This document shows positions 1 through 64,000 of a DNA stretch of 64,000 nucleotides, piece after piece. Source of the DNA: Neodothiora populina. Lineage: Eukaryota. The notes under the pieces were generated by a model that was not told where the DNA came from, did no database searches, and was given only the letters and a program-made list of their open reading frames with translations. The stretch covers positions 620,001 to 684,000 of the forward strand of contig NW_027191410.1 in assembly GCF_041146345.1 (NCBI RefSeq), given 5' to 3'. Numbering within the stretch: position 1 is the first letter of the stretch; every line of letters begins with the position of its first letter. Made by a program: the position numbers and the translations under genes.

Positions 1-543
1 ACTTGACACCGTGACATGATGTCGTCTTCTGAGCATCAGCATGACACCAATAAACTCGCATACCGTACGAGTCAGTGCTCTTGAGCATTACACACTATAC
101 CCACAAAGTTGCCTCATATCAGCATTAAGAAACAATCGGCTTGCAGTAGATCAACTACTCTTATGACTCTTATGCAGAAACAAAGCAAAGCCAAGAACGC
201 ATTTTGGCTGAATCATTTCCAATCCTTTTCCCCGCTCCCAGACCATCAGGTCCAAGAGACAAGTACGGTAACAAGAAAGCCGATTGTACCGCTTCATGTC
301 GTAGCACGTCATGAAATATCAGTATACAGCAAGTATTCAAATGAGATGTCTACCTACCTTCAACCTGCGAAGATGAATACTCAGCTTTAGTCAGGTCTTG
401 GGCGAGAAATTCGGACGTCCGATTCAGTGAGGTCCCCCAGACCGGATCTATCTTATTGTAATTACCTTATTATTAGCCAAACGCGACGTCGTCTGCGCCC
501 GCACCTTAATTAGTCAAAAGTGTAATCGAGCAAAGTAGCCGGA

Positions 544-549
544 CCTCGG
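544..549 (+). promoter_or_regulatory. CCTCGG FarA/FarB (Ctf1)-type fatty-acid induction site upstream of FAT1
   Basis: Exact hexamer ~360 bp upstream of the ATG of a fatty-acid activation gene; short motif so it could be chance. Confidence 0.4.
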
Positions 550-903
550 TATCTGTCGTGCAAATTGGGTCTTCCACCACCATTACCCCTCCAAAACTAC
601 TTTTTGTATTACGTGAAACAGGTACAGTAGAATGCATGCAGGAGGTAGGTAGGTAAGTTGGTTTCTTTGGGAAGAAGATATATACAATGTATGTCGGCTA
701 GCCCAAGTAATACTGTTCCCGTCCGGTTGGTATGTTTCCGTTTCCTTTCTACTTCTCGATCTTGTAGACTTTCCTGTCGGCACCTTTTTGATACCCAAAT
801 TTCCAATTCAATTGCTCTCTTGTGGTCGTGCAATTGAACAGAGTCTAGCTAAGAAGCGGACGTTTGTATGGTAAGGAGGTTGGTCGGGCATCGTTGATAA
901 GAC

Positions 904-2768
904 ATGGCGTGTAAGACAATCGTGTCTTCTACCTTTAAGGGAAAATAGCAGACTAAACACATAGACATCAGTCACTCTACCGATTGCCGCCCCGGCTGTC
1001 GTAGCATCACTGGCCTACCTTAATGCAAAGACCGGCTTCTCCTCAGATTTCACACTTGTCAAGGCAGGTGTACTGGGTGGAATCGCAGGACAGCGCGCAC
1101 AAAAGACGAACAAATTAAACTTGTTTTGCATCCTGGAACAATACGCACTATCGGCTACCCATGGACAAAGATCATTTATTGCCGTCCCACCGACTATCTC
1201 CAAGGACGTCACAGACATTCCGGACGTACGTGATCTCGAATGTGTCGAGTACACTTATAGACAAGTATACGACGTGGTTTTGTTATATGCAGCATGGTTG
1301 AAACATAAGCATGGTGTGCAGAAGGGCGACATCATTGCCTTGAACTTGACAAATAAGCCCGAGTTTGTGTTTCTCTGGCTTGCCATTTGGTCATTAGGAG
1401 CCAAGGCAGCTTTCATCAATACCGGGTTGAGGGAAGACGCTTTACTCCATTGTATCAAGACGTCGTCGACACGGCTACTTTTGCTCGATCCAGACCTCGA
1501 GGAGTGCATCCCGGCTGTACAGTCTGGCTTGGCAGAGACTGGTGTGACTACTGCCGTGGTTACCAAGGACGTGGAAGCAAGATTACGAAGCAATGGAGCC
1601 TACTATCGTGCTCCGGACGAAGATCGTGCAGGTCAGAAACTGAGCGATATGTGTCTCCTCATCTTCACTTCAGGTACTACCGGACTACCCAAGCCTGCTG
1701 TTGTTCCATGGCGGAAATTTCTCGTCTCCGGCAGGACTGTATCCATGTGGCTGGGGATGAAGTCTACAGATCGATTCTACACTGTGAGTGCCGCCCCTAT
1801 TCTGAACGAAACCTGAATGGAGCTAATTCGAAAAACACCAGGCTATGCCACTCTACCACAGCTCAGCAACCGTATTGGGACTGAGCCTCGTTCTTCATGT
1901 TGGTGCAACGTTCATCGTATCAGATCATTTCTCACCAAGGACTTTTTTTGCGTCTGCAACAGCCAGCAAAGCAACGATAATGCAATACATAGGCGAAATG
2001 TGCCGCTACCTGACCACGACGCCTGCCACGCCCTTCGACCGCGCTCACAACATCCGCATTGCGTTCGGCAACGGTCTACGTCCAGACGTCTGGCAGTCCT
2101 TCAAGTCCCGCTACAACATCACCGAGATCTGCGAGTTTTACTCGGCGACCGAAGCCGTGGGCGGGACATTCGTCAAGAGCAAAAATGACTTCGGCGCCGG
2201 CGCCGTGGGACGATCAGGCGCGCTTCTGAGGACTCTGTACGGTGCGCGAGAAGCCATCGTCAAGCACGACGTTGAGACGGGCGAGCCCTGGCGAGATCCA
2301 GAGACGGGTCTTTGCGCGAGAGTTCAAGCTGGCGAAGCAGGTGAAGCACTCAGCTGGCTCGACCCGGCCAATATGGAGGATAGATATGTCGGGTACTTTG
2401 ACAACGCCAAAGCATCCAACAGCAAAGTCCTGCGGGATGTGTTCAAGAAAGGAGACGCGTGGTACAGAAGGTATGAAAAATCCCTTTTCTTCTTTTTGCC
2501 ATCCCCTCTATAGTATCTGTTGTTGTCTAACACCGAAGCAAGCGGCGACCTCCTTATACGCGACCCCCAAGGTCGTCTCTTCTTCATCGACCGCATCGGC
2601 GACACATACCGCTGGAAGTCGGAAAACGTATCGACAAACGAAGTCTCAGAGCTCTTTGGCTCGCACGCACTCATCTCCGAAATCAACGTCTACGGCGTCG
2701 AACTGCCGGGCCACGACGGACGGGCTGGATGCGCAGCATTGATCCTCAAAGGCAACTCATCCCAGAAG

Positions 2769-2800
<32 letters not shown>

Positions 2801-3086
2801 CGATGACAAAGAATCAGAAGAGGAAAAGAAAATCATGCGCTCACTAAGCGAGCACGCCCGGCGCAAGTTGCCCAAGTACGCCGTCCCGCTGTTCCTGAGA
2901 CTCGTCGATAAATTCGAAGTCACGGGCACGAGCAAATATACGAAACACGGACTCCGAACGCAGGGTGTGGATCCCGAGAAAGTCGGGGTTGACAAGGTGT
3001 TTTGGCTGCCGCCTGGCGCTGAGACGTATGTGCCGTTTCGTAGGGAGGACTGGCAGCATATGAAGGCTGGTCGTGTCAAGCTTTGA
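904..3086 (+). CDS. FAT1: Very-long-chain acyl-CoA synthetase / fatty acid transport protein (FATP family), 4 exons
   Basis: ATG GCG T|GTAAG at 904 splices to CAG 971 giving MAFTLPIAAPAVVASLAYLNAK; AMP-binding motif IFTSGTTGLPK; FATP motifs MPLYHSSA, YIGEMCRY, EFYSATE, WYRSGDLL, FIDRIGDTYRWKSENVST; introns ~911-971, ~1784-1841, ~2471-2542; C-terminus RVKL. Confidence 0.93.
2769..2801 (+). repeat. (AAC)11 microsatellite encoding poly-Asn inside FAT1
   Basis: Perfect trinucleotide run, translated QKNNNNNNNNNNNDDK. Confidence 0.95.
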
Positions 3087-3422
3087 GGCCAGCGAGGAGG
3101 CTGGGGGTTTTGGACGTTCAGCAGAAATATGTTTGGGATGGCTTCCTTTGGCTTTGTTTATTGGACCTGGGTCAAGGTCATGATTATTGAAAGTCCTCAC
3201 ATGCTGAACAGAAGGCGGAAATGTACATTTTCTGATGCATTCATGATGCATTGCTGTTTTTGAATTACAATTATACTATCCTGAGGATATATATACACAG
3301 TTGGCTTTTTTGTTGCACTCATACATAATTCGTGTCGATGACATACATGACCAAGACAGGATCATTAGCTATTTTCGCTTCGCTCATCAATGACTGGATG
3401 GAGCTGTCAAAACTGTCAAGAT

Positions 3423-4750
3423 TTATACTCTGCCAATGTGGACAGGCATATATCTCTTGCCAGAACTGCTTCTCCTCATGCGTCTTCCGGACTCCAGATC
3501 TCTCTTGAGCGCGGTACCGCCGCCCTCCTGCGGGGCTCCAGGGCCAAAGTCAGGCTCGCCGCCAAGAGTGGCGAATATGTCACCAACGTAATTGGTGGCA
3601 TTGACGCCGTGGGCGAAAGTGCTGTTCCAGCCGTGGAGGATTCCCTCGACGACCTTGACACCAGCGAGATAGATGTTAGCGATGGCGGGCTCGAAGCCTC
3701 CCTGGGCGGCGTAGAACAGGTTGTAAGTGGCGGCCTCGCCGGGGTAAGGGCGGTCGAAGTCGGAGATGGTTCTCATGTTGATGATTCTGCTGAAGTCGAC
3801 GCTCTTCTCCACTGCGGCGCGGAGCAGGGCCTCGAGAGTCGCGTTGTCCTCTTCCGCCGTCGAGCAGTAGATGCCGCTGCCGTTGGTCATGAGCGTCGTG
3901 AAGTTGCTGAAGGCTTCGCTTAGGATCGTGCCGCTGTAGTAAACATCTGAGGTGGCCACGTCGCAGAGGTTGATGCCAGGTCCGGCAGTGGCGGCCTTGT
4001 AGGCATCTGAAGCAGCGTACATGGCGCGATACGCAATGGCATCCGTCGAGTCGTTACTGTGAGGGTCGTCAGTATGCTCTTCAAGAAGTGCAAAACGAAT
4101 GCGGATAAAACGTACAGGGTAGCGTTGCGAGCAAAGTTAGCAGCCATCTTCTGGAGGTTCTCGTTCAGCTCGAAAACCTCGGTGCCGTAGATGTTCTGGG
4201 GGTACTCGTCGGGAGTCGTGGAGCCGAGAGGAACGTAACCGGTGGAGAAGTTGGCCTCGATCTCTCTGGGGTCAAACTCATACTGGAGAGCGACCTGCAC
4301 AGCGTACTTGGCAAAGGTGACCGAACCAAGGGTGGTGTGTTCCGGGTTACCACCACCAATACCGGCGATCAGCCAGTAGGTCGAGGCCAGATCGAAGCGG
4401 GGGGAGCGGACGAGAGATCCGATGGTGACTGCAGCATTGATCTCGGACTCTCCGGTCACGACCTGGCAGACCTCGCCGTCTTCAGTGCAGTGGACGTCAG
4501 GGAAAAGAGGAGAAAGTCCAGGAACAGTGATGTTCAGGCCGAGGATGTCAAATTCGGGGATGCCGAACCAGATGTCTTGCTCGGGCTTGAACATGGATAC
4601 AATGAACACCTTGGGCTTGACGATATACTCAAAGGCTCTTGCCTCGAGAGCAGAGACCTCGACAGGCTTGGAGATGACCAAGCCAGAGACGGCAGAAGAC
4701 AGAGCAGTCAGGCTCAGAGCAGCCGACGAGAGGGAGGTAGAGAATCGCAT
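3423..4750 (-). CDS. Purine nucleoside permease (NUP family), secreted-type signal peptide, 2 exons
   Basis: N-terminal hydrophobic signal MRFSTSLSSAALSLTAL; family-like segments PKVFIVSMFKPE, TGESEINAA, YWLIAGIGG, VQVALQYEFDPRE, CDVATSDVYYSG, AEEDNAT, RTISDFDRP; intron ~4057-4115 joins ORFs 3920..4750 and 3423..4022. Confidence 0.88.
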
Positions 4751-5291
4751 GGCGGCGTCAACAGTAGCTTGCCCAAGGAAGTGGAAATGCCTACGATTGG
4801 AAGACCTACTGTAGCTCTAGCTGGGGGTCACGACCTCTTTATGCCGGATAGCTTCATTACACCAGGATCTCACGATTGCATGCCTTGAATCCATGCAGCC
4901 TTGCCTTGCCCCGGACCTCGCCGTTGACTCAACCATCTATCGCGAAGGATTGCGTGAACATTGTTCATTATCATTATTTTTTCTCCAAATATGTCTGGTC
5001 TTATCGTGAGCACGTACGTCATGGCGCAACATGCTTGCGCTGCAGGAACCACGGTGGGGCATACCACTGTGCCGGACACTTTGCTACAACGGGCAGCTGC
5101 TCACGATAGCGCCCGAGCTTAATTGTCTTATCTTTCACTATCCGGCGTATCTACCCCATAGCAGCAAGCAACGGGAGAATCGCTCGGCATGCTTGTCAAT
5201 ACTTCATGGACTTCATGCTGTTTTCTGCTCATGCTGGCGATATCGAAGCGAAGTTCTTGAGGCTAAGTTCGGAGACGTGAACCGCTAACCC

Positions 5292-5307
5292 TTCGGCGAC
5301 GACCGAA
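5292..5307. promoter_or_regulatory. TTCGG-N6-CCGAA palindrome, UaY/Ppr1-type Zn2Cys6 binding site upstream of the nucleoside permease
   Basis: TTCGG CGACGA CCGAA read directly, ~545 bp upstream of the permease ATG at 4750. Confidence 0.6.
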
Positions 5308-5630
5308 GTGACGCTATAGGATCTTGATAGTTTCAATGGTACGGTATGGCTGTCTAGACCAACATACAGTACTGTTCTGCATCGTCAACTAACGTTCATG
5401 ATCAGGCAAGTCCGATATAGGCCACGCTAAAGCCATGCATGTCTTCCAATATACTGTAGCTTCCTCGGCCACTTTCATCCGTCCCCAATGTCTGCAGGTA
5501 CCCGTGAAGGAATCATGGTAGTGTTGATAATCACGCTCGAGATACACAAACAAGTGCAGTAGTGTATCAAAGCGTGCGGTAAGGCCCATATCTCACCCGA
5601 GCAGTCAATTCCTAGAAGAGTCGGCATCGT

Positions 5631-8385
5631 TCACTCGATCTCTGGAATGTCCAGACGACTCAGGCGCTCCTGCGCCTCGACAAGCTTTTGTCTTTCATTT
5701 TTGAGCGCGATACGTTGTGCTTCGCGGAGCGGATCTTCGAGCAAAAGGCGTGTGCAATGTTCGTGGGCTGTACCAAAGAGGAATGTTAGCAGGGTGAGGG
5801 GATAGAGTCAAGATGTCACATACCATTCTCATTGCCAATTTCTAGACCGAGGAGCAGTTGCTGATGCAGACCGCTGCGGCACTGCTCGAGGCCGTGTTGC
5901 GTCTCTTGAACCACACGGTCCAAGAACCGAAACATGGCTACTCGATAGTAGCCACAGACTCTCGACATGACCTCGATCTCCTTCTGGAATACATCTGCGC
6001 CCAGAGACATGCGCAGGGTCTTGTCGTTTTGGATTTTCTTACTACGATCGGCACCACTAGTGATTCTGCCCGTGCGCTGCTCAGTCCTGTCCAGGTACTC
6101 AATCGCGCGCTTTCTGTAACGTACGGCTTCGATGCGCTCGAGCTCCTCTTTCTGCTTTTTGTCGATGTCTTCGTTGTTCAATGTGAGCGGCTTGAACAAC
6201 TCGAGTTGGAGCGCGCGACAAGCATGGGCGCGCTCTTCAGACATGGTGACATCAATAAAGCTGTCAACCATCTTCTTCGTTTCCCTATAGAACTCGGTGG
6301 CCGACCATTTTCCGCAGGTCTCGTGGAAGACCTGACCAAGCTTGTCTTTCAAAATGATCGCAATGTCGTGCAAGAACTTGTCCATTGGCCCTTTCCAGCC
6401 AGTGAGGCACTCTGACCTCAGGTGATCGACCGCTCGTGGGTCAATCTCACCCGGAATGTCGCTCATAGTGAGGTTCTCCAGTGTGGAGCGGATCTCCATG
6501 AGGGTGAAAACCCGCTGCGCAATCTCCTTGAATTTGGGCCTCGGATTGGACCTCATGTTAAGCATCTTGAGACGATCAGTCGCAGACGACGATTCGATAT
6601 CGACCTTTCTTTTCTTGTTACTCGTTGGGGTAGAGGTAGCGACAGCGCAAGGCGTGTGCCTTCCTTCGTGACTCGCTATATCGTTCATGTCTTCGTCCTC
6701 ATCCTCGGAAAGTAGATTGACTGTGGCCGCAGGACCATTCGGCAGAAATCCTTCTGGCGTTGCTACCTTCAAGGTTGGCTTCAGGTCTTTGAGGGCTTCT
6801 CTGAAGGAGACTGCGACCTTCTTTACATCGTTGCGGAACTCGTTGTGAGGGAAGCTACCTTCCAGGTGTCGCTCCGTGCTCGTCTTGAAGAGTGTCAAAG
6901 CCTCAATGATGTGACCCAATGCATTAGCAGGGGGGTCTGGATAATTCTGTAGATCCAGATCCACATGGGCAAGGCGAGCATCGATACGATCAGAAATATC
7001 TGGAAGACTCTTCCTGATTTGGTCCGCGAGCTTTCTGGATAGGGCAATCTGCAGCTGCGATGTGCCGAAACGGTGCTGAAAGTCCTTAAGCGTATTGGAC
7101 CAGGGTTCCTGAGCAAAGAAGTGTGCCTCTTGAAGGCGTGCCTCGTCGGCGCTGATACCCGTATCCAGCATGAGCTGCGAGGGTTGCATGGCAACAAAGT
7201 ATCCATGCCCGACAGTGAACGTCTGACCAGCGAGGACTTTTCTCACATCTTCGAATTGGCTATCCGCGGGCCTGCGGTCAGGTTTGGTGAGGACACCAAC
7301 GCATCTTTCCTTTGCACCCGCGCAGTCCTCCACAATTTTGGAGGCGCGAGAGTTCGCCATATCAGACTCCATGGAGCAGGCCAGGAGTACGAGTGTATTT
7401 GGGTTGCTCACGTAGGCTTTGACCAAGGCTTTGACGAATCTGACAAGCCACTTGTCTGCGGCGACCTCGGTCTGATTGATCACACCAGGAAGATCTACGA
7501 AAGAGAGCGATGGGGAACCAGGCTCCCTGATCTCCAAACGTACGATGTTGGGCGAGAATGGTACCCTAAGCGGCAGCTCAGACACGTACAATGCGTCTAA
7601 ATATCTGGCTGGCTTGTCTCCAGGGTTCAAACAAGCAAATTGAGCCCGGCGAATCAATTCTTCCAGCGCTGATCTATCATAGGTCTGGGCAAAAACGACC
7701 TCATCGGGGTCATATTTTTCGCGCCAATTGCCGAATGGCGAGGGTTTGCCTCTTTCATCGAGAGCGGGGCTTGAATAGTAGTCATAATGCTTCTGCAGGG
7801 TGATGGTGCAAGACCATCTGTCATCTGCACTATCCGTAGGGGTCAATGATATCTGAAGAGGGCACTAGGGAAGTCGTCAGCAGACGGTGGGGATAAGATG
7901 AGGTGTGACTGACTCTAGTGCAGGTTCCAGAGCTTCGTGGAACTTTGATTCCGCTATCAATGAATTAGCAAACCAAATCATCTGTAGTGTCGTACGGAGA
8001 GCAGTACCTGATGCCTTCGATGAGCTGTAGATTATGTCAGTGTGGTTTCAATCTAATGGAACATGCCACCTGAACTCACAGAACTTTTGCCAGCACTCTG
8101 GTCGCCAACGACAACAATCTTTGGCAGGGGCAAATCCTTGGTTTCTATACCCAAAGACTGGAGCTTGTCTACAGCTTGAACAAGAGCCTTTACCTTGTAA
8201 CCAAGGATGTTGATGCCAGAGTCAGCATTACTTCCTGCCTCAGAAGCAATGTCGTGGTTGGCTGGAGTCGTCGAGGAACGTCCTGTAGCAGAAGGAGCCG
8301 CAATCTCATCCACCAATGGGGCAGGGGTGTCAGAAATCGGGACGGGGACGATGCCGGTCATCTCGCTGTCAACTTGGTCCGTCAT
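5631..8385 (-). CDS. Dynamin-superfamily GTPase (Mx-like fungal dynamin-related protein), 5 exons; start uncertain
   Basis: LPKIVVVGDQSAGKSS (G1), spliced mini-exons 8008-8024 (LIEGIS) and 7914-7953 (GIKVPRSSGTCTR) then CPLQI; G3 SFVDLPG; G4 GVLTKPD; last exon 5631-5767 has GED-like LLLEDPLREAQRIALKNERQKL ending in TGA. Confidence 0.85.
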
Positions 8386-9688
8386 GATAGATGCCCTGGG
8401 TGCTGGTGTAAGGGTTGCCTGACGATAAGCCAATGGTGAGGCCGCAGCAGGGCCAAGGGACTTTTCGCGTTTGATCCGCGAAGACCTTGTCAGAGTCCTG
8501 TGCACAGTCAGACTTGGAGTTTCAGAGAGTGGTGGGACAAGCTAACATGAGTTATGTTTTTTCTCGCCAACAGAGTGTTGGAAAACAAGTCGAGCAAGAT
8601 GAGAGTGGAAGAGAATGCGCGAGAGTGGATGGTATGTCTTCAAAAGGCGTTGTTGTTATTGAAGAGTGAGATGGACACCAAGAGGTATTTTATACACGGG
8701 GATTACACCTTCACATTGCACACAAGATGATTCGATACGGAGGATGTGTTATCAGTAACCTACAGTCCACATACTTCAACTTGAAGTGTCCGATCACTTC
8801 TATGATTTCCAAGACCAGTGCTGTCATGACTTGTTGAAATGCACGACAGACAAGGTGGCATTAACTTGTAACAGCACAAGAAGACATGGAGCTGTGTCAA
8901 GTCGTCCTTGAGTACTGTCCACTACACAGGACTTGCATGTCATCACGAAGTTCTCTGTACGGTGTAGCTGCTATATCGTTTTAATGCGTGAAGTATGCGT
9001 GAAAGGCAACATTATGCAACTGGAGAGGCTGGGTGACCCACAATTGTGTTACACAGATTGCCGGGGTGCGACAATCAAGCAAACGCGAGGGCTACGGTCG
9101 AAGAGGCAAGACTGCCATTCTCGGTCGAGTATAACACATCTCGACGTTGTAGGACGATGGATGTCTCTATAAGCCAAACAGAAGAAGTAGCATCGCCGAG
9201 GTCAGGAGTCGTATCCGTTGCGGGCGAAGACAGTGCGACCAGCAAAGTAATTCGCCATCATCGTAGTCATTGTTTCTGTCCTGATTTTGACTTCCGCGAA
9301 TAGCATCATACGAGAGAGCTGCTTGCAGAACTGCTAAGCAAGAGGGTCGCGACGTCATGGTCAGTCTGAAGTTGTAAAGGGTGGCGTGTGAACACGAGGA
9401 ACGGCGTCGGAGAGTCAGGGGCTACCTTCCCGTCTGTTGTACAAGGAGAACGAGGAGGAGCAACAGCAGCAATAGGAAAGGGAGTCCGCCCCGCAATGTC
9501 AATGCGCTTTACGAGCCCAGAATAGACGTAGACACAAGCTCGACAAGGGATCAGGAGCAACATTTGGGGAGACACGTTTATTATTACCAAAAAAGACTCC
9601 CTTTCTTTTTGCTTCTGCTTTTTCAATTGACAACCTTTTCATTTTCTCCCGATTTGACTCGCTCCATCACTCTGTTACTCTGATAGTC

Positions 9689-11305
9689 ATGGCGTCTCTG
9701 CAGATCCCCATGCGCAACAAGAGTGGCCATGTTCCCACCACTAAGGCTGTAGTTCTGGTATCATATATATACACCATCAGATAAAAAGTACGAGGAGCTC
9801 TGACACTGACATTTATGGCGAACAAAGGTCGGAGGACCCAGCAGAGGAACCAGATTCAGACCATTGTCTCTCGATCTACCCAAGGTGAGCTTCTTTTTCT
9901 CTATGCTGCGCGACTTCCTCTACTTGCCCCTCCTACCCCTCTTGCTGCCTGATATGAACATGTATATCTACCTTCCTTCACTCTGGCCATTCCTCTCTGA
10001 ACAACCAAACCACAGCCTCTCTTCGAAGTCGCCGGACACCCCATCATCGAGCACTGCTTCAACGCCATCACCAAGGTCCCCTCGATAAAGGAGGTCTTCA
10101 TCGTCGGTTACTATGACGAGTCCGTCTTCCGCGACTTCATCAAGGATGCGCACAAGGAACACCCGCACATTTCCATCCGCTACCTGCGCGAATACACAGC
10201 TCTGGGAACGGCAGGCGGTCTCTACCACTTCCGTGACGCCATCCTCAAGGGCAAGCCCGACCGTTTCTTTGTTCTCAACGCCGATGTCTGCTGTTCATTC
10301 CCCCTGAACGAGATGCTCCGACTGTTCGAGGAAAAGGACGCCGAGGCTGTGATCCTGGGTACCCGAGTCAGCAACGAGGCCGCCACGAACTTCGGTTGCA
10401 TCGTCAGCGACTCGCATACCAAGCGCGTGCTCCACTACGTCGAGAAGCCCGAGTCACACATCAGCAACCTGATCAACTGCGGAGTCTACCTCTTCAGCAC
10501 CGAGTGCATCTTCCCTGCCATTCGCACCGCCATCAAGCGTCGCGCAGATCGTCCCCGTCTCCTGTCATACCCTTCGTCAGAAGCTCTCGACTCCCAAGAC
10601 TTCACCCTCAACACAGCCGACGACGACGAAGATGAAGAAGTCAAGACAGAAGTCATCCGTCTGGAGCAAGACATTCTCTCCGACCTGGCCGACACAAGCA
10701 AGTTCTTCGTCCTCGAGACCAAAGACTTCTGGCGCCAGATCAAGACCGCGGGCTCTGCCGTGCCCGCCAACGCCCTCTACCTGACCAAAGCCTTCCAGCA
10801 ACAGAGCCCGGAGCTGGCCAAACCGTCGGCGACGATCCTGCCTCCAGTCTTCATCCACCCGACCGCAACCGTCGACCCGACGGCCAAACTCGGGCCCAAC
10901 GTCTCCATCGGTCCGCGCGCCCACGTCGGAGCCGGCGCCCGCATCAAGGACAGCATCGTCCTCGAAGACGCCGAGATCCGCCACGACGCCTGCGTCCTGT
11001 ACTCGATTGTCGGCTGGGCCTCGCGCGTCGGCGCCTGGGCCCGCGTCGAGGGCACCCCGACCCCGGTGCGCGAGCACTCGACCAGCATCATCAAGAACGG
11101 AGTCAAGGTGCAGAGCATCACGATTCTGGGCAAGGAGTGTCACGTGGCCGACGAGGTCAGGGTGCAGAACTGTGTCTGTCTGCCGTACAAGGAGCTCAAG
11201 CGGGTGATTTTTTCCCCTTTTCCTTTTCCTCTTCTCTTTTCTTTTACCGATGCAGTCGCTGACCTTGTTGTTTCTTAGGACGTTCAAAACGAAGTCATCA
11301 TGTAG
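9689..11305 (+). CDS. Mannose-1-phosphate guanylyltransferase alpha-type subunit (GMPPA/Mpg2-like), 4 exons
   Basis: Spliced N-terminus TKAVVL|VGGPSRGTRFRPLSLDLPK|PLFEVAGHPI; LGTAGGLYHFRD, HYVEKPE, FWRQIKTAGSA, hexapeptide repeats; terminal exon DVQNEVIM*. Confidence 0.9.
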
Positions 11306-11981
11306 ACGTCGGAGACACAAAAACAAGAGAATGGCGGGAGCAAGAAGAAGGAGACGAGAGAAAAGAGATGATATTAATGAGAGACAGAGCAAAGAGTGCA
11401 GAGCGAACCAAACAAAGAAAAGCAGGAAAAAAGCAACCAGGAAAACAATACAAACACTCGGCACGTTTTCGAGTGAACAAGCACCCGGTGGTAGTAGTCA
11501 GTATTCAGTATATCCCTTGCAATGACGAGAGAAGATGAAAAGAAAAAGACACCATGATTCAAGAGTGGACGGCAATAGACTTGTTTTCCCTTTTCTCTTT
11601 TACCCCAATTTCAAGTGTCTTTGAGATGGGATCCAGTAAGATCATGATGAAGGTATGACACTCATTGTGGTGCTGTTTCATAGGGTTGGTAAATTCTTCT
11701 TGCTTCATTGACACGTTTATATATCCCGATCTTTTGTCTCTTTCTCCTTTCTCTAAGCCCTTTTCCTGATGACCAACAGAAGAAACAAAATCAGAAGGAA
11801 TAGGAAGAGAAATGAATCTATCTTTCGTTTCCGTCTTGCTTTCTGCGATCATATGCTCCTCATGCTAGAGTTCCTCTTCACGTGAAGCGGATGAGGATCT
11901 ACGTCTATGAGATGTTCTCGTCGATTGGCAGGTGTGTTTGCGTCGTCAGTGTAGGTGGGGTGTCAGACATCGTTCGCTGGC

Positions 11982-14074
11982 TCATTTGTGGGCTGCAGAC
12001 GGACGGATATTAGCAATCTGATGTGAAAGCATTATTTGTGGTCAATATCAGAAACTTACGGATCCCCTCGACGGGAATGGGCGTCACATCGACCACCTCG
12101 GCGGCCTTGGGCTTGTTGCTGTCCTGCTTGTCGTCCTTCATGAAGGGGAAAGTGAGAACCTCCTTGATGGAGTAGTGGTCGGCGAGGAACATGACCATGC
12201 GGTCGATACCCATGCCCCAGCCACCGGTGGGAGGCAGACCGAACTCGAGGGCCTGGCAGAAAGTCTCGTCGATCATCTGGGCCTCGTCGTCGCCTTGCTC
12301 CTTCTGGTTGGCCTGCTCCTCGAATCGCAGACGCTGGTCGAAGGGGTCGTTCAACTCGGTGTAGGCGTTGACAATCTCCTTCTTGCAGACAAAGGCCTCG
12401 AAACGCTCGCAGAGACCGGGGTTGCTGCGGTGGTACTTGGCGAGAGGGGACATCATCTGAGGGTGACCGGTGATCATGGTAGGGTTGATGCACTTCTCCT
12501 CGATGAACTCGCCGACGAGCTTGTCGAGCATGCGGGCGTTGGTCAGAGGAGGCGAGCACTGCACGTTGGTCTTCTTGAGCATGCGCTTGAGGAACTCGTT
12601 TGCCTCGGAGGTGTGGAGGGTGTCGCCAGGAGGGAACTTCTCGCCACAGGCCTCCTCGAGGGCGGGGATCATCTCGATGCGCTTCCATGGCTTGGCCCAG
12701 TTGACCTGGTAGACCTCGCCGTGCTGGGTGTGGAACTCGGTCGTGTAGCCGCCGGTGACCTCCTTGACCAGACCAGAAACGAGCTCCTCGGTCAGGTCCA
12801 TGATGTCGTAGACGTCGGCGAAAGCCTGGTAGAACTCGCAAGTGGTGAACTCGGGGTTGTGGGTCAGGTCAATGCCCTCGTTTCTGAACTGTCTGCCAAT
12901 CTCGTAGACTCGCTCGAGACCTCCGACGACAAGCTGCTTGAGGTAGAGCTCGGGGGCGATACGCATGAAGAGCTCCATGTCGAGGTCGTTGTGGTGAGTC
13001 TTGAAGGGCTTGGCGGTGGCACCACCGGCAATGGCGTTCATCATGGGGGTCTCGACCTCGATGAAGTCACGGCTGTCGAAGAAGCGGCGGACGTAGCTGA
13101 CCATCTTGGAGCGGGTGATGAAGGTCTTGCGGGTGTTGTCGTTCATGATCAGATCGAGATATCTCTTTCTGTGTCTCTGCTCCTGGTCCTTGAATCCGTA
13201 GTACTCGTCGGGCAGCTGGTGCAGACAGGGGGTCAGGAGAGTGACCTCCTGGGCGAAGATGCTCAATTCGCCGTCGTCTCTGTTCTTGGGGGCGGTGCGG
13301 CCAGGGTAACCCTTGATGCCGATAATGTCACCTCTGCGCAGAGGCTCGTGTTGCTCGGCGAAGGACCTCGAGCTGGTCGACTCTTGGGACTGGCACATGA
13401 TCTGCACTCTGGTGCCCTCGGCGCGCACATCGTAGAAGCAGAGGTTGGCGCCGGAAGAACGCTTGTTGTAGATGCGGCCGCCGATGGTGATGATCTTGTC
13501 CTTCTTGTGCTCGCCCTTCTGGAGGCTGCCGAAGTCGTTGACGAAGTTGCGCAAGTCGTAGGCGACGTGGAACTTGTGGGGGTAGGGGTTGGGGTCGTGG
13601 CTCTGGCGCAGCTTCTGGATCGCTCTGCTGCGGATCTCGAAGTATTGCTGTGAGGGAAGGTGTCAGTTGCGCTTTTCTCTCGCTGTGGCTGCACTGCCGT
13701 GATTCGATGGTGAATAAAAACATACGTTGGGGTTCAGGTGAGCCTCCTCCTCTTCTGCACTGACGGCCTTCTTCTTGGGAGGTTGGGTGGTAGTGGCTGC
13801 CTTTTCGGCCTTCTTGGCTTCCTTTTCGCGGGTCTTCTGTCTCTTCTTGACTGCAATTGGCCAAGTCAGACTCCTGATCTCTGGGGATTTATGACGGAAG
13901 CAACAACATACGCTCGCTCTTGGAGACCTGCTCGCCGGTGACATCGTCGAGGTAGGTCTTCTGCTCACCAGCGGCGGCGCTGTTGTCCTGGGTGGTGAGC
14001 TCGCCGACCTTTTCGGTGACATTGGAGACGGCGTCCTTGACCGCGTTTGCGGCAGCTTGTGCTTGTTCCGCCAT
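11982..14074 (-). CDS. KRS1: Cytosolic lysyl-tRNA synthetase (class II), 4 exons
   Basis: [60 protein letters not shown]-terminal exons at 14074 (MAEQAQ...) and ~13852; last intron ~11993-12059 gives terminal PHK*. Confidence 0.97.
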
Positions 14075-14761
14075 GGTTGGTTGTGTGGGAGATAGTAGTT
14101 GTGGTATAGCAGGAAAGACCCTCTTTAGATCAACATTTTTCGCTCGAAGCGTCAGTCATACCCAATTCACCCACCCACATGCAGCAGGAGCCACCCACCA
14201 GATGCAAATTTCTTGGCATTGCTCTGCTCTGCTCTTGCTTCTTTGCTTCTTTACTTCTTTTGACCCCTCGCGGGGTTCGTTTCTTACAGCTGCGCAGCTA
14301 ACTCGGGCGCTGGAACAACCTTTGTCCGCATCATCGTCCGGCAAAAGAATACACCGAAATGGTCCTGTGTCAACTCCACCTTTTCAGACACCAGTAATGA
14401 TATAACACAGCACGTCACTGGTCTAGACTTCCTGGTGTGAACAAGGAGCAGCCACAGGCGTGATACAATACTGTACGATACTATATAGGAGCTGTTCCAG
14501 ACGACCAGACTTGTGACGTTGAATCGTCAAATCTCCAATGCATTAGCTCAGTATAAAAGATAAGAAGATCCTGTAGCTATTGTGTAGGTACAACTAGTAT
14601 TATTACTATCATGACTTGTTCTCTTTCTGGCCTTTGTTTATTCTGCACGAGATCAGCTACTTCTCTCGATTCCTCTGTCTTTTCTTCTACTAGCACCTGA
14701 GCCGAAGGATACAGGTCATCTTGCTGTGCCAGCGTCAACTTCATTCCAAGCATACCTAGCC

Positions 14762-15772
14762 ATGCTCTCCCTCTCAACCGTCATCCAACTCATAGGCGCC
14801 TCCTCCATCCTCATCTCAGCCTACCGCCTGTGCGCCTTCGCAAAGATCTACCTGATCCCCTCGACCCTCTCGCGCTACCACCACGGTAAGCCCGGCTCGA
14901 CATGGGCGCTGGTAACAGGAGCGACCGACGGAATCGGCCACGGCTTCGCATCGCACCTCTGCGCCTCGGGCTTCAATGTGCTCTTACACGGGCGCAACCC
15001 CTCCAAACTGCTTGCAGTCCAACAGAGCCTCGAGACCCTCTACCCGGCAGTGCAGATCAAGACGGTCGCAGCCGACGCGTTCGTGTACGCCAATGAATCC
15101 GACCTCAAGCGCATCGTGGACGCTGTGAAGTCGTTACCTGGTACACTGACCGTACTGATAAACAACGTCGGCGGCGTGCCCCTGAGCCCAGCGTATGCTC
15201 CGTTCGTCGAGTCCTCGGCGTCGACGATCGACGACTTGATGAACCTCAACGCGCGCTTCCCGACGCAGCTGACTAGAGCTCTATTACCGCTTCTTATGTC
15301 AAATACCAACCGCGACACCGACGGCGGACCTTCATCATTGATCATGAATATCAACTCCGGCACTGCCGTCACCGGCAACATGCCATTCATAGCGACGTAT
15401 TCCGCCGCCAAGGCGTTCGGTTTGATCTTCACTACTTGCTTGCACGCCGAGATGAACGCTTTGGCGAGCACGTCTTCGTCGACATCTTCATCGCCTCCAG
15501 TGGAAGTTCTAGGCATCATCGTCGGCAACACGACGACAGCGCGCAACCCCAAGAACGTCGCCGGGGTCACTTGCTCCGCGGACTACTTGGCTTCTCAGGC
15601 GCTGGCGCGCGTCGGCTGCGGGCAGATTCATGCGTGGGCATGGTGGCGACATGGGGTGTTGGCGTGGGTCATGGCGAATTGCATGCCTGAGGCGCTCGTG
15701 CGGTGGATGGTGGCGAGGGAGCTCACGGAGAGGATGGGTCAGGAGAGGGAGGAGATGAAGAAAGCGACGTGA
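14762..15772 (+). CDS. Short-chain dehydrogenase/reductase, 17beta-HSD/very-long-chain 3-oxoacyl-CoA reductase-like, N-terminal membrane anchor
   Basis: WALVTGATDGIG Rossmann motif, LINNVGG, catalytic YSAAK; single exon. Confidence 0.88.
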   Translation: MLSLSTVIQLIGASSILISAYRLCAFAKIYLIPSTLSRYHHGKPGSTWALVTGATDGIGHGFASHLCASGFNVLLHGRNPSKLLAVQQSLETLYPAVQIKTVAADAFVYANESDLKRIVDAVKSLPGTLTVLINNVGGVPLSPAYAPFVESSASTIDDLMNLNARFPTQLTRALLPLLMSNTNRDTDGGPSSLIMNINSGTAVTGNMPFIATYSAAKAFGLIFTTCLHAEMNALASTSSSTSSSPPVEVLGIIVGNTTTARNPKNVAGVTCSADYLASQALARVGCGQIHAWAWWRHGVLAWVMANCMPEALVRWMVARELTERMGQEREEMKKAT

Positions 15773-15809
15773 AAAAAGAGTATATGATGTGGGAAGTGAG
15801 AAAAGAAAT

Positions 15810-18764
15810 CTACCAGATCCGTTTCGCAACCATCATGTACCGCCCCACGCCATCGAGTTTGACCTCACCCCCGCTCTTCGCCGCCTTTTCCCTCGCCTTG
15901 GCCTCTTTAGCCCGCAGGTTCCTGAGCCCCTCGTCGTCGTCCTCGTAGATCCATTTCCTCTTGTCCTCGTCCACCTCGATTGCGCCCCAGCCCCCTAACC
16001 GTCGCGTCCCAGTGTCAAAGCTCTGCCTCTCCCTCTCGCGCATACCCTCGTATCTGCCGCGTGCGAAACTCAACAAGCACATGCCCAGCACGAGCTTGAA
16101 AGCCAGCAGCAAGAAATACACAACAAGAAAGAAAACAAGCATCGTCGTGAGAGCTATGACGTCGTCTAGCGACCACCAGGAGAACGCCGTCGCGCTGCCG
16201 TTTGCTTCGAGTCCGGCGCCAAAGGACGAGCGGCCCAGCGCGCGCCGGAAGATGAGGTCGATATGTGCTAGCGCGGCGGTCGTGGCGGGGGAGGTCTCTG
16301 AAGACGCGGATTCGACTGCTAGAGCTGTCGCGGTGGACGCGATGGGCAGAGGCATGTGTGTGGCGACGAACATGTGGTATGTCTGCACGGAGGCGCGAAT
16401 GAACAAGCATGCGAGCGGCAAGACGGGGAGACCGAGGCGCTTCATGAGGTTTTGATCGACAAAGGCGTTCGAGTAGTAGTCCTTGGCCAGGACGTCGAGG
16501 AAGCGGCCGTAGATTTGTGGTTTCACCCCGTTGAACTTGTTGATGTAGGCGTGTTTGAGCCAGTCGACTAGCATCTCGCTGCCGAGGACGATCAAAAAGG
16601 GTCCCATGACCTGGCCGGACCATTTGGGTATCAGAGTGAAGGCTTTTGGTAAGATACCGATGCTTTGAGCCGAGGGCCCTGTCGCGTTGACAGAAGCCGC
16701 GGGCCCGGTCTGGGAGAAAATGTTGATGCTTAATCCACCTACTTCGACGATGTTCCGCAGAGCTATAATGAGCAGCATCAGCCACAGCTGGAATCGCTCG
16801 ACCACATCTGCACACGTCATTTGGAACAGATTCTCCTTCTCGAGCTTCTTGAAGACGCTGCCTTTGATCTCGACGAACTGATTAGACATCAAGAGAGTGA
16901 GAAGAGCGTTCGAGTACGAGTTGACAGCGACATTGAGTGTGATGACTTGGTAGAAGAGGGCGGCAGCATGTATGACGTTGTATGCCAGAGCCAAGACGAA
17001 CATCCAGAATGGCCGGATGACCTTGCTCCGTCCGTTCGGTTTTCTCTCGAGCGTCTCCTTGGAGAAGAGGCATTCGAGTACGTCTTGGCCGATGGCAGCG
17101 AATAGCCGATCAAAGACCTCAAGGGTGTTGTAGATGACGTACAGCTTGATGGCCGATTGACCACGGATGTTGTGGTAAATTCTACTGGCATCAAACCTCA
17201 GCAAGATGATGCAACTGAAGATGATCAACAGCCCCTGCAGAATATCGGCTTTGTGGTTCGGGAGGAGAGCAGACGGAGTTGACCTTGTTCGCCTGTGTCG
17301 GTGGCTGGCAGAGCTTGGTCTGTTCCGCTGTGACGGACGCTGGGACGAGGAAAGGTTTGGCGGGTCGTCTATGTGCACATCAACACGCGGAGACGTGACG
17401 TCCGCAGGTGGTGCCGAAGGAGACGAAAGAGGGTCGTCGACGCTGGAAGCTGAAGGAGCAGCAGCGGAAAGAGAGGCAGATCGCTGGCGTTGCCAAAACC
17501 TGCCAAAACCTTTGTGGATGAAAGCGCTGATCACCTTGACTTCTGTGATCAGCGAGCGAATGCCCCAGCGCAACCAAACCAGAACGGCTTTACAAAAGCG
17601 TAAGGGCAGGATGGTGAACGTGTAGAGCCACGAGTCGAGACAGGCCAATGCGCCAAAGATCAACGTCTGTTCCAGCTGCGGAGGTAACAGGAGAAAATTC
17701 AGCAGGCGTTCGAATTTGAGTTTCGAAGATTCATAGGGAATATCACTAGTCAGAGAACGATGAATGTATAGTGCAGATGGTCGCTCTGACGAAAGTTCGA
17801 GCTGCAGATATGTGGGGAGAGACAGCGGAGGGAGAGGGAGAGAGGATGGGGCAGGCGCAGCAGCAGAGGCAGCCGGGTCCACAGGCTGAGAAGGTCTCGA
17901 AGAAGGGTTAGTGGCTTGATCTAAGTGGTCTCCAATTTTCAGTGAAGTCAACGCGGGCCTCCTTGACTTTGTCTGGTCCTTGGTGTCGATAGAGTTGCGC
18001 GGGATGACAGAAGAATGTTTTCGCCTGATAAGCGGTGAGGAGTTGGAGCGAGCGGCAGTGGCAGGTCGTGGAGATTCGTTCTCAGCATGAAAGGCACGAA
18101 GATTCGTATAAGACAGCTTCGCAGGGATTCTCCTATTTTCGTCGCCGACTGATGGAATGGCTGCAGAAGGAGGAGTGGTGATGCCCAGAGCCGGCATGGT
18201 GGGTGCATGTTCAAGGGGCAACGTCGAGGGACGCAAAAGAGGTGAAGAACCAGTAGAGTCGAGGGGAGGAATTTCTTCGACTATAGGAGAAGTTGCCCGC
18301 CATGGAATAGAGCCAGGCGAAGATGTCAATTCGACAATCTGGGCAGGTGATAGTTTCAGAGTCCTCTGGTCTAGACTGTCGCTTCTTTTAGGCTCGGCAT
18401 CCTTGCCATCTCCATTCTGTGCCTTTCCTTCTTCTTTACCGTGTATCTCCAGATCTGCTTCCTTCACCTTCATGGCCGGTGAGGGTGGATCAACAGTTTT
18501 GGCGTATCCATTGCCCGACTTTTGCTTGACGTCGGGCTCTTCATTTTCACGGAGATTCAGTGGAGTCACGGGTCGAACACTCTCATGGCCGTTTGACAAA
18601 TGATTCTCTGCGTCGGGTTGGTCCTGCAGCAGGCCGTCGTGGTGCTCATCGATTGGCGAAAGGGAAGGGGTAGGAAGGTGAGACAGTGTGTCGGCATTAT
18701 TGGTCGAGGGTTTGGTAGGCAGACCAGCACCAACATTCAAGACTCCATCCGCAGCATCCTCCAT
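15810..18764 (-). CDS. EMP65: ER membrane protein of the Emp65/TAPT1 (DUF747) family
   Basis: 984-aa single ORF; CLDSWLYTFTILPLR, RIYHNIRGQSAIKLYVIYN, TLNVAVNSYSNALLTLLMSNQFVEIKGSVFKK, EMLVDWLKHAYI. Confidence 0.92.
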   Translation of the reverse strand: MEDAADGVLNVGAGLPTKPSTNNADTLSHLPTPSLSPIDEHHDGLLQDQPDAENHLSNGHESVRPVTPLNLRENEEPDVKQKSGNGYAKTVDPPSPAMKVKEADLEIHGKEEGKAQNGDGKDAEPKRSDSLDQRTLKLSPAQIVELTSSPGSIPWRATSPIVEEIPPLDSTGSSPLLRPSTLPLEHAPTMPALGITTPPSAAIPSVGDENRRIPAKLSYTNLRAFHAENESPRPATAARSNSSPLIRRKHSSVIPRNSIDTKDQTKSRRPALTSLKIGDHLDQATNPSSRPSQPVDPAASAAAPAPSSLPLPPLSLPTYLQLELSSERPSALYIHRSLTSDIPYESSKLKFERLLNFLLLPPQLEQTLIFGALACLDSWLYTFTILPLRFCKAVLVWLRWGIRSLITEVKVISAFIHKGFGRFWQRQRSASLSAAAPSASSVDDPLSSPSAPPADVTSPRVDVHIDDPPNLSSSQRPSQRNRPSSASHRHRRTRSTPSALLPNHKADILQGLLIIFSCIILLRFDASRIYHNIRGQSAIKLYVIYNTLEVFDRLFAAIGQDVLECLFSKETLERKPNGRSKVIRPFWMFVLALAYNVIHAAALFYQVITLNVAVNSYSNALLTLLMSNQFVEIKGSVFKKLEKENLFQMTCADVVERFQLWLMLLIIALRNIVEVGGLSINIFSQTGPAASVNATGPSAQSIGILPKAFTLIPKWSGQVMGPFLIVLGSEMLVDWLKHAYINKFNGVKPQIYGRFLDVLAKDYYSNAFVDQNLMKRLGLPVLPLACLFIRASVQTYHMFVATHMPLPIASTATALAVESASSETSPATTAALAHIDLIFRRALGRSSFGAGLEANGSATAFSWWSLDDVIALTTMLVFFLVVYFLLLAFKLVLGMCLLSFARGRYEGMRERERQSFDTGTRRLGGWGAIEVDEDKRKWIYEDDDEGLRNLRAKEAKAREKAAKSGGEVKLDGVGRYMMVAKRIW

Positions 18765-19526
18765 AGTTCACAGAGCACTTCCTTTGTGCAGATATCAGCA
18801 TTGCGAGGCAAGCATACTATGATCCATTTACGGTCCTGTGGTATACGAGATACGACGATGTTGTTCGTGTCGGTCAACACCTTACCTTGCCATACTGTAG
18901 AGAGACCCTGATGTGAAGACTTATCACCGGCTAATCTCCGTTGGGGTAAATCTACTATACAATATTCAAGCAAGGTTCTGATGGATATGACTTCTATTGC
19001 CGGCACGAAATCTCAATACATGCTTTGTGAAAGTCTTGGGATCGGAGAAGCAACCTATTGCGCCACATCCAACCCAAACCTCGAAAGCTGACAACGGAGG
19101 GAGCAAGAGTGATCCATCCAATCAACTGGAGAGGCCAGCTTCGCGGGTCAATTACCTGTATATAACAAACGTAGCATGCCAATCAGTCATACTGAGAGTA
19201 TAAGTTCTATTAGTATTCACACAAGCAATTGATTCATCTGTCCAATGAAAGACTGGCCCGTTCCTGGCGACGAAGTACCGATCAACCCCTCATCCGAGAT
19301 GGCAGCTATTGCGTGCTTCCACGAAGCTATTGCACATGCTGATAACTATGCCGCACCCAAGAATCCACACAATTGCTGAGAGCTTTCATTTGCGTTGTGC
19401 TCAACATGGTAGCCATAGTTGATCCATTGATAAGCGCCACAATACCCTGACCAGCTTTAAGCTATCCTTCAATCAACTTTTGCATAAAAGAGGCTCTTGA
19501 CGACTTTGTATATATCACACATCAAC

Positions 19527-21223
19527 ATGGGTCTGTCAGCCCTGGACAACATATCCCCGGATTCCGGGTTCCCTACTACCCTCCATCCCGTAAGCGACAG
19601 CTACCTGTAGTATGATTCTACAAGCTCATAACTCTTCAGCTCTTCAACCCAAAGATCAAGGATTGGACACCTACAGACCCTCTTCGTACCGAGATCGAAC
19701 CACCCAGGGACAGAGCCTTGTTCGCAGACCCTGAGAAGAAGGCCCTATTCTCAGTATCTAAGCCCGTTGACCTCACTGAGTCAATCGGCACCGTACTTGA
19801 AGGCATACAATTGTCTGAGCTCGATGACAAACAGCTCGATGAGTTGGCATTGCTGGTCACGGAACGCGGAGTCGTGTTCTTCAGCGACCAAGACTTGAAC
19901 ACCGACCAGCAGGTCAAATTGTTCGAGCATTACGGTATGTGTCCGACCAATATGGTAGTGCCTGTCGAAGCAGTGACTGACTTTTGGAATCTCCAGGCAT
20001 ACTTGACAGACACCCAGCGCAGAAGGTAAGTAATATTTCAAACGATTCTCCTTAGATCACTACTAATCTGAGCAGGATCAAAAGGTGCGTCTCGAGTCTT
20101 CCAGACTTTTTGGCAATGCAGCAACTGACAACAGCTTAGCATGTGACAATTAAAGGAAACAGCTCAGACGCCCGAGCAGTTCTCGGGTATACACCATGGG
20201 TGAGGATCCAAGAGTCGACCTTGCAGTGAAACTCCGCTAAGAAAGTCACAGCCTTCTGCTGGTTGGCATGCTGATACGTCGTTTGAGATAAATCGTATGT
20301 TCAGCGAAGAGATCTCACATGAGATGTTACTGACCTGCTTGCCATAGCCCCTGCTTACTCCATGTTGCGGATGGAAGAGCATCCAGACGTTGGTGGAGAC
20401 ACTGCTTGGGTAAAACTTGCAAATTCATGTGTCGTAACCTGCTAAATGTGTGTAGATTTCTCAGTATGGTCTTTACGACGAGCTCAGTACAGCCTACAAG
20501 CGTCTGTTTGAAGGACTACACGCGATACATACCTCGCGCCTGCAGTGTATGCTTTCTCATGCCGCTCCAGTGTAGATGAAGTGCTCACAACCATGCAGAT
20601 GAGACGATCCTCGACATGTGGGGTGTAGGCCCTAACCGTCCTCCAATCGACACTCATCATCCTGCTGTGCGGACACACCCAGGTAAGTCGCCCAGAAGTG
20701 CGAGCCACCGTCATACGCTGAACCTTTTTAAAGTCACGGGCTTGAAAGCATGGAACGTGAACGAAGGCTTCGTGACTGGATTTGCAGAACTCAAAAAGGT
20801 CGAATCGGGTAAGTCCATAGCTTCATGTTTCAAGTCCACGTCGCAGAATCCAGCACAAGACTGACTTGGGAGTAGACAAACTCCTCGACTTTGCTCTGTA
20901 TCACATGCACTCTGCCGACGACCACTACGTGCGCTGGAAATGGGCGGTGGGCTCAGTCGCCATGTGGGACAACAGATGCTCTGTGCATCGAGTGATCCCT
21001 GGCAAATACGAGTCTGGCACGAGACGTGGTGTGAGGACCACTGTCTTTGGCGAAAAGCGTGAGTGGAACCACCATTGTGCTCAGCCATTACGAGTGTTGT
21101 ACTGACAGCTTGATAGCTTTCTTGGACCTCATCAGTGAAGGTCGGGAGGAGCGAGCATTGAGGACTGCGGTCAAGGAAGGCACTACAGCTGCGGAGAAGA
21201 TAGATGCGACCAGGAACGCGTGA
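19527..21223 (+). CDS. TauD/TfdA-family 2-oxoglutarate/Fe(II) dioxygenase (sulfonate dioxygenase-like), ~12 exons
   Basis: DLTESIGTVLEGIQL, LALLVTERGVVFFSDQDL, HxD motif WHADTSFE, VGGDTAW, HPAVRTHPVTG, AMWDNRCSVH; eleven GT-AG introns can be placed that keep the frame to TGA 21221-21223. Confidence 0.87.
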
Positions 21224-21680
21224 TTTTCTATACTAGGTCATGGATAAGACGCCAGGTTATCTCCAGTCCAGAAGGGCCTGTATCAGAGACAACAAACAGC
21301 ATTTGGTCCAAGGTTACCTTTGTTCATGACTCTTGTGTTCCTCGTGAAGTTCAATGTGATGTTCAAGCGCGTGGAAGGGCGGACGCTTCTACCGCATCCC
21401 CGACACGCGATACTCAATTAGGAAGTAATCAAGGCGCAAGCAACGTGGAGATGGATGCCTTGTGTGAGACAAGATTGGCTGACGTGTGACGCTCGCTGCC
21501 TCATGTGCTGTATATCATCATCCACTAATTAGTAGCAATACACATCTATAAACTTATCCCCCAAGTTCATTCTCCTCCCATTTCCGACCAAATTAGAGGA
21601 CTTCTATCTGTCAGAGACAACGCAAGTAACACAAGTCAGAGGACTGCTACTTGATCAGACAACCATATTGCCCGTCCATC

Positions 21681-22434
21681 ATGTCAGGCTACGAAGGTAT
21701 ATTTGTTCCACATCACCATAAACACCATACCTTACTTTGTACACTGACACCCTGCCCTTCACAGTGGAACACAACATCACAGCCGAGCGCGCAGACGCCT
21801 CATCCTCGACGCGCCGGCACATGCCCGACCTAGACACATTCTTCTCGCGCCTCGACCAAGTCGACACAACCGGCACCCGCGTACCACAGAACCACAACTC
21901 CGTTCCCACCCCGGGCGACGTCTCAGCCACCTTCCGACTGCTAGCAGATGCCTACGCCGTGATGCTGCGCGACGAGGGCGCCAACCCCGTGACGGCCACG
22001 GGAGGCAACGAGAACCTGCTTGTGCAGCTCGTCGAGCAGCTGAGGGATACGGCTGAGCATCCGCCGAGGGAACTGCAGGGGGTGCCTGATGAGTTCCTCG
22101 ATGAGCTCGAGAGGGTGCCGAAGAAGAGGTTGCGCGAGGCGGATAGTTGTCCGATTTGTAGTGAGCCTTTCTTGAATGGTGAGTTTTGTCTTTTTTTTTT
22201 AATATTGCAACATGTGCGGAACGGTCAAAGGCTGAGACTACGGAACTAGATCAATATCCCCTCGTCGTCCGCCTGCCGTGTCATAAAGACCATCTCTTCG
22301 ACTACGAGTGCATCCGGCCCTGGCTGAAACTCAACCCTACTTGCCCCCTCGACCGCCAGACTCTTCTCAAGAAGAAAGCCCCGCCGCCACCGCCTGATGA
22401 GGAAGACGGCGAATACGACGACATGTTCGCCTGA
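21681..22434 (+). CDS. Small RING-H2 zinc-finger protein (probable E3 ubiquitin ligase), 3 exons
   Basis: MSGYE|VEHN; CPICSEPFL..|..LVVRLPCHKDHLFDYECIRPWLKLNPTCPLDR. Confidence 0.88.
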
Positions 22435-23356
22435 GAAAAGAGTGTTTTGTAGAGTAATCTGGTTGTCATGTGAATCACTCGGGCTGGAGTCTGGCCATCT
22501 GGAACACGTTCTTCCTTGAGCGAGCATCGTACCTCGTGTCGGGAGGAAACAAGGGAAGCGACAAGGGCTCCCTGCCTGGCTGTCTCTACATCTCCTCTAT
22601 CAGACATTGCTTGAAAAGAAAAAGAGAGGGGGCCGACTCGAAAATCATGCACGCAGATCCGGCAGAACCACGTTCTCCTCAACCCTCAACCAGGGATGCA
22701 AAGAAAACATCCACAAGAGAATGCGAGAGAGGGAGATGAAAGAAGGAGCAGAACTGGTGTCGGCAGAGATGTATATACGTGCCCAGATCTGCCGCATAAA
22801 ATTCCTCGACTCTGTCGCATGACTTGGAAGTCAGGAGGACAGAAGAAGAAAATAGAGTTTCACAGAAGATGCAGGTCAGGCTCTTTGGCCCAGTGAGAAA
22901 AGGGAGGCGGTACAAGTCCTCCCCTCAGTCTAGTCGACAATTACCACAGATGGATCAAGAACAGAAGGTCTGTCCATTCAAGAAAAGAAAAAACTCGAAC
23001 GACTTTCATGTTCGTCCAGTGGTGGAGGGAAACACTATGGCCTCTTGATGTGGAAGAATTGTACTGTATATAATCAAACAAAAAGTGAAGTACCACAGAT
23101 CTTCATCAACAAAACGGACGACATGAGAAAGGATCTGAATTCCCTCGTTTATGAGCATAGAAATAAACATCATTGCAACCAATTTCACTCGTCCCTTTTT
23201 CTTCTCGTTCGTTGTGCTCTGCTCTGGTTCTGATGATATGAAAGGACAAAAAAGGGTCAAGAAGAAATAGATGTCAAGGGGGTATCCCGCGTATACTAGA
23301 CTCTCTTTGCTATGCCAAATGGAACCCAAAAGAAAGAAGAAAAGAAAAAAAGAAAT

Positions 23357-26300
23357 TCAAACGTTGCCAATCACAATCATGAACCTGAGTTTCCCATCCT
23401 TCTTGACCACACTTCCTTTTCTCATCCCTGCTCCTGCAAGTCCTCCTCCTTCAGCCCCTGCTCCTGTCTGGCCTAGGCCTCCTCCTACGCTCCCACCTCC
23501 ATCAGACGAACCGCTGCCCCCACCAGCCAAAGGCAAGTCCATATCATCGTTTCCGTCATCGGACATTATCCCATCGTCCAACATCAGCGTGCTCGACTTC
23601 CAGCCCCAGCTCTGCGAGAAATTGAACGTGTCGGGCGCGCTCTCGTACACGCTGAGCATGCGGCCGCCTTTGCTCGGCGAGTAGATCTTGAAGTATGTGC
23701 GGATGGTCGGACGGCCGTCCATGTAAGGTGGCAGCGTGGGGACGTGATGAGCTCGTGTGAGGCGCAGGAGTTCTGGGTCTTCGGTTTCGTCGTCTTCGTC
23801 GTCGTCGGCGTAGAGGGTTGCGTCGTCGGCAAAATCTCTGGTTCCTGATCCTGCTGCTGTCGCACCTGTCGATGACCTCTCTGCTGCCGTCTGGCTGGTT
23901 TTTCTGCCGAGCGTCGACGCTCTCGAGGCGCTGCTGTCTGCTATCATCGTCTCGGGGTCTGCGCTGCCACTGCTGTCGCCGCCGTCCGCTTCCATCTCGC
24001 CTTCGTAAGCACCATGACGGGCAATCGTACCACGTCTGCCATCGACGCCTCGACCGGTTCTCATCAGCATCTCTCGTTCCAGCTGTCCGATTCGCTCGTC
24101 CACGCTGCTCTGTCTCAGGCCTGTCGCGCCGCCTGCTATGACCTCGGCTGCTTCGCGCTCTTTGGCGCGGTGCAGGTACACACCTAGCTGTGGGTTCTTG
24201 CCACGCCGCACCTTTTGCACGTAGACGTTCCAGAAACTGCCCATATAGAAAACTGTCTGGCTGTATACTCGCTTCCTTTCTTTCAGCACGCGGGGGTTCG
24301 GGAACTCGGCCGCAAATCTGAACGGTGGGAAATGCGTGTAAGCTATGGGTCGCATTTCGCTGGCGTCACCGCCAACGGTCGAGCCTGGGCGGAGAGTCGT
24401 TCCGCTGAGTCGTTTATCTATAGTGTTGGCTGCAAAGTCAGAGGCCCATTGCACGTCCTCTGGATGTATCGTCGCAGACAAACGAGATGTGTGGTTCTGT
24501 AAGGCGCCAGAGGACGAAGTGGCTATGACTGGATCCGCATTCCCACCCATGACGATGTTGCAATCGGATGAGGGAATCCAGAATTTGCGCGCCTTGCCGT
24601 TTTGATCCCAGCTGTCGGATGGAATGTCCTCGTTGGTGGTATTGTTGGCCCAGCTCGGTTCACCGGCTTTGTTCTTGCCTTGACTGGGGCTCATCGCGTC
24701 CGTGCTAGCAATGCCGGTCTCCCAGGTCACAGTAGTCGGGTCTTGCCAGTCCTCGGCCGGCTGACTCAGTCCAAGTTCCATCTGAGAGTCGTGGGCGTTC
24801 AAGACTTTCTGGCGCAGCTCCATCTGCATCCAGAGAGCATTTGATATTATGCGTTCGGGTAAGATAGGTAAGCCGAGTGCATCGCGTGCGCTGCGTATGT
24901 ACTGTAGCTGCTCGAACGGCAGATGCACGTAATGGATGCCCTCGTCCAACAACACAAGGATCGGCTCGATCTCGGGACTCGTGTAAAGCGTGATCCAGGG
25001 ATGCAGTACATCGGGTATGCCGCCAGCCGTAGTCATGGCATTCCTCCGATAAACATTGTCGAAGCGCACGGCCATCAAGTTGGTTGCGTCCGGGGCTTTG
25101 GCTACTCTGTTCCGCGATTTGGGATCGACCAGTCCTGCTGCAAGAGCGAGGCTCTTCAGTCGTCGATCCAGTATGCGCTTGGCAAGCACCCAGCGGCTCC
25201 ATTCTCCGTCGATGAAGAAGCCATCGCCACCAACGATTTCTCGTACTATGTCTCCCGGGATGCCATCCCATAGGCTCAAGGGCATCTTCCAACCATCACG
25301 ACACAACATGGCCTTGGCTGAAGCAAGGATCTTGTCTCCAGATCGACCGTAGTAGTTGCCCGTCACCAGTCTAATCAACGGGCTGAGGGTTTCGGCGGAC
25401 ATTTGACGCAACATGGACTCGATGCTGGAGTCGACGAGATCGGGCATTTCTAGCCAGCAACCGGTAGCGAATAGAGCTGGAGCCTCGGCGTCCTCCTGCA
25501 ACGTGTTAGCTGAGAGTCGGCGAAAGGGAGTGACATGTGGAAGGGTGGGTGGCCTTACTTCATCTGGATTACCAGCACCATAAAGCCTCTTCAAAGCAAG
25601 CTCGAACGCGGTCTGTGTGATGTTGCCATCTATGTCTGAGGGATCAATAGTCATCTCTCTTGCGTTACTCTCGAGCCAGGGGCCAGACAAGGCTGAAGCG
25701 AAGAACGGAGCACGGTCGAGCAAGATACGGTGTAGTTTGTAAGGGTAGCCGAAAGCATGGACGGTGATATCGGAATGGCGACCACCAAGGAGACCCCTGG
25801 TATAGAGGTGCTCCGGAAGCGGGACGTTCTCGCCGGTGACAGCTTTAGAGGATCAGCAAGGTGCTCAAAAGGAGAAGACAAAGGAGTAAGACATACATCT
25901 CCGTGGCTTGGGACTGGATCGCGGGTCATGCATGTAATCCCTGCTGTCTGTGGGAGAAGTGGCCGCCTTGACAGCAAAGAGCCGACTCAAGGTGGTGAGG
26001 GTGCTCGACTGGTTGCGACTGTGAGTTGCACGACCGGGACGAGAGGACTCGGCCTGTGTTGGATCGTCTACATCTTTTTCGACCCGCGGTAAGCGTCTGC
26101 GGTTCGCCGTGGCACGAACTCGGTCATCTTCCAACTGGGCAGGACGCCAGTCCTCGGGTGAGGAATCGAGAGAAGCCAGGTTGGCCGAGATATTGGGAGG
26201 GGTACGAGCAAGATAATCTCCAGTGGTCTGCCTCGGACGCTCGGGGATGGGCAGAGGAGGAGTGGTCGCAGATGTGAAGCGTGAGGGAGAAGTAGGCGAG

Positions 26301-26473
26301 GCGAAGAGAGAAAGACGCGAGCTTCCTTCAGGATTCGGTGGATTATGAGATGAAGAAGAAGCAGAGGCAGCAGCATCAAAATTCCATGTGGAAGCATTTG
26401 AAGCGTTCAAAGGCCAGATGGGATCTCGAGCATGCTGTGACGAAGGTGGGACTGGTACGTCAGACCGGTCCAT
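23357..26473 (-). CDS. BTB/POZ-domain protein (fungal germ-cell-less/Btb2-like), 3 exons
   Basis: After intron ~25857-25895 the frame reads HSDITVHAFGYPYKLHRILLDRAPFFASALSGPW (BTB start); C-terminal PPFRFAAEF, FYMGSFWNVYVQK, FNFSQSWGWKSS, LRFMIVIGNV. Confidence 0.78.
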
Positions 26474-27563
26474 GATACCTAAAGATACCAGATCTGTTCA
26501 AGACAGACAGGCACGCAGAGGAACGGCGGGGCAGATATGGAGGGGGGCGAAAAGCGGTGGCATGCCGCAATGGTCACACAACTACCTCATCAAGCATACA
26601 AAGGTAAAGATAGTCTTTACAGAGAAGCGGCTCGTGACCACAAGAAGCCTATCAGGGTGTATCACTCCCAAGTGAGATCTTGATAAAGACAAGATAGGAC
26701 GCCTCGAGACCAATCGGCGAATACGCGAAGCAACGTACTGTACAGTAGTGCGGTGTACTTGAGTACAGGGTACGCTTTAAAGGTGCACGATACCCAGACA
26801 AGACGGCAGGCTACGTACGGTATGCGGAGATAGTCGTACTTGCTCAGATGGGTCTGGGGTACAGCTCTGTACAAGGCAGATGGAAGAATGGAAGAGTACC
26901 TTGAGGTACCGTCAAATGGTGCTCGCGCGATACAGGGATGCTTCGGCGGGCTGGGTGTATGGATAATGGCTCCGTCACCGACGATGAGCGGGACTGTGTC
27001 CGAGTGCGCGCGCGCCGTGACTTTGCCAGACGGCTGACCGGGGGGCAAGAGATTAGAAGGACAAAAGACGACAAGAAGAGATCATGTGCTTAAGAAAGGT
27101 AAGGTAGACACTGTCAAGACACTGTCAAGATAAAAGTAGAAGAAAGCCGAGGACCCTGACGTATGAGGTTCGAAGCTTGAGCCATGAGACAAAGCGGGCG
27201 TTGAGTGGGTCATTCGCGGAAAGAAACCGTTTTTCTTCGAGCAAGTAGGGCCCGATCAAGGAATCCAGCCTGCCGAATGATACAAGTATAAGATTTTAAC
27301 GAATGACTCGAACTTTTCAGATGGCGAAGAAACCCCTTTGAAACTCGGCGTCGTCGGTATACGGCAACACAAGCCAGAGAATAGAGGCTGAACCACGCCA
27401 CTTCCCCAGATCCAACGACAATGGACTATTCCAAATCCGATATAGAGGGAAATTGCTGACCTAAAGCACTCGTATACCACGACAATCAAACTCCGATTCC
27501 GTTGCATTGCCTCTCTTTTTTCTCTTCCTTTTCATATGCAATCGAGTGTACAATAGAGCAGGC

Positions 27564-29176
27564 ATGATGCAGCCAGCGTCAAGTGTCTTCCGCCTGCTGC
27601 GGCAGACAGTCCCAAGGCTCGGCCAGGACGCCACCTTTGTGTGTCGTAGATGTGTACAGAGTCAAGCATCGCTTAAACAGACCCCGACGACGGTATACAA
27701 GTCTACCAAGCAGACTCCCTTCCTCCAGGCCTTCCGTTCGCCGTCACACCCGACATCAATTGGTCTCCGACACAACTCGACTTCTCCCTCACTGAGTCAA
27801 GTCGGCCAGGCACTTGGAAAGGCAGGCGCTGAGCAATCCGCGAAGAAGTCATTCTTGCCCGAGACCAGCTCCAAGTCTGTGGCATATTTCCTGCTCGGCA
27901 GCGCTGCAAGTGTCTTCGGTATAGTTGTATTTGGTGGTCTCACACGATTGACAGAATCTGGGTATGTGGCTACTGCTACCACTACTACTTGCAAGCATGA
28001 ACTGCAGGAGAATATCTGACTCATTCTTGTAGTCTGAGCATCACGGAATGGCGCCCTGTCACAGGATCATTGCCACCCACAACCACGGAGAAATGGGAAG
28101 CCGAGTTCGCGCTATACCGCGCATCGCCTGAGTTCAAGCTACTGAACTCCCGGATGGACCTGGAAGAATTCAAGCAAATCTACTGGATGGAATGGATACA
28201 CAGACTATGGGGACGTGTCGTCGGCATTTCCTTCCTGCTACCCACCATCTACTTTGTCTCACGTCGCCGCGTCTCTGCTCCGATGGCTCGCAATCTCACT
28301 GCCATCTGCGGTCTGATTGCCTTCCAGGGTTTCATCGGTTGGTGGATGGTCAAGAGTGGTCTCAAGGATGACTTGTTTGCTCCCGGCAGCCACCCTCGCG
28401 TCAGTCAATACCGCCTCGCCGCCCATCTAGGCACTGCCTTTGTGTGCTACCTGGCCATGGTATGGAACGGCATCTCCATCCTCCGTGAGCACCGCCTGCT
28501 AGCCAACCCCGCCGAATCGCAGAAGCTCCTCGCCCAGATCTCCCGACCACGCCTGAGATTCTTCCGCGGCAGCGTCGCCGCCCTCTGCGCCCTCGTCTTC
28601 GTGACAGCCATGTCCGGCGCTCTCGTTGCGGGTCTGGACGCCGGCCTCATCTACAACGAGTTTCCCTACATGGGCCTAGGACTGACGCCACCCAAGGCCG
28701 AGCTCTTCGACAAATTCTACAGCCACACGCCAGACAACTCCGACCTCTGGTGGCGCAACATGCTAGAGAACCCATCGCTCGTGCAGCTCGACCACCGAAT
28801 CCTAGCCACGACAACATTCACCTCCGTCATCGCCCTGTTCGCCTACGCGCGCTTGAACCCGTCCATGCGCGCCCTGCTGACCCGCGACGCGCAGAAAGGC
28901 GTTTTGGGCCTTGTGCATCTCGCCTCCATCCAAGTCATCCTGGGCATCAGCGCTCTGATCTACTTCATCCCGACCCCTGTCGCCTCAGCGCATCAAGCGG
29001 GCGCTCTGGCTCTGCTCACGGGCGCCACGGTGCTAGGACGCCGCGTGTGGATCTCGAAGAGAGCAGCCAAGCTTGTCGCGAAGAGATTATCCTCATCTGC
29101 GGCTCCGCTGCGTTCGAGTCCGCTGTCTAGAGGCCCGGACGCCATGTTGCGCGCGCAGACTGGTCTCGCTAACTAA
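27564..29176 (+). CDS. COX15: Heme A synthase, mitochondrial, 2 exons
   Basis: Presequence-like N-terminus; VFGGLTRLTESG|LSITEWRPVTG, FKQIYWMEWIHRLWGR, GWWMVKSGL, PRVSQYRLAAHLG, GLDAGLIYNEFP, QLDHR, ASAHQAGAL. Confidence 0.96.
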
Positions 29177-30578
29177 GCGAGCGAGCTAGCTAGTTATTGA
29201 AGGACCATGCCCCCTCCTCCTCTCTGTCTCATCTTTTTTCTTTCTACTGTATTGTATGTATATATATATACCTCGATAAATCAAACATGAAATGTTCGAA
29301 CACTGCCCTTTTCCTTCCCCTCTCCCCTGTGTTTCTAGGTCAGTAATGCTCAAAAGGCGTATAACGATTCCAACAGAGGTTATGAGACGCGTGCTGTACA
29401 CCTTATTCTTTGCAATCTCCATGGGTCAAGTAGATGGAGGGGAGGGTTCCTGGAGTACCTCATATCTAGATCGACAAGATAGATTCGTGTCGCTGTTATG
29501 TGTACTCTTCTGCTTTTTCTGCTGTTTACTTACTCGCAATGCTTGCTTGCATTCTTGCTTGATCTGGTAAATATATTTATAGATTGTATACCTGTTGATG
29601 ATCGCGTTATATACCTTTTAATGATGGCGTAACGTACCTTAGCTGTTCCAGTCTGTCAGCATGTTGAGGTGCTCATTGCATTCGTCTTGTCCGTCCAGGT
29701 ACAACTGTCTATCCATCCATCCATCCGTTCGTTCCTTCTAGAAATAACCACTGCAGAGCAGGAACTCACATGTCCAACTGTCACAGCCCTCCATCCACTT
29801 TTCTTTACCTTGCCTTGCCTTGCGTCACTTTGCTTTGCCCTACCCTTACCTTACCTTACCTTGAGCTGGAGTATTGACGCCCAAGAATCCTCGCAATGAA
29901 AGACCAGAGACATTTTTTTTAAAAGGGCAATACCAGGAAGCTGTCTAATCTCGCAAGACTACCACTAGAAGCCAGAGCAACAAGAGCAACAAGCAACAAC
30001 AGTGAAAAAGCTCTGACCCCTTTGCTTTTTCCTTTCCAAAACAGCAAGAAGAAACGGTTTAGTCGCATCCGACCATCCATCCATCAAGATATCCAACACC
30101 AAAAAAGACGAGAAAAAAGAGAAGGTGATATCCACATCCTAGATGTTCCTCCATCCCAAAGTAGAAGAGCGACAGACAAGAAAAAATTCCCCGAAATGAA
30201 AGACCCATATCCATCTCCTCGTCCTCCAACCCTCCGTCTCCTCTCCCAACTCTCTTGTGCCAGCTACAAACCCGCCGGTTAAGGCAAGGCAAGCTAAGCG
30301 CACAAGTCCACGAGAAACGCGAGACAAGATGATGAAGAGTGATGAGGAAGTCAAGGCCGGCACCAGCTGCAAACCCTTGCGGGTAAGCTATTACTCACGA
30401 CCAAAACTCCTCAACACTCGACAACACCCTTCTCGACTCAGTGAATGTGAAAGAAGAAATGGAAAAGAAAGTCCTGTTGGATTTACTTAATGGTGATGAT
30501 GATGATTGATGAGCCTCTGCTCTTGACGTATGGTGGGAAAAAGAAAAAGGCTGTTGGAAAAAAAAGTGTGTGAAGGAG

Positions 30579-30721
30579 GACAGTCGAGCCCGCAAGAGGC
30601 ACTGTCGAATTGGCCCAAACCCGCAAGAGGCGCCAGTGTTGTTGTGATGTTCCCCGATGACGATCAAGCCCGCAGGAGGCATCGTGTCTGACATGACAGT
30701 CAAGCCCGCAAGAGGCACCGT
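30579..30721 (-). repeat. Array of four bulged stem-loops, core GCC-UCYUGCG-GGY on the minus strand, in the probable 3'UTR of the Ppc89-like gene
   Basis: Plus-strand copies at 30579-30606, 30611-30635, 30660-30685, 30696-30721 share CCCGCARGAGGC; flanking stems differ in sequence but stay complementary. Confidence 0.8.
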
Positions 30722-31062
30722 ACTTTGTGTTGTTGTTGTTGTTATTGTTATGTCCGAGCAGGTGGTGACAGCTCCATGGTGCCGTAAACTGAAGCAATTG
30801 CTTGAAAAGTTCTCAAAAGCGCCGACCCAAATATGCCAGAGCAGTGCGTGGACTGATGGTTGAGAATGCTTAGGTAGGGGAACAGAGCCCTCAGAAGTGC
30901 CCGATCCAATGACCAGTAACCCAAAACCGCCAAAGAAAAAAAGAACCAAAAACTCCGTACCGTAAGCCGCTGGTTCGATAATGCGAAGACCAGGGAAGAA
31001 AACATTCATAGGGTATAGAGCGGAAAACAAGTGGTCGTAGGTATCGTGACATCATTGATGAT

Positions 31063-31818
31063 TTAGAAGAAGGTGGACATGTACTGTCCCTTCTGCTTGA
31101 GAGGAGAGCGAGCACTTACTGTCACCATGGGAGCTGCTGGGAGCTGGGGGACACACTGAGAGACGACGGCAGCGCGTCGAACGCGAGGTCTGGTGCGGTG
31201 AGTGTTGCTGTCTCTTGGGACGGTGTTGTCCTTGACATCACGTGCGACACGAGGTCTTGTCCTTGGGATGGTAATGTCCTGGGCAGAGACCTTGGCGCTA
31301 GCCTCGCGATAGTCATGAGGACGAGTGCGGGTAATGGAGATATCCTGAGCAGCGACCTTGGTGCTGGCTGCACGGAAGTCATGAGGACGAGTGCGAGCGA
31401 TGGAGATCTGCTGGGCAGGAACCTTGGAGCTGGCCTCGCGCAGGTCACGAGGACGGGTGCGGGCAATAGCGATGGCAGATGGCGAACAGTTGCCACTGAC
31501 ATCGCGTGCAGAGCCATGGATGGTCTTGGGGACCGGGGAGACGAGCTTCTCAACCTCGGCAAGTCTGCGTGGAGTGTACTCATTGCTGGAGTCGAATACA
31601 CCAGTGAAGTTGGTGTTGTCGACAAGGTAGGCTTCCTGACCGAAGTCGCTCATGCCAGTCATGTCGCTATCTTGGGTGATGTCACTGACGCCGGTCATGC
31701 CCGACTGACGTGAGTCGATGCGGAACTCGGCGGTACCGCTGACGCGAGTAGGGAGGCCAGCGAGGTCCTGCTGGGCAGGTTCGCTGTCTTGGATGGAGGT
31801 GGGACGCTGATATGCATT
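31063..31818 (-). CDS. In-frame C-terminal extension of the Ppc89-like ORF beyond the TAG (251 codons, RTRP repeats); needs editing/readthrough, or is a pseudogenised tail or separate ORF from ATG 31698
   Basis: GGT GCA TAG AAT GCA TAT CAG CGT ... TCG GGC ATG ACC is open and in frame with listed ORF 31063..31698; codon bias (C/G-ending) matches the upstream part. Confidence 0.55.
   Translation of the reverse strand, partial: NAYQRPTSIQDSEPAQQDLAGLPTRVSGTAEFRIDSRQSGMTGVSDITQDSDMTGMSDFGQEAYLVDNTNFTGVFDSSNEYTPRRLAEVEKLVSPVPKTIHGSARDVSGNCSPSAIAIARTRPRDLREASSKVPAQQISIARTRPHDFRAASTKVAAQDISITRTRPHDYREASAKVSAQDITIPRTRPRVARDVKDNTVPRDSNTHRTRPRVRRAAVVSQCVPQLPAAPMVTVSARSPLKQKGQYMSTFF
31180..31475 (-). 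repeat. ~60-bp (20-aa) degenerate tandem repeat, five RTRP units
   Basis: IAIARTRPRDLREASSKVPAQQ/ISIARTRPHDFRAASTKVAAQD/ISITRTRPHDYREASAKVSAQD/ITIPRTRPRVARD.../NTHRTRPRVRR. Confidence 0.9.
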
Positions 31819-33522
31819 CTATGCACCGCTGTCGTCGATGACGCCGCTGAAGTCACTGATCTGACTGGGCTCATCGAGGCCGCTCAACTGAGTTGTGTCT
31901 CTGTCATAAGAGGCAGCAATGTCTTGAGTGCGGGTGTGCTGCGCGAGGCTCTGCTCGGTGAGGGTAGGTCTGCTGTCATTGATGGACAGGTTGGACGAGA
32001 TGGTGATGTCGGTGCCGGTAGAGACGACACGCTGGGACTGGCCGAGCTCAGAAACTCTGTGGGCCAAAGCCACGGGATCAATGCTGATCTTTTGCAGAGT
32101 GGTCTCGAGGTCTTCGGCGGTGCCCTTCTCCTGGCTGAGGATGACATCTTCGAGGTCGTACAGCTGCTGAGAGATGTAGCGAACCTTTTGCTGGAGACGA
32201 CCGATCTTCTTGTCGACACGAGTACGCTCTCTACGCGCACCGGTGGGCTCAAGCTGGCAAAGCTTCGACATGTTTGTCTGGAGCTGATCCTTGGCAGTGT
32301 TGTACTCGATCTCGAGGTTCTGCTTGATCTTGGACAAGGCAGCAGCGGGTGACTGCGATGGACGGACGGTGGCCATGGTGTCATCGATGGTGCCATCGAC
32401 AGAGTCGTTGAGAAAGCCCATGTGGGCAGTGACATCGTTGTTTGCAACGGCAGACCTCCGAGACTTGATGGTAATGTCAGGGAGCAGAAAGTCAGATGTC
32501 ATGCCTTCCTCGACGTGACGAGTGTCATGGCCGGCTGCGGACAGGGCCTCGGCCTCCTTCCTGGCCTCCTTCTTGGCCTGTTCACGACGAGCCTTGTCGG
32601 CGAGATGGAGAAGACGCTCTGGAGAGTCCTCGGGCAACATGGCAGCGAGCTGGTCAAGAGCAGGACCGGCAAAGTTGGTGCTGTGTTCAGAGTAGGAGAT
32701 GGCATCAGATGCACGAGGAGACTGGACGCGGACGCTCTTGGCCTTGTTGGCAAGGTAAGAGGCCTCGAGGCTCTTGCGGAGATGTGAAACGGCATCTTGC
32801 TCTGGCTTGGTGACGTTGGTCAGGTCGGCAGTGATGTCAAGAGGGTCTTCCTCGGTGGTCACAGTCTTGGATGGGCCGCGGTTGTTCTGCATCAGGCGCT
32901 GGGGAGACTTGCGAGCCTTTGCAGGAGAAGTCTTGGGCAGAGCCTTGAGCTCCTTGAGCGCTTCTTGTGCGGAAAGGGGAAGATTGAAGCTCTGCAGGTC
33001 GAGCTTGGTCGAGACTTGATTGTGTCGCTGGGTGTGGACCGAAGTCTGCGAGGCCTTGCGGCTCTCCTGAGCACTGCGGAGCTGAGCGCGAAGAACAGCG
33101 TTCTCGTTGAGTGCGTCGACAAGCTTGTCGGCGGTGGAACGCGTCAGACTCTGATAAGTCTCGCGCTGTTTCTGCTCCTTCTGGAGTTGTGCGGTGAGGC
33201 CGTTGATCTGGCTCTCGTATTGTTCGAGTTGTTCATATTGGCTGATGTTCTCTGACTCGAGCCTCAGGATCTTATTCTTGGCGGCAGTGAGGTTGGCGAA
33301 CAGGCTCTTCTCCTCGCGCGGGAGGTTGAGCGTCTTGACTCCGGGCTGAGTGATGGTGGCAGTGTGGCCAGTGGAAACAAAGCGTGTGGAGGCTTTGGCA
33401 TTGCGCGCCTTGCGGCCGCCAGAGACGAGTTCGGTGATGTTGTTGAGGTCAGGGAGGTTGAAGTCGCCGGTGACGGTGTTGCCAGCAGGCACGGCGAACC
33501 TCGAAGGCATGACGGTGGACAT
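31819..33522 (-). CDS. Ppc89/Cep57-like spindle-pole-body coiled-coil protein (divergent; 567 aa up to the TAG)
   Basis: Segments I recall from fungal Ppc89 homologues: FNLPDLNNITELVSG, EEKSLFANL..KILRLE, EEGMTSDFLLPDIT, and Cep57 microtubule-binding-like TVRPSQSPAAALSKIKQNLEIE...SQQLYDLEDV; family call from memory, no HMM run. Confidence 0.72.
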   Translation of the reverse strand: MSTVMPSRFAVPAGNTVTGDFNLPDLNNITELVSGGRKARNAKASTRFVSTGHTATITQPGVKTLNLPREEKSLFANLTAAKNKILRLESENISQYEQLEQYESQINGLTAQLQKEQKQRETYQSLTRSTADKLVDALNENAVLRAQLRSAQESRKASQTSVHTQRHNQVSTKLDLQSFNLPLSAQEALKELKALPKTSPAKARKSPQRLMQNNRGPSKTVTTEEDPLDITADLTNVTKPEQDAVSHLRKSLEASYLANKAKSVRVQSPRASDAISYSEHSTNFAGPALDQLAAMLPEDSPERLLHLADKARREQAKKEARKEAEALSAAGHDTRHVEEGMTSDFLLPDITIKSRRSAVANNDVTAHMGFLNDSVDGTIDDTMATVRPSQSPAAALSKIKQNLEIEYNTAKDQLQTNMSKLCQLEPTGARRERTRVDKKIGRLQQKVRYISQQLYDLEDVILSQEKGTAEDLETTLQKISIDPVALAHRVSELGQSQRVVSTGTDITISSNLSINDSRPTLTEQSLAQHTRTQDIAASYDRDTTQLSGLDEPSQISDFSGVIDDSGA

Positions 33523-33635
33523 GATGTTTTTTGACCTAGACTCTTGAAGAGCTTTTTGTCCAAGGTCGTTTCTTGTGGCAGGCAGAGAATCAGATCTCGC
33601 GCGAGCTGCCGAGAGTGGTATTTGGGTGCGGTATG

Positions 33636-33682
33636 GAGGCTTTCAGAGGCTTTCAGAGGCTTTCAGAGGCTTTCAGAGGCTT
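33636..33682. repeat. 10-bp tandem repeat (TTTCAGAGGC)x4 just upstream of the Ppc89-like ATG
   Basis: GAGGC followed by four perfect TTTCAGAGGC copies and TT. Confidence 0.95.
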
Positions 33683-34428
33683 GTTCTGCGTCTGTTTGGA
33701 GGATCAACAAATGTCGCGCGGGCGCTACAGGAGCCAAAGCGCTGTGCAGTCGCTCACAATAGTGCTTAAAGGCTGTGGACGGGAACGGGTAATCAAGCTT
33801 GTGGCTGGATCTGGTGTTTCTGGAACGTGATTGGGTGGTTTGAGCTGAGTGTTCTGGGTGGTAAGGGTATTGTGAGATGTCTGTCGTACGGGCAACGTCG
33901 CCTTTGCTTTGTTATGGTTGGAGGGTCACATGACCGGTGGCTGACAGGGTGGCTGGAGCCACAGGGCTGACATGACTTTTCCCGAATCCGAGCTAGTCCA
34001 CATTGGTAATTGACTTACACCTCTCGCTGGACCCGGTATAGACGTTTGATCATTAAGGTAGGCACATCCCTTTCACCCTCACCAACACTTGTACAGAACT
34101 TCATACAGCCAAGTATAGCTCAAGTCAAGAAGCATGGATTTCCAAGAATGACATAATAACACAATAATGAGACATGATACACCCTGCGCTTACATGCAGT
34201 ATGCGTACATACAATGACAGCATTGGGGAAGACACGTCTAATGAATCATCATCACATCCTCTCAACATCTCCCCTTGCACGCAGCAAGTCATGATCAACT
34301 TCGTGTTATTATGCACTAAGCTAATTCGTGTACAGACACACTACTGGACTGCCAGCCAATGGACAATCAATAGACACCGGAGCCTACCAATACTCATCTC
34401 GCTCTCTAACAGCCTCGAAACACGACAC

Positions 34429-35760
34429 TCACACGCCCTCGAGATCCTCGTGAGCTTGGCGGATCTCCGCCCTCATCACAGGGAGATTCATGTTGATGTC
34501 TGCCCTCAAAACATACACGCTGTTCCTGACCTCCGACTGCGGCATCGCGGGAGAACCGGGCTCAGGTACAGGCACAAGTGCCGCGCCACACAGCTTGGCT
34601 TTGCCTTCCTTGATCCAGTCAATCCCTTCTCTCACAGCTCCGATTGGAACCTCGTTGTACTCCATCTTCTCATACGCTTGCACATCCATCTTGTTGAACA
34701 GTCGACGATTGCTGCCAGCCTTTGGTTGCCAGGGTACGAGTTCGAGGTAAGCACAGTACTTGGACGTGAGCGCCGGTGCACATGCGATCGGTTCCATCGC
34801 AGAGAATGTCATGTTCGCCCGGTGTTGAGCGAGAAGATGGATCTTCTCTTGGAGGTCGTCCAGACAAGGCTTGGTTGGTCCCATTCTGCCAAGAGAGATG
34901 CATTTCTTCGCTTTCTTGCAAAGTGGTGATCCGTTCATGTTCGGGTATGTCACTTTCTTTCCGTCTTTTCCTTGTCCAATGATCATCTTGATCGGCATGT
35001 TGTTGATTCCGGGCCCAATCTTGTCGTTCAGGGGGAACGTAATACTGGTTGCCCTGGTAGCTGTGGCTGTGGATGAGGCTACAGAGTCTACACCAATCTC
35101 GCTCGACCCGAGACTCGTGGTTGATCCATTCATCGAACGTGAGGGCAGCGTTGACGAGCTTGAAGAAGTGACAAAGCTCTGGGGCTCGTCGTCGGACTCA
35201 TCGACATCCTCATCATCATCATCGTCATCGTCGTCATCGTCGTCATCGTCGGTCTCGTCCTCAATCTCGTCGTCAACGACCTTGGTGGCACGAGATGCTG
35301 GATGCTGCATACCGGGCGCCTTCTCTACAAAGTGTATACCTGAAGGCATGGAGCCTGTCAGACCATGGGTAGACACATCAGCGTCACGAAATGCCAACGA
35401 TGGTCTCGCATCACTGCTCATCGCCTGCGTGACAGCTGCATTGGCTCCAAGAGTAGTCCTCTTCTTGGCGAGGGCGGCGATGTAAGTCGGTGAGCCCGTG
35501 ATTTGCGAGTGTCTTGCTGAGATAATAGCTGTTCGTCTCAACTTCTCGTTATACATTGTCCCGATGGTCGCCGGACCCTGCGAGGCTGTAATGGGAAGCC
35601 GGACGCCATACGTGTCGATACCGACGGTCATGACGAACTCCGCACATTCGTTGCGGAATATGTCACGAGGACCAGGATGTGCACATCTGCTGTTGATACT
35701 TCCACTGGCCACGGCGATCATGCAAAGTGCAAGAAGTGTGTAAAGACGTGAAGCTCTCAT
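34429..35760 (-). CDS. Hypothetical protein (~443 aa), signal-peptide-like N-terminus, poly-Asp/Ser linker, Cys-containing C-terminal domain
   Basis: Long open ORF from ATG 35760 (MRASRLYTLLALCMIAVASG); possible 5'UTR intron 35766-35852; the end GT|GTGAGT may be an intron donor rather than the true stop; no family recognised. Confidence 0.55.
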   Translation of the reverse strand: MRASRLYTLLALCMIAVASGSINSRCAHPGPRDIFRNECAEFVMTVGIDTYGVRLPITASQGPATIGTMYNEKLRRTAIISARHSQITGSPTYIAALAKKRTTLGANAAVTQAMSSDARPSLAFRDADVSTHGLTGSMPSGIHFVEKAPGMQHPASRATKVVDDEIEDETDDDDDDDDDDDDDEDVDESDDEPQSFVTSSSSSTLPSRSMNGSTTSLGSSEIGVDSVASSTATATRATSITFPLNDKIGPGINNMPIKMIIGQGKDGKKVTYPNMNGSPLCKKAKKCISLGRMGPTKPCLDDLQEKIHLLAQHRANMTFSAMEPIACAPALTSKYCAYLELVPWQPKAGSNRRLFNKMDVQAYEKMEYNEVPIGAVREGIDWIKEGKAKLCGAALVPVPEPGSPAMPQSEVRNSVYVLRADINMNLPVMRAEIRQAHEDLEGV

Positions 35761-36772
35761 GTTGGCTAGCACTCGAGGAAGCAGATGAAGTGGTCTGTCC
35801 AGTCCACAACGTCAATAGACGATGATTACAGTGTCGATGGAGATTCACTTACCTGATGGATATATATATCAGTCTGATGATAAGGTATGCAGTAAAGCAA
35901 TGGTATGATACTCGAGAGGAGTTGCCCTGGCAAGTAAAGTATACCTGTATGTGATGCAATTAGTCGCTCTGTATGACTTCGAACCACAGCAATCGCGAGT
36001 ACATACAAAGTGGAATATGCGAGACGGTATGATGTGAGCAACAAACAGGAGGACTAGTGAATATATACGGTTATCTCAATATCCAAGTGTTGAGATGTTC
36101 ATTGCACAAACGGAGAAGGAACGAACGGCCATCCTTCCATATTTCACAGACTTGCGTACTCAGCGAATCAAGAAGGCCAGGGCATCAAGAACATTAGACA
36201 TACACCTTCCCGAAGAACAGTCACCAGATCGACGATGGCTGGATATATGTGCTGGTAGCAACCTAAAGACTCGACGATGGGGGGTGGGGGCGACCCTGGC
36301 CATTTCCGGGGACTCTGTTGAAGAAGTGCATCTCAAGCGGCAGCAGTGTGTTTTCTGGATGAATGTAGGAATACATGTTCATGGTCGTTTCATCATTACT
36401 GTCATTGGTGTTTAGTAGACTGTATTATGTTCTTGTAGTGTGTTCTCGTCATTGAGCTTGCTTGCAGTGTTGTCATGGTTTGATGTGATATTGTTCTTGT
36501 TGCCTACTGCACGGTCTCGTAACGCAAAAGGGAAACAATGGTCACAAGTGACATATTCCAGATTCTAGTGTTGATGCAGTCCGAATTGGAAATGTACCAG
36601 GCACTTTCTCATTGATAACAAAGTTCTGGCTACAGGCAAACAACGCTTCCAAAAGTCCAAGTCCAATACGGTGCGTCTATTGCCATCGCCTAATGCCTAG
36701 ACAGCCATCCTCGATGCCGCGTAGTTGCGACGCCAATGCACAACAACAAGCGACAGAGCGACATGCATATAA

Positions 36773-38449
36773 CTACTGGAGCAAATGGTCCTGAGGCAAT
36801 CGTCAGCTCTATCACAATATTCGGAAAACTGTAAACTTACTCTCCAGTGCTTCTGGTTGTTGCCGCGCTTGTCGTTGCCCCACTGGTAGCGGGCCTGGGC
36901 TCGTAGCTCGCGCTTCTGCGTCTTCTTCTCTACAGCACGAACCTCACGTTTCTTGTCATCAGAAACACCGAGCATACCCAAACCACCGTTCGAGCGAGAC
37001 ACGACTTGACGGCCACGATCGTGGCCTCTGGACCGTTGCGCGTCTTCGTCATCGGAATCGTGGCGACCCTCGATGGTTCTTTGCTCAGCCCGTTCTGCAG
37101 GCGTGGGATAGTTGCGCAAGTTCTGTCGATAGTACTTGTTGAGGGAACGATGTCCAGCAGTTCGTCCAGATGGAAGGTGTAGCTCGTAGTCATCGTGATA
37201 CACCGCACGTGGCGTGTTATGGGCATGTGAGTGAAAGCCATCGGTGTTGCGATGCGGTCTGGGATCGCTGTGAGAGTGGTGTCTGTGGCGGTCGAGAGTC
37301 TTGTAACGGTGCGAGTGGTCGTCAATCGGTAAGGCGGTGATTTCATCGGTAGGTACAGAGGAAAGAGAGCCATCACTTTCCCATCCTTCATCATCCCCAT
37401 CGGCCATCTCTTCGTCTCCTTCGTACTCGATCGTTGTCTTCGTGGCTCTTGCAGCACCGAGCTTGACGCCTCCTTCCTGGAGATCATCGGTCTCGTCCTC
37501 GTCGGAATCTTCATCATCCGAGTAGGTGCTCCTGAAGTCGTAGAACTCGCCGATCTCGAGCATCTCATCTTCAGTGCCATAGGCGATCATGCAATGGCCT
37601 CGGTCCCTCATGTGAGTCTGGATTCCGCTGGCGGTGTGTTTGAGTTGACCGCAGAACAAACATTCGTGATCCTCGTGGATCTTCTCGTGAAGGTATGCCA
37701 GGAGTCCCTCGATATCGACCAAGTACTCTTTCTCCGGGATATACATACCATGCTGTTTGGACATGTGAGCGACGTTCTTGTCGAGGTCGTCCGAGATGAA
37801 GTTGCAGAAGAGGCATTGGGCAAGGTTGACCTCTACCACGTCTTCAGAGTGAGTGCTGTTTGTAGGAGTCTTGGACAAGCTCTCCTTCTCGGCGATGCTG
37901 GCGTCCTGTAGATTGCCAGCAAGTCGATCAGCGCCGTCACCTTGGCCGTCCTCAGTCGCAGCATTTGACGCTGTCTCAAGCGGTTCGCCCAGAGAGAATG
38001 TAGAGCTCATGACGGAAGCGGCATCGTCTGCTGCGAAGTTGCTGGCCTTCATGCGCACCACCTGCATTCTGTGCTTTTGACTGCCCACATGGTTGTTGTA
38101 GGCATTCTCACTGTAGTAGGTCTTCTGACAAGGCGTGCAGACTTTCTCGAAAGAAGCGCGTGCCGCTGTTGCTGCGGCTGAAGCCTTGTTGGCAAGTACC
38201 TTCTCTGCAAAAACCTCAGATGTCAGAGGAGGCAGAGAGGCGACTCTTCTCTTCAGGTTGTACCGACTATTGGAAGGAGGAAAGTGAATCAGCTGGACGT
38301 GCTTGGTGTAGATAATTCGACATTACTACTTACTGCCAGTCACTCTGCATGTGCGTACGCTGCAGATCGCTTGACCGGAATGCGACCTGGCAAGTGTTGC
38401 AAGTGAATGGGTGACTCGCACCCCCACCTGATGTTCCGTTTGATGCCAT
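36773..38449 (-). CDS. REI1: Cytoplasmic pre-60S maturation factor, C2H2 zinc fingers (Rei1/Reh1/ZNF622), 3 exons
   Basis: FTCNTCQVAFRSSDLQRTHMQSDWH|RYNLKRRVASLPP; CLFC..HM..HG; HMRDRGHC; LPSGRTAGHRSLNKYYRQN; terminal exon DHLLQ*. Confidence 0.93.
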
Positions 38450-39419
38450 CTCTATTCAGGATTGGGCGCCGAATTTAGTGGTTCTTGCTCTTTTTTCTGT
38501 TATTTTTTTCTTGTCGAAGAAATTTCTTTTCAGCAAATTCAGCTGGTTCCTCCCCGAGAGAAAGAATGTGGGTGTAAGTGTGGAACAAATTCAACAAAGC
38601 ACTCTTGTGGCAATGAGGAAAAAAAATAAGATAGATCGCAAGATAACCTATCTTACCAATCTTCGTGGTTCGGAGAGGGGCAAAGATCACACTCAGGCAG
38701 CGCCGCTGCTGTACAATTCGATTCAGGCAATTGACGCAATGACGTTAGGCAGATCTTCTTCAGCCCAGGGTCCGATGCCAAGCTTTTATCTTCTGATTCG
38801 CCTTACACGTTGCTTTACCCTAATCTGCCTTACCTTAATTTATTCAGAAATTAATGTAATAGCGTAGCGCGCTTGAATTGACACTGCTTCCAACGCACAC
38901 AGACACAGGGCGCATGATCCAGGAAAGAGGTGTGGTGCCGGAAGTAGAGTACTACATCTCGGTGCACTGTAAGCCAACGCTAACTCTGTTTGCATAAGGT
39001 ATTTTGCCTATCTGACTGTACCTTACTTTGTGATGGCATAAGTTGACACGCCGCAGTTTGTACAGTCGTGATCCCATACAACCGAACGTGCATGTCTTAT
39101 GCGTCTGGCCCTCTATGCTAGCACCTCGTGAGACATACCACTTTGTACAGTACAAAGCCTCACGAACATTCAGATGACATTAATTCACATAAATTGTTTG
39201 CTCCTGCCTCAAGTGCTGGTCCACATACACACACCAAACCAAAATTCGCCGGTGTCGGTGATCACGAAAGTGCGGCAATACCTTATTTGTTGTGTGAGGC
39301 TCCGTTTGTGTGCTTGAAACCTGCCACCATCCGCCTGGTACTGTGGAGAGGACGAACACTTAAGCTCCCTTAGCCTTCGCATAGTATAACATCAGAAAGC
39401 ATTGGTGCAACTAAATGTC

Positions 39420-42400
39420 ATGACCGCAGCTGCAAATGCATCTAATGCGGTTGCCTCATCCGTAGCCGAACACCGCCAGCGAAGACAACGGGATTTGGCT
39501 CAAACAATCAATCGGTTCATCTTCCAGTTGCAGTCAGGATGTGGGAATCCAGCGTGCACCACCCCGACATGTTACACTTGCAGAGCGCTCCACTCTAATC
39601 AGACCAGAAAATACAACTTGGTCACAGCAAGAGCAATGGCAGTCCAGCTTGCCACTGCGGAGGATCCACATTCTCAAATGTGCTCTCACCTCTCGGACGA
39701 TCGCATCGCTACACTTTGTGAACCGCAGCAGAAGACTGATCCCAAGTCGCTCGTGCAGCAACTTTTCAATACCAACGTTTTCAGGGACTTCGTACAGGAC
39801 TCGGCTCGACTACCTGAAAGGTCGGGTGGTGGGTCCTCAACGCATACCACACATCTATCTTGTGACGACATGATGAGAATGAAGACAATAATCGCTTCAC
39901 TTCGCTGTGCCGCAATTGAGGATATCGTGATTGCCACGAATCGTCCAGGAACCCGACAGGACGATAGAACAAGCTCACAAGGACAGGAGTTGTTTGGTGC
40001 ACTCTCCAGCTTCGATTGCCTCTCGCATTCCTTTCGTGACCGCCCTCTGGAAATTGTGATCACCCAAAAAACTCATCGGGATAACTTTCCTGTTACACGG
40101 ATAGACAGAGCATTCAGAGATTGGCCAAATCAATACCAGACTTTGATATTCGAAAGTCTTTGGCTGGCTCTGGGACAGGTCCTTCACTCACAGGCCAGAA
40201 GAGTCGCTATCCTCTCACAGCCACTCACCGTCACCTCGATAGCGATTGTGGTCACCACCACAATCCGTGCTCTCACTGCATCAATCCCACGAGCCGAAAA
40301 GGGCACGTGGGAAGTCGTGCAGCACACATTGGCGAATGGCTTGACGGATGGCCAGCAGGACTCAATTCACTCCAAGCGGCATGTCTCCTGTTCCTTGCGT
40401 ATACTCGACGCATTCGAATCAGAGTCGGCTCTTCGACTAGTGCAACGCTTGGTGCAGGTCATCGCAGCTCGTTCGAGGATTGAAGAAGCGCCGATTACAC
40501 AAGCTATCGACAGACGTACTCGAGAGATTCAACTTCCGCCGTCTTTGCGACAAATGATCCTCAAATCTCTGATTGAAGAGCAACGAGAATTGCACCGTAC
40601 AGATCGTGATTCTGGAAAGTTCAAAGATGAGTCGCGAGATCAATTCTCACATTGCACGAACGCCAACATCTGGCTTGAGTGGCTCAGAAAATGCTTTTTG
40701 AAGCACTGGAATGGAGATCATAGACTTGCACGGTATGGTGTCGCGCATACCATACTCGAGCTCATGGAAGACCTTTGTATGTACATATCCACTCTAATCA
40801 TTGCGCCAAAAAATACTCACATATGTGATAGGGAGCCACAGAAGTGCAGACTTCCTCGACATCTCGGACAATTTCTTCCCTACCCCTGCACTCTTCAATC
40901 ACCTCAATGTGGAGAGGGCAACGATCGATTGGATACATCAACAATATGAGCCACTCACTCGACATTTATTCTCTTTCCACTTCCTCTTTGGCACGAGAGA
41001 CTTGACGATGATTTTCCGCGGTGTGAACCATAGATTCATGCGACATGCATACAGCACATCTAGTGCGATTCAGAAGATGCGGCTGAAGACTACATCGAGA
41101 GCGTCAGTAAGCGATAATGCATATCTAGATCAGCGCCTGAAGATCGCACAAGAGCCATACCTTGTACTTCGGATCAACCGGCATTCTGTCCTAGCAGACG
41201 CAAACAATCAGCTCTGGCATCGAATGAGCAATGAACTACGCAAACCTCTACGTATTCGGATGGGCGTAGAGGAGGGTGAAATCGGTCACGATCTCGGCGG
41301 CGTGCAGATCGAATTCTTCAAACTTGCATGCGCGGAAGCCTTGAACCCAGACTACTGTGAGCAGATCAACTTTGGTGATATGACAAAACGAACTTACAGA
41401 TCCCAGCTCTTTTCACGATCGATCCCCACTCCCACCTCGCCTGGTTCCAACCAGGCTCAATGGTACCATTGTACAAGTTTCAATTGTTCGGCACCTTGTT
41501 CGCATTGGCTGTATACAATGGTGTTACGCTGCCAGTGTCCTTCCCACTCGCTCTATATCGTAAGCTTCTGACAGGGACTTATGGGGACACTGATTTGGAG
41601 CAAGGCTGGCCAGAACTCGCCAAAGCACTGCAAGACCTATGCGCTTACAATGGCTCAGTTGAGGATGACTTAGCAAGAGACTACACATTTAGCTTCGCAG
41701 CGAATGGGTTATATATTGAAGCGGACATGGTGGATCCATGGCAAGATGCATCTACGAGTACTAATCACTTGCCAACATTGGCAAGGGAAAGGGGCCAGAT
41801 GAGGATTCACAATATCTACCCCGATAAACATCACCCTGAACTATATGCGCGCACGAATGGCAAGGATATGGCCATGGTAGACACACAAGCTTCAGCCTTC
41901 CCGAATTCACAGCAAGAAGCGGCAACTCAACCCCAGAGTCTTCATTGGCCAGGTTGGGAGCTAAGTGCAGCTCGTACAACCGAAACCCCACCAACTGTTA
42001 CTAATCTCAATCGCGAAGGTTACGCGAGAGACTATACACGCTGGATCTTGGACTACTCAATCCGACCACAATTCTTGGCTTTTGCGAAAGGCTTCCATAG
42101 TGTGGTGGACAGCAAAGCCCTAAAGGTATGCCCGGTGCTGCTTAGACTTTTGTCTACTAAATTCTAACGATCCCGAATAGCTCCTCACACCGGAGACACT
42201 CCGTGCCATTGTCGAAGGATCAACGCATCTTGACATCGACCTTCTCGAAAAAGCAGCAACATACCGCGGGTACGAAGCCACTTCAGACGTTGTGAAATGG
42301 TTCTGGGAAATAGTGAAAGACTATAGTGAAGAAAACCAGAAGCTATTGCTCGAGTTCGTCACTGCAAGCAGCAGAGTACCTGTAAATGGTACTGAGAGCT

Positions 42401-42561
42401 TAACGTTCGTGATAGAACGACTGATGGGCGACAGCACGTCACTTCCAGGAAGCTCGACTTGTTTCAGCACTCTCAGGCTTCCAGAGTATGAGAGCAAGGA
42501 TATTCTGGAGCACAAGTTGACTATTGCACTGCAGCATTCTCTTGGGTTTGGTCAGGCTTAG
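39420..42561 (+). CDS. HECT E3 ubiquitin ligase with N-terminal AZUL-like zinc domain (UBE3A-like architecture), 4 exons
   Basis: QLQSGCGNPACTTPTCYTC; YLVLRINR, EGEIGHDLGGVQIEFF, FPLALYRKL, KWFWEIV, LLEFVTAS, catalytic Cys in LPGSSTCF, terminal SLGFGQA. Confidence 0.88.
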
Positions 42562-43156
42562 TGTCATGATTCATGCCTATGCAGATCCATGATGAATAGT
42601 TATGATGGTCATCATGATGGCCATCGAGACCATCGACAACAAGCTAGAAACTCGGAAGAAGTAGGAAGCGTACATCTCAGTCCAAGCGTGTATGAGGCGA
42701 GGCTGATCAATTGTGGCCTTGCAGCTGAATCCATAAATTACCCAAGCAAGTAATGTCAGGAGGAGAAATGTGAACCGTCAGAAGTGTAGCTCGGTACGTA
42801 TGCGCGGCGAAGTGTTGTACTCCATAGTACCTTACTGACTGTGAGGTACAGTACCTGAATATTGTACTCTGTGTCTCGAGTCTGTTTACTTCGAACTGAG
42901 GTATTGAGCAATACCTATCATCGTCGAGGTTCTCGACCTGGAGCCCCGCGATATTTGGCGTCCAGGCTATATCCGTCTTCCGTCTCCGCAGTCTTCCATC
43001 CGTTACCCCGCTGGAGCAATTTGCAAGTTGATAAATTGCTCAGCCGTCTCATTATTACGACTGCGCCTTTAAAATGCTCATAGCGCATCGTCATTCGCGC
43101 TTATTCGGCGATTTGACAGTGCAAATCGAAGAGCGATAAACATTAGAGTGCGTAAC

Positions 43157-43169
43157 CCGGGTTCGACCG
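43157..43169 (+). promoter_or_regulatory. CCG-N7-CCG AcuK/AcuM-type gluconeogenesis site in the PCK1 promoter
   Basis: CCG GGTTCGA CCG ~215 bp upstream of ATG 43384; CCAAT at ~43243 and CCTCGG at 43293-43298 nearby. Confidence 0.6.
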
Positions 43170-43383
43170 TAGCCTCTACCCGACTTGTTTTCGTGGCCTT
43201 GGCCTCCACATTGAGCTGGCTTCTAAGTCACGAACCCTAAGACCAATCACAGCTCTCGTAAACGGCGGGATATACAGAGTTGCGCCTTACTCCCTCGGCA
43301 ACTTAGCGCGGATATCGACAACCGTGGTGAATCGAGAGAACCCAGGTCGTTGTAGCGTAATCGCCCGTTCGGAGACCATAGCC

Positions 43384-45487
43384 ATGTCGTCTATAAAGCA
43401 AGAGCTCTCCCCGAGTCCATTGCCCATTCGATCAGCTTCACCTATCCCTCCATTGCAAGCAGATTATCTTCGTCAACAATTCAATAAACAGCAAAAAGGA
43501 AACTTCCACTCAACCTCTATCAAAATGGTGTCCAGCACGGTGAACAAGACCAACCTACACCCTGGTGGCATTGAGCCCCAGCGTGAGCACACAGAACTCG
43601 AGGAGGAACTCCACGAGAAGGCTCACATTGACTACGATCGTGTTGCAATTGTAAGGATTGAATCCCATCCTTCTGAATTGGCAATATTGGTATAACAGAT
43701 ATGCTAACTGTGTCTTCCTCGACTAGGTTGCCAACCCCTCTGCAGCCGCTCTATACGAAGATGCTCTGGTCTACGAGACCGGCTCTGCAATCACGTCTTC
43801 CGGCGCTCTATCAGCCTACTCTGGAGCAAAGACTGGTCGTTCACCATCAGACAAGCGTATTGTGGACGAAGAGAGCTCCAACAAGGAGATCTGGTGGGGA
43901 CCTGTGAACAAGAAGATGAGCACTGATGTAAGCTATTCTCCAATATTTTCCCCACTGCTTACGATTTGCGCTTCCGTGTTTGGCTCTTCACTGTCCGGCG
44001 GCTGCGCGATTTTGTGGGGTGTTCAGAAGAAACGTCACTGCCCCGCTTTTCGGGTGGCTCCGGAGCCGCTCGGCGGAGGCAGATCCCCCTTTCACGTGCA
44101 GATCTCGCATAGCGTTCCGTGCTGACTGTTTCGGTAATCATAGGTCTGGCGGATCAACAGAGAGCGTGCTGTCGATTACCTAAATACCAGAAACCGCATC
44201 TACGTTGTCGATGGTTATGCAGGATGGGACGAGCGATACAGGATCAGTGTCCGTGTCGTTTGTGCTCGTGCCTACCATGCACTTTTCATGCGTAACATGC
44301 TCATTCGCCCTTCGAGAAAAGACTTGGAAACTTTCCACCCCGACTATGTCATTTACAACGCTGGTGCCTTCCCAGCCAACAGATTCACTGCTGGTATGAC
44401 CTCAGCAACGTCAGTGGCCATCAACTTCGCCGAGAAGGAGATGGTCATCCTCGGAACCGAGTATGCAGGTGAAATGAAGAAGGGAATTTTCACTGTTCTC
44501 TTCTACGAGATGCCCGTCAAGCATGATGTCCTCACATTGCACTCGTCTGCCAACGAGGGCCAGAACGGAGATGTTACCGTGTTCTTCGGTCTTTCAGGTA
44601 CTGGTAAGACCACTCTCTCCGCCGACCCTAAGCGTGCTCTCATCGGCGACGACGAGCACTGCTGGTCCGATAAGGGTGTCTTCAACATTGAGGGTGGCTG
44701 CTACGCCAAGTGCATTGGCCTGTCTGCAGAGAAGGAGCCTGATATTTTCGGCGCCATCAAGTTCGGTTCTATTCTTGAGAACGTTGTCTTCGACCCTGTG
44801 ACCCGTGAGGTTGACTACGACGACTCAACCCTCACTGAGAACACCCGTTGCGCATACCCCATCGAGTACATCGAGAACACCAAGATCCCCTGTATCTCGA
44901 CTGCTCACCCCACCAACATCATCCTTCTCACTTGCGATGCTCGCGGTGTCTTGCCACCCATTTCCAAGCTGAATGTTGAGCAGACCATGTTCCACTTCAT
45001 CAGCGGTTACACCTCCAAGATGGCTGGCACTGAGGACGGTATCACTGAGCCCCAGGCAACTTTCTCGTCTTGTTTCGCTCAGCCCTTCCTTGCTCTTCAC
45101 CCAATGCGCTACGCCAAGATGCTTGCGAAGAAGATCGAGGAGCACAAGGCAAACGCATGGCTCCTGAACACCGGCTGGGTTGGTGCTGGTGCCACCTCCC
45201 CCAACGCCAAGCGTTGCCCTCTCAAGTACACTCGCGCCATCCTCGACGCAATTCACAGCGGAGAGCTTGCGAACGTCGAGTACGAGGTCTACGAGACTTT
45301 CAACCTTTCGGTCCCTAAGACTTGCCCCAACGTCCCAAGTGAGATTCTGAACCCGGCCAAGAGCTGGACGGGTACTGCAGACTTCAAGACTGAAGTCAAG
45401 AAGCTTGGAACTCTTTTCAACGAGAACTTCGAGAAGTACGCCTCAGAGGCCACCCCCGAGGTCCTCAAGGCAGGTCCCCAGGTGTAA
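43384..45487 (+). CDS. PCK1: Phosphoenolpyruvate carboxykinase (ATP), 3 exons (acuF orthologue)
   Basis: [71 protein letters not shown]; introns 43651-43727 and 43928-44143; second possible start ATG 43525. Confidence 0.97.
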
Positions 45488-46584
45488 GGGATGCATATAA
45501 GAGCCGAGTGGTGGAAAAGAGCTTATAGCGTCTTATACGTTTCATGTGCATATGCGTCGTTCACTTTTGAGTTTTTCCCAATACCACTGCCCAGCATTGG
45601 GCTAATAGCAATCGAGTCTTCTATACTACCATAAGAATTGGTCAGATAGCAATCAAGTTTATTCTTTCTCTACTACCATGAGTCTCGTACAATCCCTTGT
45701 CCACATCTTGTCCAAGGTACATTCTGTGTAGTACGTTAACATCAGAAGTGGGCATCTGTGCTACCAAGGCACCTCTTGACCATGCATGAACTAAACATTG
45801 CAAGATCCGAACGAGTCCGTCCCTTAATTACCACCGGTCGTTATTTACAGAACATCTTAAGCGATAGGTCGGGTACATTTCTGTTCGTGTGATCAAGCCA
45901 TCAAATCTGTCACCGCCATGTCACAAGATCTCGTGAAACCATATACTTGCAGTGACTCAGTCGCATGTGGCATGCCAAGACGAACACGAGCGGTTGTGGC
46001 GTAGTCTGCAGATGAGCAAGGGGTCCACGCTGTAACAGTTACAAAGCCAGTGCCTCCGTAGAATGGTGCGGACTATGCCACAAGCAGACTGTGAATGCGA
46101 TGCAGTCGGGCATCTTCGACCACACCAGAGATCTGTGACCATGATATTGGTCGGGGGATTTTCCCTTGTTGTCACTTTGCGGTGAGCCCGCGAGATAGGG
46201 AGGCACTGTACTGTGTACGACCAACTTGGCGTTTTGGCCCTTCTCATCTGACAGACATGAGAATCACCGAAAAAGTCAATAAGCACTTCTGACAGTAGGC
46301 ATGCGGACGCGTTGGAACGCCTAGACCCCCCAAGCCTCCCCAGACTTTCTCGACTACCATCTGCACATAATCTACGCTGATCCTCCGCATTCTCATTGTC
46401 TCATTTGAGCTCCCGATCATGCATGGCCTTATTAGTAAGGTGTATGTGTAGCATTTGTTCTTCTCCTATCATATTGTCATCATTTTCGTTTCTCAAACAT
46501 ATACTACTATCATTCTCCGGCATTTCAGCATTCATCAGTCGAAATCTCACTCACTTAGGCCTTTAGGGCCCTTTGCTCGTACTA

Positions 46585-49422
46585 ATGGCCACCATCACTG
46601 AGGTAGTGACTAGTATAGTCACGAAGACGGTCGCGTCCACAACTCCTACCTCTACACACAAAGCCGCTCCTCAGGGAGGTATCCTCGAGGGATCGAATCC
46701 TACCGAATATGACCCCAAGAACCCCATTATTTTGTTCATCATACAGGTTCGTAAATACGCGTTATTCTTCCAGTAGACTATGAAATATTGACGGATGTCT
46801 CTACAGGCGGGCATCATCATCATGTTTTGTCGTCTTCTGCATTGGCCTTTGTCGAAGATTCGACAACCTCGAGTCATAGCAGAGGTCATTGGAGGCGTCC
46901 TCTTAGGCCCCTCTGTGATGGGACGTATTCCTGGATTTACCAAAACCATCTTCCCTGCTGCGGCGACGCCCAATCTAAGTCTAGTCGCAAATATTGGTCT
47001 TGTGATGTTTTTGTTTATTGTCGGGGTAAGGACCAGTCTTGATTTATCGAAAAGCTCGAAATCTGACCATGTCACAGTTGGAAGTGGATCTACGACATCT
47101 CGCGAGCAATTGGAAGAAGTCGCTTAGTGTAGGAGCCGCTGGAATGGCGCTTCCGTTTGCTCTAGGCTGTGCTATTGCCTATGGCTTGTATCACGAATTC
47201 CGCGATGAACCAGGTACTGAGCCTGTCGCGTTCGGGACCTACGTCTTGTTCATCGGTGTGGCAATGGCCATTACTGCCTTTCCGGTTCTCTGCCGTATTC
47301 TGACGGAGCTGAAATTGCTGTCGACACCTGTTGGAATCATTGTTCTCTCCGCTGGTGTTTCTAATGATATCGTTGGCTGGATCCTTCTTGCACTATGTGT
47401 TGCTCTTGTCAACTCCGGTAGCGGCCTGACCGCTCTCTGGGTACTACTCACAGCCCTGGGCTATACACTTTTCTTGGTCTTTGCAGTGAAACCTGCATTC
47501 ACCTGGATTCTCCGCAGGAACCGTAGTTTCGAGAACGGGCCGAGCCAAAGTATCGTTGCATTGACGTTGATGATGGCCTTGACCTCTGCATTCTTCACTG
47601 GCGTGATAGGCATACACCCTATCTTTGGCGCCTTTATGGCTGGACTTATCTGTCCTCACGAGGGAGGTTTTGCGATCAAAGTCACAGAGAAGATCGAGGA
47701 TCTTATCAGCGCCCTCTTTCTGCCACTGTACTTTGCCCTTTCTGGGCTGTCTACCAACCTGGGACTTCTGGACGATGGCATCACATGGGCGTATGTGATC
47801 GGAGTCATTGCTGTTGCTTTCTTCGGAAAGTTCGTTGCTGCAGCACTCGCGGCTAGGCTGAATGGCATGGTTTGGAGGGAAAGCTTTGCAATTGGAGCTC
47901 TGATGAGTTGCAAAGGCTTGGTGGAGCTGATTGTGCTTGTGAGTCGAGTCACGGTCTTTTCACTAGAACTGTGCTAACAAACTGGTAGAACATTGGACTG
48001 CAAGCGAGGATATTGAGTCAACGTACCTTTACCATCTTCGTAGTCATGGCGTTAGTCACGACATTCGCAACAACGCCCTTGACAATTGCTCTGTACCCAC
48101 CATGGTATCAACAGAAGCTCGATAAGTGGAAGCAGGGCTTGATTGATTGGGACACTGGTCTCCCACTCACGGACCCCTTCGGAGACGACTCCTCAGTCAT
48201 GACTGCGAAGGTCAGCAGCGAGAAGGTCAAAGACCTGCTTGTGTACCTCAGGTTGGACCACATGCCTGCGCTGCTGACCTTTGTCTCTTTACTGGGTGGT
48301 CGCACCGACGAAACCAGACTACACCCGACCCACGTCAAAGATGCAGAAGCCAGAGGCCAAGCAGTCAAGCCTAGCACCCTACGACGACCAATTGGAGTGC
48401 ACGGTGTAAGGATGATGGAACTGACAGACAGAGATTCTTCGGTGATGAAAGTGTCTGAAGTCGACGAGTACAGCTACAGAGATCCCATTATCAACACCTT
48501 CCGAAACTTTGGGCGTCTATACAATCTCGAAGTGTCGGGAGAAATCGTGGTAGCGCCCGAGACATCGTTCGCGGAGATGCTAAGTCGCCAAGCTTCACAG
48601 GATAGTCCAGATCTACTACTACTTCCATGGAACTCAGAAATTGGTAGCGTGAGTGAGCGCCAGCCATTTCTTGACGGTGCGCAGACGAAGGGCGATGGTA
48701 CAAGCTACACAGGATTTGTGTACGATGTGCTGAACGCACCAACCTGCAACATTGCCGTCCTTGTCAATCAAGGTTTCGGCGGTAGCGCGCCTCTGCTGAG
48801 ACCAGGTCCTCTTCGCAGGGCGACGAGTACCGTTAGCATGCGAAGTCATCGCGAGAGGGTTATGCCAGTGATAGATCGCAGTCATCACATCTTCATACCA
48901 TTCTTCGGTGGTGCAGATGGACGTGTGGCACTCCGCCTCGTGCTACAGCTTGCCGAGAACCCGGATGTCACCGCGACTGTTGTACACTTTACGACACTCG
49001 ACACGTCAAGGTCCGAGTCGGACTCAGACCAGGTTACTGGACATGAGGTCGCCGAACCAAACTCTGGTCACAAATCCAAATCGGGACCTGTAGTACACAG
49101 TTCAACTGAGCTTCGTGACAGGGACACAAGTCTGTTTAATGCACTACAGCGATCTCTGACGAGTGACTTCACATCTCGGGTGGTATTCGAAAGTGTGCAG
49201 ACTGCAACACCGGTAGATGAGGCGATTAGACGTGCCGAGGTGGAAGTCTCCCAGAATCCCAGAAACGCAGGAGATCTCATCGTAGTTGGCAGGCACACAG
49301 GATCGAGATGGACGAAAGCTGCAACCAGTGGTCCTCTTGGTAGCGCAGCAGATGTCTTGCTCGAACGCGGACTCCGAGCAAGTCTGCTCGTTGTTCAGGC
49401 ATACGGTCACGGTGACGAGTAG
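46585..49422 (+). CDS. KHA1: K+/H+ antiporter (CPA2 family), 4 exons
   Basis: IRQPRVIAEVIGGVLLGPS, MAITAFPVLCRIL, SNDIVGWILLAL, IHPIFGAF, LMSCKGLVELIVL|NIG, HHIFIPFFGGADG. Confidence 0.93.
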
Positions 49423-50850
49423 ATAATGACGTTGGTGATGAGATTGATGATATTCCTTAGCATTGCATCACGCTGAATGAGATTACACGACTGGCTTATT
49501 TGTTTTGCACAGTAGACTGACTCGATGGATCTGATAAGTGCAGTGCTATGATATCGTTACACAGTTGACAACCAAAATGGCTTCAGTGCTAGTTGGAAGA
49601 TGTGCTGTAGGCCTGCATTGTGCGTTCCGACCCTGCATGAGCTACCACTGACACCACAAACACACATCTATAGGTCATGTACGAGGGTCGACAAGGATTC
49701 CTACCCGGCAGGTTTAGGTGAACGCATGATCTTGGGCACAAATAAAGACGACGTGGCGCGTAGCAGCAATGCGACGGAACATGACTCCGCCATAGCTGCT
49801 AGCTGGATAAAAGTAACGATGATACTGTATATTTGTATCGCAATAGACTGGCTGTCTCAGCTTGAGACCTTGATCGCGTGGACGTTAGAGCCCGGCGATG
49901 TGGTAGAGCAGTGGGGTTGTGACTCCATATTGGTGCTGATGGAGTATGACATGGATTCCAGTGCATACGCCGAATGCGGACACTCCAGCAAGAAATGCCC
50001 AATAGCCGGCTCTGTGTACCCTCTCAACTGATGGATGGAGTAATTACCTTACTTGTATCTCGAGAACAGCGGGTGTGGATCATGACGTTGACTGCACGAC
50101 TGGAGGCACCAACACAGCACGGACACGCATAACAGCTCCATCAGATGCAACGAAGAGATCTCGATCAGTGCTTTGTTAGGCGACAGTAGGCCCCCCTTAT
50201 CTACGGCGTTCCGTCACATGCGTGTTCGGACTGGTCGGAGATTGTCATGACTCCCTATCCATCTGATCTGTTTTGCACTGTGCCTGGCCTGGAGAGGATA
50301 TGTACCTGACTGTGACAGTGTCCAGCCCCCTTATAGATAGTATGCTCGGGTAGGAAGTCGCAAGTGTACCTCCGTACAACACAGGTACACGTTGGAGAGT
50401 TGGAGAATTGGAGCGTGATACCTCGAGAAGTGGGTAAATAAGGTTAGGATTGGCTGGGGAAAGAAACCAGATAAGTGTCACATGCGCCATGCGGTAAATA
50501 CGGTTTTGCTCGAATCTTGGCTCTTTTCTGGAGGGGGAGAAAGTCAGGTTTCCACGGAGCATAAAGAACGATATCTTGCATGTTTGAGTAAGATTCATAA
50601 TAAAGAGCGAATGATGCAGTAATCCGGGTGTCACTTTCCATCTGTTGGCAGCATTTCCACCCGCGTTTCCAACTTTCTGTTTCCCTACATATTAAAACCC
50701 GAACCCGCGCTTTCGACTCCTGCCTTTGACCTGCGTTCAATAAATAATATGGCGTGTTGATCTTGCATACCGCTACCGCATCCGCCGGCCGACAGCGCCC
50801 GCAACGAGAGTTCCATTTTTAGGAATCCTCGATGGCTGCTCCCACAGCCG

Positions 50851-53477
50851 ATGGACTTTCTTCTCCGTGATGTATACTTGCCCGGCCTCGCTCATGAAGG
50901 GAGGTTGAATGACAACTCGACATTGTCAGCATCGTCGTCGTCGACAGTCGCAACGAGGCCGAGTCACAACAGTCATGGTTCCAACAACACCACCAGCAAT
51001 TCAACTATTCTTCCTCAGCCGGCGTCATTGTTAAAGCTTCTCCGCGGTCCTCAGACAAGCAGAAACAGCGCGGCTGGCGCATCACAGCCCCAGGGAACAC
51101 GGGCGTCAACTGCCATAGGCTCCGGTTCATGGCTAGGATCAGAGAGGCTCGACGCATCTGCTATCGACGGTCCAGGCACGGACAATGAGTGGCAGAAGCA
51201 GGTCCTGCGCCTGAAGGTGCAACAGGTAGGCAATGCGTCATCCGATGTTCAACAACCCACACGGCTGCTGTCTTGCAAGCATTTCAGTCCTCAGGACAGT
51301 CTAGCTAATGTTCATCTCCTTCGCAGGCTAAATGCTATGCCGACTGGCTAGCTGCATCCTCGGAATTAGACGTTCTCGAGAACAACAACGCCTGGAAGAA
51401 CGAGGAAGAGAGCACCGAGTACAATGCTCCTCTCGTCCGAGCCCGCATGGAGCAACTCGAAGAAGCCAGGATCAACTGCGATGCCTCTCGAATGTTGTTC
51501 CTCGTGCGCACGACCTTGACAAGGAACTTGGGTGGGATGGGAGACATCTGCCTCTACAAGCACTCTCGAGTCGGCACCAAAGCTCGCATAGAAGCCTACA
51601 TCGAAGCTGCGCTTGACACTCTCGAGGCTGTTGTCGACCTATCGTCACCTTCGAAGACACGCCCGTCTCTCGACACCCGCGATGTCTACGAGCAGCTCTT
51701 ACGAACCCGCCAAGCCTTTGGCAGAAGTGCACTCTTGCTGTCAGGAGGAGGTACTCTGGGTATGAATCATATTGGCGTTGCAAAGAGTCTCTTCGAGGCG
51801 CAATTGCTACCACGCATTGTATCCGGCGCATCCGCAGGGAGCATTGTGGCCGCTGTCCTATGCACTCGCACAGATGATGAGATACCTCAGTTGTTGCGAG
51901 ACTTTTGCTATGGTGACCTGGATGTCTTTGAAAAGGACGGCGAGGACGAAGGCGTCTGGAAGAAGGCATTTCGTTTCCTCACCGATGGCGCTCTGTTCGA
52001 CATCTCCAATCTTATTCGCGTCATGAGAGATCTTCTTGGTGATTTGACTTTCCAGGAAGCCTACAATCGCACTCGGAGGATTCTCAACATCTGCGTCTCC
52101 ACCGCCAGCCTCTACGAACTGCCTCGCTTACTCAACTATGTCACTGCACCCAACGTCATGATCTGGTCTGCTGTCGCCACCTCATGTTCTGTGCCTTTTA
52201 TCTTCTCTCCAGCGCAACTACTCGCCAAGGATCCGAGGACGGGGGAAGAGGTTCCCTGGGATCATTCGCCCCAGAGGTGGATTGATGGCTCTGTCGACAA
52301 CGATCTTCCTATGACTCGTTTGGCGGAGATGTTCAATGTGAATCACTTCATAGTCTCCCAGGTCAACCCGCACGTTGTCCCTTTTCTCGACAAGGATGAC
52401 ACTTTTCCAACTTCTGCGCCCGATCGTGTGGTGAAACCTCTAGCTCCAAGCTCCACTTGGTTGCGTACTTTGGCCGAGTTGGCCAAAGGCGAGGCTCTGC
52501 ACCGCATGCAAGTTTTGGCCGAGCTAGGCGTTATGCCTACGACAATGTCCAAGGTCAGGTCGGTGCTTAGCCAGCGCTATTCCGGAGACATCACAATCCT
52601 TCCCGAAGTCTCATACGCACAATTTCCGAAAGTGCTTCGCAATCCGACCACTGACTTTATGATTGGAGCTATGCTCAGCGGCGAGCGGGCCACATGGCCG
52701 AAACTCAGTCAAGTTCGGAACCATTGCGCAATCGAGCTTGCCTTGGATGGTGCGGTCCAGCGCGTCCGCACCCGGCTCGTCTTCTCGCCCAGTCAGATCG
52801 ACCTTCGACTGAGTGCATTCGCCAGGTCTGATGTCCCCAACCTGTCCGGTCCGGGGAAGAGAAGGCAGAAGAAGAGACGTGCGAGCCATGACAGTAGTCC
52901 TCCCCCAGATCCGCGGTTGTTTCTCACTGTACCTCGGGGCTCTCGCCCTTACAGCGCATCTATGCATGATCGATTCGCCATAAAACTTGCCGGATCCGAG
53001 GCTGGCTCTGCCTCGTCAGGTATCGAGACCGGGCCATCGTCCACTGCAGACGATGTCGAATATTCTGAGGATATTCCTTCGAGTTCAAGTCTCGATTCGC
53101 CGCCGTCACCCAGACCCCAGATCACCTTATGGCCAACATCACGCCTGCTGTTTCCTTCTGTATCGCAGCCTAGCACGCCTAGCGCCGCCCCTAGGGGCTT
53201 TTCACACTTTACGTCATTGTCACCTCAGGCTCCGGCATCTTCGACGGCATCATCCACGACGTCCCAGACAGGTCCCAGCGAGCCAGAGAAGAAATACAAG
53301 CAGATGTTTCATAGATCCAGGCTAGGAGAGTCGCCAACGATCCGGCCCGAGCTTGTCGACGCTACAGCCGAGTCTGCTGCTTTTGACGAGGACATTTCAG
53401 GGACTCGAGGCATGGTACATCGGAAGAGGAGCCTGAGTACAGGCTTGAAGGGTATCTGGCCCCCCAAAGCGCGTTGA
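50851..53477 (+). CDS. TGL4: Patatin-like triacylglycerol lipase (Tgl4/Tgl5 family), 2 exons; start uncertain
   Basis: GRSALLLSGGGTLG, nucleophile GASAG, WIDGSVDNDLP, FNVNHFIVSQVNPH, GERATWPK; intron ~51226-51326. Confidence 0.88.
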
Positions 53478-53665
53478 ATTATTTATTCTCATTGATCATT
53501 GAGAGCGGCTCTTTTCGTTTCATACAATATACCCCCTTACCAAGCATACCAACTTTAGAAAATACAAGCAAACGAGCCCCTACCACCAACCCTGAATTTG
53601 AGACTCCGATCACACTGCACTATGATTCCATGACCAGAAATAAAGAAGAGTCACACACTACACCT

Positions 53666-54064
53666 CTAACTCGTTCCCCACCCCTCCAAATTCTGCACAA
53701 CAGGCCCACTTCCCACCGCCCTCGTAATGACCCACTTGACCTCCTCATCCCCATCATTGACCTCGCGATGCTCCGTCCACGCCGGAATCAAGGCAAAGTC
53801 TCCAGGCTTCACCTCCTGCCTCTTTTTGCCCTCCTCACTCACAATCGCCCCTCCGCGTCCGCTGACGGCATACACGACCGTGTCCTGCGGCCCGTGGTGA
53901 TGCACGTCGGATGCGGAGTGCGGCGCCGCGAGCATCACTGATGCGCAGAGATTGGACGACAGGCCGGTGATGGCGTTTTGGCGTGCCATGCCGTTTGTCT
54001 GGCCGCCGGAGGTGCGCAGGGTCGAGGAGGGGACTACGTGGACTTTTCGTTGCCCTTGAGACAT
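53666..54064 (-). CDS. RmlC-like cupin domain protein (132 aa)
   Basis: GQTNGMARQNAI, SASDVHHHGPQDTVVY, PGDFALIPAWTEHREVN cupin motifs. Confidence 0.85.
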   Translation of the reverse strand: MSQGQRKVHVVPSSTLRTSGGQTNGMARQNAITGLSSNLCASVMLAAPHSASDVHHHGPQDTVVYAVSGRGGAIVSEEGKKRQEVKPGDFALIPAWTEHREVNDGDEEVKWVITRAVGSGPVVQNLEGWGTS

Positions 54065-54688
54065 CGCGTTTCTTCGATGGCTGATTGGGGGGTCTAGAGT
54101 GTAGAGGAGTGTGATGGTTTGAAGGCAGATAGATGCTTTAGGTGTGTTTGAGTGGAGTGTTCTAGGTCATGATACAGAAGAGGAAGCTTTGTTGTTGTAG
54201 GGTTTCTTGTCACTTGCCTCTGCGAATGTTTACTGTTGTGAACACTTACCTTACTTGATCTGGAGAATGATCTGTGGGAAGAGGGAGCTCGAGGTCATCC
54301 CGCGGGACCGCTTTTTCGCAAAGTCGGTGTTGGCGTAACCTTGAAGCAAGGTACCTACTCGTCTGAAGATTCGGGAGTCCTCTTATTCATGTCTGGCATC
54401 CTCTAGACTGAGGACGGTTCACAGAAGAGATACAGTAGGGGTTCGGGTTTCCTTTATATACCATTTCAGAGAGGTCCCTTGCATAGGTCCTAGTTGTATG
54501 CTGCAAGAATAAAGTCAGTGACATGACAGAAGACTCACACATGCACGTCGGCGCGGTCACCCGGAGCCCCGGCTACAAGGCGTCGAGTCGTTTGGATGTG
54601 GAGAAATGGCCGGGGACGACACGTTCAAGGTTTCCAAGCACTCCGGGGGAGACAAATTACAGATACAGTACCTTACCTTGGCTGGCGA

Positions 54689-54736
54689 CCTCGGCATCTT
54701 TGTCTCCATGCTGACCTCCCCCCTCGTGTGCCTCGG
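54689..54736 (+). promoter_or_regulatory. Two CCTCGG FarA/FarB-type sites upstream of the acyl-CoA dehydrogenase
   Basis: CCTCGG at 54689-54694 and 54731-54736, ~370-410 bp before ATG 55103. Confidence 0.5.
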
Positions 54737-55102
54737 TTCACATGTCAGATGATTACGCCGTCCATGATTGCTTCGGTCTTCCAAGTGTGAGAGCCGTCCA
54801 TTCCCAACATGAAAGGAACCCCCCTCTCACCCCTCCCCCTTGGTAGCCACGATATACTGTAGACTGTTCAATGCTTCGATCACTTCACTAAGAGCGGACT
54901 TTCAAAAGTATGTTTCTGGCCTGAACATGGAACGGGGTATAAGAAAGCTGACATGTGACTGTAGCCAGGAACGCTTTTATAACTTACACTTATACATCTT
55001 CTTTCCTTCTCTCTGGCCTTTCTCTTGTTCTCCTTTGATTGTTTCTCTATCCGCGTAAGATAAAATATCACAAATAATCAGAAAGATCCTCGCACCGCCA
55101 CC

Positions 55103-57007
55103 ATGTCTGGTTCGTATTCCAAGGGAGACGTCTCATCACACAACAAGACCGATTCGTTATGGATCATCGTCGATGAGGACGTCTACGATTTGACCAAGTT
55201 CCAGGATGAGCATCCCGGAGGCAAGAAAAGTGAGTTTTAATCTGTACATTGTCAAGTGAAGAATCATACTGATATTAGCTTCTCAGTTCTGCAGCGAGTC
55301 GCTGGCAAGGACGCCGGTAAACAGTTCTGGAAGTACCACAACGAGGGCATCCTCAAGAAATACAAGGGTCAACTCCAGGTCGGCTCTCTAGACTCGAAGA
55401 AGGCCGCAGTAGTCGCTCCTCCGACGCCACCTGCCACTCCTCCACCAGCTGCCAAGAAAGAGAAGGAAGTCGTCAAGCCCTCCGCCGAATCCGGTACCGT
55501 TGCTCCTATGCCAGGTCCCGCAGCACAGGAAGAGGCCGAGCCCATGGACACATTTGGAGATATGATCCCCGGTGCCGACCCGAACTGGTATCAGTCGGTA
55601 AGTTGAGGTTGTGCGATTCTTTCTTACCATTCGTCTAACGAGTCGCGCTTCAAAGTATCACACACCCTACTACAACCAGTCACACGCAGACCTTCGCGCC
55701 GAGGTCCGACAGTGGATGGAAGACGAGATCATGCCAAACGTCACCGAGTGGGACGAGGCGAAGAAGGTCCCCGACGACATCTACAAGCAAATGGGCGAGA
55801 AAGGCTACCTCGCTGGCTTGCTGGGTGTGCCATACTCGAAGACAAAGCATCTGACCAAGAATCGTGTAAAGAGCGTGGAGCCAGAGAAGTGGGACTTGTT
55901 CCACGAGATGCTGTTGACAGACGAGCTCTCCCGCTCAGGCAGCGGTGGCTTCGTGTGGAACTTGATCGGTGGCTTCGGTATCGGTGCCCCTCCTGTCATC
56001 AAGCACGGCAAGAAGGCTCTGGTCGACAGGATTATGCCCGACGTTGTCAATGGCGACAAGCGCATTTGTCTGGCTATCACTGAGCCAGATGCCGGTTCCG
56101 ATGTGGCCAACTTGACTTGCGAGGCGAAGCTCAGCGAGGACGGAAAGCACTACATTGTCAATGGTTAGAAGGCCCTATGGGGTTCCACGGAAACAGTACC
56201 ATTGCTGACCTTGAGCAGGCGAGAAGAAGTGGATCACCAACGGCATCTACTGCGAATACTTCACCACCGCAGTCCGAACCGGCGGCGAGGGCATGAACGG
56301 TGTGAGTGTACTCCTGATCGAGCGTAGCTTTGGCGGTGTCTCCACGAGACGGATGGACTGCCAAGGTGTCTGGTCGAGCGGAACCACCTATGTCACCTTT
56401 GAGGACGTCAAGGTTCCTGTCGAGAACCTGATCGGAAAGGAGAACCAAGGATTCAAGGTCATCATGACCAACTTCAAGTGAGTGAAGCCCTGTCAAGTTT
56501 CATGGATGCACAGACATACTGACAATGATTAGCCACGAGCGCATCGGCATCATAATCCAATGTCTTCGCTTCTCTCGTGTCTGCTACGAGGAGTCGATGA
56601 AGTACGCCCACAAGAGACGCACGTTCGGCAAGAAGCTCATCGAGCACCCGGTCATCCGCTTAAAGCTTGCACACATGCTTCGACAGATCGAGGCCTCATA
56701 CGCATGGCTAGAGAACATGATCTACCAGTGTCAGAAGATGAACGACGTCGAGGCCATGCTGAAGCTCGGAGGTGCCATTGCTGGTCTCAAGGCACAAGCG
56801 ACTGTGACTTTCGAGTTCTGCGCCAGAGAAGCGAGTCAGATCTTTGGTGGTCTGAGTTACAGCAGAGGTGGCCAGGGTGCCAAGGTCGAGAGATTGTACA
56901 GAGATGTCAGGGCCTATGCCATTCCTGGTGGTAGTGAGGAGATTATGCTTGATCTAAGCATCAGGCAGTCCTTGAGGGTGCATAAGGCACTGGGTATGAA
57001 GCTGTAA
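55103..57007 (+). CDS. Acyl-CoA dehydrogenase with N-terminal cytochrome b5-like domain, 5 exons
   Basis: WIIVDEDVYDLTKFQDEHPGGKK, AGKDAGKQFWKYH; CLAITEPDAGSDVA, NG|EKKWITNG, NF|HER, RRTFGKKL, QIFGG, AIPGGSEEIM. Confidence 0.93.
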
Positions 57008-58407
57008 GAACTGCTCGGCGACGAGGTAGATGCATATAGTGTCTAGCTATTACTTTTTACGACATCGAGAATGAGTAACATGACGAAAGAATTGTCAACA
57101 ACAAGACTTTGGTTGGTATTCTTATTACTGATCGTTTGTCACAAGCATGCCTGTCCTCATAAATGCGCTCGGCCGGTCAGATATGTATGTCTCGAACGCC
57201 TCCAGTCTTGGCCGACTGAAACAGGCGATAAGAATACTAGTACTGCTTTACGGTAATGCACAAAGTGCTCATCTGATGCGCACTCCGCAGAGGTCAATAT
57301 CCTCATACTATCACATGACGCAAGCAACCAGATGCCATGCTGTACATGAAAACTCCCCAAGAACACTCAATTATGCATCTCTAGTAATCTGTTCCCTGGA
57401 CACTCTTGATCGGTGGGGATCTACAAAACCAACAAAATGTTTGCTACCCAGTTTCCACTATGCAGTGTTGACTCAAACAGTCGATTGATCGACCCAGAGA
57501 TTTGGAAGCGAGGAACACAGCGCAAGTCTTAGTTCCGGGTCCTGTCAGCCTCGCATCCCCCCGAGACCGAAAACGGCTGTCTTTCTTCTATCCACTGCAA
57601 GCATGACAGAAACCAAAGACTATTAAGAAGAGGCAGGCTCGCTAGTACCATGCATGAAGCGAGACTAGACTTCTCGAAAGAGGAGACGTGGACGAGAGAC
57701 ATGCTGCTAGAAGGGGCAGGGTTCGTGCATGCAAAGGCTCGGCCGTTGGGTAGGTGAGTCTGTTTGCGTATGTCGTCGTCGTCGGTCCACGTCGCTGAGA
57801 TGCATGTATGCATGCATGCATGCGCTCGATCTCTCTCGTGCGACAATATATGCTCTCCGCGTTCCGGACATTTCGAATGCACTGTTTGCCATGTGCTGTA
57901 TTGTGCCGCTGACTGCCTTTTCTCTCTTCATGCAGAGGCACAATGTTTGGCGCGATGGGCGTCTAGAAAATCAAGAAGAGAGCCCTTTGTAGGTCTGACT
58001 GCTGCTGATCATGACATCTGGTTGCCGAACGGAGGTAAGTGGACCATGTTTTGGTGAATGGTGATGTAGGTACAATATGTAGGAACGCGGCAGCAAAAGT
58101 CATGCTCTGCGTGCCTACTACTGTGCCTTTCTCGTGCCCATCAAACCCGGCGCAGACATGCAGTAGTTGGTTTCAAACCATCCGCTTTTCTCTCCCTTTT
58201 CTTTTCTTCTCTATTGCCTCCTCTTTTGCCGTCTCTGCTTTTTCTTCTTATTGTCGTGCTGTATTGCTATGGGTGTGCAGACGCTGCTGTCGAGAAGTGT
58301 TGCATCCAATTGACCTGTGCTATCTCACCTTATCGGAAAGAAAGCATTTGCCACTCTGCCATCTCACTTCATGCGCATCCTGACAAAACACATCCTCCGA
58401 AAACACA

Positions 58408-59609
58408 ATGCAACAAATCCAATTCGGAGACGGGCCCTCTCCGCAATCATCGCGGCCGACTTCTGCATACATCGCACCATCGCGAGTATCGAGCCTCTAC
58501 CAATACCACAACGCCCCGGAAGTCGCACCAGGCCATGGACTGGAATACGACGACACGAGCTACCTCTCATCAGACAAATACACCGTCTCATATGGTGACC
58601 GGTCCCGCCCTCCTTCTTCTTCGTATCGACCGGGGTATGACAACAGCAACGTCAAGTCGCCGCTCATAATCTTCGGCATGAAGATCCGCACATTTGTTAT
58701 TGTTGCTGTCGTCATGGTGTTGATTATCGTAGGGGCATCCGTGGGAGGGGCGGTGGGAGGACGGGATATGCATGGGGGGAATATCAAGGGCCAGTTGGGT
58801 GATGGGGCTTCGCCGTAAGTTGCACTAGTCATTCCTCTTGTCCACAGTGGTGGGATTACATAGGTGAAGATGCTCGTGAGGTCAGAGCACTGATGACTAC
58901 CAGTAACGCAGCCTACACGCCCTCTGCGCCCTCACAGACAAGCCAGGCGGCGGCGGCGGCGGCGGCTGCGGCAGCAACGCCATCAGACTACTGCCCCTCG
59001 TCGAACGGCACTCTCTACACGAGCACGACCGCTGACTCTTCGTCTTCGTTTACTACGTACTGCGGATTCCTCTCGCCCTTGTCAGGCTCATCTGGATCGT
59101 CTTCGTCATCATCATCATCATCATCATCAACCGCCAAAACAAGTACAAGCATGAAGGTGAACACGACGACGATAGCCCAAGCGTTCGTCTCAACTCTAAA
59201 CGACTGCATCGACATTTGCGCCGCGATGAACTATTATGCCAGCAGCAGCAGCAAAAGGTCAAATTCCAGATCCTGCTCGATAGCAGTCTTTGATCCATCT
59301 GCTACTCGCCCGATATCAGGACCAGGATCAGAACCAAAAACAACGGCTGAAGCAGCAGTAGTAAACTGCTGGATCGGTTCCGCAGACGACGATGTATCTG
59401 GCGATGACGGTCAAGATGATGATGATTATGATGATGATGATGATGATGAAGATGAAGGTGATGCTGCGCGGAAGAGTCACTTGTTGTCACTTTTACGTCC
59501 TGATGTGGCTGATGGCGGTGTCGGTGACGGTGCTGCAGATGGCTCGTCAGGACTAGTCATTGCGCTTCTGTCCTCATCGTTGTCGTCGTCGTCGAATAGT
59601 GCTACTTGA
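58408..59609 (+). CDS. Hypothetical single-pass membrane protein with Cys-containing (PAN/apple-like) C-terminal region and low-complexity runs, 2 exons
   Basis: TM segment TFVIVAVVMVLIIVGASVGGAVGG; intron 58815-58903 keeps frame into ORF 58893..59609; YCPSSNG, TYCG, DCIDICA, SCS, NCW. Confidence 0.7.
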
Positions 59610-60071
59610 GATCGCGCTCCACTACGTTGTCATGGGTGCAACGAGGGTGTGGACCAGCGAGGAATGGTCAGTCTTTTCTTCTTCCCGTTGAACAGAGTGT
59701 GAGATGCGCGTTAGTCACAATTAGAGACAAGTGTGTAGATTGGGATTTTTATCTTTTGCTTTTCTTATTTTCGCGTTGGTACATATTTAGGAGCCTGGTA
59801 CAAGCAAGCATATCTAGGAGGAGTTTCGTTTATGCGTGTTTGGCGTTGGTTGCGTTTCGCTTGGTTGCGGTGGATTCGTCGTGATCTTGGCTGGGGTCTC
59901 GATGCATAGAGTGGGACTCGGTACATTGATGTGGGTGATGGGTTTTGCCAAGGGGGAGGGCCGGCTATATCTAGATGGGTATAATACAATACAATAGTCA
60001 TAGTCTACAATTCGTCGTTCACGCCCACGTATCTCTTGTCCTTTCTTTTCGCTTCGAGTAACACGCTATGC

Positions 60072-62175
60072 CTACTCGCGCAAGCGCAGGTGATAAGTCT
60101 GTAGTTGCTCCTCGGTCATCCTCGACGGACTCTTGACCAGCAAGTCCTCGCCCTTGCCACTCTTGGGGAAAGCAATGACGTCTCTGACTGACTCGCGGCC
60201 GAGCATGACTGCAACAAGCCTGTCGAAGCCCAGAGCCAACCCTGCGTGTGGCGGACAGCCGGCGCGCAAGACCTCGATCAAGTGCGCAAAGTCCTTGAGG
60301 CGCTCGTCGCTCATTTTCAATATGTCGCGGAGAACGAGCTCTTGCACGGCGGCACTATGGATACGACGACTGCCTCCGCCGAGCTCGACGCCATTGACCA
60401 CCAGGTCGTAGTGCTCGGCTTTGACTTCACGCGGGTTTGTGAGTAGCAGGTCGACGTCTTCGGCGGTTTTGGGCGCGGTGAATGGATGGTGGGTGGCTGA
60501 TAGCCCCGCTGAGCCACCTTGGCCCGGTTCAGATGTTGAGGTGGGAGAGAATAGTGGGAAGTCGGTGACCCACATGAAGTCAAATCCTTCGGGCGCAGGA
60601 ATAAAGTCCCATGCTACGGCGGCTTTGTGAAGTGCCAAGCGGAGGTTTCCCATGAGAGTGGAGCCTCCGAAGAGAGGTTCTCTTGGACGAGCTTGCAAAA
60701 CGACAAGATCACCATCTGTCAAGTCCAGCGTGTCTTCCAAAACCTCTGCTGCCTCGAATCCGAATGCTTGGAGTCCGGATAATGGGCGGCGTGGATCAAA
60801 GATGAAGATACCGGGTTGACCATCAGGGTTTTCGTTGAAAGGCTTAGATTCGGGCGAGTCCATGAACTTGGTGACGAACTTGCGCGTGCGAGCGGGATCA
60901 TCGGAAATGGGTATTTTCATCACTTCCACGATCGGGTCGTTCAGAGGTCCAATCTTGCCAATGAGATCCACAGGCAATAGGTATTCGATGCGTTGGATCT
61001 TGGATCCGTATCTTCTGTCAGGCTTATCAGAGCCATAAGTAGACATTGCCTCTTCATAAGTGAGCCTAGGAAAGGCGTCAGGGCGTTCCACACCGAGCAG
61101 AGTCGACCAGAGCTTCTTAACAGTGCGTTCGACGGCACTCATCACATCTTTGCCCGTTGCAAATGCCATTTCCAGATCCACCTGGGTGAACTCTGGCTGT
61201 CGATCTGCTCTCAGATCTTCGTCACGGAAGCACTTTGCGAACTGCAGGTATCTCGGTATGCCACTCGCCATCAGAATCTGCTTGTACTGCTGAGGACTTT
61301 GGGGTAGTGCATAGGCCATGCCCTCTGCTCTAGTCGGTACTAAAAACTCTCTGGCTCCCTCAGGGGTGGACTTGAACAGAAGCGGAGTTTCCACTTCGAT
61401 AAATCCTTGATTTTCGCAAAGCTCGGTACGTATGATGCTTGCTGCGCGACTTCGGAATCGCAAAGCATCTCTCAACCGCTTCTCGTTACGAATTTGTAGA
61501 TGCCTTTGCTCAGGAGGAAAGACGGTTTCGTCGGTCACAATGATATCCTTTGGGAAGTGATTGAGAGGAGCTATGTCCGTCAACTCAACCTCTACCTCGG
61601 TGATCTGTGTTGTCTCTTCTTGAATTTTGGAAGATGATGGCTTGGCCTTGCGACCCTTCACGAAGCCAGTAATGGCCACAGGAGAGTCATTGTTCAGTGA
61701 CTTTAGGCTAGCATATGCAGCATTCTGCGCCGCGTCGCCTTTTTGCACGGCGACTACTTGGACAACATGAGTAAGATCAGTACTTTGCAATTCCACAAAG
61801 ATCAGGTTCTTGCCAGCTTGGCGTTTGTTGCCGAGGTAGCCATGTAGCACTACCTGCTTTTCTACTGCTGTGTCGACGTTCTGTCCGAGATCTTTGATAT
61901 CACATGTGGCTGCTTGGAAATGGACTGGAGACAAGTCAGCCACGGTCGGATTGACAATCAATATGCATACATGTCTCCTTGAAGTCTCTGAGAACTGCTT
62001 CCTGATCTACAGTTGCGAGGTTTCGCGAACATGAGAAGCTTCTACATGAAGTTGGTGTGGTGCCAAGTGGAGTATTGGTCGATGACTTTTTTGGGATGCT
62101 GCGGATCACTTTTGCACACGCATTTTGATACTTGTGCGTGCTAGACACAGCAAGTACGAGTCTTCTGTGGAGCAT
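60072..62175 (-). CDS. MSD1: Mitochondrial aspartyl-tRNA synthetase, 2 exons
   Basis: EVETPLLFKSTPEGAREFLVPTR, YALPQSPQQYKQILM, CFRDEDLRADRQPEFTQ, HHPFTAP, YDLVVNGVELGGGS, PPHAGLALGFDR; presequence exon from ATG 62175. Confidence 0.94.
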
Positions 62176-62357
62176 CAAGTCGCAATAGAAACAATGATGC
62201 AATGGTCCAAATTGATGCGACTGTATCCTCGTTATATCACGGGAGTGCTTGGAACATATGCGACGCAAGGTAGAATGTGCAAGAACGAGTGCACGGGCCA
62301 AGAATGAAATCTCTATATGAAGCCATGTCAGAAGCCCAACTGTGAGTTCTTCTCTTC

Positions 62358-62602
62358 ATGACCTTCCAAAGTTTTTAACTTGTATGTATCCTTTTTCAAG
62401 TGAATCAAGCGAGTGCCTCACTGACATTGTCCGCAGTATGATGAAAGCCTAGTGTGTAAAATTCGAGCTGACCTCAGCCTTCTTGTCGGGCTCTCTCCTT
62501 CGGGTGCTCAAGGGCCTTGCGAGAAGAGTTGAGGTAGCATGAGATCTGCGTTCGGCACACCTCCTTGTTACCAAACGGACGCGAAGATGGCATCTCTGAT
62601 CA
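62358..62602 (+). ncRNA. snR45: Box C/D snoRNA of snR45/U13 type (18S rRNA helix-45 cytidine acetylation guide), interrupted by a 55-nt spliceosomal intron (62382-62436)
   Basis: 5' leader ATGACCTTCCAAAGTTTTTAA resembles the yeast snR45 5' end as I recall it and is near-complementary to 18S GGAAGGAUCAU; box C ATGATGA 62438-62444; CCTTGTTAC 62563-62571 complementary to 18S GUAACAAGG; box D CTGA 62596-62599; TATA-like TATATGAA at ~62314. Confidence 0.82.
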
Positions 62603-62726
62603 TTAACTTTGGAGGACTAGATAGGTCGATATCTTGCTCCATAACTGAGCACAATGAATGTTTTTATGAAAGCAGACGACATCCGTTGCATTATTTCCCT
62701 CATCTTCGTGCCTGTTTTCTCGTAGT

Positions 62727-62879
62727 CCCCGCTGGTCATTATAAACGGGATACCAGGAAGGCCATTTGATGCCGGTATCCCCTTGAGACTCAGCGGTATA
62801 GAAACCAAAGATGAGCATCAGCAACAGGTCGCGCAGCCCTCTGTCGTGGCAGCCTGACCGTAACACTGATGTGACATGT
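62727..62879 (+). ncRNA. Box H/ACA snoRNA (family and targets not identified)
   Basis: Hairpin 1 CCGCTG/CAGCGG with upper stem GGGATACC/GGTATCCC and internal pocket; H box ATAGAA 62798-62803; hairpin 2 CATCAG/CTGATG with upper stem GGTC/GACC; ACA 62874-62876 lying 14 nt after the upper stem. Confidence 0.75.
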
Positions 62880-63521
62880 TTTATTAGGAAAGGTGCACTA
62901 TAATTATAGATCTAGTGATCTGCATGCCCTTCACATATGAATGATGGGAATCAACTGTTCTCTTTTTTTCTTGCTATCATATCGTATAAGACGGGTCAAT
63001 CCTCTGAATGTACGATAAGAGAGCGACAGATGTTGTTCTATAAAGAGTACTTCTTGGTCTGTGTCTGCTATAATTGCGATGGTACCTGAACCCCCCAAGT
63101 CTTTTATTCTGAAGCGCCGATACCCGATCTTCACAGGCTCGGCATCGTCATTGCCGCGGGCGCTCGCGATGGCACCGACACGCATTGGAACAAGCCCCCC
63201 AGGCTGACGGGGATGTCTCGATGTTTGCCTGGTTATACTGAGTGATGTAAGTTGTTATTAGAGAGACTTTGGGTATCTGGGTTTCTCGAGTCTCTGTTTT
63301 TACCAAGCGCGTCTAAATCACAAGCATAGTGTCCGTGGTCGGATCTCAGAGAAATGAAGCCAACCGCGAGATATTGATAATATTACTGTACCTTAATTCA
63401 CGCCTCCGATCGCCTCAGTCCTTCCTTCGCGCCCAACTCGCATTCATTCCTACTACCACGACCGTTCCTTCCTATTCCTTCTTTTTCATATCGCCTCGGG
63501 TCGCACCAAGGGATATTCCCC

Positions 63522-64000
63522 ATGTCTGGCTCTTTTGAGAAGTCGGTAAAGGGCGGCACCAAGATCAAGGTACTTCCTCCCTCCACCAAACAACGGCCAT
63601 CGCAGGCGCGTACCCGCATGCTGAACAATGTGGCTATAGGCTGCACCGCCCAAATCCAAATATGTCGAGCACATCCTCCTTGCGACGCACGCAGGTGAAG
63701 CCGGAGTGGCCGAGATCTTCCGCGCCCTCAAGGATCGTCTGAGAGACTCGACCTGGACTATTGTCTTCAAATCGCTCATTATCATTCATCTTATGATCAA
63801 AGAGGGCGAGAAGGATGTCACCCTCAGTTACCTCGCTCAGTCGCCAAGAAGTAAACTGGCCATCAACACCTTTACCGATGTCCAGACACAGGGTCAGAAT
63901 ATCCGGCGGTACTCAGACTACCTGATTGCGCGCGCTCAGGGCTTCGCCGACACCAAGGTGGATTATGTTCGTTCAGGAACTAGCAGGATGAAGAACCTAC
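63522..64000 (+). CDS. ANTH/ENTH-domain clathrin adaptor (AP180/Yap1801-2-like), 5' part, truncated by window edge
   Basis: MSGSFEKSVKGGTKIK|AAPPKSKYVEHILLAT...IFRALKDRLRDSTWTIVFKSLIIIHLMIKEG; intron 63570-63639. Confidence 0.9.

Follow-up and report, generated by a model that had tools for sequence, protein, structure and literature searches.

Setting of the array between two convergent genes

The DNA analysed was a 64,000-nt stretch of the Neodothiora populina genome (GCF_041146345.1, NW_027191410.1, 620,001-684,000), referred to below as the window, in which all positions are counted from the first letter. The last exon of COX15, encoding haem A synthase, lies on the plus strand at 28001-29176 (Pfam COX15-CtaA, E 3.2e-94), and a Cep57/Ppc89-like gene lies on the minus strand at 31063-33522 (Pfam Cep57_MT_bd, E 1.6e-7, 32.1 bits against a cutoff of 31.3). 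The two genes are convergent with a stop-to-stop distance of 1886 nt, and this gap holds, at 30579-30721, an array of four short hairpin units that sits downstream of the Cep57/Ppc89-like gene and on the same (minus) strand, as the original prediction had placed it.

The Cep57/Ppc89-like reading frame is interrupted by a stop codon. Its first part, ORF1 (33522-31822, minus strand), comprises 567 codons and ends at an in-frame TAG (31821-31819), after which ORF2 (31818-31066, minus strand) runs on for 251 open codons to a stop at 31065-31063. This second stop lies 341 nt from the first hairpin, in agreement with the ~340 nt previously given for the extended frame. From its codon usage ORF2 looks like a coding extension of the gene: a codon model trained on the other ORFs of the window assigned it ~0.5 bits/codon, about equal to COX15, its third positions are rich in C and poor in A, and it carries 22-residue RTRP repeats, with synonymous differences among their DNA copies. 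These repeats are encoded by a 66-nt unit present three times in tandem inside ORF2 (31239-31473, 72-73% identity). The only detectable relatives of the Cep57-like protein were 11 proteins with 27-39% identity over 16-45% of the query, each 862-967 aa in length, and by these lengths it is the long form that resembles a real protein. A search for homologues of ORF2 among proteins of 441-2000 residues returned none, which is weak evidence. No plausible intron was seen by eye around the in-frame TAG, which could be a site of read-through, the result of a recent nonsense mutation or an error in the sequencing.

No coding-like window is present in the 1886-nt gap (maximum 0.19 bits/codon, compared to ~0.5 in the genes), and because the flanking genes converge on non-coding sequence, a promoter is not needed here. 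A 204-codon ORF over the array was rejected as coding sequence on account of its flat codon-position composition, the absence of a Pfam family and the absence of a homologue among proteins of 112-357 residues. A coding explanation of the array itself was also rejected, as it has no coding signal and its conserved cores are out of frame with each other, a consequence of core-to-core spacings of 36, 49 and 31 nt. Similarly, a 51-codon hydrophobic ORF at 30214 was dismissed as a small-protein gene, with one marginal match (E 3.3e-4) and no aligned stretch.

Further features were observed in the gap. UGUA, UAUAUA and A-rich signals occur ~100 nt past the COX15 stop, and ~1.3 kb of non-coding sequence separates the likely COX15 3' end from the array. 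A (CAA)n-type microsatellite, which also matches 2769-2801, occupies 30728-30749 on the minus strand directly upstream of the first hairpin, and U-rich stretches were seen by eye ~120 nt after the Cep57-like stop. Judging from its composition, the A-rich microsatellite could act as a poly(A)-site positioning element, and together with the U-rich stretches it could set a poly(A) site upstream of the array; positioning at 30728-30749 would leave the array outside the mRNA. The gap also contains a 17-nt inverted repeat (29805-29821 with 30281-30297, 94% complementary, arms 459 nt apart) with CCTTG/CAAGG-type pentanucleotide runs, whose arms could pair into a long-range helix if the gap is transcribed.

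Repeat units and copy number

The four units were recovered on the minus strand with sequences exactly as first described. In transcript order, hairpin c1 (30696-30721) reads ACGGU-GCC-UCUUGCG-GGC-UUG-ACUGU and has one G.U pair in its lower stem; c2 (30660-30685) reads ACGAU-GCC-UCCUGCG-GGC-UUG-AUCGU; c3 (30611-30635) reads UGGC-GCC-UCUUGCG-GGU-UUGG-GCCA, with one G.U pair in its upper stem; and c4 (30579-30606) reads GACAGU-GCC-UCUUGCG-GGC-UCG-ACUGUC. Written as DNA with the bulge, the shared core is GCCTCYTGCGGGY(TYG), present in four copies that each lie between complementary arms. Throughout the 64-kb window the core GCCTCYTGCGGGY occurs four times, always within the array and always on the minus strand, compared to a mean of 0.18 in shuffled sequence (0/100 shuffles reached four). 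When up to three mismatches were allowed in the 16-mer core, eight matches were obtained against 3.19 expected, namely the four exact ones and four scattered ones with three mismatches each, so that the extra matches are at about chance level. A blastn comparison of the whole gap with the 64-kb window revealed no second copy, microsatellite matches only.

Conservation within the array is graded. The 16-nt core varies at just three positions across the four copies, and c3 shares 15 of its 16 letters despite unrelated arms and spacers. The bulge is on the 3' side in every copy (UUG, UUG, UUGG and UCG in c1 to c4), the spacers are 4-23 nt in length and cannot be aligned with one another, and likeness among the copies ends abruptly at the hairpin borders. 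The conserved loop and upper stem, the one-sided bulge and the spacers differing in both sequence and length had each been proposed beforehand, and all three are borne out. Plain tandem duplication does not account for such sharp unit borders, and a duplicated tract decaying evenly along its length would not end up with a fixed core, varying arms that still pair and unalignable spacers. As a sequence pattern, this gradation fits selection on a hairpin that is read through its loop and bulge. Overall, the pattern is non-random and best explained as a selected hairpin.

The units are nevertheless less independent than the original prediction implied when it counted them as four separate pieces of evidence. 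While the shared core and the pairing hold, c1 and c4 are identical at 23/24 positions and the flanks A-C...GTC are common to c1, c2 and c4, so that independent support for the pairing comes from c2 and c3 only.

Related sequences were sought elsewhere. Metagenome contigs scanned for two cores 15-45 nt apart yielded 37 loci, none with a conserved core between varying, pairing arms; all were plain tandem repeats in which the whole larger unit including the 13-mer recurs, mostly on contigs of 58-78% G+C, and they were judged unrelated. A literature search for 11-letter core strings gave no fungal element in the partial texts of the matches listed. An origin as a transposon subterminal repeat or MITE was rejected, since no terminal inverted repeats surround the array and, microsatellites aside, nothing else in the 64 kb matches the gap.

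Pairing is retained while the arms vary

A covariance model, suggested with the original prediction as a check, was trained on c1, c2 and c4, folded as proposed, and run over the 64-kb window with filters off. It scored these three copies at 42.9, 42.0 and 44.6 bits, respectively, and recovered the copy held out, c3, at 17.1 bits (E 0.017 for the window), with the extra bulge base placed correctly as an insertion and despite different arms, which still pair. The next-best match in the window, at 11.7 bits (E 0.89), was a plain short palindrome.

The claim that the lower stems differ in sequence yet always pair was then assessed by counting pairs in an alignment of the four units. Standard pairs filled 37/40 cells, a number reached by 0/500 shuffles, and five of the ten pairs had changed on both sides, which was reached by 1/500 shuffles; when the partners were slid by 1-3 columns, pairing fell to 19-44%. 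Compensatory change is thus present, in figures that are biased towards the structure because the alignment was fitted to it and has only four rows, two of them near-identical. Individual comparisons gave more modest values. All three arm differences between c2 and c1 preserve pairing, as random triple changes do in 108/3240 cases (3.3%); c4 turns the G.U pair of c1 into A-U, where 6/30 single changes (20%) keep pairing; and the arms of c3, which resemble no other arms in the array, pair over 4 bp with a chance of 0.073 (7.3%) for the same geometry at random places in the window.

These values bear on the possibility of a neutral local repeat, in which a short palindrome was copied a few times by slippage or gene conversion within a long non-coding gap, has no function and shows covariation by chance among four copies. 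Restriction to a single locus with no further copy in 64 kb is what such copying would leave, the near-identity of c1 and c4 suggests recent copying or conversion, each of the chance values above is modest, the pattern was chosen post hoc, and there is no stability signal (see below). Against this, c3 has retained nearly its whole core amid unrelated arms and spacers, the unit borders are abrupt and the spacers unalignable and of unequal length, and the arm changes are without exception pairing-preserving. We consider a neutral origin unlikely; if it were correct, the array would be a caution on inferring covariation from four local copies.

Folding energy and strand

The array does not exceed its shuffled counterparts in stability on either strand, and on the minus strand it folds worse than they do. 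On the minus strand the 166-nt array folded at -42.4 kcal/mol, compared to -49.4 +/- 3.9 kcal/mol for dinucleotide shuffles (z +1.82), and 194/200 shuffles folded at least as well; on the plus strand the z score was +1.02. Single units folded as proposed, weakly, with minimum free energies from -7.5 kcal/mol (c1, z -0.25) to -11.6 kcal/mol (c4, z -2.04). The most stable copy, c4, was the only one with a z score near -2, and 10/200 shuffles folded equally well. Overall, the hairpins show no stability beyond that of shuffled sequence.

The original prediction had assigned the hairpins to the minus strand on the grounds that two copies need G-U pairs, which on the plus strand would be A-C. The premise stands, with one G.U pair each in c1 and c3 and six wobble pairs among the 37 paired cells of the minus strand that function on this strand only. 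However, the plus strand still pairs 32/40 of the same cells, and a preference of five cells is a weak argument for strand.

Plus-strand folding is part of a broader alternative, in which the array belongs to an independent non-coding transcript of the 1.9 kb gap, made from either strand and including plus-strand C(GCAA)G tetraloop hairpins. On the plus strand such a hairpin with a bulged A is possible in three copies, the centroid structure retains three of the four hairpins, ~1.3 kb of the gap is otherwise unexplained, and the gap also contains the 17-nt inverted repeat and two further small hairpin-like elements, A and B, described below. On the other hand, neither strand matched Rfam at an E threshold of 10, fewer cells pair on the plus strand with the lower stem of c1 lost, the plus strand lacks a promoter-like pyrimidine tract, and the GCAA loop becomes GCAG in c2. 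We regard a plus-strand or independent transcript as very unlikely.

Elements downstream of the array

Directly after c4, a pyrimidine-rich tract including U8 occupies 30520-30578 on the minus strand, and its sequence would suit either a CT-box core promoter or the U-rich surroundings of a 3'-end site. Over 468 nt (30214-30682, minus strand), from inside c2 to the 51-codon ORF, the sequence contains no ATG. Only one ATG-free gap on the minus strand is longer, 72/5000 shuffles likewise lacked ATG, and the stretch could be the leader of an unannotated transcript.

Two smaller elements lie within this stretch. Element A (30369-30388, minus strand) reads GC-UU-ACCC-GCAA-GGGU-UU-GC and folds at -10.1 kcal/mol (z -0.80). 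It contains CCCGCAAG (30383-30376, minus strand), the exact complement of the conserved CUUGCGGG of c1, c3 and c4, placed within a small C(GCAA)G tetraloop hairpin ~200 nt from the array, for which chance was roughly estimated at ~0.05-0.1. As DNA, CCCGCAAG could be an inverted fifth copy of the core, and as RNA it could be an anti-motif. Counting this inverted copy, 5/9 window matches to CYTGCGGG fall in the array locus. Element B (30259-30294, minus strand) has GCGGGUUUG in common with c3 and GGGUUUGYAGCUGG in common with element A, and its predicted fold has a 3' bulge beginning UUUG, with no support from stability (z 0.06). Of the minus-strand matches to GGGYTYG in the window, 6/18 fall in a 560-nt stretch at this locus.

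This arrangement is relevant to a DNA-level explanation, in which the 16-bp core would be the site of a DNA-binding protein, present four times in direct orientation as a homotypic cluster. Such a cluster could serve an unannotated minus-strand transcript, starting in the pyrimidine tract, as an upstream activating or barrier element, or it could be a roadblock or insulator between the convergent genes, with the arms a historical accident. A long, near-invariant core with variable spacing is typical of binding-site clusters; array, CT-rich tract and ATG-free leader follow one another in the order of a fungal promoter; DNA sites work either way round, as the inverted core 8-mer ~200 nt away would require; and a thermodynamic signal of RNA structure is absent. 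Compensatory changes in the arms and a one-sided bulge are, however, unexpected for a double-stranded site, neither of the convergent flanking genes needs a promoter here, and downstream there is no coding-like window, the 51-codon ORF at 30214 being without relatives. Taken together with the comparison to AlcR sites made below, we judge a cluster of DNA sites to be an improbable explanation, at about one chance in a handful; were it to hold, the array would mark an unannotated transcription unit.

A multivalent hairpin array as a tentative explanation

Our preferred reading, held at a probability of roughly 40%, is that the four units form a multivalent RNA hairpin array on a minus-strand transcript and present YUUG-type single-stranded words. 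The transcript would run on from the Cep57/Ppc89-like gene, either as a long 3' UTR isoform or as read-through RNA in the termination zone. Each hairpin would consist of a lower stem of 4-6 bp, free in spelling provided that it is paired, and a fixed upper stem GCC(U)/(G)GGY, and its fixed single-stranded parts would be the loop UCYUGCG (a pentaloop CYUGC if U.G closes) and the UYG bulge on the 3' side. The four copies could then offer several landing sites together to a single RNA-binding protein with a preference for short YUUG-type words. The likely outcome would be control of 3'-end fate, through termination or decay of read-through from the convergent pair, or through the stability or translation of a long-UTR isoform. 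A Nab3-like RRM protein would be a candidate reader, as the optimal word of the budding yeast protein, UCUUG, is found in the loop of three of the four copies; the resemblance that makes a Nab3-type reader a candidate is one of five letters within a 16-nt conserved core. From the repeat, its pairing and its position we infer that the array would be transcribed, that the minus strand would be the one used, and that a protein would bind the RNA and affect its fate.

A more specific version of an RNA-level role appears distinctly unlikely to us. It would make the hairpins a new protein-binding RNA family that serves as a multivalent platform controlling the mRNA of a spindle-pole-body component, possibly switched by CCCGCAAG, for example in localised or cell-cycle-timed translation or decay, or in coupling to read-through of the in-frame UAG.

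The array is a clean candidate for a new cis-element. If it is transcribed and bound, a new case of RNA-protein recognition would be gained, along with a way to study the control of a spindle-pole-body mRNA or of transcription between convergent genes.

Comparison with known systems

Searches of both strands of 28500-32000 against Rfam 15 gave no match with an E value of 10 or lower, and thus no IRE, SECIS, histone stem-loop, snoRNA or Rfam-listed fungal motif, in line with the earlier statement that the hairpins do not belong to a known RNA family. Kink-turn, H/ACA snoRNA, Ire1 site, Rnt1 AGNN loop and U1A-type loop were set aside as their consensus does not fit the letters of the units, and the same applies to PacC, CreA, Reb1 and Ndt80 sites at the DNA level.

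The consensus of the fungal regulator AlcR is WGCGG. AlcR/alcA homotypic clusters resemble the array in having a fixed core, variable spacing, both orientations and a position upstream of a pyrimidine tract. PMC13606033 quotes an AlcR site with TGCGG and CCGCA, and TGCGG is found in every copy of the array, which favours the DNA-level explanation. Conversely, this likeness extends over just 5 bp, whereas the array has a 16-bp core, flanks that covary as a hairpin and no regulated coding gene found downstream.

In budding yeast, Nab3 recognises UCUUG as its optimal word as well as CUUG, and Nrd1-Nab3 terminators consist of many weak sites that act jointly, according to the excerpted sections of PMC10317158. 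Three of the four loops of the array contain UCUUG, the fourth has UCCUG, and c1 and c2 carry CUUG across the bulge junction; these words belong to one repeated unit and are therefore not independent. AGUAAA, GUAA and UGUAG occur within 300 nt downstream, by our estimate at about the frequency expected of four-letter words. The clustering of UCUUG/CUUG words downstream of a transcription unit is thus like that of Nrd1-Nab3 terminators as these excerpts describe them, whereas Nrd1-Nab3 sites are plain single-stranded words and the array has a 16-nt conserved hairpin core. The pathway is described there for budding yeast and may not be that of the present host.

Structured RNA elements of fungi have also been screened systematically. 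The hairpin passages of one such screen concern other motifs, and its accessible portions mention neither a tandem array nor a spindle-pole gene (PMC5640933); those of a second contain no mention of tandem, bulge or spindle and no tandem hairpin array (PMC8216456).

Three hairpin elements with known readers or functions allow a closer comparison of structure, and the original prediction had distinguished the array from each of them. SECIS elements have a kink-turn core with an AUGA...GA quartet and act where a UGA codon is recoded. Here the upstream in-frame stop is TAG, the units are without a sheared G.A core and no Rfam match was found, which speaks against SECIS-type recoding. Smaug/Vts1 elements (SREs) have a CNGG(N0-3) loop and a stem whose sequence is free, and paired SREs are found in the nanos translational control element. 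They are like the array units in being short, multi-copy hairpins of a 3' region with a pentaloop on a free stem, and differ in having no conserved bulge. The pentaloops of the array are CUUGC in three copies and CCUGC in one, with U at the third position where Smaug/Vts1 requires G, so that this distinction is upheld.

In animals, 3' regions with arrays of hairpins read by a protein are textbook examples of regulation, among them the transferrin-receptor IREs and the Smaug sites of nanos, and we know of none described in filamentous fungi. The IRE has the hexaloop CAGUGN and, five pairs below the loop, an unpaired C on the 5' strand. The separation of the array from the IRE is likewise confirmed by its loop UCYUGCG, by its 3-4 nt UYG bulge on the opposite (3') strand and by the lack of an Rfam IRE match; it also differs in its fungal host and in being known here from sequence alone. 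In architecture, on the other hand, the transferrin-receptor 3' UTR is its closest counterpart: five IREs form an array there in which the protein-read loop and bulge are fixed, the stems are freely spelled and the spacers are unrelated, and the present array in the same way combines several small 3'-region hairpins with a fixed loop and bulge and with stems that need only pair.

What the first reader, a model, noticed from the sequence alone, without database searches (positions are those of the whole stretch)
31063..33522. Ppc89/Cep57-like gene split by a single in-frame TAG in a hairpin loop: candidate A-to-I stop correction or programmed readthrough
Seen: listed ORFs 31819..33522 and 31063..31698 are one reading frame separated only by TAG 31819-31821 (GAC AGC GGT GCA TAG AAT GCA TAT CAG), giving ~819 codons if the stop is decoded. 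The codons after the stop keep the same C/G-ending bias. A short motif recurs on both sides (QLSGLDE, DFSGVID | GMTGVSD, DMTGMSD, NFTGVFD). The stop lies in a small hairpin, GUGCAU-AGA-AUGCAU, with the A of UAG in the loop. Established: sexual-stage A-to-I mRNA editing in Fusarium and Neurospora converts premature UAG to UGG (e.g. PUK1), prefers U at -1 with purines at +1/+3, and favours hairpin loops; the context here (A-U-A-G-A-A) fits. Inference: this gives a stage-specific long isoform of a spindle-pole protein. If the host is a Dothideomycete, this lies outside the lineages where I know such editing to be documented. Alternatives are ribosomal readthrough, a recent CAG>TAG or TGG>TAG nonsense mutation, or an assembly error.
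Basis: partly seen in the sequence, partly recalled or inferred. Interest (0 to 1): 0.85.

Follow-up and report, generated by a model that had tools for sequence, protein, structure and literature searches.

The report
Centrosome-type fungal gene cut by one stop
A fungal gene for a Cep57-type spindle-pole protein really is interrupted by one TAG stop codon with 251 still protein-like codons behind it, and this is most likely a young truncating mutation, not programmed stop-codon recoding, which remains untested.

Summary
On the minus strand, a 567-codon ORF (33522..31822) ends at TAG 31821..31819. The same frame stays open for 251 more codons, to TAA 31065..31063.

The tail is, or recently was, coding. 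Codon-usage log-odds stay positive in that frame straight after the TAG. Its 66-nt repeats differ mainly at third codon positions (pN/pS 0.35, against 1.35 and 1.90 in the other frames). The TAG ranks first of 87 comparable stops in the window for coding score on both sides.

The TAG is present in re-assembled contigs of two runs from one sample. No canonical intron spans it.

The host is a Dothideomycete: a neighbouring gene is 100% identical to a protein named from Neodothiora populina. I found no report of A-to-I mRNA editing in that class.

The 567-aa product keeps every block shared with 131 distant homologues and ends where they end. The tail is lineage-specific. In sister motif copies the TAG aligns with Tyr codons.

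The hairpin is no better than shuffled sequence, and the sequence context is almost automatic for any UAG.

Best reading: a young nonsense allele (about 0.5). Editing or readthrough together rate about 0.18 and are untested, because no RNA data or close relatives were available.

The parts
31822..33522 (-). Upstream CDS, 567 codons from ATG 33522. It holds all blocks shared with distant homologues.
   Evidence: ORF. (homology blocks at about 33495-33163 and 32841-32032, same frame, no intron needed). (codon log-odds 0.26-0.46 in frame 0 over most of the ORF, 0.10-0.17 in the last two windows before the TAG).
32143..32373 (-). Cep57_MT_bd domain (Pfam PF06657), residues 384-460
   Evidence: E 1.4e-7, 32.3 bits against a gathering cut-off of 31.3, profile positions 1-77 of 77.
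31834..31851 (-). First copy of the terminal motif (FSGVID, residues 558-563), 10 residues before the TAG
   Evidence: 35 of 88 homologues over 600 aa carry one copy of this motif (a regex written after seeing the data) 8-44 residues, median 20, before their natural stop.
31819..31821 (-). In-frame TAG (codon 568). The A that editing would target is 31820.
   Evidence: contigs of runs X1 (depth 30.9) and X2 (depth 7.74), both from one sample, span it with 0 differences.
31812..31826 (-). Small hairpin: 6-bp stem including one G-U pair, loop AGA. The T of TAG closes the stem and the A and G lie in the loop.
   Evidence: -4.8 kcal/mol; z -0.35; 58 of 200 shuffles fold as well.
31066..31818 (-). 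251-codon in-frame tail. It is lineage-specific, hydrophilic and basic (net charge +10).
   Evidence: frame-0 codon log-odds 0.13-0.54 per 20 codons down to about 31200. (pN/pS 0.35). (composition). (no family or homologue).
31591..31698 (-). Three further copies of the terminal motif: MTGVSD 31698-31681, MTGMSD 31662-31645, FTGVFD 31608-31591
31277..31467 (-). 66-nt (22-aa) tandem repeat, 2.9 copies (ARTRPRDLREASSKVPAQQISI and variants)
   Evidence: 78% matches. (differences by codon position 4/2/9, 6/2/6 and 4/2/9).
31063..31065 (-). TAA that ends the long frame

Best explanation
This is one gene for a Cep57_MT_bd-domain protein, presumably of the spindle pole body, in a Dothideomycete. In this lineage the gene gained a long, disordered, basic C-terminal extension: extra copies of the family's terminal [FM][ST]G[VM]xD motif, followed by 22-aa RTRP repeats. 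That extension was translated in the same frame for a long time. A single recent base substitution, probably Tyr TAY to TAG, created an ordinary stop 10 residues after the first motif copy. Translation now ends there. The 567-aa product keeps every family-conserved block and has a family-typical C-terminus. The 251 codons behind the stop are a still-undecayed relic inside a long 3' UTR. Shown: the TAG is in the DNA; coding signal lies on both sides; the repeat divergence looks selected in frame 0; no canonical intron spans the TAG; the conserved family parts end before the TAG. Inferred: that the stop is young, that it is decoded as a stop, and that its ancestor was Tyr.
For: The TAG is present with 0 differences in re-assembled contigs of two runs (X1 depth 30.9, X2 depth 7.74). 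Frame-0 codon log-odds continue right after the TAG (0.41, 0.35 and 0.54 per 20 codons), before the first downstream ATG at 31698. The TAG ranks 1st of 87 flanked stops in the window. The 66-nt repeats differ mostly at third positions, with pN/pS 0.35 in frame 0 against 1.35 and 1.90. In a search of 1.84 billion representatives, none of the 131 homologues has its best match beyond query residue 541. The tail alone finds nothing significant. In 28 of 29 homologues with the EETLQS anchor, the natural stop lies 21-81 residues after it; the 29th was an off-target anchor match. The TAG lies 95 residues after it, and the TAA 347. Motif-to-stop distance is 8-44 residues in 35 homologues and 10 here. 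The first motif copy with the stop lies upstream of coding-like copies, so its stop must be derived or bypassed. In the best paralogue alignment (copy 1 against copy 4, ungapped over the relevant codons) the TAG aligns with TAC, and copy 3 also has Tyr at that place. Only 53 of 2259 single-base changes in the tail would create a stop. By my rough estimate, an intact tail therefore fits an age of up to a few percent neutral divergence. Truncating a non-conserved disordered tail is the kind of nonsense allele that would be tolerated (inference).
Against: No relative or second strain could be examined, so the TAG is not shown to be private or young. 251 codons without a second stop or frameshift is equally what a recoded stop would give. 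The TAG sits at the family-typical distance after the terminal motif. For a random tolerated nonsense hit in a stretch of about 270 codons that is roughly a 1-in-10 coincidence by my estimate, whereas it would be expected if an ancestral stop were being bypassed. A contig from a different study (X3) covers the site, which hints that the allele may not be confined to one culture. That contig has one mismatch of unknown position near a contig end. The Tyr inference rests on two short paralogous copies.
Confidence: 0.5

Rival explanations
1. Stage-specific A-to-I mRNA editing turns UAG into UIG (read as Trp), so a long 819-aa isoform is made in sexual tissue. This could be premature-stop correction, or stop-loss editing at a family-typical stop position.
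For: In-frame UAG with a coding-like tail. The A is the first base of a 3-nt loop, with U at -1, G at +1 and A at +3, matching the preferences stated in PMC11156358 section 5. F. graminearum has about 71 genes needing such correction (PMC11156358 passages) and 403 genes with stop-loss sites whose extensions are disordered (PMC13123824 passages). The tail here has a disorder-prone composition. The TAG lies at the family-typical end.
Against: The host is a Dothideomycete. The passages I read place the editing in Sordariomycetes and one Pezizomycete, treat those two as probably independent origins, and report none in A. nidulans or B. cinerea. Three papers hold 'A-to-I', 'mRNA editing' and 'Dothideomycetes' together. 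In the passages I read from two of them, the class appears only as a comparison group. The hairpin is no better than shuffles (58 of 200). U at -1 and G at +1 are automatic for any UAG. Paralogue copies suggest Tyr, not Trp, as the ancestor (weak).
Confidence: 0.08
2. Programmed translational readthrough of the UAG by a near-cognate tRNA gives a minor long isoform alongside the 567-aa form.
For: The tail shows a coding signature and selection-like repeat divergence in frame. The stop lies at the family-typical C-terminal position. From recall, not from a call: near-cognate decoding of UAG can insert Tyr, which would match the paralogue consensus seen.
Against: The context UAG-A-AU is not one of the leaky contexts I recall (UGA-CUA; UAG-CAR-YYA). 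No call tested this. No notable downstream structure: 103 nt from the stop give z -1.04, and 29 of 200 shuffles fold as well. Codon-usage scores in the tail as high as in the main ORF are more than I would expect from a rarely translated extension (inference).
Confidence: 0.1
3. The TAG is removed by splicing: an intron or alternative intron spans it.
For: 671 GT/GC...AG pairs of 35-400 nt span the TAG, and some of these preserve the frame.
Against: No frame-preserving candidate has a GTRNGT-type donor or a CTRAY branch motif. Of two introns inferred from sequence in this window, one shows GTATGT...CTGAC...CAG and the other, read only at its 3' end, shows CTGAC...TAG. The coding score does not dip around the TAG. 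A 2200-nt X2 contig is collinear with the genome over 30900-32114, but the kind of that run is not on record.
Confidence: 0.04
4. The tail is a separate downstream gene or product, for example from ATG 31698 (211 aa), that only happens to share the frame.
For: An ATG-initiated 211-aa ORF exists. A shared frame has a 1-in-3 chance.
Against: The coding score is already high in the 40 codons between the TAG and ATG 31698 (0.41 and 0.35). The same motif recurs on both sides of the TAG. No room for a promoter is evident (inference).
Confidence: 0.05
5. Sequence error, or a mutation that arose only in the sequenced culture.
For: Both full-coverage runs come from one sample, which may be the source of the assembly.
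Against: Two runs, re-assembled independently of the window, agree at depths of 30.9 and 7.74. A contig from another study covers the site with at most one difference somewhere near its ends. A culture-private mutation is in any case a special case of the best explanation.
Confidence: 0.05

Closest known systems
Premature-stop-correction (PSC) editing genes of Fusarium graminearum, e.g. PUK1 (PMC11156358: abstract, passages and section 5 read)
   Same: An in-frame UAG inside an otherwise intact CDS. U at -1, purines at +1 and +3, and the A in a predicted loop.
   Different: The host class has no documented editing in the papers I read. There are no RNA data. The hairpin is not better than shuffles. 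The part cut off is a non-conserved tail, not an essential domain. Paralogues suggest Tyr at the site.
Stop-loss A-to-I editing with disordered C-terminal extensions, e.g. FgDBF2 (PMC13123824: passages read)
   Same: A TAG at the family's usual C-terminal position, followed by an in-frame hydrophilic extension with a disorder-prone composition.
   Different: The extension here is 251 codons long, with a clear coding signature, duplicated family motifs and selection-like repeat divergence. The phenomenon is described for Sordariomycetes only.
Programmed stop-codon readthrough extensions (recalled: fungal peroxisomal isoforms via UGA-CUA; long conserved extensions in Drosophila)
   Same: In-frame coding signal downstream of a stop.
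   Different: The stop is UAG followed by A. No stimulatory structure was found. Conservation across species could not be tested.
Cep57_MT_bd-domain proteins of Dothideomycetes (about 900-1100 aa; UniRef names several 'Cep57 centrosome microtubule-binding domain-containing protein')
   Same: The N-terminal FxLPDLxNITELVSG block, the Cep57_MT_bd domain, the EETLQS anchor and the terminal aromatic-x-G-x-S-D motif.
   Different: Only 33-38% identity. It lacks their first roughly 220 residues, including the SIELGRG block, which tblastn did not find in the window. It has four copies of the terminal motif instead of one, plus the RTRP-repeat tail.
Ordinary nonsense (loss-of-function) alleles and young pseudogene tails
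   Same: A single stop in an otherwise open, coding-like frame, with the truncated part non-conserved.
   Different: Nothing distinguishes it, except that the stop falls at the family-typical end.

Membership tests
Pfam PF06657 Cep57_MT_bd | Domain score at or above the curated gathering cut-off | tested here: met
   32.3 bits against 31.3, E 1.4e-7, full profile 1-77, residues 384-460. The margin is narrow, but it is backed by 131 homologues, several named as such by UniRef.
Dothideomycete Cep57_MT_bd protein group (about 1000 aa) | Conserved N-terminal block FxLPDLxNITELVSG and C-terminal anchor EETLQS plus terminal motif | tested here: met
   (invariant F21, L23, P24, D25, L32 ... Y455, D459, V460)..
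Dothideomycete Cep57_MT_bd protein group (about 1000 aa) | N-terminal region of about 220 residues with the SIELGRG and RRTLS blocks | tested here: not met
   absent from the ORF; tblastn with 11 homologues finds no such block anywhere in the window.
S. pombe Ppc89 | Sequence orthology to Ppc89 | not tested
   No Ppc89 sequence was compared. PMC11321043 (passages) states that Ppc89 appears to have no direct sequence homologue outside Schizosaccharomyces.
Fungal A-to-I premature-stop-correction or stop-loss editing site | In-frame UAG with U at -1 and purines at +1 and +3 | tested here: met
   Only the +3 position is not automatic for a UAG (preferences).
Fungal A-to-I premature-stop-correction or stop-loss editing site | Edited A in a hairpin loop | tested here: inconclusive
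   the loop position is right, but -4.8 kcal/mol is matched by 58 of 200 shuffles, and the hairpin is lost in the 61-nt fold.
Fungal A-to-I premature-stop-correction or stop-loss editing site | A>G in sexual-stage RNA but not in DNA | not testable with these tools
   One search lists no run on record as RNA.
Fungal A-to-I premature-stop-correction or stop-loss editing site | Host has the editing machinery (Tad2/Tad3 with an Ame1-type cofactor) and belongs to an editing lineage | not testable with these tools
   no genome is held for this window. The host class is Dothideomycetes, for which the passages read report no editing.
Programmed translational readthrough | Protein-coding signature in frame downstream of the stop | tested here: met
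Programmed translational readthrough | Stop codon and extension conserved in related species | not testable with these tools
   No close relative was found.
Programmed translational readthrough | Leaky stop context or stimulatory downstream RNA structure | tested here: not met
   z -1.04. UAG-A is not a leaky context that I recall (recall only, not a call).

The most novel reading that the evidence does not exclude
A Dothideomycete keeps a UAG at the ancestral end of its Cep57-type spindle-pole protein. It bypasses that stop, by sexual-stage A-to-I editing or by programmed readthrough, to make a second isoform with a 251-residue basic repeat tail. This would be the first such recoding in the class, with an unusually long, selected extension.
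Probability: 0.15. Interest if true: 0.7.

Novelty: new member of a known kind. Interest (0 to 1): 0.3.

Why it matters
If the stop is an ordinary young nonsense allele, the case matters only for annotation. The locus is a real gene with a 567-aa product. It should not be dropped or 'spliced around', and its tail records a lineage-specific extension of a spindle-pole protein caught just after truncation.

If the stop is bypassed, this would extend stop-codon recoding to a fungal class where the review I read says it is still undetermined which lineages edit (PMC11156358). It would also give a clean, single-site test locus. The locus is cheap to settle: one amplicon across 31820 from DNA and cDNA, plus the same codon in a few relatives.

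Tried and rejected
RNA evidence: no RNA holder is listed for this stretch, so nothing can be said on expression, editing or splicing. The four runs laid were contigs only.

Own genome: none is held. The Tad2/Tad3/Ame1 complement and a genome-wide census of interrupted genes could not be done.

Close relatives, none found by any route:
- The search for homologous proteins with the 819-aa read-through (450-1434 aa) found nothing.
- The same tool with the 251-aa tail (138-440 aa) found nothing.
- The representative search gave only hits of 42% identity or less.
- The metagenome scan by peptide patterns gave 66 pattern matches, 0 confirmed.
- The metagenome scan with an exact 28-nt pattern gave 0 matches.
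- Neither the exact 567-aa nor the exact 211-aa ORF is in the protein collection.
- Earlier findings of this scan: nothing.

Tail function: no Pfam family, and the ESM Atlas gave no usable hit.

Intron across the TAG: rejected for lack of donor and branch signals.

Code change (TAG as a sense codon): rejected. 16 ORFs of 300 or more codons are open under the standard code, 6 of them ending in TAG, and only this one TAG has coding signal on both sides.

'TAG is an old natural stop and the tail was never translated': rejected because.

Run X3: its contig over 31813-32016 has one mismatch whose position was not listed. The contig ends coincide with an ATGCAT site and a CCGG site in the sequence, which suggests a restriction-based library. 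I could not look again.

Small shares in runs X3-X7 say nothing about habitat.

I did not open any paper's supplements. The editing-site tables of the Fusarium papers might refine the context preferences.
Full report
**1. What is there**

On the minus strand, an ORF starts at ATG 33522 and runs 567 codons to TAG 31821..31819. The same frame then stays open for 251 codons, to TAA 31065..31063. Residues 384-460 match Pfam Cep57_MT_bd just above its curated cut-off (32.3 against 31.3 bits, E 1.4e-7). The 251-aa tail matches no family.

**2. Is the TAG real?**

- Logan contigs of run X1 (depth 30.9, spanning 30900-33665) carry the window sequence with 0 differences.
- Contigs of run X2 (depth 7.74, spanning 30900-32114) do the same.
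- Both runs come from one sample, which may be the source of the assembly. This rules out a consensus artefact but not a mutation private to that culture.
- A contig from another study (X3, a coded other organism) covers 31813-32016 with one mismatch. Its position was not listed because it lies near a contig end, and the TAG is 6-8 nt from one end.
- No RNA holder is listed, so editing, splicing and expression are untested.

**3. Is the tail coding?**

Yes, or it was until very recently.

- Codon-usage log-odds were trained on 15 other ORFs of 300 or more codons in the window. Frame-0 scores are 0.26-0.46 per codon over most of the main ORF (0.10-0.17 in the last two windows before the TAG) and stay at 0.18-0.39 for about 170 codons after the TAG. 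The other two frames are mostly negative, at best about zero.
- At 20-codon resolution the scores right behind the TAG are 0.41, 0.35 and 0.54. The signal therefore starts before the first downstream ATG at 31698.
- Among 87 stops in the window that have 60 open codons on each side, in all six frames, this TAG ranks first for coding score on both sides (0.305 and 0.318). The next-ranked case sits inside a canonical in-frame intron.
- The three 66-nt repeat copies at 31277-31467 differ at codon positions 1/2/3 by 4/2/9, 6/2/6 and 4/2/9. This gives pN/pS 0.35 in frame 0, against 1.35 and 1.90 in the other frames. The three pairs are not independent.
- So the tail evolved under protein-level constraint in the frame of the upstream ORF.

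**4. Is the TAG spliced out?**

Probably not.

- Of 671 GT/GC-AG pairs of 35-400 nt that span the TAG, no frame-preserving pair has a GTRNGT-type donor or a CTRAY branch motif.
- Two introns inferred from sequence in this window show canonical signals: one reads GTATGT...CTGAC...CAG, and the other, read only at its 3' end, reads CTGAC...TAG.
- The coding score does not dip at the TAG.

**5. Host**

- Of the 18 top homologue clusters I looked up, 10 carry an organism name. All ten are Dothideomycetes by my knowledge of these names.
- The convergent neighbour gene (COX15, 28154-29173) is 100% identical to an NCBI protein named from Neodothiora populina. The next hit is at 83%.
- The taxonomy tool places that species in Dothideales, Dothideomycetes.

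**6. Comparison with the family**

- A search of 1.84 billion representatives gave 131 hits at E up to 0.001. 23 are at 1e-10 or better, none at 1e-30, and identity is at most 42%.
- Many of these homologues are about 900-1100 aa. They align in two blocks, query residues about 10-130 and about 260-495.
- No best stretch reaches beyond query residue 541.
- tblastn of 11 homologues against the window finds nothing in the tail and no upstream exon.
- In 28 of 29 homologues that carry the EETLQS-type anchor, the natural stop lies 21-81 residues after it. The 29th was an off-target anchor match. Here the TAG lies 95 residues after the anchor and the TAA 347.
- 35 of 88 homologues over 600 aa carry a terminal motif, [WF][ED]G[LFIV]S[DE]-like, exactly once in their last 120 residues, 8-44 residues (median 20) before the stop. 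The other 53 do not match my regex, which I wrote after seeing the data.
- The query has four copies. FSGVID lies 10 residues before the TAG, and MTGVSD, MTGMSD and FTGVFD lie after it.
- The 567-aa product is therefore a complete family member at its C-terminal end. Everything behind the TAG is lineage-specific.
- The query lacks the family's first roughly 220 residues.

**7. Where did the TAG come from?**

The motif copy that carries the stop lies upstream of copies that look coding. Its stop must therefore be derived from a sense codon, or be bypassed.

- In the best paralogue alignment (copy 1 against copy 4, ungapped over the relevant codons), DDSGA-TAG-NA lines up with DSSNE-TAC-TP.
- Copy 3 reads FGQEA-TAC.
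- This weakly points to a Tyr codon as the ancestor, one third-position change away. It does not point to TGG or CAG.

**8. The editing signals**

- The review PMC11156358 (section 5 read in full) gives the preferences: U at -1, A or G at +1 and +3, and hairpin loops. The site fits. However, U at -1 and G at +1 hold for every UAG.
- The hairpin (-4.8 kcal/mol) is matched by 58 of 200 shuffles. It is not in the minimum-energy fold of the 61-nt context, though it is in that of the 121-nt context.
- Passages of the same review and of PMC10041177 say the editing is known in Sordariomycetes and in Pyronema confluens, probably by independent origin. They also say it was not found in Aspergillus nidulans or Botrytis cinerea.
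- Three papers hold 'A-to-I', 'mRNA editing' and 'Dothideomycetes' together. I read passages of two of them, and there the class appears only as a comparison group.
- PMC13123824 (passages) describes 403 stop-loss edited genes in F. graminearum with disordered extensions. That is the closest analogue if the TAG here were an old stop.
- For readthrough, the 103 nt from the stop show no unusual structure (z -1.04). UAG-A is not a leaky context that I recall.

**9. Weighing**

The data establish one gene, one real TAG and a tail that was translated in frame. They do not show whether the TAG is young or maintained.

For a young nonsense allele:
- The truncated part is non-conserved.
- The paralogue copies hint at Tyr.
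- The host class has no known editing.
- The RNA signals are weak.
- Nonsense variants that remove a non-conserved tail are plausibly tolerated (inference).
- Only 53 of 2259 single-base changes in the tail make a stop. By my rough estimate, an intact tail is unremarkable up to a few percent neutral divergence.

For recoding:
- The tail is fully intact.
- The TAG sits at the family-typical distance behind the terminal motif.
- The site is covered by a run from a second study.

My estimates are: nonsense allele about 0.5, readthrough about 0.10, editing about 0.08, separate product about 0.05, error or culture artefact about 0.05, and splicing about 0.04.

**10. Verdict**

The locus is a cheap test case. 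The codon in relatives, and DNA-against-cDNA sequencing at 31820, would settle it.

Noticed in passing
window 31063-33522: Neither the 567-aa nor the 211-aa ORF is in the 15-billion-protein collection, and no near-identical protein turned up. The annotated protein of the neighbouring gene from the same species is present. The public annotation may have no protein model for this locus.
   Followed up: partly
window 33523-33700: A 10-nt tandem repeat (GAGGCTTTCA on the plus strand, 4.7 copies, 33636-33682) lies just upstream of the ATG. The X1 contigs break inside it. The reading frame is open for 40 more codons upstream of ATG 33522, and one homologue's tblastn match extends to 33591.
   Followed up: no
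window 33522 and upstream: The gene lacks the N-terminal region of about 220 residues (SIELGRG and RRTLS blocks) present in its Dothideomycete homologues. tblastn finds that region nowhere in the window.
   Followed up: partly
window 31813-32016: The X3 contig (other study, depth 281.7 against 3 for its other piece) ends at an ATGCAT site and a CCGG site. This suggests a restriction-based reduced-representation library. It carries one mismatch at an unlisted place near a contig end, and the TAG is 6-8 nt from one end.
   Followed up: no
window 29177-31062: A 1.9-kb gap separates the convergent COX15 gene (27564-29176, plus strand, one intron) from the TAA of the long frame. It holds no convincing ORF, only low-complexity stretches (for example an AAC-type run near 30730) and a junk-like 204-aa ORF at 30395-31009.
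   Followed up: no
window 31198-32352, plus strand: Long antisense open frames lie opposite the gene (233 and 212 codons around TGA 31711-31713), with positive codon scores. This is a by-product of the gene's codon bias and not a second gene.
   Followed up: partly
window 13600-13725, minus strand: An in-frame TGA (13663-13665) with coding signal on both sides lies inside a canonical intron (GTATGT...CTGAC...CAG). It served as a useful control for the scan method.
   Followed up: yes
window 31110-31125, minus strand: A consensus-like donor GTAAGT lies 19 codons before the TAA of the long frame, but no branch motif or nearby acceptor follows. The coding score fades from about 31200, so the true end of the former CDS is uncertain.
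   Followed up: partly
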